A DNA stretch of 35,613 nucleotides, from positions 1-35,613 of IMG/VR virus record IMGVR_UViG_3300045988_137392; one strand, given 5' to 3'. Shown here piece by piece: positions 1 to 35,613 of this stretch. Every line of letters begins with the position of its first letter. Position 1 is the stretch's first letter. Source of the stretch: a virus. The position numbers and the translations under genes were made by a program. Under the pieces are notes generated by a model. The model searched no databases and was not told the DNA's origin. It saw nothing but the letters and a program-made list of their open reading frames with translations.

Positions 1-119
1 AAATGCGGCATTAACGAGTATAATGTAAGTGAAATAAGCAAATACGCTAAGGATAGCTACTACAAGCACAATTATGATGAAGTATATACAGAATATCAAG
101 TGTTAAAAGCATTAAAGGA
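1..119. repeat. Terminal direct repeat copy A (identical to 35495-35613)
   Basis: Base-by-base comparison of the two window ends shows 119/119 identity. The repeat lies inside a coding frame that reads through the junction. Confidence 0.95.
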
Positions 120-123
120 GTGA
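1..123 (+). CDS. 3' end of the minor capsid protein gene that starts at 33755 (continues across the circular junction)
   Basis: Frame 1 reads KCGINEYNVSEISKYAKDSYYKHNYDEVYTEYQVLKALKE then TGA at 121-123. This is the same frame and text as the open end of the window. Confidence 0.8.
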   Translation, partial: KCGINEYNVSEISKYAKDSYYKHNYDEVYTEYQVLKALKE

Positions 124-128
124 TTAAA

Positions 129-302
129 ATGAGATTTCCTATTACAGATGAAATGCGAGAGTTAGAAAAAATTTTCAGACCTTATGAGGAAGGCTGTCAT
201 CTTGTAGAAAATGCCCCGAAAGAAGCTGTGGAAGCAAGAGACAAGTATTACAAACTTTTTGAAGAGGAAAGAGCAAAAAATTCTAATATTGATTTACTTT
301 AA
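129..302 (+). CDS. Hypothetical small protein (57 aa, charged)
   Basis: ATG 129 lies 8 nt after AAGGAG (115-120). Internal start of track ORF 120-302. No domain recognised. Confidence 0.5.
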   Translation: MRFPITDEMRELEKIFRPYEEGCHLVENAPKEAVEARDKYYKLFEEERAKNSNIDLL

Positions 303-333
303 AATCACCTTACACAAGTTTGGAGATGAGATA

Positions 334-471
334 ATGAGCGCTGACAATGACCGCTATTTTGATGGTATTTCACCTGAGCTTCAGCAGGAGCTTGACAAGA
401 TGACCCCCGAAGAAAGGGAGGCATCACTCGAAGCTGAAAAGGAAAAATGCGATGATATGAAGGAATGGTAA
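334..471 (+). CDS. Hypothetical small acidic protein (45 aa)
   Basis: ATG 334 follows GGAGATGAG. In frame with track ORF 211-471. Followed directly by a hairpin-T terminator. Confidence 0.45.
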   Translation: MSADNDRYFDGISPELQQELDKMTPEEREASLEAEKEKCDDMKEW

Positions 472-497
472 ACCGCCCGTAACAAGGCGGTTTTCTT
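472..497 (+). terminator. Intrinsic terminator
   Basis: Stem ACCGCC(472-477)/GGCGGT(486-491), 8-nt loop, then TTTTCTT. Confidence 0.55.
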
Positions 498-521
498 ATG
501 CCCTTGAAAGGAAGTGAAAGT

Positions 522-740
522 ATGAAAGATGTAATGTCAAACCCTTACCCTGCTCCTGAAGATGACAGCGTAATTGCGGTAATCAAATTTATAAGCGGCG
601 AGTGGGTCAAAATCAGATGTTCAGATTATAAATTTAACGATGACTTTGTATGCACCAACAGTAACGGGAAAGCGATTTTTATTGCTCCGAGAGATTGTAT
701 TCTGTGTGTATATGAGGAAAAGTACAGAGTTATCAACTGA
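522..740 (+). CDS. Hypothetical protein (72 aa)
   Basis: ATG 522 lies 7 nt after AAGGAAG. ATG 498 is an alternative start but abuts the terminator and has no SD. Confidence 0.45.
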   Translation: MKDVMSNPYPAPEDDSVIAVIKFISGEWVKIRCSDYKFNDDFVCTNSNGKAIFIAPRDCILCVYEEKYRVIN

Positions 741-800
741 TATGCGCACACTCGAAAGGGTATGCGCTGTTTTTATGCCAAAATGAAAGGATATGATGTT

Positions 801-1292
801 ATGAAAAAGATTTTTATTTCTCAGCCGATGAATGGCAAGAGCAAGGAAGAGATCCTCGCAGCAAGAAACAATATGATCGCCAAGGCTTCGGAAAAACTCG
901 GAGATGAAGTGGAGGTTATCGACAGCTATTTCAAGGATTATGACCCTAAAAACGGCTGTATCCCACTGAAATATCTTTCAAAGGCTCTTGAACTGCTTGC
1001 CGATGCCGATATGCTTATTCTCGGTGATAATTGGGAAGCTGCCAGGGGCTGCCGAATTGAATTTATTTCCGCAATATCTTATGATATCCCTGCATATCAG
1101 TTCGATAGCAAGGGCGAGCTGGTCACTGCAAGGCATAACCCTATGGTCAAGCTTAAAGACAAGGAACCTATTTGCCTTATCGCTGACCTTCATATGTCGC
1201 CCGATGAATGCTATATCATTCACGGCTCCCACAAATTCTGTGATGATGTAACCCGTTTTACGGAAGACGATGTGGAGTTTATCATTATGTGA
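801..1292 (+). CDS. DUF4406 / nucleoside 2-deoxyribosyltransferase-like protein with about 60-aa C-terminal extension (163 aa)
   Basis: N-terminus MKKIFISQPMNGKS and LILGDNWEAARGCRIEFISAISYDIPAY resemble the DUF4406 pattern (MKIYISGP...GW..S.GA..E...A). ATG 801 lies after AAAGGA. Confidence 0.45.
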   Translation: MKKIFISQPMNGKSKEEILAARNNMIAKASEKLGDEVEVIDSYFKDYDPKNGCIPLKYLSKALELLADADMLILGDNWEAARGCRIEFISAISYDIPAYQFDSKGELVTARHNPMVKLKDKEPICLIADLHMSPDECYIIHGSHKFCDDVTRFTEDDVEFIIM

Positions 1293-1380
1293 TATGATAT
1301 CGCAAACGGCTATAAATCATATTTTGTTGAAGCCGACAAAACATATCCCCCTCGAAATCAAGGGGGGGTAAAAAGTAAAT

Positions 1381-1407
1381 CAGCAGCTTTACGGCTGCTT
1401 TTTTTAT
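1381..1407 (+). terminator. Intrinsic terminator
   Basis: Stem AGCAGC(1382-1387)/GCTGCT(1394-1399) followed by a T-run. Preceded by a second hairpin CCCCC(1347-1351)/GGGGG(within 1362-1368). Confidence 0.6.
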
Positions 1408-1482
1408 GCCCTAAACGTACTTACGGCGTTAAACTGAGGACGGAAAAAACAAGCCGACAGGCTATAAACGGAGGTAATCATA

Positions 1483-2094
1483 ATGGCAGAAACAAACACA
1501 ACCGTAACCGAAACCAACAAGGCTGAAAATGGCTCCACGGGAGCCTACGGAGGTGATCCCACACAGGCTGTAAAGGGCGGAGCAAATCTCCCTGAAAAGG
1601 CTGTATCTACGTCTGAGCCTGAGCAGACGGCAAAAACATTTACCCAGGCAGAACTTGACGCAATAGTCAAGCAGAGACTTGAAAGGGCGGCAAAGGGTCA
1701 GCCCTCAAAGGAAGAGATGGAAGCGTTCCGCAAGTGGCAGGACAGTCAGAAAACTGCCGAACAGCTTTCACAGGAAAAGATATCTGCTGCCGAAAATGGC
1801 AGGGCAGAGGCTGAGAAGAGAGCGCAGGCGGCTGAGGCTAAGTGCTGCGCTTATTCCAAGGGTGTAACTGCCGAGGCTGTAGATGACGTTATCGCCCTTG
1901 CCATGGCAAAGGTATCGGACGATATGCCCATTGAAAAGGCTATTGATGCGGTCATCTCAAAATACCCTTCTTTCTGCTCTGCGAAAAGCGCCCCTCAGGG
2001 TGTCACCACAGGGGTAAGCTTCGGGAACGGCGGCAAGCAGCCTTCGGGCGTAGAGGCGGCGTTCCTTGCGAAAAATCCCAACATAAAAATCTAA
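1483..2094 (+). CDS. Capsid scaffolding protein (DUF4355-like)
   Basis: Sits immediately upstream of the major capsid gene. Low-complexity N-terminus, FTQAELDAIVKQRLERA motif, Ala/Glu-rich helical middle. SD GGAGG. Confidence 0.7.
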   Translation: MAETNTTVTETNKAENGSTGAYGGDPTQAVKGGANLPEKAVSTSEPEQTAKTFTQAELDAIVKQRLERAAKGQPSKEEMEAFRKWQDSQKTAEQLSQEKISAAENGRAEAEKRAQAAEAKCCAYSKGVTAEAVDDVIALAMAKVSDDMPIEKAIDAVISKYPSFCSAKSAPQGVTTGVSFGNGGKQPSGVEAAFLAKNPNIKI

Positions 2095-2114
2095 AAACAG
2101 GAGGAATGTAATTT

Positions 2115-3218
2115 ATGGCACATGAAGCACAGGAAAGATATTCGGCTCTGGTCCTGGCAAAAATTCGTCAGGAAAACAAGCTGAAAAACGGCGTTGTATT
2201 TAACACCGACTACGAGGGCAGCCCCAAGGCGGGCGTTGTAAAGATCCCCGTAAGAGATGCGGAGGTGGAGGTATCGGACTACGACCGTGCAAACGGCATT
2301 CCCGTTAAGCACGGCAGCACATCTTACATCAACTTCCCCATCGACAAGGAAAAGGCAGTAAATGAGCTTATCGACGGCTACGATGCGCAGCTTGTCCCCG
2401 ACAACCTTGTTGCGGACAGACTTGACAGCGCAGGCTATGCCCTTGCCGTTGCTGAGGATACTGACGGCGCTACCGTACTTCTCGCAGGCGCTACCGTTAC
2501 CAACATCGGTGCGCTTACCGTTGACGGCATTTACAGCGATATCGTGGATATCAGGCAGCAGATGAGCGAGGCCAATATTCCCGATGACGGCAGACGCTAT
2601 CTGCTGGTTACCCCTGCGACCTACTCATTTATCCTTAAGTCCCCTGAGTTCGTCAAGGCTTCTTCTCTGGGCGACAACGTAGTTCAGAGCGGTATCGTGG
2701 GCCGCATCGCTGGTTTTAACGTCATTGAATGGAATGACAGGACTGCGGGTCTGGCAATGATCGCAGGCCACCCCAGATTTGCGACCAGAGCGGAAGAGTT
2801 CTCCGTTCCCGTACATCTCCAGGACATGAACGGTTCGGGCAAGTACATCGGTGCAAGTGCGGTACAGGGAAGGATCGCATATGCTCACAAGGTGCTCAGA
2901 AGCGTGGCTATCCGTGCGGTATATGCTCCCGGTTCTCTCAAGCTCACAGCGGCGGCAGGCAGCACAAAGGGCAAGACTGTTATCACCGTTGCGGCAGGCG
3001 GCGATGCAAGCGGCACTTATGCGTACAAGGTAAATCCTTCCGCAAGGGCTGTTTACGGCGAGACTTCCACCGCATACGCAGGTACAGAGCTTACCAGCGG
3101 CACTACCGAAATTGCGGCGGCTGAGGGCAATGTTATCGAGGTAGTTTGCTTTAACTCGGACAGCAAGGCGGTCACTGTCGGCTATATCACCGTGACTGCT
3201 GCGATGCTTAAGGCGTAA
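2115..3218 (+). CDS. Major capsid protein with C-terminal Ig-like extension
   Basis: 367 aa, follows the scaffold gene, strong SD AGGAGG. The C-terminal about 90 aa (LKLTAAAGSTKGKTVITV...TVGYITVT) look like a beta-rich decoration domain. Confidence 0.8.
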   Translation: MAHEAQERYSALVLAKIRQENKLKNGVVFNTDYEGSPKAGVVKIPVRDAEVEVSDYDRANGIPVKHGSTSYINFPIDKEKAVNELIDGYDAQLVPDNLVADRLDSAGYALAVAEDTDGATVLLAGATVTNIGALTVDGIYSDIVDIRQQMSEANIPDDGRRYLLVTPATYSFILKSPEFVKASSLGDNVVQSGIVGRIAGFNVIEWNDRTAGLAMIAGHPRFATRAEEFSVPVHLQDMNGSGKYIGASAVQGRIAYAHKVLRSVAIRAVYAPGSLKLTAAAGSTKGKTVITVAAGGDASGTYAYKVNPSARAVYGETSTAYAGTELTSGTTEIAAAEGNVIEVVCFNSDSKAVTVGYITVTAAMLKA

Positions 3219-3229
3219 GGAGTGATTTT

Positions 3230-3604
3230 ATGGCGGCTGACAGGGATTTCTACATAAACATCTACGGCGGCGTGGAGTATGACGACCTGAGCCGCCTGCT
3301 CCTCCGTGCGGGAAACGTGATAGACAGCGTTATCCTCACCGAGCCTGACGGGGAAACCCAGGAAAGGGCATATAATTTTGCTGTATGCGCTCAGGCGGAA
3401 TATATAGGGCTGTGCGGCGGTGTTGAGCCGTGGTGCAGTATTGTATCGGGCGGCGTATCATCGTTCACTGTGGGCTCGTTCTCCATGTCTCAGGGGGGTG
3501 CTTCGGGCAGCGGTGCGGGCGGCAGCTCTGCGGGAGTATGCTCCGGGGCGCTTGCCTATCTGGACAAGGCGGGGCTTTTATACAGGGGGTGCGGCGTATG
3601 CTGA
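3230..3604 (+). CDS. Putative head-tail connector protein
   Basis: First gene after the capsid gene, SD AAGGAG, 124 aa with a Gly/Ser-rich C-terminus. Function assigned from position only. Confidence 0.4.
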   Translation: MAADRDFYINIYGGVEYDDLSRLLLRAGNVIDSVILTEPDGETQERAYNFAVCAQAEYIGLCGGVEPWCSIVSGGVSSFTVGSFSMSQGGASGSGAGGSSAGVCSGALAYLDKAGLLYRGCGVC

Positions 3605-3939
3605 CGGCGGCTATTCCCCGCTATCTTTTGCCGCATTACGCCGATGTTATCCGCAAAACAGCTTCCGACGGCTGGGGCGGCGGCAATACTGAGGTCGCTG
3701 CTGTGCTCAGATGGGTACGCATAACCCCTGCACGCTCTCAGACGTTTGCTCTGGGGGGCGATATCCCGCAGGTAAGCGCTAAGATGTTTTACGACTGCCG
3801 CAACAGCACACCTGAGGACTTTGAGTTCCGCACGGGCGATATTATCCGCTTTATGGGGCGTGATTACGTTGTGCAGAAAATCGAAACATACTTTGCGGAC
3901 GGCGGAGAGCCGCACCATCTGGAGGTGATACTGACATGA
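3598..3939 (+). CDS. Head-tail adaptor / head closure protein (Phage_H_T_join-like)
   Basis: ATG 3598 overlaps the upstream stop (ATGCTGA). 113 aa ending ...GDIIRFMGRDYVVQKIETYFADGGEPHHLEVILT, typical of this family. Confidence 0.55.
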   Translation: MLTAAIPRYLLPHYADVIRKTASDGWGGGNTEVAAVLRWVRITPARSQTFALGGDIPQVSAKMFYDCRNSTPEDFEFRTGDIIRFMGRDYVVQKIETYFADGGEPHHLEVILT

Positions 3940-4373
3940 GTGTTGATGTACATATAAACGGGCCCGATATGTCTATTGTGGCTGACAGGGCTATGAGAGC
4001 GGCTTTGTTTGCTGTTGCGGAACAGGCGCTTGGAGACTGCAACAAATACTGCAAGCAGGATTTTGGAGGACTGATTTTCAGCTCCGTTATTCACACTCCT
4101 TTGGCAAGCAATTACCGCCTCAGCAATGACACTCCCGAAAAGGAACGTGAATGGGCTATGAGCTCTCCCGGTTCTGACCTTGAAGCAAATGAAGAAAATG
4201 AAGTAGTTCTCCGATGGGTAATGCCTTATGCAGCTTATCAATATAAGCTTCCAAATGCTTATCCCGATAAGAACACTCTTGCACAGAGCGAGTGGTGCGA
4301 GGTTGCCGAAAACAATCACAGGCAGCAGTGGGATATCACTTTCCGAAACACATTAAGGAGCAACGGGCTATGA
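3936..4373 (+). CDS. Putative tail-proximal connector / minor capsid-type protein (HK97 gp10-like position)
   Basis: ATGA overlap with the upstream gene. 145 aa. Function assigned from position in the connector cassette. Confidence 0.4.
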   Translation: MSVDVHINGPDMSIVADRAMRAALFAVAEQALGDCNKYCKQDFGGLIFSSVIHTPLASNYRLSNDTPEKEREWAMSSPGSDLEANEENEVVLRWVMPYAAYQYKLPNAYPDKNTLAQSEWCEVAENNHRQQWDITFRNTLRSNGL

Positions 4374-4744
4374 TATACGACAAATTCCCCGAAAAGGCAA
4401 GGGAACTGGGGGACATTGACATTGTGGGCGTTGTTTCTGAAAATGACCGCACGGCTGTAATGCTTGCAGGAGCAAAGGTGCTGAAAAAATATTTTGACGG
4501 CACCAAAAAAGTACAGCTCACCCTGCAGATAACGGCGATGGGCGGCATAGACAAGCAAAAGGATCTTATCGGCAGGCTCAGCGGCATTTTAAATTCGCTG
4601 GTGTACGGCGAATGGGACATTGAGGGTATTACTCAGCCCAGATGCAGGATAACCAATTTCCCCACTCCCACAGTTAAGAACGCTCACTGCTGGATATATG
4701 CGGCGAGTGTAAACATTGATTTTTATACCAAGGAGGTAATCTGA
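4370..4744 (+). CDS. Putative tail terminator / tail completion protein
   Basis: ATG 4370 overlaps the upstream TGA (ATGA). 124 aa. Last gene before the major tail protein. Confidence 0.4.
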   Translation: MIYDKFPEKARELGDIDIVGVVSENDRTAVMLAGAKVLKKYFDGTKKVQLTLQITAMGGIDKQKDLIGRLSGILNSLVYGEWDIEGITQPRCRITNFPTPTVKNAHCWIYAASVNIDFYTKEVI

Positions 4745-5406
4745 TGTTACTGAAAGATATGTTCAAGGGGGTAAAGACTGACCCCAATTTCAAGGGCTTC
4801 CTGACCACTGACAATATGGTAATTGCGGTGGATATCTCGGAAGAGCAGAACGCTGATGTAGATGACTATGCTGTTGTCTGCTACGGCGGCGGTACCGACC
4901 GTTCTTCATCGCTGAACCCCGAGGAAAAGACCAACAGCTATTACTACAAGGGCAAATCTACCCTTAAAACAGGCAACCAGAGAAGCATTGACTTCACTGA
5001 GGACCGTTACATCGGCGATGAGTTCCAGGACTATGCGCTGAGCCATGAGCAGAAGTATGCCATCGGTCAGGCGGCTATCAAGAACTACGTTTATTTCAAC
5101 ACCCTCACAGGCGAGGGCGAAAAGGGCAAGGGCTCCCTTATCATCTCCGATGACGGAAGCGGCGCACCTGAGGAGAACCTCTCCATCAGCGGCAGCATCA
5201 AGAAGTCAGGCGACAACCCTGTTAAGTTCACCTATCAGGGCTTCGGCGGTTACACTGTGCTTGACAGCTCGCCTTCCGACTGGGCTACCAAATATGACAG
5301 CTACTATGAGCGCAAGGACGGCGCATTCGCAAAGCTTGTCAAGGGCAGCTCTGCGCCCGAATTTGCAAAGGGCAAGTATTACAGCAAGGACGGGGAAGCG
5401 GCGTGA
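4744..5406 (+). CDS. Major tail protein
   Basis: 220 aa, SD AAGGAGG. Sits before the chaperone pair and tape measure. Followed by a terminator, as is usual for highly expressed tail tube genes. Confidence 0.7.
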   Translation: MLLKDMFKGVKTDPNFKGFLTTDNMVIAVDISEEQNADVDDYAVVCYGGGTDRSSSLNPEEKTNSYYYKGKSTLKTGNQRSIDFTEDRYIGDEFQDYALSHEQKYAIGQAAIKNYVYFNTLTGEGEKGKGSLIISDDGSGAPEENLSISGSIKKSGDNPVKFTYQGFGGYTVLDSSPSDWATKYDSYYERKDGAFAKLVKGSSAPEFAKGKYYSKDGEAA

Positions 5407-5412
5407 TCATAC

Positions 5413-5438
5413 GGGGTCGATTTCGACCCCTTTTATTT
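5413..5438 (+). terminator. Intrinsic terminator
   Basis: GGGGTCGA(5413-5420) TT TCGACCCC(5423-5430) followed by TTTTATTTT. Confidence 0.65.
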
Positions 5439-5459
5439 TAAACTGAAAGGGTGGATTTT

Positions 5460-5780
5460 ATGGCATACAGATTTAAAGACCGCATTTGTACGGTAGAGAT
5501 CGAGGACAAGAAATATCCCATATCTTTTTCGCAGGCTATGTCCGAAAGGGTAACAGAGGCTGCTGTGAAGCTGAGAGAGCTTAAGGGCTGCAAAGATGAG
5601 GCTGCTGTTGTGGCTGCCATTGACAATGCTATTGACGCCGCTCTGGGTGACGGCTGCGCTGCTGAGATCTTCGAGGGCAGGACTGCTTCGGCTGTGGAGC
5701 GCCTGGACGTACTGAAATACATTCAGGTCGAGACTGCGGCGTTTACCGACCGCTTTGCCGATGTTCGCACCAAACAGTAA
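5460..5780 (+). CDS. Tail assembly chaperone (gpG-like position)
   Basis: 106 aa, ATG 5460 after GAAAGGGTGG. Lies between the major tail protein and the tape measure. Confidence 0.6.
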   Translation: MAYRFKDRICTVEIEDKKYPISFSQAMSERVTEAAVKLRELKGCKDEAAVVAAIDNAIDAALGDGCAAEIFEGRTASAVERLDVLKYIQVETAAFTDRFADVRTKQ

Positions 5781-6378
5781 GATACTGACCGTAAACGGCG
5801 TTAAGATACCCATTGACCCCGATTTCCGCATAATGTGCGAATACTCGGCGGCGGTGCTAAGGCGGTGCACCGAGGGGCTTACCGATATCGTGAGCCGCTT
5901 TTATTTTGCGGGGCTGCCCGAGGGCATAGGTGCTGCGAAAGCGGCGGAGGCTATGGACGAATTTTACGTCAGAGGGCTGTCGGCGGCAAAGGACAACAGC
6001 ACCATAGGCAGCAAGACCCCTGTCCCCTGCTTTGATTTTGCGGAGGACGAGGGGTATTTTTATGCGGCGTTCATGGGGGCATACAGCATTGACCTGAGGA
6101 CGGCAAAGCTTCACTGGCTGGACTTCTGCGCACTGTTCAAGGGGTTGCCCGATGACTGCAAGCTCAGACAGATAATCGGCATAAGGGCGCAGAACCTTGG
6201 CGAGATAAAGTCAGGCGCAGAGCGCAAGAGGATATCAAAGCTCAAAAGTATTTACGGGCTCAAGGTAAAGGTCAAGCGCAGATTTGAAGCTGCAGCTGAC
6301 CGCAACGCTGCCATTGCTGCCGACCTTAAACGCAGGGCTGAGGAAGCTGAAAAGAAAATGCGGGAGGTGAGAAAATGA
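5755..6378 (+). CDS. Second tail assembly protein (Phage_Gp15-like / gpT-like position)
   Basis: 207 aa. Overlaps the preceding gene in the +1 frame. Only TTG 5755 or ATG 5761 are available as starts and neither has an SD. ILTVNGVKIPIDPDFRIMCEY resembles Gp15-family N-termini. Confidence 0.5.
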   Translation: MPMFAPNSKILTVNGVKIPIDPDFRIMCEYSAAVLRRCTEGLTDIVSRFYFAGLPEGIGAAKAAEAMDEFYVRGLSAAKDNSTIGSKTPVPCFDFAEDEGYFYAAFMGAYSIDLRTAKLHWLDFCALFKGLPDDCKLRQIIGIRAQNLGEIKSGAERKRISKLKSIYGLKVKVKRRFEAAADRNAAIAADLKRRAEEAEKKMREVRK

Positions 6379-9300
6379 GTGAAGCGGGCGAGATAAAATA
6401 CAAGATCACGGGCGATGACAACGGGCTGAAAGCCTCCCTCGACAATGCCAAGAGGCAGGCAGAACAGACTGCTGCATCTATGGCAGCGGCGAGTGACAGC
6501 ATCGAACAGGTAGGCACGAATGCAGCGGCGGCGGCAACAGCTCTGAGCAGCACGGCTTCTGCGGCTGCAAGGGCTGCCGAAAACACGTCACAGGCGGCGG
6601 CAGGGGCTGAAAGAATGGGGGCTTCCGTATCAGCGGCTTCCGGAAGCATTGCTTCCTTTGCCAACAGCTCACAGGCATTTATGCAGGGGCCTCTTGCCCA
6701 GATGGGGCAGGTGTCCTCGCAGGCTCAGGGCGTTGTGCGTGACCTTGACGATGTGGGCAATGCAGCTCAGAACGCTGGTCAAAAAGGCGAGGAAGCAGGA
6801 AAAAAGGGCGAAAGCGCTCTGGGAAAGATAGGCTCTGCGGCGGGCAAGGCGGCACTGGAGATAGGCAAGATATCTCTTGCGGCTGTGGGTGCTGCGTCTG
6901 CGGCGGTAGGGGCTGTTTCCAAGGCGGCTATTGACAGCTATGCCAACTACGAGCAGCTTGTAGGCGGCGTTGAAACGCTGTTCGGCGATTCCGCCGATGT
7001 GGTCAAGGGCTATGCGGAAGAGGCTTTTTCCACTGTGGGAATGTCCTGCAATGATTATATGGAAACTGTCACAGGCTTTGCGGCTTCTCTTGTCAGCAGT
7101 CTTGGCGGTGACACTGCCACTGCAGCCCAAAAGGCTAACACTGCCGTTGCTGACATGGCAGATAACGCCAACAAGATGGGCACTGATATGCAATCTATAC
7201 AAAATGCGTATCAGGGATTTGCAAAGCAGAACTATACAATGCTTGACAACCTAAAATTAGGCTATGGCGGCACGAAAGAGGAAATGGAGCGGCTTCTTGA
7301 AGAGGCTGAAAAAATTCAGAAAACCAAATTCGGCGTTGATGTTGATTATGATGTTTCCAGCTTTTCGGATATTGTTGACGCTATTCACGTTGTGCAGACT
7401 GAAATGGGCATTTCAGGTCTTACCGCAAAGCAGGCAGCGGAAGCTGTTGCAAGCGGGGCTATGACTGAGGAAGAAGCTTTTGACGCAATGGGAACAACGG
7501 CAAAGGAAGCTTCTACCACCATTCAGGGCTCCATCGCCACAATGCAGGGAGCATGGCAGAACCTTATGACAGGCATTGCCGACCCTGCGCAGGATTTTGA
7601 TAAGCTGCTGGGTGATGTTATTGACAGCGTTGTTACGGTTTCAAACAATCTTATGCCCCGAATTATGGCGGTACTGCCGCAGATGGCAACAGGCATTACA
7701 GAGCTTACCGAAAATCTTCTGCCCCTTATTCCCGACACGCTGGAACAGATGCTGCCTTCCGTTATTGAGGGCGCTAACAGCCTTATTGCGGCGCTGCTTG
7801 ATACTCTCAGCTCCATTGCTGACACTGCCATACCCATTGTTACGGAAAACGCAGATGAGATAATAAACACTCTGCTGTCGGGGCTTATCTCGGCAATTCC
7901 CAGCCTTGCATCTTCTGCGGCTGACCTTTGCACGGCGCTTATAACGGCAATACTCGACAATGCCGACATCATCACACAGGGTGCTGTGGATATTGTGCTG
8001 GCTCTGGCTCAGGGGCTGACGGACAATCTGGACAGCCTTGTTCCTGCGGTGGTAAATGCAGCTCTGACGATAACCGAAACGCTGCTGGACAATGCGGACA
8101 AGCTTATTGACGCAGGCGTGCAGCTTATCGGAGCCATTGCGGAGGGACTTGCGGCATCAATCCCGCAGCTTTTGCAGCAGGCGCCTGTTATCATCGAAAA
8201 GCTTGTGGTCGCCCTGATGGACGCAGGACAGGCGCTGATAACCGATGTGCCTAAGTCTATTTGTGAAAACATAGTAAGCGGTCTTAAATCATTTGACTGG
8301 ACTGAGGGTGCCAACAGCACCATTGCAGGACTTAATGAGGCTATGGAAAAGGCTGCTGACAATATGGCAAAAGATGACGGTTATGTTGTGCTTGGGTCAC
8401 AGGAAGAGGCGGACGCACGTTTGCAGGCAGCTCTGGACGAGCTGGAAGCCAAGAACGGAGGGCTGACAGGAGCATACAAGGAGCTTGCGGACAGTCTGAG
8501 CGCCTCGGCTGATGACACGGCAGAGGCGGCGGAGGAAGCAGGCACAACTGTTTCCGAGGCTATAGCTGACAGTATGCCCGATGCAGGCGTTGACGGCGTG
8601 GTAGATAAGTCGGAAATGCTTGATGCGGCGCTCAAGGAGCTGGAGGACAAATATGCTGTCCACAAGGTCACGGAAGAAGAATACTGGGCAGGCAGAAAAG
8701 CCGCATTAGAGCAGTACCGCAATGAGGAAGATGCTGAGTGGTGGAAGCTTTATGACAAGGTGACGGAGCATTATGACAAGCTTGCGGACACCGAGGCAAA
8801 GGCGGCTGAAAAGGCTGCAAAAGAAGCGGAGCAGGCTAAAAAGGACGCTGAAAACGCCCTGAAAACTTCCGTCGAGGACAAGTTCCGAGAAATTGAAACC
8901 GAGCAGCTGGAAAAGGGCTATGACGACAGCTGGCTGCTGGAGCAGGAGAGGGCATTTATTGAGACCCTTGACCACAATTCGTACACGTATCAGGACTACA
9001 ACCTCAAGCTGCTGAAAGAACAGAAAAGCTATGATGACAAGGCTCTGAAAGAGGTTGAAACCGCTGCCAAAAAGCAGCGGGACACTCTTGAAAAAGCCTA
9101 TGACAGCGTTGTAAAATCCCGTGACAGTCTGGCAAGCAGTCTGAAAGGCAGCAGTGGCGATATCTTCAACAGCTCTGAGGAAACGGACAAGCGGACGGGG
9201 GCTAAAACCAAGTCAAACAAGATAGACCTTAGCGGATTTGAGAAAAAGCTGGCTGCCAAGAAAAAGCTGACATCAAAAATCGCCGAGCTGTACGAAAAAA

Positions 9301-9818
9301 ACGTGCCTGACAGCCTTATAAACGAACTGCTCAAACAAGACCCGGAAGCGGCGCTGGACTATGCAACGCAGCTTCTGAAAGACCCCAAGAAGCTCTCGAA
9401 AATCAAGTCGCTGTACAAGGACGATGAGGGCGTAAGCAACATCATCGCCAACATGGTGACGGAAAACTCAGACGAGTTCGAGAAGTTAGGTACTGACGCA
9501 GGCACGCTGTTTGGCGACAGCTTTATGGAAGCGTTCAAGGCTAACTGGGAGCAGTCCATGAAGGACGTTTTTGACGGCAATTACGTTGACGCTGCGGCGG
9601 CGAATGTATCTGCTGCCAACTCTTCAGCGAGCATTTCTGCCAACACATCGGCTGCGAACACAACGGCGGCGGACAGTCAGGACACATCTGCGGCGGTCAA
9701 ACGCACATCTGCTTCATCGGGCAGCCCTGTTTACAAGGTGGTTGATCTGGACGGCAAGTATGTGGCTAAGGTTGTTGCGCAGGAAAACAAGCGGGCTAAA
9801 ACTGCCAGCGGAGGTTAA
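6375..9818 (+). CDS. Tail tape measure protein
   Basis: 1147 aa, Ala-rich helical N-terminus, long coiled-coil Lys/Glu segments. Canonical position, SD GGGAGGTG, ATGA overlap. Confidence 0.9.
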   Translation: MSEAGEIKYKITGDDNGLKASLDNAKRQAEQTAASMAAASDSIEQVGTNAAAAATALSSTASAAARAAENTSQAAAGAERMGASVSAASGSIASFANSSQAFMQGPLAQMGQVSSQAQGVVRDLDDVGNAAQNAGQKGEEAGKKGESALGKIGSAAGKAALEIGKISLAAVGAASAAVGAVSKAAIDSYANYEQLVGGVETLFGDSADVVKGYAEEAFSTVGMSCNDYMETVTGFAASLVSSLGGDTATAAQKANTAVADMADNANKMGTDMQSIQNAYQGFAKQNYTMLDNLKLGYGGTKEEMERLLEEAEKIQKTKFGVDVDYDVSSFSDIVDAIHVVQTEMGISGLTAKQAAEAVASGAMTEEEAFDAMGTTAKEASTTIQGSIATMQGAWQNLMTGIADPAQDFDKLLGDVIDSVVTVSNNLMPRIMAVLPQMATGITELTENLLPLIPDTLEQMLPSVIEGANSLIAALLDTLSSIADTAIPIVTENADEIINTLLSGLISAIPSLASSAADLCTALITAILDNADIITQGAVDIVLALAQGLTDNLDSLVPAVVNAALTITETLLDNADKLIDAGVQLIGAIAEGLAASIPQLLQQAPVIIEKLVVALMDAGQALITDVPKSICENIVSGLKSFDWTEGANSTIAGLNEAMEKAADNMAKDDGYVVLGSQEEADARLQAALDELEAKNGGLTGAYKELADSLSASADDTAEAAEEAGTTVSEAIADSMPDAGVDGVVDKSEMLDAALKELEDKYAVHKVTEEEYWAGRKAALEQYRNEEDAEWWKLYDKVTEHYDKLADTEAKAAEKAAKEAEQAKKDAENALKTSVEDKFREIETEQLEKGYDDSWLLEQERAFIETLDHNSYTYQDYNLKLLKEQKSYDDKALKEVETAAKKQRDTLEKAYDSVVKSRDSLASSLKGSSGDIFNSSEETDKRTGAKTKSNKIDLSGFEKKLAAKKKLTSKIAELYEKNVPDSLINELLKQDPEAALDYATQLLKDPKKLSKIKSLYKDDEGVSNIIANMVTENSDEFEKLGTDAGTLFGDSFMEAFKANWEQSMKDVFDGNYVDAAAANVSAANSSASISANTSAANTTAADSQDTSAAVKRTSASSGSPVYKVVDLDGKYVAKVVAQENKRAKTASGG

Positions 9819-9820
9819 GC

Positions 9821-10195
9821 ATGAATGATACGATATTAAAAATCGGCAATGTGGATATGTCCGAACACGTTATATGCGAGGCTGTAGATATATCGACAGC
9901 GCCTGTGTATTCGGACAGCTTCACTGCTGTAAACGGCAAGGAACGTAAGAAATGTCTGGGTGTGAGCGTCAGTCTGTCGGCTGATTTTCAGGTGCTGTCG
10001 GACACGGTAGCAGCTGCCCTTGTGACCGCCTGCAATGCGGACGAGGTGACCGTAAAATACAAATGCCCCACGGTACAGACCAATGTGTTTGACCGCCCGA
10101 CTATCCGCTGTGTGCCTGTATTTAACGACGGCACGGTGGACTATTACAACATATCCGTATCTATGACCTGCCCTCTCACGGGCTCAGGCCTTTAG
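9821..10195 (+). CDS. Tail tip protein, possibly the N-terminal part of a distal tail protein
   Basis: 124 aa immediately after the tape measure, SD GGAGG. Ends GGC CTT TAG. See the frameshift finding at 10167-10296. Confidence 0.55.
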   Translation: MNDTILKIGNVDMSEHVICEAVDISTAPVYSDSFTAVNGKERKKCLGVSVSLSADFQVLSDTVAAALVTACNADEVTVKYKCPTVQTNVFDRPTIRCVPVFNDGTVDYYNISVSMTCPLTGSGL

Positions 10196-10295
10196 CCTGC
10201 CGTACAAGATAACCTATCAGGGTACGGAATACGGTGCGGACGTACTGGCCAACATCAGGCTGAGGCGGTCGCTGGAAGGCAAGGGATTTGACGGT

Positions 10296-11249
10296 GTGGC
10301 CACAACGGAATTTTCCTGTGATGTATGGTCGGCTGTGCCGTTTATCGAGGGCAGCAAGGTAACATTTAACGGCTATTTGCTGCCTGATTTTTACATTGCC
10401 CAGCAGTCCTATTCTGGCGGTGTGGCAAGCATCACGGCGTATGACCTATGCAAAAATCTGGATATTCCATTTGATTACAGTAATTACACACAGTTTGACA
10501 CTGACGGAAAGACGCTGAAATGGTATCCGACTGCTCAAATCGTGGGGGCGGTTGCCTCCCAGTGCGGTTTCACCGAGGGCGGATATTCGGGGCGCATGGC
10601 ACAGCTGTGCTATCAGGATTTTGCCGGCAAGACGTGCAGGGTCATACTCAGCGACCTGTCCCACAATGACGTGGGATACTGGCATGACGGCGGCGGTGTG
10701 CTGGCGTTTGTGCCATTTTCTGCGCCCTCTTCGGGGCTGGATATGCCTGCGGAAAGCGACAGGACGGAGATCATCAGGCGGGGCACCAAGCACATTACAG
10801 GCGTATATGCCACTGATGAGGCATATGGCAACGAGTATGCCTCGGGCTCCGACTGGCGGCACACGGAGCGCATTTCGGGACGGTATCTGACTGAGGCGGC
10901 TGTACAGCAGATGGTATCGCAGATAGTCGGCAGCGGCGGTGAGTACGCATATCACGGCTGGGAATGTTCGCAGATGATCACTGATTATTTGTACAACATT
11001 GGTGATTTCCTTGCATACGGCGGCGACAAGCTTCCTGTGCTGATTGTTGATTTTGATTTCACGGGACTGGGAATCGTGGCTGATGTTTCTGCGCCTGAGG
11101 CGGATTGCAGTTTCAGTGAGTATCATGATTTGTACAGCAGGGCTATTGAAAATCGGGTAAAGCTGGGCAAGAAACATGGCTGCATGATGTTCGGTGAAAA
11201 CGGGCTGAGTTTTGTGTGCCAAAAGGAGGCGAAAGTCAACAGTGGCTGA
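10296..11249 (+). CDS. Tail tip/baseplate protein (5' end uncertain; frame open from 10167)
   Basis: 317 aa from GTG 10296 (weak AAGGGA SD). The same frame is open and coding-like for 33 further codons upstream, without a canonical start. Confidence 0.6.
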   Translation: MATTEFSCDVWSAVPFIEGSKVTFNGYLLPDFYIAQQSYSGGVASITAYDLCKNLDIPFDYSNYTQFDTDGKTLKWYPTAQIVGAVASQCGFTEGGYSGRMAQLCYQDFAGKTCRVILSDLSHNDVGYWHDGGGVLAFVPFSAPSSGLDMPAESDRTEIIRRGTKHITGVYATDEAYGNEYASGSDWRHTERISGRYLTEAAVQQMVSQIVGSGGEYAYHGWECSQMITDYLYNIGDFLAYGGDKLPVLIVDFDFTGLGIVADVSAPEADCSFSEYHDLYSRAIENRVKLGKKHGCMMFGENGLSFVCQKEAKVNSG

Positions 11250-11484
11250 GCATTATGATCCGCTGGAATTTGAGGACTTAGGCGACAAGCTGTTCCGCAA
11301 ATGCGGAAGCATGGATATTGTCTGCGAATATCCGCTAGTATCCTTCGATCGCATTGATGGCGAGACTTCAGGCAAGGCGATATATGAATATGGACCGTAC
11401 ATTATTACGGTGACGTATGATATTGACGGCGGGAAACGCAAAAATGCACACTGGACGAGGGTGTATAAGGAGGCGGGCGGATGA
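11242..11484 (+). CDS. Hypothetical tail-module protein (80 aa)
   Basis: GTG 11242 lies 12 nt after AAAAGGAGG. TTG 11212 is an alternative start. Frame of track ORF 11212-11484. Confidence 0.4.
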   Translation: MAEHYDPLEFEDLGDKLFRKCGSMDIVCEYPLVSFDRIDGETSGKAIYEYGPYIITVTYDIDGGKRKNAHWTRVYKEAGG

Positions 11485-12272
11485 TTTTAGACGGTGGGCT
11501 TATTTTACAGGCGCTGGCAGGTGGGGGAACCTCGGGTGGCGGCAAGGTCAAGCCCATAACTATAACGGAAAACGGCACATACAATGTTTCCGACGCTGAA
11601 AAGGCTGAGGGGTATGTGGGATTTGCGCCTGTGACGGTTGATGTGCCGCAGAGCTGTTTGAATATGTGTGATTTGTTTGAGCAGCAGACACCAATCGCAG
11701 TTATACCGCTGTTTGGAGACTACACCGCCAAACTGGTACAGCTGCCTGAGGGGGTATGGCAAAGTCGGATTAGACAATACCAAACCTACATTTATGGAAA
11801 TAATTATGAAACCTATTGTAGCGATGATAGAAAAATCATTACTTGCATTCTAGGTGTTTATCGTGGCGATACACTGCTTTATCTTGGCTATCCCACAACT
11901 AGTGATAGTTCGCAGGACGGTTACAGTGCAGAGAATGTTTATGACGATGACGGCAACATTATAGCGGTAAATGTGTGGAAATCGCACAATGTGATGTGGA
12001 CGTACCGATTTTCTGAGATGACTGTTTCAGAAAATGTAAATATCACATCATTTTATAAATACATACAGGTGCCAACGGCAGGGATTACAACCTATTACGC
12101 ATCGGATGGTACAGTGACAGAAAACACATTTAAAAGCACGTGGAATTTAACCATTAGTGTGGGTGGTTCTGATTGGTGGTTCACCCGATTTACGGGCGAT
12201 GAACTGATAGCCCAAATGGATATCTGTGCGCAAGATGTATATGCTGAGTATCGGAAAAGACAATCAACCTAA
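11481..12272 (+). CDS. Putative tail fibre / receptor-binding protein
   Basis: ATGA overlap. The N-terminus GGGKVKPITITENGTYNVSDAEKAEGYVGFAPVTVDVP is a motif I recognise from tail-fibre N-termini of Clostridia phages. The distal two thirds are visibly more AT-rich. Confidence 0.5.
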   Translation: MILDGGLILQALAGGGTSGGGKVKPITITENGTYNVSDAEKAEGYVGFAPVTVDVPQSCLNMCDLFEQQTPIAVIPLFGDYTAKLVQLPEGVWQSRIRQYQTYIYGNNYETYCSDDRKIITCILGVYRGDTLLYLGYPTTSDSSQDGYSAENVYDDDGNIIAVNVWKSHNVMWTYRFSEMTVSENVNITSFYKYIQVPTAGITTYYASDGTVTENTFKSTWNLTISVGGSDWWFTRFTGDELIAQMDICAQDVYAEYRKRQST

Positions 12273-12283
12273 GGAGGATATTT

Positions 12284-12700
12284 ATGGTAAAAGAAGTAAA
12301 AGGCTGCAACAGGGTCATCGAGATCACCCTTGACGGCACTGAATGCGCTGTGAAATTTGATGCTAAATACAACGGTTTTGATATCCGCAACAAGTCGGGC
12401 AAGGATATCACAGTATCCCTGAAATCGGGTGCTGCCAAGGGCGATGATGGCGTTATCACCATTGGAGACGGCGAGACGTTCAACTATATGCACATGATGG
12501 GGCTGGACACTGTATATATCACAGGTTCGGGTGCTGTGGCTGTGGCGGCTAAAAACGAGGCAGCGGCAAATTTTAAGGCGGTTCGGAAAGGGGGTGGAAG
12601 CGGCATGAAAACAGGCGGTATAACGTTGCACGGACAGGTCCTGCCGATTTATGCGGTGGGAGAAGCTGTTGATATTGCAGATACGGAGGTTATAGGATAA
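12284..12700 (+). CDS. Hypothetical protein (tail/lysis-adjacent)
   Basis: 138 aa, SD AAGGAGG 6 nt upstream. Confidence 0.5.
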   Translation: MVKEVKGCNRVIEITLDGTECAVKFDAKYNGFDIRNKSGKDITVSLKSGAAKGDDGVITIGDGETFNYMHMMGLDTVYITGSGAVAVAAKNEAAANFKAVRKGGGSGMKTGGITLHGQVLPIYAVGEAVDIADTEVIG

Positions 12701-13371
12701 TGGGAAAGCTTTACAAATATCAGCCTACGCTGGGTATGTCGAAAGATGACAGGACACAGGCTAACTACACTGCCAAAATTATTGCATGGTTACATTCTGT
12801 GGAAGATTTGCTGACAACTGTCGCTGACATCACATATACAGAAAACGGTTGCACACTAACACCTAAGTTTACTAACATCAACAGCAAGGTTATTGCCGTT
12901 GAGGTAAATAGTAGCAGCAGCTATGTGGTATCAACTAAGACAGGCAACCAGTCTCCTGCCTGGTCATCATCAAGCGTTGCTCTTAGCGGAGACCCGTATC
13001 TCTATATCATCTCTGATACGGATATGGTTGGACTGGGTCTGGGCACTACACCGTGGTGTTGTTCTATCCACTCGGCTACCAAATTTGACGGCACTGAGTG
13101 CGGCGTTGAGGTTACTGCGGATACCTATAATCTTGTCTGGTTTATTGGAAATGGTGTTCAAAACGGCACGTCTCAATATTACGGAACGGAAGCGGTCGGC
13201 ACTACTTCGTCGTATTGCATGAAGCCGTTTACATTTGCGGCTTCAGGGGTTATCCAAAATCATGTTATGTCCGCCGACGGCGGTATGGAAAAACCTGTCC
13301 GAGGCAGTGTCTTTACAATCGGCGATGACACATATGTCGGAATGGTCGGCAATTTCGTTCTGAGGGTGTAA
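12700..13371 (+). CDS. Hypothetical protein (223 aa)
   Basis: TAATG overlap with the upstream gene. Long ORF with no competing frame. Confidence 0.5.
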   Translation: MGKLYKYQPTLGMSKDDRTQANYTAKIIAWLHSVEDLLTTVADITYTENGCTLTPKFTNINSKVIAVEVNSSSSYVVSTKTGNQSPAWSSSSVALSGDPYLYIISDTDMVGLGLGTTPWCCSIHSATKFDGTECGVEVTADTYNLVWFIGNGVQNGTSQYYGTEAVGTTSSYCMKPFTFAASGVIQNHVMSADGGMEKPVRGSVFTIGDDTYVGMVGNFVLRV

Positions 13372-13383
13372 GGAGGAATAAAA

Positions 13384-13809
13384 ATGGACAAATTTACGGA
13401 ATTTATCAAGATTTTATGCGGCGGCATAGTTACTGCCATATCGGGATTTTTCGGCGGTATGGACGGCATTATGTATGCGCTGGTGGCGTTTATCACCATT
13501 GACTACATAACAGGCGTGGCGGTAGCGGTGAAACGCAGAGAGCTGTCCTCGGAGGTGGGATTCTGGGGTCTGGTGCGCAAGGTCTGCATCGTGGCGCTGG
13601 TAGGCGTGTCACATTTTGTTGATGTTTATGTCATGCACACAGGCGATATTTTCAGGACGGCTATTGCGCTGTACTACATAGGCAACGAGGGCATATCGCT
13701 GTTAGAGAACATCGGCAATCTGGGTGTTAAGCTGCCCAAGAAGCTGATCGACGTGCTGGAACAGATACGTGACGATAATTCGGGGGAGGGCAAAAATGAT
13801 GAGCATTAA
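13384..13809 (+). CDS. Holin (phage_holin_4_1 / TcdE-like family)
   Basis: 141 aa with three hydrophobic segments. DYITGVAVAVKRRELSS and YIGNEGISLLENIGNLGVKLPKKL are characteristic of the family. Directly upstream of the endolysin. Confidence 0.8.
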   Translation: MDKFTEFIKILCGGIVTAISGFFGGMDGIMYALVAFITIDYITGVAVAVKRRELSSEVGFWGLVRKVCIVALVGVSHFVDVYVMHTGDIFRTAIALYYIGNEGISLLENIGNLGVKLPKKLIDVLEQIRDDNSGEGKNDEH

Positions 13810-14497
13810 CATCAAAATGGATACAGGCACTGCCAACACCACTGTTGCCAAAGGGCGATCCATCGAATGGATAGTGATCCACTACACGGCAGGCACATCA
13901 TCGGCTGCGGGTAGCGCACACAATCTTGCGGCATGGTTCAGGGCGGGAGCAAATCCCGCCAATCCTGCCAGCGCTGATTTTATCGTGGATGATAAAAATG
14001 TTGTCTGCTATAATCCTGACATTGCAAACCGTTATTCATGGGGCGCAGGCGGGGTAAAATACACCAAGATGTCCACATCTGAGGGTGGTAGGTATTACGG
14101 CAAGTGCAGGAACAGCAACTGCATCAACATTGAGATTTGCAGCAACAAGAAAAACAGGAAGTCTCTGAGCGCAGATGACACGGACTGGTATTTCACCGAT
14201 GCAGAGCTGGCATTGGCTGCTGAGCTGGTCAAGCATCTGATGAAAACATACGGCATTTCAGCTGACCATGTTATAATGCACCACCAGGTGACCGGCAAGC
14301 TGTGCCCTGCTATGTGGACACATTCGGAGGCAGAGCTTGAGGGCTGGAAGAAGTTCCGGCAAATGTTTATGCCTGCTGTCGAAAGCAATCAGATGTTTTA
14401 TGTGCAGGTCGGGGCTTTTAAGTCTCGTAAGAACGCCGAAGCATATTTGGCAAAGGTCAAGAAAGACTATCCAAGTGCGTTTATTAAGGTGATGTAA
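13796..14497 (+). CDS. Endolysin: N-acetylmuramoyl-L-alanine amidase (Amidase_2/PGRP) with C-terminal SPOR domain
   Basis: IEWIVIHYTAG, ADFIVDD and HHQVTGKLCPA motifs. The C-terminus MFYVQVGAFKSRKNAEAYLAKVKKDYPSAFIKV is SPOR-like. ATG 13796 lies after GGGGGAGGG. Confidence 0.85.
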   Translation: MMSINIKMDTGTANTTVAKGRSIEWIVIHYTAGTSSAAGSAHNLAAWFRAGANPANPASADFIVDDKNVVCYNPDIANRYSWGAGGVKYTKMSTSEGGRYYGKCRNSNCINIEICSNKKNRKSLSADDTDWYFTDAELALAAELVKHLMKTYGISADHVIMHHQVTGKLCPAMWTHSEAELEGWKKFRQMFMPAVESNQMFYVQVGAFKSRKNAEAYLAKVKKDYPSAFIKVM

Positions 14498-14503
14498 AAA
14501 TTT

Positions 14504-14537
14504 TCTCCCGCTCTCGATTGAGGGCGGGAGATTTTTT
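14504..14537. terminator. Near-perfect 28-bp palindrome flanked by A/T runs: bidirectional terminator between the lysis genes and int
   Basis: TCTCCCGCTCTC(14504-14515) GATT GAGGGCGGGAGA(14520-14531), then T6. AAAAATTTT lies upstream. Confidence 0.7.
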
Positions 14538-14566
14538 GTTTAGGGAAAAGTAAAAGCGCCGAGAAG

Positions 14567-16111
14567 TTATTCCCGACGCTTTTTGATTACCATACAGCCG
14601 CATATTATCGAAACGGTTTGTATGTTTTTGTTTTGGCTCCCCAGCGCAGAGGGAGCACAATCCGCTGAGGAGCTATCTGACACGGCTGAGAGCGGTATAT
14701 CAACGCTTTTGCCGTCCTTGTCCTTGAAAATGACCGTGAGCTTGTCGTCGTAAACATACACCTTTGATATCATGATGTCGGCGATAGCTTTCTTGCCCTC
14801 GGTGGTGTTGATATCGGTTGCAAGGATATCATCTATAAACACGGTGATCTGCTCCACTGATGGCACATTGTCGGTCATTGCCTGCGACAATCGGAGGGCA
14901 GAACTGAGTTGTTCCTTGCGCTCTTCCAGCTCCCTGACCTTATCATAAAGCAGCTGATTTCCGCCTGTCTGAGCTATGGCGTTCACAACGTTCTCAGCCT
15001 GCTTAGTGCATTCGGTCAGCTCCTTTTCCAGTTCGGCAGGCGCATACTCATTTCTGACCGTCTGCAAATACATCTGATAAATGGTCTCGGCAGTCTCCGC
15101 CTTGTCCATCTGCTCAAATGCTGACCGTGCTGCTCTGCATACCTCGTCCTCTATCAAATATTTATTTTCCAGCTTCTTGTGGCAGCCTGACTTTTTCTGC
15201 ACGCCGTTACAGCGGTAATAATAGTGCTTGACCCCGTTGCGTCCTGTGCCTGACAGCCCGCTCATGGGCTCTCCGCAGTGACCGCAGTATAATTTACCCG
15301 ACAAATAATAATCGGCTTTGGCGGTGTTCTTGGCGGCTCTCTTGCGGTTGGTTATCAGCTTTTCTCTTACAGCCTCAAAAACTTCATTGGGTATCATCTG
15401 CGGTATTCCTCCCTCGATCACTATATCGTCGTATTTGTAAATGCCTATGTATTTTTCATTAGCCAGCATATTGTAAAAACTGTTTGTGGTGAACGGCCTG
15501 CCTCGGCAGTTGCGATAGCCCTGGGCGTTCAGATGCTCGGCTATGTCGGTGAGCCTCTCCCCTTCTGCGTACATCCTGAACACAGTTTCGGGGATAATTC
15601 GGGTCTCATCATCAATGACCAGCTTCTTGTCAACGACCTTGTACCCTAACGGGATATGTCCCGTTGTCTGAGCCTTCATTGCCGACTGGCGCATTCCTCG
15701 GATAGTCTTTTCCCGAAGATCGGCGCTGTAGTATTCGTTTATTGCTTCAATGATATGGGTCATCATCTGACCGCTGGCATCGTCCCCGAAGCTCTCCATG
15801 ACGGACAGCAGCTTCACGCCGTTTTTAGCTAAAATCTGACGGTTTACGGCACTGTCTATGGTGTTGCGTGCAAAGCGGTCAAGTTTCCACACAATAACAC
15901 TATCCCACTTGTGCATGGCGCTTTCATGAAGCATCTGCTGGAAGGCGGGACGGTCGTCATTTTTACCTGTCATGGCTCGGTCTATGTATTCCTGCACGAC
16001 TGTTATGCCGTGCTGCTTGGCGTAGTTGTAGCAGTCATAAAGCTGTCCCTCGATGGACTGCTCCGTCTGCTTGTCCGAAGAGTATCGGGCGTATATTACG
16101 GCGGTTTTCAT
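14567..16111 (-). CDS. int: Large serine recombinase (integrase)
   Basis: 514 aa. N-terminal resolvase domain (AVIYARYSSDKQ...WKLDRFARN), recombinase domain, zinc ribbon (CGHCGEPMSG...YYRC), coiled-coil C-terminus. SD AAGGAGGA. Confidence 0.9.
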   Translation of the reverse strand: MKTAVIYARYSSDKQTEQSIEGQLYDCYNYAKQHGITVVQEYIDRAMTGKNDDRPAFQQMLHESAMHKWDSVIVWKLDRFARNTIDSAVNRQILAKNGVKLLSVMESFGDDASGQMMTHIIEAINEYYSADLREKTIRGMRQSAMKAQTTGHIPLGYKVVDKKLVIDDETRIIPETVFRMYAEGERLTDIAEHLNAQGYRNCRGRPFTTNSFYNMLANEKYIGIYKYDDIVIEGGIPQMIPNEVFEAVREKLITNRKRAAKNTAKADYYLSGKLYCGHCGEPMSGLSGTGRNGVKHYYYRCNGVQKKSGCHKKLENKYLIEDEVCRAARSAFEQMDKAETAETIYQMYLQTVRNEYAPAELEKELTECTKQAENVVNAIAQTGGNQLLYDKVRELEERKEQLSSALRLSQAMTDNVPSVEQITVFIDDILATDINTTEGKKAIADIMISKVYVYDDKLTVIFKDKDGKSVDIPLSAVSDSSSADCAPSALGSQNKNIQTVSIICGCMVIKKRRE

Positions 16112-16122
16112 TTAATTCCTCC

Positions 16123-16151
16123 TTGACTTTTCTTGGAGGATATGGTATAAT
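16123..16151 (+). promoter_or_regulatory. Sigma-70/SigA-type promoter, divergent from int
   Basis: TTGACT(16123-16128), 17-nt spacer, TGgTATAAT (extended -10; TATAAT at 16146-16151). Confidence 0.55.
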
Positions 16152-16157
16152 TCACAT

Positions 16158-16232
16158 TGTATGAATGGTGAATGTACCACATTCTCCTGCGCTCCGAGAG
16201 ATGTTCCAGCATCTTTTGGGGCGTTTTTTTTT
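16158..16232 (+). ncRNA. Candidate small RNA of about 75 nt (promoter to terminator, no credible ORF)
   Basis: Predicted start is about 7 nt after the -10. Hairpin GGTGAATGT(16167-16175)/ACATTCTCC(16179-16187). It ends at the terminator at 16190-16232. Confidence 0.35.
16190..16232 (+). terminator. Intrinsic terminator (plus-strand orientation)
   Basis: 14-bp stem 16190-16203/16210-16223 (includes three G:U pairs), loop TTCCAG, followed directly by T9 (16224-16232). Confidence 0.65.
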
Positions 16233-16241
16233 ATTTATCTC

Positions 16242-16270
16242 TTGATATGTAATAAAATATATGATATAAT
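16242..16270 (+). promoter_or_regulatory. Sigma-70/SigA-type promoter
   Basis: TTGATA(16242-16247), 17-nt spacer, TGaTATAAT (TATAAT at 16265-16270). Confidence 0.55.
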
Positions 16271-16317
16271 ATAAATATATACATATCGATATTACAAGAT
16301 TTGAAAGGGTGTTTTAT

Positions 16318-16599
16318 ATGAAAATAACTATTCCACGCTCCGCAGATTATTCATTATATCGCACTGTATCACGACTTAAAAATGTAAGCGAACGGGAAGA
16401 TATTACAGTAGAACAGCTAAAACCGTTTATCAACAAATTAGCTGAATTGGTATGCGAAGATGCAAATTTGGATTTTGCATCAATAAATCTTGGCTTTGTA
16501 CCACCGAGCAAAAGCTTTGATGATGTGGGCAAAGAACCAATTCACAAAATTGTAAGCTTAGAGGGTGACACCATTATGGGTAAAAGCGGTATGTTCTGA
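16318..16599 (+). CDS. Hypothetical protein (93 aa), convergent with and overlapping the cyclase-like gene
   Basis: ATG 16318 lies 8 nt after GAAAGGG and downstream of the 16242 promoter. No TM segment or motif recognised. The 3' end overlaps the minus-strand gene by 42 bp. Confidence 0.5.
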   Translation: MKITIPRSADYSLYRTVSRLKNVSEREDITVEQLKPFINKLAELVCEDANLDFASINLGFVPPSKSFDDVGKEPIHKIVSLEGDTIMGKSGMF

Positions 16600-17385
16600 A
16601 TCTCTTTTCTTTGCTCTTTTCATATATTCCTTAAGCCAAACGTATTTTTCTCTTACTCCCGGATTCTTTTCAGTTGCAAGTTCATCAGATATTTTTTTAT
16701 TAAATTTATCAATTAAGTTTGAAAATCCTTTCTTTTGTTCCTCGGTTTCGGCATTGGCTTTTCCCTGATGCATAAGGAAGAATAAGTAATCAACAAAATT
16801 GAAATAATCATTTTTATCTACTTCTATCGCTGTTGAAAGAATATTGAAATCTCTGTTGAAATTTTCTACTAAATAATCTTCTAAAAGTTCCGTAGTAAAA
16901 ATAACACGTGGGAATTTTGCATTTTGACTTTCAAGTAAATATGCATCATTCAACGCAGGACCATATACTTTGTTTTCAAATGCAAAAAAATCTCCTTTGG
17001 ATATTCCACCCCTGAATAGAACGCCATAGTCTTTGAAGCACTTAATTATCAATGAGCATATAACAAATACCAGTACATCTAATGAGCATTTCCTATCACT
17101 TGGAACTGATATAACAACACTGTCTGAAATAAGATTTAAAGTTATCTCCTCAAAAACACTATCCAGATATTCTTTAGTTATCCTGGAAGTTTCCGACACA
17201 TCATCAATATAAAATTTACAGCTATTCACGCATTCTTCCATAAGGTTAAATATATCAGAACATTCACTTGTCTTAATAAGCTCCTTAAAACCCAGAATAT
17301 CTAAAAAAGCGACATAACAATCACGATACTCAATCTTTTTTGCTTTATTTGCAGAATCTACAATCTCATTTAATTTGTCAACCAT
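16558..17385 (-). CDS. Class III nucleotidyl cyclase / palm-domain-like protein with uncharacterised helical C-terminal region (275 aa)
   Basis: ATG 17385 lies 8 nt after AGGAG. Ordered motifs: YVAFLDILGFKELI, LNLISDSVVISVP, VLFRGGISKGDFF, VYGPALNDAYLLES. The track ORF start at 17538 is rejected because it overlaps immA and has no SD. Confidence 0.55.
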   Translation of the reverse strand: MVDKLNEIVDSANKAKKIEYRDCYVAFLDILGFKELIKTSECSDIFNLMEECVNSCKFYIDDVSETSRITKEYLDSVFEEITLNLISDSVVISVPSDRKCSLDVLVFVICSLIIKCFKDYGVLFRGGISKGDFFAFENKVYGPALNDAYLLESQNAKFPRVIFTTELLEDYLVENFNRDFNILSTAIEVDKNDYFNFVDYLFFLMHQGKANAETEEQKKGFSNLIDKFNKKISDELATEKNPGVREKYVWLKEYMKRAKKRDSEHTAFTHNGVTL

Positions 17386-17410
17386 ATTTTCATCTCCTGA
17401 ACATTTCCTC

Positions 17411-17448
17411 TCTCCCCGTCTGCCATCGAATGGGGAGATTTTTATTTT
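17411..17448 (+). terminator. Intrinsic terminator oriented on the plus strand, inside the minus-strand operon
   Basis: TCTCCCC(17411-17417)/GGGGAGA(17432-17438) followed by TTTTTATTTT. On the minus strand the hairpin has no U-tract. Confidence 0.55.
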
Positions 17449-17492
17449 AAAAAGGTAGATTAATTGTATTGACCCCATCCCCGCCTTACATT

Positions 17493-18095
17493 TTATCCCG
17501 TGATAGTATAAGCAGCTCCAAAATTGTTCATATAGCACTCCATAGCCTCGCTGTATTTGTACAGTAACTCGTCTTCTCGGTATGATTGCCGGATAAATTT
17601 CTTATTTAGGGTGTCAATGCGCTTATTAGCAGCTGTAAATGACAGCCCGAATAAGTCATGAATATTATCCCACATTATCGGTATCTTCTTAGCCATATTT
17701 CGTATAATGCTTTCAGGAGCCAATAATTCTGCTGCAAACCAATGTGCTTCTACTTCTTGACTTGTACCATCCGTATCGTGTCCTAAATAAATGTGACCAA
17801 TCTCATGCGCAAGTGTCCAATTCAAATGCTCATAACTAGAAAAATCAGCGTTATATAATACAAGATAAAGGTCATCACATATAATCGTATACCCATCCTC
17901 TAAAGACTTATCTGGTTCAAGCTGTTTTACATTTATACCTGTTATTGATGCATAATTTTGGTATGTATCAATAACTATAGGCATATCGAACTCCATTGTT
18001 CTTACGTCAAGATTAAGATCATCGTAACTTTGAAAAAGTCTTAAATCACGAGCTTTTATCTCAGCTATATCAAAATTAGGTCTATCAATGTCCAT
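17493..18095 (-). CDS. immA: ImmA/IrrE-family zinc metallopeptidase (anti-repressor protease)
   Basis: 200 aa. HEIGHIYLGH followed by EVEAHWFAAELLAP (the HExxH...E...A..FA..LL.P signature). TAATG overlap with the repressor gene. Confidence 0.8.
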   Translation of the reverse strand: MDIDRPNFDIAEIKARDLRLFQSYDDLNLDVRTMEFDMPIVIDTYQNYASITGINVKQLEPDKSLEDGYTIICDDLYLVLYNADFSSYEHLNWTLAHEIGHIYLGHDTDGTSQEVEAHWFAAELLAPESIIRNMAKKIPIMWDNIHDLFGLSFTAANKRIDTLNKKFIRQSYREDELLYKYSEAMECYMNNFGAAYTITG

Positions 18096-18793
18096 TAGTT
18101 CTCCTTTTTGTCCAACCCAATCGCTTTTCTGTACATATTAATTGTGCTATTTATTGTCTTTATTAGATCATCCCGCTTATCGCTTGGTATCTCTTCAAGA
18201 TGCCGAGCGACTATTTTTATATCTTCATCAGCATAGGCCTCTTTCATCGCCTCATTTTCAGCAGCGTATTTCATTCTTTCCCATGTTCGAACATCATCGT
18301 GATACTGATCAGGAACTAATTCTGAGTATTGATTATTATCAAAAAGAACTTGTGATACATTTGTACCTAAAAAATCACACAAAACTTCCGCTTGATTGTA
18401 TGACAATGGCAGAGTCCCATCTTCACATTCGCTATATTGTTCGGGCAAAACCCCTATTTTAGCAGCCATTTCTTCTATCGAAACGCCCTGTTCTTCCCTT
18501 ATGCCCTTGAGCAGCTCAGCAAATTCAAATGGGGGCTCAAAGAAAGGCATATAATGCCCCCACCCACTATAGTATTCTCCAATTTCATTATTATTTCTCA
18601 ACTGGGATTTTCCAGTCAGCCAATCAACGGATACATTAAAATAATCAGCTATTTTTTGCAAGGTAGCCGTTTTGGGTGTGGCACGCCCATTTTTCCAATC
18701 GGAGAGCGTAGTTTGCGTTACTCCCGTTTCCTTCGACACCCTATATGGGGTGATATTATTTTCTTGTAACAACTGCACAAAACGTTCGTACAT
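18095..18793 (-). CDS. Phage repressor with two XRE-type HTH domains (ImmR/CI-like)
   Basis: N-terminal HTH ITPYRVSKETGVTQTTLSDWKNGRATP. A second HTH-like segment sits around LLKGIREEQGVSIEEMAAKIGVLPEQYSECEDG. ATG 18793 lies 7 nt after AAAGGTG (ATG 18799 is an alternative). Divergent from cro. Confidence 0.75.
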   Translation of the reverse strand: MYERFVQLLQENNITPYRVSKETGVTQTTLSDWKNGRATPKTATLQKIADYFNVSVDWLTGKSQLRNNNEIGEYYSGWGHYMPFFEPPFEFAELLKGIREEQGVSIEEMAAKIGVLPEQYSECEDGTLPLSYNQAEVLCDFLGTNVSQVLFDNNQYSELVPDQYHDDVRTWERMKYAAENEAMKEAYADEDIKIVARHLEEIPSDKRDDLIKTINSTINMYRKAIGLDKKEN

Positions 18794-18848
18794 AATCATA
18801 CACCTTTCACAAAAAACACAATAATCGTAAAATCTTTAGCATTTTCTA

Positions 18849-18877
18849 TTGACTACTCGTAAAAAGTGTAGTATTAT
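18849..18877 (+). promoter_or_regulatory. Early rightward promoter (cro operon)
   Basis: TTGACT(18849-18854), 17-nt spacer, TATTAT(18872-18877). The spacer contains TCGTAAAA. Confidence 0.5.
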
Positions 18878-18902
18878 ATACTTGTAAGAAGCTGAGTAGC
18901 AA
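18873..18902 (-). promoter_or_regulatory. Candidate repressor promoter, with -10 overlapping the rightward -10
   Basis: Minus strand: TTGCTA(18897-18902), 18-nt spacer, TATAAT(18873-18878). Confidence 0.35.
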
Positions 18903-19003
18903 AGAATTTACGCTTAGGCTATACACGATTAGTTAGGATAGTCATAGTATATCACCTTTGCGTAGTATTTGCAATAGTTTTTACTAGTAAAGGAGGTAGA
19001 AAA

Positions 19004-19198
19004 ATGTATAAAAAATTTGTTGAACTTTTACAAAACAGGGGAGTAACCCCCTATCAGGTTTCAAAAGCAACAGGTATTGCGCAGTCTACATTATCCGACT
19101 GGAAGACAGGCAGAGCCAAGCCTAAAGCCGATAAGCTGTTGAAACTTGCCGAGTATTTCGGGGTTACGGTCGATTATTTTTTGAAGGAGGAAAACTAA
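19004..19198 (+). CDS. Cro-like XRE-family HTH regulator
   Basis: 64 aa, SD AAGGAGG. MYKKFVELLQNRGVTPYQVSKATGIAQSTLSDWKTGRAKP closely parallels the N-terminus of the repressor. Confidence 0.8.
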   Translation: MYKKFVELLQNRGVTPYQVSKATGIAQSTLSDWKTGRAKPKADKLLKLAEYFGVTVDYFLKEEN

Positions 19199-19974
19199 TG
19201 AACGAACTTAAAATTTTTGAAAGCCCTGACTTTGGAAAGGTCAGAACAATGGAAATTGACGGCGAGCCTTATTTCGTTGGTAAAGATGTAGCGGAAATAC
19301 TTGGGTATAAGGATACATCGGATGCGATGAAAAGACATGTAGACAATGAGGATAAGCTGACAAGGTGTTTCACCGACTCAGGTCAGAACCGTGAAATGTA
19401 CATAATCAACGAAAGCGGACTTTACAGCCTTATCCTCTCCAGCAAGCTCCCGAAAGCAAAAGAGTTTAAACGCTGGGTTACATCAGAAGTGCTTCCAAGT
19501 ATCAGAAAACACGGTGCTTATGCAGTTGATGAGTTAATCAATGACCCCGAACTTGCTATCAAGGCATTTACAGCTTTGAAAGAAGAACGCTTGAAAAATA
19601 AGAAGCTTGAAACCACTGTTGCAGTTCAGACCCAACAGATAGCCGAGCTTCAGCCCAAAGCAAGCTATTATGATGTGGTTCTCAACTGCAAGGATCTGAT
19701 ATCCACAACTGAGATAGCCAAGGACTATGGAAAATCGGCGGTGTGGCTCAATGCTCATCTGCATGAAAGGAAAGTACAGTTCAAGCAGGGCGGCATATGG
19801 CTCTTGTATGCCAAGTATGCCGAAAAGGGTTACACCAATACCAAGACCCAGACGTACAACGGTAATGACGGTAATCCCCACACTAAAGTGCATACCTATT
19901 GGACGCAGAAAGGCAGGCTGTTCATTTACGATCTGCTCAAATCTGAGGGGATTACCCCACTTATCGAGCAATAA
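19198..19974 (+). CDS. Antirepressor (BRO-N domain plus KilA-C/ANT domain)
   Basis: FESPDFGKVRTMEIDGEPYFVGKDVAEILGY is BRO-N-like. The C-terminal ISTTEIAKDYGKSAVWLNAHLHERKVQFKQGGIWLLYAKY is KilAC-like. Confidence 0.8.
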   Translation: MNELKIFESPDFGKVRTMEIDGEPYFVGKDVAEILGYKDTSDAMKRHVDNEDKLTRCFTDSGQNREMYIINESGLYSLILSSKLPKAKEFKRWVTSEVLPSIRKHGAYAVDELINDPELAIKAFTALKEERLKNKKLETTVAVQTQQIAELQPKASYYDVVLNCKDLISTTEIAKDYGKSAVWLNAHLHERKVQFKQGGIWLLYAKYAEKGYTNTKTQTYNGNDGNPHTKVHTYWTQKGRLFIYDLLKSEGITPLIEQ

Positions 19975-20037
19975 ACCTATTTCCAATATAACACATTATC
20001 TGTCCCGAAATCAGGACAGGAAGGAGATGAGGAGAAG

Positions 20038-20292
20038 TTGCCATACAGAACCGTTAAACCCGCTTATCCGGCACTGGAAGTAGAAATTGCCTGCAGGCAA
20101 ATAAAGAAGAAAGACATAGCGAAAGCAGTTGGGATCAGCGCTGACTACCTGAGCAAAAAACTGACGGGGCGTTCAGGCTTCACACTTGATGAAGCTCTTG
20201 CAATACATGAAAAATACTTTTCAGATGTTCCGGTACAGGTACTGTTCAAAAAAAGCGGCGAAGTACATTCGCACTCCGCCAAAGAAAACTAA
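20038..20292 (+). CDS. Small HTH DNA-binding protein (84 aa)
   Basis: TTG start after GAGGAG. IKKKDIAKAVGISADYLSKKLTGRSGFTLDEA looks like an HTH. Confidence 0.5.
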   Translation: MPYRTVKPAYPALEVEIACRQIKKKDIAKAVGISADYLSKKLTGRSGFTLDEALAIHEKYFSDVPVQVLFKKSGEVHSHSAKEN

Positions 20293-20304
20293 ATTTTGCC
20301 AAGC

Positions 20305-20451
20305 TTACTTCTTGCTGCTCTTAGAAGATGTCTTGGTCTGAGAAAGAGCGCTTCCGGCAACTGACTTAGAAGTCTTGCTGTATCGACCATCTCTAAGAAT
20401 AGTCGATGCTTTTGAAGCGACAGACGCACTTGTCTGCTTAGTGTTTGACAT
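20305..20451 (-). CDS. Small basic Ser/Thr/Lys-rich protein (48 aa), opposite strand to its neighbours
   Basis: Too short for the ORF track. Minus-strand GGGAGGAATGTTC-ATG. Translation: MSNTKQTSASVASKASTILRDGRYSKTSKSVAGSALSQTKTSSKSSKK. It has its own consensus promoter. Confidence 0.55.
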   Translation of the reverse strand: MSNTKQTSASVASKASTILRDGRYSKTSKSVAGSALSQTKTSSKSSKK

Positions 20452-20485
20452 GAACATTCCTCCCTTCATATTAGTTTATAGCTTA

Positions 20486-20514
20486 ATTATACTACATATA
20501 GTAATTATTGTCAA
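20486..20514 (-). promoter_or_regulatory. Perfect consensus promoter for the 48-aa gene
   Basis: Minus strand: TTGACA(20509-20514), 17-nt spacer, TATAAT(20486-20491). Confidence 0.6.
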
Positions 20515-20622
20515 TAAAATAGCTATATATGGTATTTGCGAAAAACTTTGGGAGTTGTTTGTCAACCTGCACAATTTATAAAATATTAACACGTCTAAAT
20601 ATTATAAGAAGGAGAAATAAAT

Positions 20623-20787
20623 ATGAATGAAACCACAAAGCCCATCATCAGAGAAATGATGTCCGAAAGCGGACGCAGGATCATACTCGTGAACGAGCCA
20701 AGCCCTGAGATTATGGCAAAATGCCTCAAGCGTATCATCGACAAGAAGCTGCTCGAAGCGGCTAAGGAAAAGGCAGGTGTAAAGTAA
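20623..20787 (+). CDS. Hypothetical protein (54 aa)
   Basis: Too short for the ORF track. ATG 20623 lies after AAGAAGGAG. Translation: MNETTKPIIREMMSESGRRIILVNEPSPEIMAKCLKRIIDKKLLEAAKEKAGVK. Confidence 0.5.
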   Translation: MNETTKPIIREMMSESGRRIILVNEPSPEIMAKCLKRIIDKKLLEAAKEKAGVK

Positions 20788-20969
20788 TGAGCACATACAA
20801 CGTATATGTCCACCTCAGGTTCAAGGGCGGCTCATTCAACGATGTGTACAGCGTATCGGCTGGGTCAAGAGAAGCTGCCGAAGCTAAGGCAAAGGACAGG
20901 ATTTTCGCTGAAAACAGTCTTGACGATCTGGTCGAGGCGGTTATCACAGATGTTTGCAGGGAGGTGTAA
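20787..20969 (+). CDS. Hypothetical protein (60 aa)
   Basis: TAATG overlap with the upstream ORF. Confidence 0.5.
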   Translation: MSTYNVYVHLRFKGGSFNDVYSVSAGSREAAEAKAKDRIFAENSLDDLVEAVITDVCREV

Positions 20970-20971
20970 AA

Positions 20972-21124
20972 ATGAAATGGTATATCCTTAGATACGCCTA
21001 TGAGGGCAGGAAGTACAGCTGCCGCATACAGGCGCACAGCTTTGAGGGTGCATCTGAATGTGCAAGGAAGTATGTAGGTGCTTCGCAGATACTGTCTATC
21101 ACCGAGTGCCCCATACAGAGGTGA
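20972..21124 (+). CDS. Hypothetical protein (50 aa)
   Basis: ATG 20972 follows GGGAGGTG. Translation: MKWYILRYAYEGRKYSCRIQAHSFEGASECARKYVGASQILSITECPIQR. Confidence 0.4.
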   Translation: MKWYILRYAYEGRKYSCRIQAHSFEGASECARKYVGASQILSITECPIQR

Positions 21125-21128
21125 TAAT

Positions 21129-21896
21129 ATGCGGATAGCTATTGATGCGCCTGCGGTGCGGTCGCTGTCGGCGAATGAGAAGATGGTTTATCAGATGCTG
21201 AAAGAGGGCAAAACCCCGAGAGAAATTGCTAAGAAGCTTCACCTTGCTCTCGGAGATGTGACAGATCTGAAATACAATAGCCACGATGTAATGCCCGATA
21301 CGGTCGTTAATCTGATAACATCTATTCGTGAAAAAGGGTGGGACATTCCCACGGATAACAAGGAGGATAATGAAATGGCAAGGAAAAGCAGATTTGATGC
21401 TGAGGAAAAGCGCAGCATCGTTACAGAATATCGTTCGGGTGCTACTATGGCGCAGATAGCCCAAAAGCATGATACGGTCAAGAGCACTGTGTACAGCATT
21501 GTGCGTGACTACAAAGAGCACGGAGATGCTGCATTTGCACCTATCACCGATGAAGAGCTTGAAAGAGCTTACGGCAATGATACCCCATGCTATGAGGTCA
21601 CAGGTGATACCGACATGGGGGCGTATATGGCTGACAGGATAAAGGAAGAGCCTGAAACGGCGGCAACCGAATCAGGCTCTGAGCAGGAAAATATACCTAA
21701 CATTCCTGCTGATATTGTAACACCTTCCGAGGAAAATGTCAAGAACACGCCTGCTATTCCGCAGTCGGTAAAGGAAGCATGCTGGGAACGAATCGCAAAC
21801 CTCAAGGAGCAGATTGCCGCTGAACAGTCCGTCATTGATGACTGGACAAGACAGGTTGAAGAGATTGAGGCTTTTCTTGACCTGAATAAGGAATAA
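21129..21896 (+). CDS. DNA-binding protein with two HTH-like segments and an acidic C-terminus (255 aa)
   Basis: ATG 21129 follows AGAGGTG. SANEKMVYQMLKEGKTPREIAKKL is LuxR/sigma-r4-like. RSIVTEYRSGATMAQIAQKHDTVKSTVYSIVRDY is transposase-type HTH-like. Confidence 0.55.
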   Translation: MRIAIDAPAVRSLSANEKMVYQMLKEGKTPREIAKKLHLALGDVTDLKYNSHDVMPDTVVNLITSIREKGWDIPTDNKEDNEMARKSRFDAEEKRSIVTEYRSGATMAQIAQKHDTVKSTVYSIVRDYKEHGDAAFAPITDEELERAYGNDTPCYEVTGDTDMGAYMADRIKEEPETAATESGSEQENIPNIPADIVTPSEENVKNTPAIPQSVKEACWERIANLKEQIAAEQSVIDDWTRQVEEIEAFLDLNKE

Positions 21897-21920
21897 GGCA
21901 TTTAGGAGGATTTGTCAAGT

Positions 21921-22094
21921 ATGGAAATCACTATTGAACAGCTTGCGGAATATATCCGCAAAGCGTCGATGTATGACGCTATTATCAATTACACAAAAGC
22001 GTCGAAGTATTTCAGCCGTGAAGATATTCTGGCGTTTGCGGGCGAGCCTGACACCGCAGAAAAGGCGGAGGACATCACAGATGGAGATTTCTGA
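21921..22094 (+). CDS. Hypothetical protein (57 aa)
   Basis: ATG 21921 lies 9 nt after AGGAGGA. Confidence 0.45.
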   Translation: MEITIEQLAEYIRKASMYDAIINYTKASKYFSREDILAFAGEPDTAEKAEDITDGDF

Positions 22095-22209
22095 TTTTCT
22101 GTGCAACAGCCGTGCCTTTCAACGCTGCGAGGACAGATATCTGAACGATGCAGAGCATGACGGTGATGAGGACGATAACACCGAAGAGGAGGAAGAGGAC
22201 GATGGCTGA
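22081..22209 (+). CDS. Hypothetical small acidic protein (42 aa)
   Basis: ATG 22081 lies 8 nt after GGAGGA. The C-terminus is DGDEDDNTEEEEEDDG. Confidence 0.35.
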   Translation: MEISDFLCNSRAFQRCEDRYLNDAEHDGDEDDNTEEEEEDDG

Positions 22210-22438
22210 TTTTTCAAGCGGCGTAAGCGGATACGTGAACTGCACCGCTACGATATCTGTAGCGTTCCCGATAGATAACAGAGGCAACGCCGATGTGTGC
22301 TGCTTCCAGTGCCCGTATTACAGCCATTCAAGCCGCATTTGCCAGCTCAACAAGGCTGTGCCTGCGTATCCGTCAAAGTACATCGGGCAGGAATGCCCGT
22401 TCTGGGAAAGTTTGAGTGGAGGTGATGATAATGGCTAA
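22202..22438 (+). CDS. Hypothetical Cys-rich protein (78 aa)
   Basis: ATG 22202 lies 9 nt after AGGAGG. Six Cys including CCFQCPYY. Confidence 0.45.
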   Translation: MADFSSGVSGYVNCTATISVAFPIDNRGNADVCCFQCPYYSHSSRICQLNKAVPAYPSKYIGQECPFWESLSGGDDNG

Positions 22439-23078
22439 GGTAATTTGCATTATGGGGGAAAGCGGCAGCGGAAAGACCACAAGCTGCCGTAATCTTGACC
22501 CAAATACTACATATTACATTGACGCTGACCGCAAAGGGTTGTCATGGAAGGGCTGGAGGAAGCAGTATAACGCTGAGAATAAGAATTACCTGTGCATTGA
22601 TGATCCTGCTAAAATAACGGCTTACATTCTGGCAATCGCCGAAAAGTGCCCCAAAGTAAAGACGATTGTTGTTGACACAATAAACAACATCATGAACGGC
22701 GATGAACAGCGCAGGCGCAAGGAAAAAGGTTATGATAAATGGGCTGATCTTGCCGGAAGCATATGGGAAATGGTCGATATGGCTTATCCTCTGAGGGACG
22801 ACCTGACCATATTGTTTATAGCTCACACGCAGACAGAACGTGACGAAAGCGGCTTTGAGTTTACTCATATCAAGACCAATGGCAAAAAGCTTGAAAAAAT
22901 CGTCCTTGAAAGCAAGCTCACAACAGTTCTGCTGGCTAAGTGCAATAATGGCGAGTATGTTTTCGAGACCCACAGCAATCACAGCACCGCCAAATCCCCT
23001 ATGGGACTGTTTGAAGAGGATACCATACCGAATGACATTACAACGGTCATCAAGGCACTGGAAGAATACGAAAACTAA
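22431..23078 (+). CDS. Sak4-like RecA-fold ATPase (AAA_24)
   Basis: Walker A IMGESGSGKTT, Walker B-like VVDTINN. Followed by a DUF669-like gene, which is the usual pairing. Confidence 0.7.
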   Translation: MAKVICIMGESGSGKTTSCRNLDPNTTYYIDADRKGLSWKGWRKQYNAENKNYLCIDDPAKITAYILAIAEKCPKVKTIVVDTINNIMNGDEQRRRKEKGYDKWADLAGSIWEMVDMAYPLRDDLTILFIAHTQTERDESGFEFTHIKTNGKKLEKIVLESKLTTVLLAKCNNGEYVFETHSNHSTAKSPMGLFEEDTIPNDITTVIKALEEYEN

Positions 23079-23093
23079 AGGAGAAATCAAACT

Positions 23094-23696
23094 ATGAGAC
23101 CATTTAACAACTACGAAACCACACAGACCATTTCAGCAAGAGAGCAGCTTCCGGTAGGTGTATATATCTGCCGTATTCTCAAGGCTGAGGAAAAGGTATA
23201 TACATCTTCTAAAGGCGAATGGCACAAGCTGGAAATCAGCTTTGATATTATCGAGGGCGATCACAAGGATTTCTATGCTGCCGATTACAGATCTCAGAGC
23301 GGTGAGGACAAGAAGTGGAAGGGCGTTCTGCGCATGAATATCCCTTCTGATGACGGCTCTGAGGCTGACAGCTGGGCGAAGAGGTCGTTTAAGACCAATA
23401 TCCTTGCCATTGAAGAAAGTAACAGCGGATATCATTGGGACTGGAACGAAGCGCAGCTTAAGGGCAAGACAGTGGGCATAGTTTTCCGTTCTGAAGAATG
23501 GGATTACAACAACAGGCACGGCTGGAGGACAGCTCCTTTTAAATTTGTCTCTGTAGCTGATGCAAAGTCAGGCAATGTCAAGATACCCGAGCCTAAGCCG
23601 CTTAATGGCAGCAAGTCTGTACCTCAGGCATCGGCATCATCTGCCCCTGATCTGTCGGATTTTACAGAAGTGGCATCGTCTGAACTTCCATTCTGA
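23094..23696 (+). CDS. DUF669-family protein (putative single-strand DNA-binding partner of Sak4)
   Basis: 200 aa. Conserved position after the AAA_24 ATPase. N-terminal pattern LPVGVYICRILKAEE...WKGVLRMNIP. Confidence 0.55.
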   Translation: MRPFNNYETTQTISAREQLPVGVYICRILKAEEKVYTSSKGEWHKLEISFDIIEGDHKDFYAADYRSQSGEDKKWKGVLRMNIPSDDGSEADSWAKRSFKTNILAIEESNSGYHWDWNEAQLKGKTVGIVFRSEEWDYNNRHGWRTAPFKFVSVADAKSGNVKIPEPKPLNGSKSVPQASASSAPDLSDFTEVASSELPF

Positions 23697-23698
23697 TC

Positions 23699-24217
23699 AT
23701 GAACCCTGTGGATATAAAAACAGTGCTGGAAAAGGCTGTCTTGCTTGTAGATACCCGTGAGCAAGACACGCCTGCACTGCACAGGAGGCTTGAGCTGATA
23801 GGGCTGCCGCACAAACGTGAGAAACTGTTCAGCGGCGATTATTCTATAGCCTCAGATATAGACGGCATGGAGATAACGCTGAGCAATACAGCGGCTGTAG
23901 AGCGCAAAATGAGCCTTGATGAACTTGCTATGTGCTTTGGTACGGAACGCAAGAGATTTGTCAGAGAATTTGAGAGAGCCAAGGAAATCGGCATGCGTAT
24001 ATATATGCTTGTAGAGAATGCAAGCTATGAAAATTTATATAATCACAAATACCGTTCCATGCTCTCTCCTAATGCGTTTGTAGCTTCGCTGTTCGCCTGG
24101 ATGACACGTTATGACTGCCGTGTAATATTCTGCAAAGAGGAGACCGCTCCTAAGGTAATACACGATATTTTATACCGTGAACTTAAAGAAAGGCTCGAAA
24201 GAGGTGATTTCGGGTGA
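23699..24217 (+). CDS. ERCC4/Mus81-type nuclease (putative junction resolvase)
   Basis: VDTREQ, GDYSIA and VERK motifs in order. Confidence 0.6.
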   Translation: MNPVDIKTVLEKAVLLVDTREQDTPALHRRLELIGLPHKREKLFSGDYSIASDIDGMEITLSNTAAVERKMSLDELAMCFGTERKRFVREFERAKEIGMRIYMLVENASYENLYNHKYRSMLSPNAFVASLFAWMTRYDCRVIFCKEETAPKVIHDILYRELKERLERGDFG

Positions 24218-24708
24218 GCCTTGACAAAGGATATATAAAGCTATGGCGTTCAATGCTGACATGGGAATGGTACGATGACCCGCCAACAAAAACTGTATAT
24301 CTGCATTTGATTTTGACGGCAAGCATAAGCCCATCAATATGGCATGGCGTTGAAATTCCCCGTGGGAGCTTGATTTCAAGCTATCGAAAAATAGCAGAAC
24401 AAACAGGACTGACAATTCGACAAGCAAGAACGGCTATAAATCACTTAGAAACGACAGGCGAAGTGACAAGGTCGGCATACCCAAAATTCACCGTATTTAC
24501 GCTGAATAATTACGATAAATTTCAAGAAGCGACAAGCAAAACGCAAGGTAAACGCTCAAACACCGACAAGCAACCTGACAAGCAGCCGACAAGCAACCGA
24601 CAACAGTATAAGAATATAAAAGAAGATATAAAGAAGGAAGAAAATATATCCGCTGTCGCTCAAGATGAAAAAGACGTTCGGATTTTTCCCCCCGGAGGTG
24701 ACTTCTGA
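24214..24708 (+). CDS. Putative replication initiator / winged-helix DNA-binding protein
   Basis: GTG start overlapping the upstream TGA. YIKLWRSMLTWEWYDDP and SYRKIAEQTGLTIRQARTAINHLETTGEV. Immediately upstream of the primase-helicase. Confidence 0.45.
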   Translation: MSLDKGYIKLWRSMLTWEWYDDPPTKTVYLHLILTASISPSIWHGVEIPRGSLISSYRKIAEQTGLTIRQARTAINHLETTGEVTRSAYPKFTVFTLNNYDKFQEATSKTQGKRSNTDKQPDKQPTSNRQQYKNIKEDIKKEENISAVAQDEKDVRIFPPGGDF

Positions 24709-26501
24709 TGGGATATGAATACAAAGCTTCAGATGTGTATGACTTTGCTGCAGCACATGGGTACGAGACCAGAACCAACGGAGATGAGATAGAGTTTAAG
24801 CGCTGTCCCTATTGCAATGGCGGAGGCTCAGGAGATAAATACACCTTTTCGGTAAACGCCATATCAGGTGCATTCAAGTGCTTGAGAGCTTCCTGCGGCA
24901 AGCAAGGGCATTTTGTAGAGCTGTGCCGTGATTTTGAATATGAGCTGGATTTTGGCGAGCGCAAGGTTTATAAAGCCTTAACGCAGGTCAAGCCCGAAGA
25001 GCGTATTATACGTGACACTGCTGTGGAATACATGGCAAGCCGTGGAATATCAAAGGAAATATGCCGAAGGTATTACATAACGGCGCAGACCAAAAATCCC
25101 AATGTTGTGGTATTCCCATTTTATGATGAAAACAACGTGCTGCAATTCGTAAAATATCGCAACAGCAAGTTTGTTAAGGGCGTTGATAAAAGCAAGGAAT
25201 GGTGCGAAAAAGACTGCAAGCCTATTTTGTTCGGCATATACCAGTGTGATACAGCCATTAAGACAGCAGTTATCACCGAGGGACAAATTGACAGCCTGAC
25301 CCTTGCGGAATGCGGTATTCCAAATGCGCTATCCGTTCCAACCGGATGCAATGGGTTTACATGGGTGCAGCACTGTATTGACTGGCTGGAAGATAATTTT
25401 ACCAAAATAATTGTTTTCGGGGATTTTGAACACGGCAAGATGACGCTGATTGACGAGATCAAGAAGCGCATAAAAGTCACGGACGGCATTTACAAAGTGC
25501 AGCCCAAATATTATCTGGGTGAAAAGGATGCAAACGACATATTCCGAAAATACGGCAGACAAGCTGTTATAGCGGCTGTTGAAAACGCTGAGCCTGCGAC
25601 AACACATTTTTCTCATAGGCTGGCAGAAGTCCAGAGCATCGACACGGCAACAATGCCGAAAATCAAGACAATGCTTCCAACCATTGACAAAGTTATCGGC
25701 GGATTGTTTTACGGTCAGGTGATACTGCTGTCGGGTAAACGTGGCGAAGGCAAGTCAACATTCATGTCACAACTGATAGCAAATGCTTTGGAGCAGGGTA
25801 TAATCACATACGTTTATTCCGGCGAGCTGCCGAATTATATGTTTAAACACTGGCTTGACCTGCAGATAGCAGGCGGAAATCGCATAGTTACCAGTACTGA
25901 TGCAGACGGCTTTGAGCATTATTCGCTGACTGACGAAACACAGCAGCAGATAAACAGCTGGTATTACGACAAGTGTTATATTTTTGATAATCAGGCGGTA
26001 AATGATGAATTTGACAGTCTGATTGCAGAAATTGAACGTCAGATACTGCTGTATGATATCAAACTGGTCTGCATTGATAATCTGATGATTGCTATGGACG
26101 CAGACAGCAGCTCCACCAGCGAGATATATCAGGCGCAATCGGCGTTTGTCAAAAGACTGTCGAAAATGGCGAGAAAATATAACATCGTGATTATTCTCGT
26201 AGCACACCCCAAAAAGGGCGATGAATTTTCAAACGATATGGTTAGCGGTTCCGGAGATATAACAAATGCAGTTGACGTAGTTATGGCATACAGGCGCAAA
26301 GAAAATTCGGGCGATGATGCTTATAATTCCGATTTGATCATCACTAAAAACCGACTGACTGGAGTATGCGTTGGATCCGATAATCCCATAAAGCTTAGCT
26401 ACGGGAAAAAGAGTAAACGCATTGTTGAATACGGTAAAAATGTTTTTGAGTATTCGGCATTTAACAAAAATACCGAGGAAAAGGAGATGTTGTTCATATG
26501 A
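24708..26501 (+). CDS. Bifunctional DNA primase / DnaB-like helicase
   Basis: Zinc finger CPYCNGG...CLRASCG, Toprim ITEGQIDSL...VFGDFE, Walker A SGKRGEGKST, Walker B LVCIDNL. Confidence 0.85.
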   Translation: MGYEYKASDVYDFAAAHGYETRTNGDEIEFKRCPYCNGGGSGDKYTFSVNAISGAFKCLRASCGKQGHFVELCRDFEYELDFGERKVYKALTQVKPEERIIRDTAVEYMASRGISKEICRRYYITAQTKNPNVVVFPFYDENNVLQFVKYRNSKFVKGVDKSKEWCEKDCKPILFGIYQCDTAIKTAVITEGQIDSLTLAECGIPNALSVPTGCNGFTWVQHCIDWLEDNFTKIIVFGDFEHGKMTLIDEIKKRIKVTDGIYKVQPKYYLGEKDANDIFRKYGRQAVIAAVENAEPATTHFSHRLAEVQSIDTATMPKIKTMLPTIDKVIGGLFYGQVILLSGKRGEGKSTFMSQLIANALEQGIITYVYSGELPNYMFKHWLDLQIAGGNRIVTSTDADGFEHYSLTDETQQQINSWYYDKCYIFDNQAVNDEFDSLIAEIERQILLYDIKLVCIDNLMIAMDADSSSTSEIYQAQSAFVKRLSKMARKYNIVIILVAHPKKGDEFSNDMVSGSGDITNAVDVVMAYRRKENSGDDAYNSDLIITKNRLTGVCVGSDNPIKLSYGKKSKRIVEYGKNVFEYSAFNKNTEEKEMLFI

Positions 26502-26935
26502 CGGATGACGAAATAAGAGGCTGGCAGATTTCTATAAATTCCAATCCTGTAGGCACAGATATTAGCAAAGTCGAGCCTGTGGCGTATAAATTCCTTGACC
26601 AGTACAGAGAGCTTATAATGCAGTACAAGGGCGGTTACAAGACAAAAGAAGAGTGCCAGAGCATCGGTAAGCTTCTCCGCAAAGAATACGAAGAAAACAT
26701 GCAGGCGGTTGGCAGATACACTGAATTTAACCAGAAATATGCCGAGAATGTCAAGTTCTCCGAAGCGCTGATATCCGAAATGAATAAATCGGTGTATAGC
26801 ATTGAAGATACACTGAGGATTGCATTAAGGGCTATCAGTCTGATGCGTGGAGAAGATGTGTCAGAAAAAACAATATTAAGGCGATTAGGCATTGATGAAA
26901 AAGTGGCAGCGTCAACGACAAGCCCACAGAAATGA
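26498..26935 (+). CDS. Hypothetical protein (145 aa)
   Basis: ATGA overlap with the upstream gene. No motif recognised. Confidence 0.5.
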   Translation: MTDDEIRGWQISINSNPVGTDISKVEPVAYKFLDQYRELIMQYKGGYKTKEECQSIGKLLRKEYEENMQAVGRYTEFNQKYAENVKFSEALISEMNKSVYSIEDTLRIALRAISLMRGEDVSEKTILRRLGIDEKVAASTTSPQK

Positions 26936-27036
26936 GCTGTATGAGACTTTACGGATGCGGGCAGGGTAATTTTCCACGCCAAAACACAAAGTACCTAAAA
27001 ATGGCATTTAAATTGAAATTAGGAGGATATGCAAAA

Positions 27037-27342
27037 ATGAATGAAAATCAAATCATAAGTCATCTTGAAGACCTGAAAAAAGAAGCTGAGGGTCATTATA
27101 CCGATGACGGCGATGATGAAATATTCCACCAGGACGCAGAAGCGCTGCAGGCTGCTATTGATGCGGTTAAACGCAATGAAATCATTGCTGATGCTATAAA
27201 CAGTGAGATTGCAATCTGCAATCGGGAAATCCGCAAGGTGGATATCGAAAAGGCGAAGGCTGAGGAACGCAGAATGAATTACGGTGACCGAAGGACAATG
27301 CTTATGGAGTTGCTCAGAACGATAAAAGGCGGTGAAGAATGA
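27037..27342 (+). CDS. Hypothetical protein (101 aa)
   Basis: ATG 27037 lies 10 nt after AGGAGG. Internal start of track ORF 26932-27342. Confidence 0.45.
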   Translation: MNENQIISHLEDLKKEAEGHYTDDGDDEIFHQDAEALQAAIDAVKRNEIIADAINSEIAICNREIRKVDIEKAKAEERRMNYGDRRTMLMELLRTIKGGEE

Positions 27343-27446
27343 TGTTTCTCGCAGGTCTGCTTATAGGCTGGATAATCGGGAATTGCCTGTTTGGTATGGC
27401 AGACTGCATAACCGAAATTTTAGGAGGAAAAGAGAATGGAAACTGA
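27339..27446 (+). CDS. Possible small membrane peptide (35 aa)
   Basis: ATGA overlap. Translation MMFLAGLLIGWIIGNCLFGMADCITEILGGKENGN has one hydrophobic helix. Preferred over the basic 70-aa track ORF 27332-27544. Confidence 0.3.
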   Translation: MMFLAGLLIGWIIGNCLFGMADCITEILGGKENGN

Positions 27447-27873
27447 AAACAAGGCTGTGCTTATCAGCATTAAACCTAAATGGTGCGAGCCTATCGCAAA
27501 CGGCAAAAAGACTGTCGAAGTCCGTAAAACCAAGCCAAAACTGAAACCGCCGTTTAAGTGTTATATCTATTGTTGCAAAGCGCCGAAAGGCTGGATAAGG
27601 CTTGATAAAAACGTACAGCTTGATACCAAAATCATAGGTGAGTTTGTTTGCGATATTATTGAGCCAATAGCATATACAATAGACGGATATGCAGACATTA
27701 TTGACTGTAAATATGCTTGTATGTCACCGTCTGAATTTTTGAAGTATGGCAATGGCGGTACGCTTTACGGCTGGCACATATCCGACCTCAAAATCTACGA
27801 TGAGCCGCAAGAGTTAAGCGAGTTTGGACTTACACGTCCGCCGCAGTCGTGGTGCTATGTTGAGGAGGGCTGA
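27436..27873 (+). CDS. ASCH-domain protein
   Basis: AVLISIKPKWCEPIANGKKTVEVRKTKP matches the ASCH N-terminal pattern. SD GGAGGAAAAGAG. Confidence 0.6.
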   Translation: METENKAVLISIKPKWCEPIANGKKTVEVRKTKPKLKPPFKCYIYCCKAPKGWIRLDKNVQLDTKIIGEFVCDIIEPIAYTIDGYADIIDCKYACMSPSEFLKYGNGGTLYGWHISDLKIYDEPQELSEFGLTRPPQSWCYVEEG

Positions 27874-27875
27874 CA

Positions 27876-28241
27876 ATGGCTGAAATACGAAATGTAAATA
27901 TTGACAAAGAGTTTATCGTTAAATTCGGTGTATGCAGGACAAACTTTTCAGATGATATGTTGTCTATTACTTTAGAAGTGCTTCCTGAAGCTATCAAAGA
28001 AGTTCTTCAAGAAACAGTGGTAGAAGACGGGGAAATAACGGTTACACCCGTGAAGCATGGCAAATGGTTGAATTTTTACGGAAATTACACTACAGCCGAA
28101 TGCGATGTATGCGGAGAATGCTTTGAGGTCACTTTTGAGGGTGAAAGCAATAAAATGTTGTTTGACGCATTTAGGCAGTCTTACCGATATTGCCCCACCT
28201 GCGGGGCGAAGATGGACGGAGGCGAAAACAATGGAACGTGA
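27876..28241 (+). CDS. Hypothetical protein with C-terminal zinc ribbon
   Basis: CDVCGECF...CPTCGAKM. SD GAGGAGGG. Confidence 0.5.
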   Translation: MAEIRNVNIDKEFIVKFGVCRTNFSDDMLSITLEVLPEAIKEVLQETVVEDGEITVTPVKHGKWLNFYGNYTTAECDVCGECFEVTFEGESNKMLFDAFRQSYRYCPTCGAKMDGGENNGT

Positions 28242-28692
28242 AATTTTGTTCAGAGGGAAAGCCATAAACCGTGATAGTGGATATTACAGAACAACGTATA
28301 AGAACGGCGATTGGGTCTATGGATTATTAACTCAACATTATAATGAAAGGTATGATTTACCCGCTGAAATGACTAATACGTTAGGCGTAAGCGGCATTGA
28401 AGTTGATTATGAAACCATAGGACAGTATACAGGTCTGACCGACAAGAACGGCGTGAAAATCTTCGAGGGGGATATCGTTAAGGGCACTGCATATTCTGCT
28501 ACAAAAATTGGTGTGATTGTTTGGATTGATGAAATTTCAAGCTTTGGTGTGCGCCATGTCAACGCCCCAAATCCTACCGCTTGGGAAAATTCATCTATTT
28601 TGAGATGTGTTTCACTGGGTAAGACAGACGAATTTGCAGCAGAGGTTATTGGCAACATTCACGATAATCCCGAATTGCTGAAAAAGGAGTGA
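28231..28692 (+). CDS. YopX-family protein
   Basis: MEREILFRGKAI...GDWVYGLL...TIGQYTGLTDKNGVKIFEGDIV...IGNIHDNPELL is the classic YopX pattern. Confidence 0.75.
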   Translation: MEREILFRGKAINRDSGYYRTTYKNGDWVYGLLTQHYNERYDLPAEMTNTLGVSGIEVDYETIGQYTGLTDKNGVKIFEGDIVKGTAYSATKIGVIVWIDEISSFGVRHVNAPNPTAWENSSILRCVSLGKTDEFAAEVIGNIHDNPELLKKE

Positions 28693-28698
28693 TGCATA

Positions 28699-29118
28699 TT
28701 GACTGTGCAGGAGGTCAAGGCGGTGCTGAATGATGCACGAGAGGCAGGGAGCAAGTATCTCAAAGCCCGTAACAAGCACAGGCGTTATGAAAACAGGCTG
28801 ACGAACGGCAAAACAGTGCAATATAACAGCACAGGCGCAGAATATGAGCGCAACGGAAATTCCGTTGAAGAATCATATTGCGAGGTATCTGATTATGAAA
28901 CCCAAGCGGACAAATGCAAAGCAGAACTTTCAAACCCGTATTGTGCGGCGGGCAGGCTCATTTACCTTGTGAAAGATGAACGGCAGCGGGAAGTGCTTAA
29001 CCTGCATTATCTTTACTGCAAGTCTTGGGGACAGATTGCTGCCAAAATGGGAATCAGTGTGCGGCACGTACATAGGCTTCACGGCAAGGCTCTTGTGAAA
29101 ATTTCAAAAAATGCTTGA
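28699..29118 (+). CDS. Late-gene transcriptional regulator (ArpU/RinA-like, sigma-70 region 4-type HTH)
   Basis: TTG start 9 nt after AAGGAG. The C-terminus QREVLNLHYLYCKSWGQIAAKMGISVRHVHRLHGKALVKI is region-4-like. Last gene before terS. Confidence 0.6.
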   Translation: MTVQEVKAVLNDAREAGSKYLKARNKHRRYENRLTNGKTVQYNSTGAEYERNGNSVEESYCEVSDYETQADKCKAELSNPYCAAGRLIYLVKDERQREVLNLHYLYCKSWGQIAAKMGISVRHVHRLHGKALVKISKNA

Positions 29119-29143
29119 CATGTCACTATGTTTGTGCTAAAAT
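29115..29143 (+). promoter_or_regulatory. Consensus promoter upstream of the packaging/late genes
   Basis: TTGACA(29115-29120), 17-nt spacer, TGcTAAAAT (extended -10; 29138-29143). A second -10-like TATAGT sits at 29147-29152. Confidence 0.55.
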
Positions 29144-29175
29144 GAGTATAGTGAATTTTTATATCCGCTTTTTTA

Positions 29176-29214
29176 AATCCGCTTACGGTTAAAGGCTGTA
29201 AGCGGATTTTTTTA
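29176..29214 (+). terminator. Strong intrinsic terminator between the promoter and terS
   Basis: 11-bp stem AATCCGCTTAC(29176-29186)/GTAAGCGGATT(29198-29208), then T7. Confidence 0.7.
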
Positions 29215-29240
29215 TCCTATTTTTCGGCAGGTGGTGACCC

Positions 29241-29669
29241 GTGAATGAAAAAAATCTAATATCAAATTCCGAACGAACTCCGAGTGAACTCCGAGAAATC
29301 ACTCAAAAAGGCGGCAAAGCCTCGGGGGCTGCAAGGCGGCGCAAGAAGGATATGAAGCAGAAGATGAAGGCTCTGCTTGAGCTTCCCGCTGCTGCCAATG
29401 ACAGGGAGCAGCTTGAAGCTCTCGGTGTTTCTCCCGATGATATGGACAACGAGATGGTGCTTGTTATGTCTATGTTTCTCAGTGCTGCTCAGGGCGATAC
29501 AAAGGCGTTTGACAGGGTGATACAGATACTCGGCAAGGATATTGCGCACGAGGAGCTTGCCCTTAAAAAGCGTGAGCTTAAGTTAAAGGAAAAGGCTTCT
29601 TCCGAGGGAGACAGTGCGGCACTCTCCAAGCTTGACGAAGTCCTCGGCAAGATCGAAGGGGGCTTCTGA
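29241..29669 (+). CDS. terS: Terminase small subunit
   Basis: 142 aa, GTG start after AGGTGG. Basic N-terminus (TQKGGKASGAARRRKKDMKQK). Directly upstream of terL and overlapping it. Confidence 0.6.
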   Translation: MNEKNLISNSERTPSELREITQKGGKASGAARRRKKDMKQKMKALLELPAAANDREQLEALGVSPDDMDNEMVLVMSMFLSAAQGDTKAFDRVIQILGKDIAHEELALKKRELKLKEKASSEGDSAALSKLDEVLGKIEGGF

Positions 29670-30910
29670 TGTTCACGGATATGCAGCAGGAATATTTTCG
29701 GAGTGCCACGCACCGATGGAACGTCAAGACAGGTGCGACACGTTCGGGAAAGACGTATATGGACTATTACGCCATACCCAAACGCATTCGCAGTGTGGCG
29801 GGACGTGAGGGGGCTGTGCTGCTTCTGGGGCATACTCAGGGCACACTGCTCCGAAACGTCATATACCCCTTGCAGGAGCTGTGGGGCGATGAACTGGTGA
29901 AGCCAATCCGCACGACTGACAACACGGCTATGCTGTTCGGCGAGCGGTGTTACTGCCTCGGAGCTGACAAAAAAACATCGGTTGACAAGATACGTGGTAT
30001 GTCGGTCAAATATTGCTATGGCGATGAAGTCGTGACGTGGAACGAGGCTGTCTTTGATATGCTGAAATCACGTCTTGACAAGCCTTACAGCCGTTTTGAC
30101 GGAACGTGCAATCCCGAGGGGCATCAGCACTGGTTCAAGAAATTCCTTGACAGTGATGCGGATATTTACTGTCAGAAATACACTCTCGATGACAACCCCA
30201 CGCTTGACCCCGATTTTGTCAAGGCTCTGAAAACCGAGTATGCGGGTACGATATACTATGACCGCTATGTGCTGGGAAAATGGGTAAATGCCGAGGGCAT
30301 TATATACCGCCGTTTCAACGACCGTCCGAATGACTTTATCATTGACAGTCTTGACGGACTTGACCTTGTGCTTGCCACTGTCGGGGTTGACTTCGGCGGC
30401 GGCAAATCAGCCCACGCATTCAACTGCACGGGCTTCACCCGTGGGCTTCGGGATATGGTGACCGTTCACGATTACCGCAGGAAAGATGCTGCGACACCTG
30501 AGCAGCTATATGCTGATTTTGCGGGCTTTATTGCAGAATGCAGGCTCATTCTCGGGGGCGTTCCGCTGGTCAATGTATATTGCGATAGCGCAGAGCAGAC
30601 ACTCATCGAGGGTATGCGCATAGATGCGGCGAAAAGAAATTTGTGTGTGGAAATACATAATGCCCGAAAGGGTCCCATAAACGACCGCATACGCTTCTAC
30701 ACGGTGATGATGGGTGCAGGGCGGTACAAGATACTTAAAGGCTGCACATCGACCATAGATGCGCTCTCAGAGGCTATGTGGGATAGCAAGGTCAAAACGG
30801 CTGATGTCCGCCTCGATGACGGCACAACAAACATTGATAATCTCGATGCGCAGGAGTACAGCACAGAACCGTATATGAACGATATGATGGAAAGGACAAT
30901 AGGTTTATGA
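29669..30910 (+). CDS. terL: Terminase large subunit (PBSX/Terminase_3-like)
   Basis: Walker A KTGATRSGKT, Walker B-like KYCYGDEV. The C-terminal nuclease half has VGVDFGG and VYCDSAEQ. Confidence 0.85.
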   Translation: MFTDMQQEYFRSATHRWNVKTGATRSGKTYMDYYAIPKRIRSVAGREGAVLLLGHTQGTLLRNVIYPLQELWGDELVKPIRTTDNTAMLFGERCYCLGADKKTSVDKIRGMSVKYCYGDEVVTWNEAVFDMLKSRLDKPYSRFDGTCNPEGHQHWFKKFLDSDADIYCQKYTLDDNPTLDPDFVKALKTEYAGTIYYDRYVLGKWVNAEGIIYRRFNDRPNDFIIDSLDGLDLVLATVGVDFGGGKSAHAFNCTGFTRGLRDMVTVHDYRRKDAATPEQLYADFAGFIAECRLILGGVPLVNVYCDSAEQTLIEGMRIDAAKRNLCVEIHNARKGPINDRIRFYTVMMGAGRYKILKGCTSTIDALSEAMWDSKVKTADVRLDDGTTNIDNLDAQEYSTEPYMNDMMERTIGL

Positions 30911-31539
30911 TACCCGAAAAACAGCGATATGAAAATCTTGAAAAGTTCACGCCCGATGTTGTCGGGAGATATGATATACCTGTTATAAAGGCTGATAAAG
31001 TCAATTTCTCCGGCTTTATCGGCTTTAATTATGCCAAAAGCTGCAAGAAATGTGAAGGCAGAGCTGTTCACTTCTTCCTTGATGATTACCAGTTTTTCAG
31101 GGTATGGAACTATCCTCGGGACTATGTCAGTCTGCTGTCAAAGTTCTCCTGCGTGCTGTCTCCTGATTTTTCGCTGTACACCGATTTTCCTGTGGCTATG
31201 CAGATATACAATCATTACCGTAAACACTGGCTTGGGGCGTATTGGCAGTCGTTCGGGATAAAGGTAATTCCCACAATTTGCTGGAGCGATGAAAGATCCT
31301 TTGAGTGGTGCTTTGACGGCGAGCCTGTGGGCGGCGTTGTTGCCGTTTCATCGGTGGGAACGCAGAACAGCAGGGCAGCGAAAGCGGCATTTCTGAGGGG
31401 CTATGAGGCTATGCGCGAACGGCTCAGTCCGTCCAAAATAATCTTTTACGGCTCTGTTCCCGATGAATGCAGAGGGAATATAATTCACATCAAATCTTTT
31501 CAGGATAAATTCAGGGAGGCGATGACCTGTGGGCGGTAG
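30907..31539 (+). CDS. DUF4417-like protein
   Basis: VHFFLDDYQFFRVWNYP, SPDFSLYTDFPVAMQIYNHYRKHWLGAYWQSFGIKVIPTICWSDERSFEWCFDG match my recollection of the DUF4417 consensus. ATGA overlap with terL. Confidence 0.45.
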   Translation: MIPEKQRYENLEKFTPDVVGRYDIPVIKADKVNFSGFIGFNYAKSCKKCEGRAVHFFLDDYQFFRVWNYPRDYVSLLSKFSCVLSPDFSLYTDFPVAMQIYNHYRKHWLGAYWQSFGIKVIPTICWSDERSFEWCFDGEPVGGVVAVSSVGTQNSRAAKAAFLRGYEAMRERLSPSKIIFYGSVPDECRGNIIHIKSFQDKFREAMTCGR

Positions 31540-31927
31540 AGGAAGTGCAAGCGGGGTGAGCGATAAAGGCAAGCCTTATGGGAGCGAATATACGCTTCTA
31601 CATCAGAGCGGAAACATTAAATTTGTTAAATCAAACAGCGGTTCAGCAAAAACGCCTATGGAAACAATGACGAAGGGGCGTGTATATGTTACCGTAAACG
31701 AGCAGAATGTAATAAAGTCCATAACATACCATGACAAGCATAATAAGCGCTTTAAGCAAATTGATATAAACGGAAACGCTCACATTATTGATGGCAAAAA
31801 GGCCTTGCCTCACACGCATAAAGGCTATTTTCACAATGAAAAAGGCGATTATAATATTTCGGATAAAGAGCAGAAAATGATTGACAGAGTAAAAACCACA
31901 TGGTATAATATAAATCACAAGAAGTAG
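31529..31927 (+). CDS. Hypothetical protein (132 aa) with MGGRGSASG N-terminus
   Basis: GTG 31529 lies 9 nt after AGGGAGG. AT-rich. NIKFV...TPMETMTKGRVYVTVN...PHTHKGYFH motifs recur in Firmicutes phage proteins of unknown role. Confidence 0.5.
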   Translation: MGGRGSASGVSDKGKPYGSEYTLLHQSGNIKFVKSNSGSAKTPMETMTKGRVYVTVNEQNVIKSITYHDKHNKRFKQIDINGNAHIIDGKKALPHTHKGYFHNEKGDYNISDKEQKMIDRVKTTWYNINHKK

Positions 31928-32053
31928 TTTAAGAGTGAAAACAGGCAGGGCTGAAACTATTGCTTTGAGCAAAGGACAAAAATGCTTATTTTAACGATAA
32001 GCTAATAGAGTTGTTTCAGTACACCTATGACGGTTGAAATCCGTCCGCTTGTT

Positions 32054-32082
32054 ACCGTCTGAGAGATCAGGCGGTTTTTTTA
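32054..32082 (+). terminator. Intrinsic terminator
   Basis: ACCGTCTGA(32054-32062) GAGA TCAGGCGGT(32067-32075) with one G:U pair, then T7. Confidence 0.65.
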
Positions 32083-32111
32083 TGCCTTTTTTAGACAGGG
32101 AGTGATGAAAA

Positions 32112-33755
32112 ATGATGATAGATAAAATGCGGCAGGCGTTTCCGGAGGAAGAATTTCCCGGGGATAACGGCTTTTACAGCGGATATATGGACAGGTGGCA
32201 GGACATTTACGAGGGTCGCCCCAAATGGCGTGAGGTGAAGCGTGCGGGGCTGAACAGGGGCACTGTGCGGCAGATGAATATGCTGAACACGGCGAAGATT
32301 TTATGCGATGAATTTTCACACAAGTGCTTTGCGGAGCAGGTGGACATAACCTGCGGCTCGGAGGTTTATGACACATTCATTCGTGATTTTTTATGCCGTG
32401 AGGGGTTCTGGAAGAACATTCCCCGACTGCTTTCGGCGGCGTTTGCTCAGGGCGGCTGTGTGCTGAGGGAATATATCAGTAGCGGAAAAGTCAAGCTGTC
32501 ATATGTAGAGGGGCGGCAGTTCTACCCATTGAAATGGGACAACAGGGACATTACCGAGGGCATTTTCGGCACGGTATCAGCCAAGGGCAAATATTATTAC
32601 ACATTATTCGAGAAGCATTCCGTCAAGGGTGATAATATCCTTGTAGAGTGCTTTTTGTTTCGTTCTTCTGACCCCAATGCTCCGGGTGACAGAGTGCCGC
32701 TGTCGGAGCTTTATCCCGATATGGGAGACACGTTCACATACGCCATCGACACTCCCCTGTTTCAGTATTTCAAGCCTGATTTCCCTAACAATATTCCGCT
32801 GGAGCTGCCCCTCGGCATAAGCTGCTTTGCCAACTGCGAGGACACGCTCAAAGCCCTTGATGTGGCGTTTGACAGCTTTGCCCGTGAGTTTGTTCTCGGA
32901 AAGAAGAGAATAATCGTGCCAAGCTCCTGCATTCGTACTGTGGTCAATCCCGAAACGGGTAAGACAGAGCGGTATTTTGACGCTGATGACGAGGTTTATC
33001 AGGCACTGAAATGCGATGAGGACAAGGACCTGAAAATCACCGACAACACTGTGGAGCTGAGAATTTCAGAGCACGTTGACGGCATAAATGCGCTGCTGAA
33101 TATCCTTTGCTTTCAGGTGGGGCTTTCTCCCGGCTCGCTGTCATTCGACAAGGCGGGCGGAGTTAAGACCGCAACCGAGGTGGTTTCCGAGGAAAACAAG
33201 ACGGCTGTTACGATACGCTGTCAGAAAAATCTTCTTGTTGAATTTCTTGAAGAGATGTGCAGGGCTGTGCTCAGGCTTGCGATGATCACGGGTGAAGTTC
33301 CGAACGGTGATCTTGAGGTCACTGTGGCGTTTAAGGACAGCGTTGTTATTGATGACAACACGCTTATCGCAAACAACATCAGTCTTGTAACGGCGGGGCT
33401 AAAGTCAAAGATTTCCGCCATTATGGAGGTTATGAAGTGTGATGAAGAGGCGGCAAGGCGAGAGCTTGAACGGATAAATGCGGAGAGTGCTGTTCTTGGA
33501 GTTTCGGACGGTGAGGGCTTTGTAACTTCGGGCGGTGATAATGTTGATGATACGGCAGGCACTGACGACATCATTGACAGTGCCGAAGAAGCCGCAGGCA
33601 AGACCCTGAACGGTGCACAGACACAGAGCCTTATTGCTGTTATGGCGCAGTATCAGTCGGGTGCTCTGAGCCTGGGACAGGCTATAAACGTCATTTCCGT
33701 AGCTATCGGCGTTTCCAAGGAAGAGGCAAAGAAAATTCTTGAAGGTGCTGAATAA
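32112..33755 (+). CDS. Portal protein (SPP1 gp6-like)
   Basis: 547 aa, SD AGGGAG 9 nt upstream. Position and size fit a portal. Acidic C-terminal tail. Confidence 0.8.
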   Translation: MMIDKMRQAFPEEEFPGDNGFYSGYMDRWQDIYEGRPKWREVKRAGLNRGTVRQMNMLNTAKILCDEFSHKCFAEQVDITCGSEVYDTFIRDFLCREGFWKNIPRLLSAAFAQGGCVLREYISSGKVKLSYVEGRQFYPLKWDNRDITEGIFGTVSAKGKYYYTLFEKHSVKGDNILVECFLFRSSDPNAPGDRVPLSELYPDMGDTFTYAIDTPLFQYFKPDFPNNIPLELPLGISCFANCEDTLKALDVAFDSFAREFVLGKKRIIVPSSCIRTVVNPETGKTERYFDADDEVYQALKCDEDKDLKITDNTVELRISEHVDGINALLNILCFQVGLSPGSLSFDKAGGVKTATEVVSEENKTAVTIRCQKNLLVEFLEEMCRAVLRLAMITGEVPNGDLEVTVAFKDSVVIDDNTLIANNISLVTAGLKSKISAIMEVMKCDEEAARRELERINAESAVLGVSDGEGFVTSGGDNVDDTAGTDDIIDSAEEAAGKTLNGAQTQSLIAVMAQYQSGALSLGQAINVISVAIGVSKEEAKKILEGAE

Positions 33756-35613
33756 TGACAAGGGAACAGTATGACGAGCTTTCGGCGCCTCTGGTGCGGG
33801 TACTGTTGGACATGGAAGACGATATCCTGCGGGAAATTGCGGCGCAGCTTTCACGGGACGGAGATATTTCCGACACGTCAAAATGGCGGATAAGGCAGCT
33901 TGCAAGGGCAGGACGTTTCGACAAGCGGGCAGCGGCTATCATTGCGGGATATTCCGAGGTCGAGGACGGGCAGGCTATGGACGCTGTTCTGACGGCGGCT
34001 GAGACTGAGATAGGATATCTTGACAATGCGGTGCAGGCGGCGAATGCTGCGGGGCTGTCGGAATATTTCTCGGACATTCCTGCGGAAACCTCAGCCATGA
34101 ATGCGGCCAAGGCGTTTCAACGGCAGGCGGCGAGTGGCCTTAACCTTGTGAACACGGTCATGGGGTACAAGGCAGGTTCGGCGTATGTAAATGCGGTCAA
34201 TGCCATTTATCGTGACACTGCCGAGGGCAGGCAGGGCGCTCTTGACATTATGGGCAAGGGTGCGGCAAAGGCTGTATCGGGGCAGATGTCATTGCAGGAA
34301 GCGACACGCAAGACTATACGTGAGCTTGCTCAAAAGGGCATTCCCGCTTTCGTTGACAAGCGTGGGCGTGAATGGTCTCCCGAGGCGTATGTAATGATGG
34401 ATATGCGGTCAACTCTCGGAAATACGGCGAGGGCGGCGCAGAATGCACGTTGTGATGAATATAATATTCAGCTTATCGAGGTCTCTTCGCACATGGGCGC
34501 ACGCCCCTTATGCGCCCCGTATCAGGGCAGGATATTCAGCCGTGACGGTTCAAAGGGTGTGACTGTGGACGGAGCAGGCGGCAAGATATATTACACTCCC
34601 CTTTCGGAAACGAGCTACGGCCAGCCTGCGGGACTTTTCGGCATAAACTGCGGGCACGTTCAATATCCATTTGCAGAGGGCATCAATTTTCAGCGGTATT
34701 TTCCCTATCCCAAAGAGGAAAATAACAGGCGGTATATGCAGTTTCAGCAGCAGAGAGCTATGGAACGGGGCATCAGAGCCGCCAAGCGTGAATGTATGAT
34801 GTTACAGGAAACAGGCGACACTGAGGGCTTGCAGAAAGCTTCTTTACGGCTTCGCAATCAGAGGGAGAAATACAGGGCTTACTGCAAGGAGACGGGGCTT
34901 AAACAGCACAATGACCGCACTCAGGTTTATGGGTATGACAGGAGCAAGTCGAGCAAGACGGTTTGGGCGGAGAGGAAGGCGAAACTTGATTTCGAGCATT
35001 CTCAGAAATTCAAGCCACTGAGCTATGACGGACAAACGAGCATAAAAAGAGGCGGCACCGATATTACCCTTAACCACATCAGCACTTCCGTAAACAGCAT
35101 TTATTTGTCTCAAAGCAGTCAGATAAATGCCAAAGCTTTACACGGAATTGATACGAGCATTTCAAAATCAATGAAGAAAATTGGTATAAAATCTACGAAT
35201 AATTTACCACAGATATATGTCATTACACATGAGGAAATGGCGAAAAATGCTATTGCATCTTATAACCCCATAACCAATGTGCTGTGCATTGATGAGAAAT
35301 TCGGATATAAAAATATGCTCTCTGCCCTGCAAAAAGACGGTGCTTGCCCTGATAATGAGCTTAGCACCGTTGTTCACGAGCTTTTCCATTGGAAAGATGC
35401 TCAGGAATACATCAAGCATCACGGACCTATCACTCGGGATAATTACGATAATTATATACGTCATCTGAATATTAACAGAAAAAAGCTGCTTGACAAATGC
35501 GGCATTAACGAGTATAATGTAAGTGAAATAAGCAAATACGCTAAGGATAGCTACTACAAGCACAATTATGATGAAGTATATACAGAATATCAAGTGTTAA
35601 AAGCATTAAAGGA
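33755..35613 (+). CDS. Minor capsid protein 2 / head morphogenesis protein (SPP1 gp7-type role) with an added C-terminal HExxH domain; open at the window end, stops at 121-123 after the junction (620 aa in total)
   Basis: TAATG overlap with the portal gene. Absent from the ORF track because there is no stop inside the window. EVSSHMGARPLCAPYQGRIF and GLFGINCGHVQYPF are typical of Phage_min_cap2. HELFH is encoded at 35375-35389. Confidence 0.75.
   Translation, partial: MTREQYDELSAPLVRVLLDMEDDILREIAAQLSRDGDISDTSKWRIRQLARAGRFDKRAAAIIAGYSEVEDGQAMDAVLTAAETEIGYLDNAVQAANAAGLSEYFSDIPAETSAMNAAKAFQRQAASGLNLVNTVMGYKAGSAYVNAVNAIYRDTAEGRQGALDIMGKGAAKAVSGQMSLQEATRKTIRELAQKGIPAFVDKRGREWSPEAYVMMDMRSTLGNTARAAQNARCDEYNIQLIEVSSHMGARPLCAPYQGRIFSRDGSKGVTVDGAGGKIYYTPLSETSYGQPAGLFGINCGHVQYPFAEGINFQRYFPYPKEENNRRYMQFQQQRAMERGIRAAKRECMMLQETGDTEGLQKASLRLRNQREKYRAYCKETGLKQHNDRTQVYGYDRSKSSKTVWAERKAKLDFEHSQKFKPLSYDGQTSIKRGGTDITLNHISTSVNSIYLSQSSQINAKALHGIDTSISKSMKKIGIKSTNNLPQIYVITHEEMAKNAIASYNPITNVLCIDEKFGYKNMLSALQKDGACPDNELSTVVHELFHWKDAQEYIKHHGPITRDNYDNYIRHLNINRKKLLDKCGINEYNVSEISKYAKDSYYKHNYDEVYTEYQVLKALK
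35495..35613. repeat. Terminal direct repeat copy B (identical to 1-119)
   Basis: Same comparison as copy A. The length is typical of a de Bruijn k-mer overlap on a circular contig. Confidence 0.95.

Follow-up and report, generated by a model that had tools for sequence, protein, structure and literature searches.

A stand-alone cyclase-fold protein in a prophage lysogeny module is a candidate anti-phage enzyme

Results

The window, a 35,613-nucleotide stretch of viral DNA (positions 1 to 35,613 of IMG/VR record IMGVR_UViG_3300045988_137392), carries on its minus strand a gene for a stand-alone cyclase-fold protein of 275 residues (gene X, 16558..17385), identified from its open reading frame and translation. 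The gene starts at ATG 17385 and is preceded by a Shine-Dalgarno sequence, AGGAG, at 17394..17398 on the same strand, 8 nucleotides 5' of the start codon. Reading of the sequence bore out this gene model of the original prediction and also the four motifs that it had listed, with D29 in YVAFLDILGFKELI, D88 in LNLISDSVVISVP and R125 in VLFRGGISKGDFF, followed by VYGPALNDAYLLES. The product of this prophage gene, which a gut bacterium carries, has the public name WP_262573043.1, a 'hypothetical protein' of Huintestinicola butyrica, and an identical product is encoded on 154 blocks of the collection, the 275-residue call having been made independently on many metagenome contigs. With a dN/dS of 0.20 relative to a 70%-identical homologue, gene X is by this estimate under purifying selection.

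Directly upstream of gene X lies an immA-like gene (17493-18095, minus strand; Peptidase_M78, PF06114, 5.8e-12) and, further upstream on the same strand, a gene for a double-HTH repressor (18095-18799, minus strand; HTH_3, 4.9e-20, in two stretches), which is preceded by a promoter-like site, TTGCTA-18-TATAAT (18873..18902, minus strand; consensus match only, 10/12). Downstream lies the gene for a large serine recombinase, the integrase (14567..16111, minus strand; Pfam Resolvase, Recombinase and Zn_ribbon_recom). A scan of this region of the window found no minus-strand terminator-like site between the immR-immA genes and gene X, and immR, immA and X probably form an operon that is expressed in the lysogen and reads into gene X, co-transcription being judged here from consensus scans. 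The GC content is 0.33-0.35 around gene X versus about 0.45-0.55 across most of the window, and the gene does sit, as had been described, in an AT-rich stretch between immA and the serine integrase. The accompanying idea that it was inserted into an immR-immA-int module holds for its position between immA and int, but not as a simple insertion, since sibling prophages show that X travels with the integrase: the block 14633-17419/17454 is common to them at 87-99% nucleotide identity, whereas their immR/immA side differs. Judged from this comparison, integrase, ORF93 (see below) and gene X are one exchangeable module. The location of gene X is that of prophage-borne lysogeny-module cargo (a 'moron'): it shares a module with the repressor and integrase genes and a strand with the repressor, has a distinct composition and is mosaic between related phages.

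ORF93, a convergent 93-residue gene (16318..16599, plus strand) that is also called on sibling contigs, overlaps the 3' end of gene X by 42 nucleotides and follows a promoter-like site of its own, TTGATA-17-TATAAT with TG (16242..16270, plus strand; consensus match only, 11/12). Its dN/dS is 0.23 outside the overlap with X, it recurs beside the X homologue of another locus (L115), and it is lineage-restricted and possibly a local regulator or partner of X. A role as family-wide partner was ruled out, as ORF93 has only 3 close homologue clusters and convergent downstream ORFs at other loci are unrelated or spurious; its similarity to the small ORF of locus L010 is insignificant (E 0.034). The AF2 model predicts a b-a-a N-terminus at low confidence (pLDDT 48) and a fold search with this model gave no match; because the model is poor and the search came back empty, the notion of a ribbon-helix-helix protein is an impression only. 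A plus-strand hairpin upstream of gene X was also considered as a general regulator and discarded, as it is not conserved in L115.

The AF2 model of X itself (pLDDT 87.9, pTM 0.86) has the core topology b1(21-30)-a-a-...-b2(82-86)-b3(89-95)-a(101-120)-b4(124-136). Comparison of this model with the PDB by Foldseek gave 47 matches at E<=1e-3, and the best 50 were all class III cyclases (best E 1.2e-5; TM 0.5-0.67 over the target), the Pycsar cyclases 8jsz and 8jsf being among the matches with weak similarity. When the family of X was aligned with six real cyclase domains by hhalign (probability 87.8%, E 3.3e-6, covering residues 25-179), D29 and D88 fell on the two metal-binding Asp residues and R125 on the phosphate-binding Arg of the cyclases. 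Structure search and alignment thus agree with the original prediction, which had read the order of the motifs as that of the class III cyclase homology domain (CHD), and in the predicted structure X, a soluble protein, has a class III nucleotidyl-cyclase (palm) fold. The cyclase-homology (palm) core spans residues ~21-179 (16849..17325, minus strand), as delimited by AF2, Foldseek, hhalign (25-179) and residue invariance, and includes the minus-strand codons of D29 (17299-17301), D88 (17122-17124), R125 (17011-17013) and, within P159-R160, R160 (16906-16908). It is followed by a family-specific C-terminal extension (residues ~180-264; 16594..16848, minus strand) of a small hairpin and three helices (pLDDT 88-95), for which the cyclase-domain alignment has no counterpart. 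This part of the protein had been thought to be devoid of a recognisable motif, a description that fails on a near-invariant K247-Y-x-W (K247 codon at 16645-16647, minus strand), to which P159-R160 can be added.

X shares its palm fold and the order of its strands with the CHD (PF00211; Spirulina CyaC 1wc3, M. avium Ma1120 5d0g, Cya2 2w01). In both, b1 carries at its end the first metal Asp, set in F-x-D-I-x-G-F, the b2-b3 hairpin holds the second, and b4 opens with the Arg of R-x-G-I-x-x-G, after which comes a G...A..xE helix. Unlike the CHD, the second Asp motif of X is S-D-S where the CHD has G-D, an extra helical C-terminal extension of ~85 residues carries an invariant Lys, and the family has neither conserved transition-state Asn/Arg and base-specifying pair nor a PF00211 match at E<=1.

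D29, D88 and R125, whose conservation the original prediction had put forward as a check, are invariant in 55 homologues of X, and diverse family members (~200) retain D29 in 198/198, D88 in 199/199, R125 in 200/200, R160 in 197/200 and K247 in 190/191 sequences; the R125-G126 pair is kept in 200/200. Gly/Ser residues flanking the catalytic motifs are also invariant, in sequences (~200) that are otherwise 20-35% identical. Because D29, D88 and R125 do not vary among homologues, the motif pattern is not a product of chance. Invariance of R160 and K247 is specific to this family. The fourth motif did not live up to its proposed equivalence with G-x-x-V-N-x-A-x-R-L-E-S: the position of the class III transition-state Asn is N146 in X and V, I, T or N across the family, and that of the transition-state Arg is L150 in X and variable elsewhere. 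Positions N84 and K139, which we take to be the base-specifying ones from CHD numbering and the hhalign alignment, are highly variable and form neither a Lys/Asp (ATP) nor a Glu/Cys (GTP) pair. With the class III transition-state and base-specifying residues missing, X therefore belongs to a distinct family and is not a PF00211 member, and cyclisation by X is putative, the transition-state Asn/Arg and base-specifying residues being absent. At one locus (L034) the gene occurs as tandem paralogues, for which a degenerate heterodimer in the style of C1/C2 was ruled out, as both copies keep all key residues.

At E<=1, hmmscan matched X to 0 Pfam-A families, PF00211 included, so that the anticipated relation to class III cyclases is missing as a direct Pfam match but emerges from the profile-profile comparison with real cyclase domains. 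PADLOC-DB at E<=1 likewise yielded 0 families and no PycC model, no NCBIfam model matches X, and its only PHROGs matches are phrog_23933 and phrog_21097, families of unknown function. PDB sequence searches with the protein and the family profile gave chance matches only, a BFVD search returned giant-virus cyclase-domain proteins only, and tblastn (E<=1e-5) of 50,697 GenBank phage records detected no homologue. X resembles mCpol/Cas10 palm (Panoptes) and GGDEF cyclases in being a small palm-domain protein. Kinship with GGDEF (PF00990), which had been raised on grounds of shared fold, was not supported, since there is no Pfam match and no GGDEF or GGDD motif (the equivalent is I-S-D-S), no such structure occurs in the Foldseek best 50, and hhalign against GGDEF (PleD, 7e6g) gave a probability of 0.1%, although with a shallow GGDEF profile. 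The family comprises 4,912 representatives across many phyla that include bacteria and archaea, all of them named 'hypothetical', and is undescribed in the literature searched.

We surveyed the neighbourhoods of the family in 85 non-redundant loci with 586 neighbours. The commonest conserved setting was the type I restriction-modification (R-M) operon, with hsdS at -1 in 10/85 loci, hsdM at +1 in 8-9/85 and the X homologue located between hsdS and hsdM in about 12-15% of the 85 loci. Thus homologues, as opposed to the window copy, lie inside hsdR/M/S operons, where start and stop codons overlap (L012, L015), and on this sequence evidence the hsd-embedded homologues are translationally coupled. 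These R-M-embedded members represent three phyla and share only 25-65% identity. ToxN, AbiEii, AbiH, BglII, DpnII, TIR, ThsB and PDC-M36A are among the other neighbours, and the family also occurs in prophage lysogeny modules, on plasmids and in defence islands that lack a prophage. The majority of homologues belong to chromosomes or plasmids, where host defence genes share their operons. Homologues occupy mobile or defence settings and not housekeeping ones, in line with what had been proposed for them, though some loci look housekeeping-like. The neighbourhood of the family member P0035 is an example of the latter.

The survey revealed no conserved partner gene: the 586 neighbours fall into 529 clusters, and only type I R-M subunits recur. 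The description of gene X as an orphan with no adjacent effector is correct both for the window, where ImmA flanks it upstream and ORF93 and the integrase downstream, and for the family overall. This bears on the possibility that X is the signal-making half of a split, Pycsar-like pathway, whose cyclic nucleotide would activate an effector encoded elsewhere or by a variable neighbour such as TIR. In its favour, Pycsar cyclases share the fold of X and are among its structural matches (PMC11224242), the homologue at L115 (70% identical) adjoins a TIR-domain defence gene (PADLOC TIR-TM 1e-36), and a distant member at L113 follows ThsB and a deoxyribosyltransferase-like gene. Yet at the +/-2 positions of the 85 loci no cNMP-binding, TIR, CARF or SAVED family occurs repeatedly, any such gene is absent from the window and all sibling prophages, the TIR protein of L115 has no detectable cNMP-binding domain, and no PycC model matches. 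A family that spans many phyla and archaea would moreover need a universal unlinked receptor, and we regard a split pathway as unlikely.

About 10% of the family carries an added XRE (Cro/C1-type) HTH, at one end of the protein or the other; fusions involve this domain only, never sensor or transmembrane domains. These fusions could instead point to a regulatory role, and we count them against a defence function. Together with the position of gene X, which comes next after immR-immA on their strand, and with an HTH::X fusion that adjoins a cI/cro-like pair and an integrase (L010), they fit a regulator of the lysis-lysogeny or induction circuit of the prophage, in which X would be a nucleotide-making or -sensing module working with an HTH repressor. 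Such a regulator is hard to reconcile with the prevalence of type I R-M operons among conserved contexts and with the plasmids and prophage-free defence islands that also carry the family; in addition, sibling prophages swap immR/immA while X stays with the integrase, and at L010 the main cI-like repressor has a gene of its own. We consider this role improbable. Still less probable is that X serves the phage in counter-defence, by making a decoy nucleotide or using up an immune nucleotide of the host: X is borne by a phage genome, and nucleotide-based immunity is common and known to be targeted by phages (PMC12657230), but most homologues reside on chromosomes or plasmids in host defence operons, none was found in the GenBank phage records, and in prophages X is on the lysogeny (repressor) side and not among early lytic genes. 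Finally, the loss of several residues of class III catalysis (the transition-state Asn/Arg and the base-specifying pair) might suggest that X keeps the palm fold without activity and serves only in structure or binding, but this is scarcely credible given the invariant metal Asp pair, phosphate Arg, flanking Gly/Ser, R160 and K247 and the retention of every key residue in both L034 paralogues.

Discussion

The context of gene X favours defence or exclusion over a decoy or counter-defence function. The reading that we prefer, and to which we give about an even chance, is that X is a cyclase-fold enzyme that acts alone as an anti-phage (abortive-infection or exclusion) gene of mobile elements, the defence role being assigned through guilt by association. 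X would close the immR-immA-X operon and be transcribed with it in the lysogen. The enzyme would bind an NTP and catalyse two-metal attack of the 3'-OH on the alpha-phosphate with release of PPi, and R125, R160 and K247 may hold the triphosphate, replacing the absent class III Asn/Arg/Lys set. Superinfection would then activate X, whereupon the NTP pool is drained or a toxic or inhibitory nucleotide is made, so that phage replication would be blocked.

To our knowledge, every nucleotide cyclase of bacterial immunity (CBASS, Pycsar, type III CRISPR and Panoptes) is seen as a generator of signals for an effector with which it is paired. In Pycsar, which consists of two genes, the effector bears a cNMP-binding domain (PMC11224242). 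X is like PycC, which is used in anti-phage defence, in having a cyclase fold and in being carried on mobile elements and in defence islands, and it differs from Pycsar (PycC with PycTM or PycTIR) in lacking both a conserved effector and a PADLOC PycC match. The minimal stand-alone palm enzyme mCpol, which is Cas10-like, works in defence with a 2TM-beta effector (PMC12657230); in contrast to mCpol/Panoptes, no neighbourhood examined holds a membrane effector as partner of X, and there is no Cas10 or mCpol structure among the Foldseek best 50.

A different kind of likeness, one of context and not of homology, links the family to PrrC, an anticodon nuclease whose gene lies within the type I R-M operon of EcoprrI and which is interpreted as a dormant suicide function that backs up restriction (PMC3874165). 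X homologues similarly sit inside type I hsd operons, where by analogy X may back up and guard the R-M complex; the fold and chemistry of X are unrelated to those of PrrC, and the window copy is in a prophage and not in an R-M operon.

A more ambitious version of the stand-alone defence enzyme can be put forward tentatively, and we hold it to be rather doubtful as a whole: X may found a very large, hitherto undescribed class of immune enzymes in which one protein is sensor and effector at once. Such an enzyme would be set off by infection or, within R-M operons, by the loss of type I restriction to a phage anti-restriction protein. It would then turn the NTP pool into a new nucleotide, cyclic or linear, and arrest cell or phage with no need for a receptor, and the C-terminal helical domain would serve as the switch that gives the invariant Lys to the active site.

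The family has thousands of members in bacteria and archaea, keeps its two-metal core, is partnerless and turns up repeatedly in prophage immunity regions and inside type I R-M operons. Should X be a defence gene, it would be an effector of cyclase fold that is sufficient on its own and may make a new nucleotide, and the family could provide a second, widespread example of PrrC-type back-up to restriction. If true, a large set of the 'hypothetical proteins' encoded in gut and environmental genomes would thereby gain a function.

Gene X and its phage lineage

X is a 275-aa ORF on the minus strand of the window (16558-17385) with an AGGAG Shine-Dalgarno sequence (17398-17394, minus strand) 8 nt upstream of its ATG at 17385, and the ORF call and the sequence agree with the original prediction on the reading frame, the ribosome-binding site and the residues at which the four motifs lie. 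The product, called independently on many metagenome contigs and publicly named merely 'hypothetical protein' (WP_262573043.1), is under purifying selection (dN/dS 0.20 versus a 70%-identical homologue). The neighbours are those predicted. Upstream of X, Pfam matches identify an ImmA-like gene (17493-18095; Peptidase_M78, E 5.8e-12) and a repressor gene whose product carries two HTH_3 domains (18095-18799); downstream are the convergent small ORF93 (16318-16599, plus strand), which overlaps the 3' end of X, and the gene for a large serine recombinase (14567-16111; Resolvase, Recombinase and Zn_ribbon_recom). The AT-rich setting was likewise correctly foreseen, with a GC content of 0.33-0.35 across X versus ~0.45-0.55 in most of the window. 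The window resembles the genome of a temperate phage, and Huintestinicola butyrica strain Sanger_06 carries an identical integrated copy. In the minus-strand repressor (18095-18799), the two XRE HTH domains are separate, at residues 9-61 and 92-148; ICEBs1-type ImmR has one HTH.

The identical X protein occurs on contigs in 154 collection blocks, mostly human-gut metagenomes, and the six displayed loci all share the gene order HTH repressor, variable genes, X, ORF93, serine recombinase. The variable genes encode ImmA, a 350-aa DUF4236 protein or small ORFs; in several siblings the DUF4236 protein takes the place of ImmA directly upstream of X. By nucleotide comparison, the block common to the siblings (window 14633-17419/17454) extends from the integrase across ORF93 and X and takes in a further 35-70 nt upstream of X, while the immR/immA side is exchanged. 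X is therefore part of an integrase-proximal module: it does lie between immA and the integrase as proposed, but is not simply wedged into an immR-immA-int unit. No minus-strand terminator-like site was found in the stretch from immR through immA to X; transcription starting at the repressor promoter could therefore plausibly read through into X, which would place its expression in the lysogen. Another phage has a distant HTH-fused homologue, P0007 (32% identity), in the corresponding position, flanked by a cI/cro-like pair on one side and a tyrosine integrase on the other.

ORF93 appears to be a real gene: it overlaps X by 42 nt, has a dN/dS of 0.23 outside the overlap, is preceded by a strong sigma-70-like promoter site (16242-16270) and a Shine-Dalgarno sequence, and is still paired with an X homologue at locus L115 despite replacement of the integrase there. 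Close homologues of ORF93 form only three clusters; the ORF93 N-terminus is predicted as strand-helix-helix (ribbon-helix-helix-like) in a poor model, with which a fold search returned no match. A GC-rich hairpin of 9 bp precedes TTTTTATTTT just upstream of the X start codon (17411-17449, plus strand), coinciding with the mosaic boundary to the sibling prophages. This hairpin could act as terminator for a transcript that starts at the ORF93 promoter and runs antisense across all of X; its fold z-score is only -2.0 and it is absent from the diverged sibling L115. Downstream of the integrase, sibling loci (L004-L009, ~10900-16800 in locus coordinates) encode RepA_N, MobC/NikA-like, relaxase and sigma-70 region 4 proteins. 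The sibling prophages are thus integrated beside genes typical of a mobilisable element, so that an integrative mobilisable element may be the target of the phage or may harbour it.

X adopts a class III cyclase-like fold

Searches with X of Pfam-A, NCBIfam and PADLOC-DB profiles returned no family at E<=1, so that neither PF00211 nor PF00990, both proposed as test profiles, matched; PDB sequence searches gave no match, and PHROGs gave two matches, both of unknown function (phrog_23933, 1.3e-32; phrog_21097, 3.8e-13). A word-indexed search found 54 family members, and exhaustive phmmer 4,912 representatives at 50% identity (E<=1e-3), 815 of them at E<=1e-10. An AlphaFold2 model built from a 55-sequence alignment was confident (pLDDT 87.9, pTM 0.86), and Foldseek against the PDB yielded 47 matches at E<=1e-3, the top 50 all being class III adenylyl/guanylyl cyclase catalytic domains, headed by Spirulina CyaC (E 1.2e-5), with TM-scores over the target of up to 0.67 (Ma1120) and the Pycsar uridylate and cytidylate cyclases 8jsz and 8jsf in the list. 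Profile-profile comparison of the alignment with six real cyclase-domain sequences taken from PDB alignments concurred (probability 87.8%, E 3.3e-6, 138 columns, query residues 25-179), and together the two analyses uphold the predicted class III cyclase-like fold. GGDEF and mCpol, also named as relatives, fared poorly: Cas10, mCpol and GGDEF structures are absent from the top 50, and comparison with two GGDEF domains gave 0.1%, a weak negative given the shallow profile.

The profile mapping places D29 on the first metal Asp (F-x-D-I-x-G-F-T), D88 on the second (G-D), R125 on the Arg of R-I-G-I-H-x-G and G142, A148 and E152 on the G..VN.A.R.E helix. DSSP of the model agrees: D29 ends b1 (21-30), D88 lies in the b2-b3 hairpin (82-86, 89-95) and R125 opens b4 (124-136). 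Among 200 diverse members, D29 (198/198), D88 (199/199) and R125 (200/200) proved invariant, as the prediction demanded, and G126 (200/200), S87 (197/199), G131 and G142 (198/200 each), A148 (195/200), P159-R160 (197/200) and K247 in a C-terminal K-Y-x-W helix (190/191) are also conserved. The fourth motif holds in part: G142, A148 and E152 align, but the class III transition-state Asn and Arg are not kept (V/I/T/N at N146; L150, variable), and the base-specifying positions N84 and K139 vary across the family. X thus has the cyclase fold and a two-metal/phosphate core and lacks the residues by which a canonical class III cyclase cyclises a specific purine, in place of which the family has an invariant Arg and Lys of its own. 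Rather than a PF00211 member, X is best regarded as belonging to a separate family with the cyclase-homology fold. That X is a cyclase-fold protein with an intact two-metal site is very likely.

A divergent sub-branch on IMG/VR contigs (L106-L110), probably phrog_21097, keeps D29, D88 and R125 and lacks R160 and K247; because terminase, portal and head-protease genes are among its neighbours, it may occupy a different 'moron' position. Two tandem paralogues inside one type I restriction-modification (R-M) operon of a Ruminococcaceae MAG (L034, 4966-5829 and 5995-6822) both retain all invariant residues.

X homologues recur in type I R-M operons and defence loci

Neighbourhoods were compared at 85 non-redundant loci, drawn from 94 loci retrieved from genomes and viral contigs together with further loci; on the basis of crude gene calls, we clustered 586 neighbours within +/-4 genes. 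Only type I R-M subunits recur: hsdS directly upstream (10/85), hsdM directly downstream (8-9/85) and hsdR 2-4 genes upstream (9/85), as confirmed by bulk Pfam scans (Methylase_S, 10; N6_Mtase/HsdM_N, 8). At L012 and L015 the homologue overlaps the hsdS stop, and at L012 also the hsdM start, overlaps that indicate translational coupling. Since R-M-embedded members share just 25-65% pairwise identity and come from Bacillota, Fibrobacterota and Pseudomonadota, the association appears from these sequences to be recurrent, as opposed to inherited from a single event. Also found near the homologues are defence genes: ToxN with PhdYeFM, AbiEii, AbiH, DpnII, BglII, DNA methylases, AAA_21/AAA_15, an SNase/HNH/NERD island, ThsB, PDC-M36A and a TIR protein. 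Homologues also reside on 44 plasmids, every one annotated 'hypothetical protein'. The tabulation of homologue neighbourhoods called for by the original prediction turned up type I R-M operons, other defence loci and plasmids. The sole fused domain is a Cro/C1-type XRE HTH, N-terminal in ~10% of members (e.g. P0061, P0104, P0136, P0007) and C-terminal in a few (P0004, P0056), with catalytic residues retained.

At L115 (X 70% and ORF93 73% identical), the gene after ORF93 encodes not an integrase but a 342-aa TIR-domain protein (876-1904, minus strand; PADLOC TIR-TM 1e-36, Pfam TIR_2 1.4e-4). This protein, whose gene shares the strand of the X homologue, could be a local effector or just another defence gene located in this hotspot. 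In a Bacteriovoracaceae genome (L113/L114, 3945-6915), a distant member two genes after Thoeris ThsB (2e-107) overlaps the stop of a 358-aa nucleoside-deoxyribosyltransferase-like gene and may represent a multi-gene variant system. The predicted lack of an adjacent effector holds for the window, and no cNMP-binding, CARF, SAVED or membrane effector recurs across the 85 loci. That X is half of a split Pycsar-like signalling system, a reading supported by the TIR neighbour at L115 and the ThsB neighbour at L113, is thus unlikely, no receptor being recurrent. A regulator of lysogeny or induction would fit the HTH fusions and the position adjoining immR-immA, but is rendered improbable by the R-M-operon and plasmid contexts and by the exchange of immR/immA while X stays constant. 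We give still less credence to counter-defence or a decoy, as homologues lie in chromosomal defence operons and tblastn (E<=1e-5) found none in 50,697 GenBank phage records, and scarcely any to a dead enzyme in view of the invariant catalytic set.

Proposed role of X

X is probably a defence or exclusion gene, and we put the chances about even that it is both this and a cyclase-fold protein with an intact two-metal site. Beyond the fold, catalytic-core residues, purifying selection, stand-alone status and defence and mobile-element context established here, X would catalyse two-metal transfer of a nucleotidyl group from an NTP, releasing PPi, with R125, R160 and K247 binding the triphosphate; expressed in the lysogen, it would, after infection, deplete NTPs or make a toxic or inhibitory nucleotide. 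Given the lack of the cyclisation-specific Asn and Arg, X may make something other than a 3',5'-cNMP, and an intermolecular product, as with GGDEF, Cas10 and mCpol, is equally possible. To our knowledge, all cyclases with a validated role in defence to date (cGAS-like, PycC, Cas10/mCpol and DAC) act with effectors; X resembles them as a cyclase-fold enzyme in an immunity context, but differs in being stand-alone, in its distinct active-site complement and in its new C-terminal domain. The R-M-embedded homologues may be likened in arrangement to PrrC, a latent anticodon nuclease embedded in EcoprrI (PMC3874165). We found no description of the family in the literature, including DefensePredictor, a domain-centric defence screen, the Pycsar structures and Panoptes. 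X thus belongs to a large and wholly unannotated family with a testable catalytic signature and an unusually specific genomic association.
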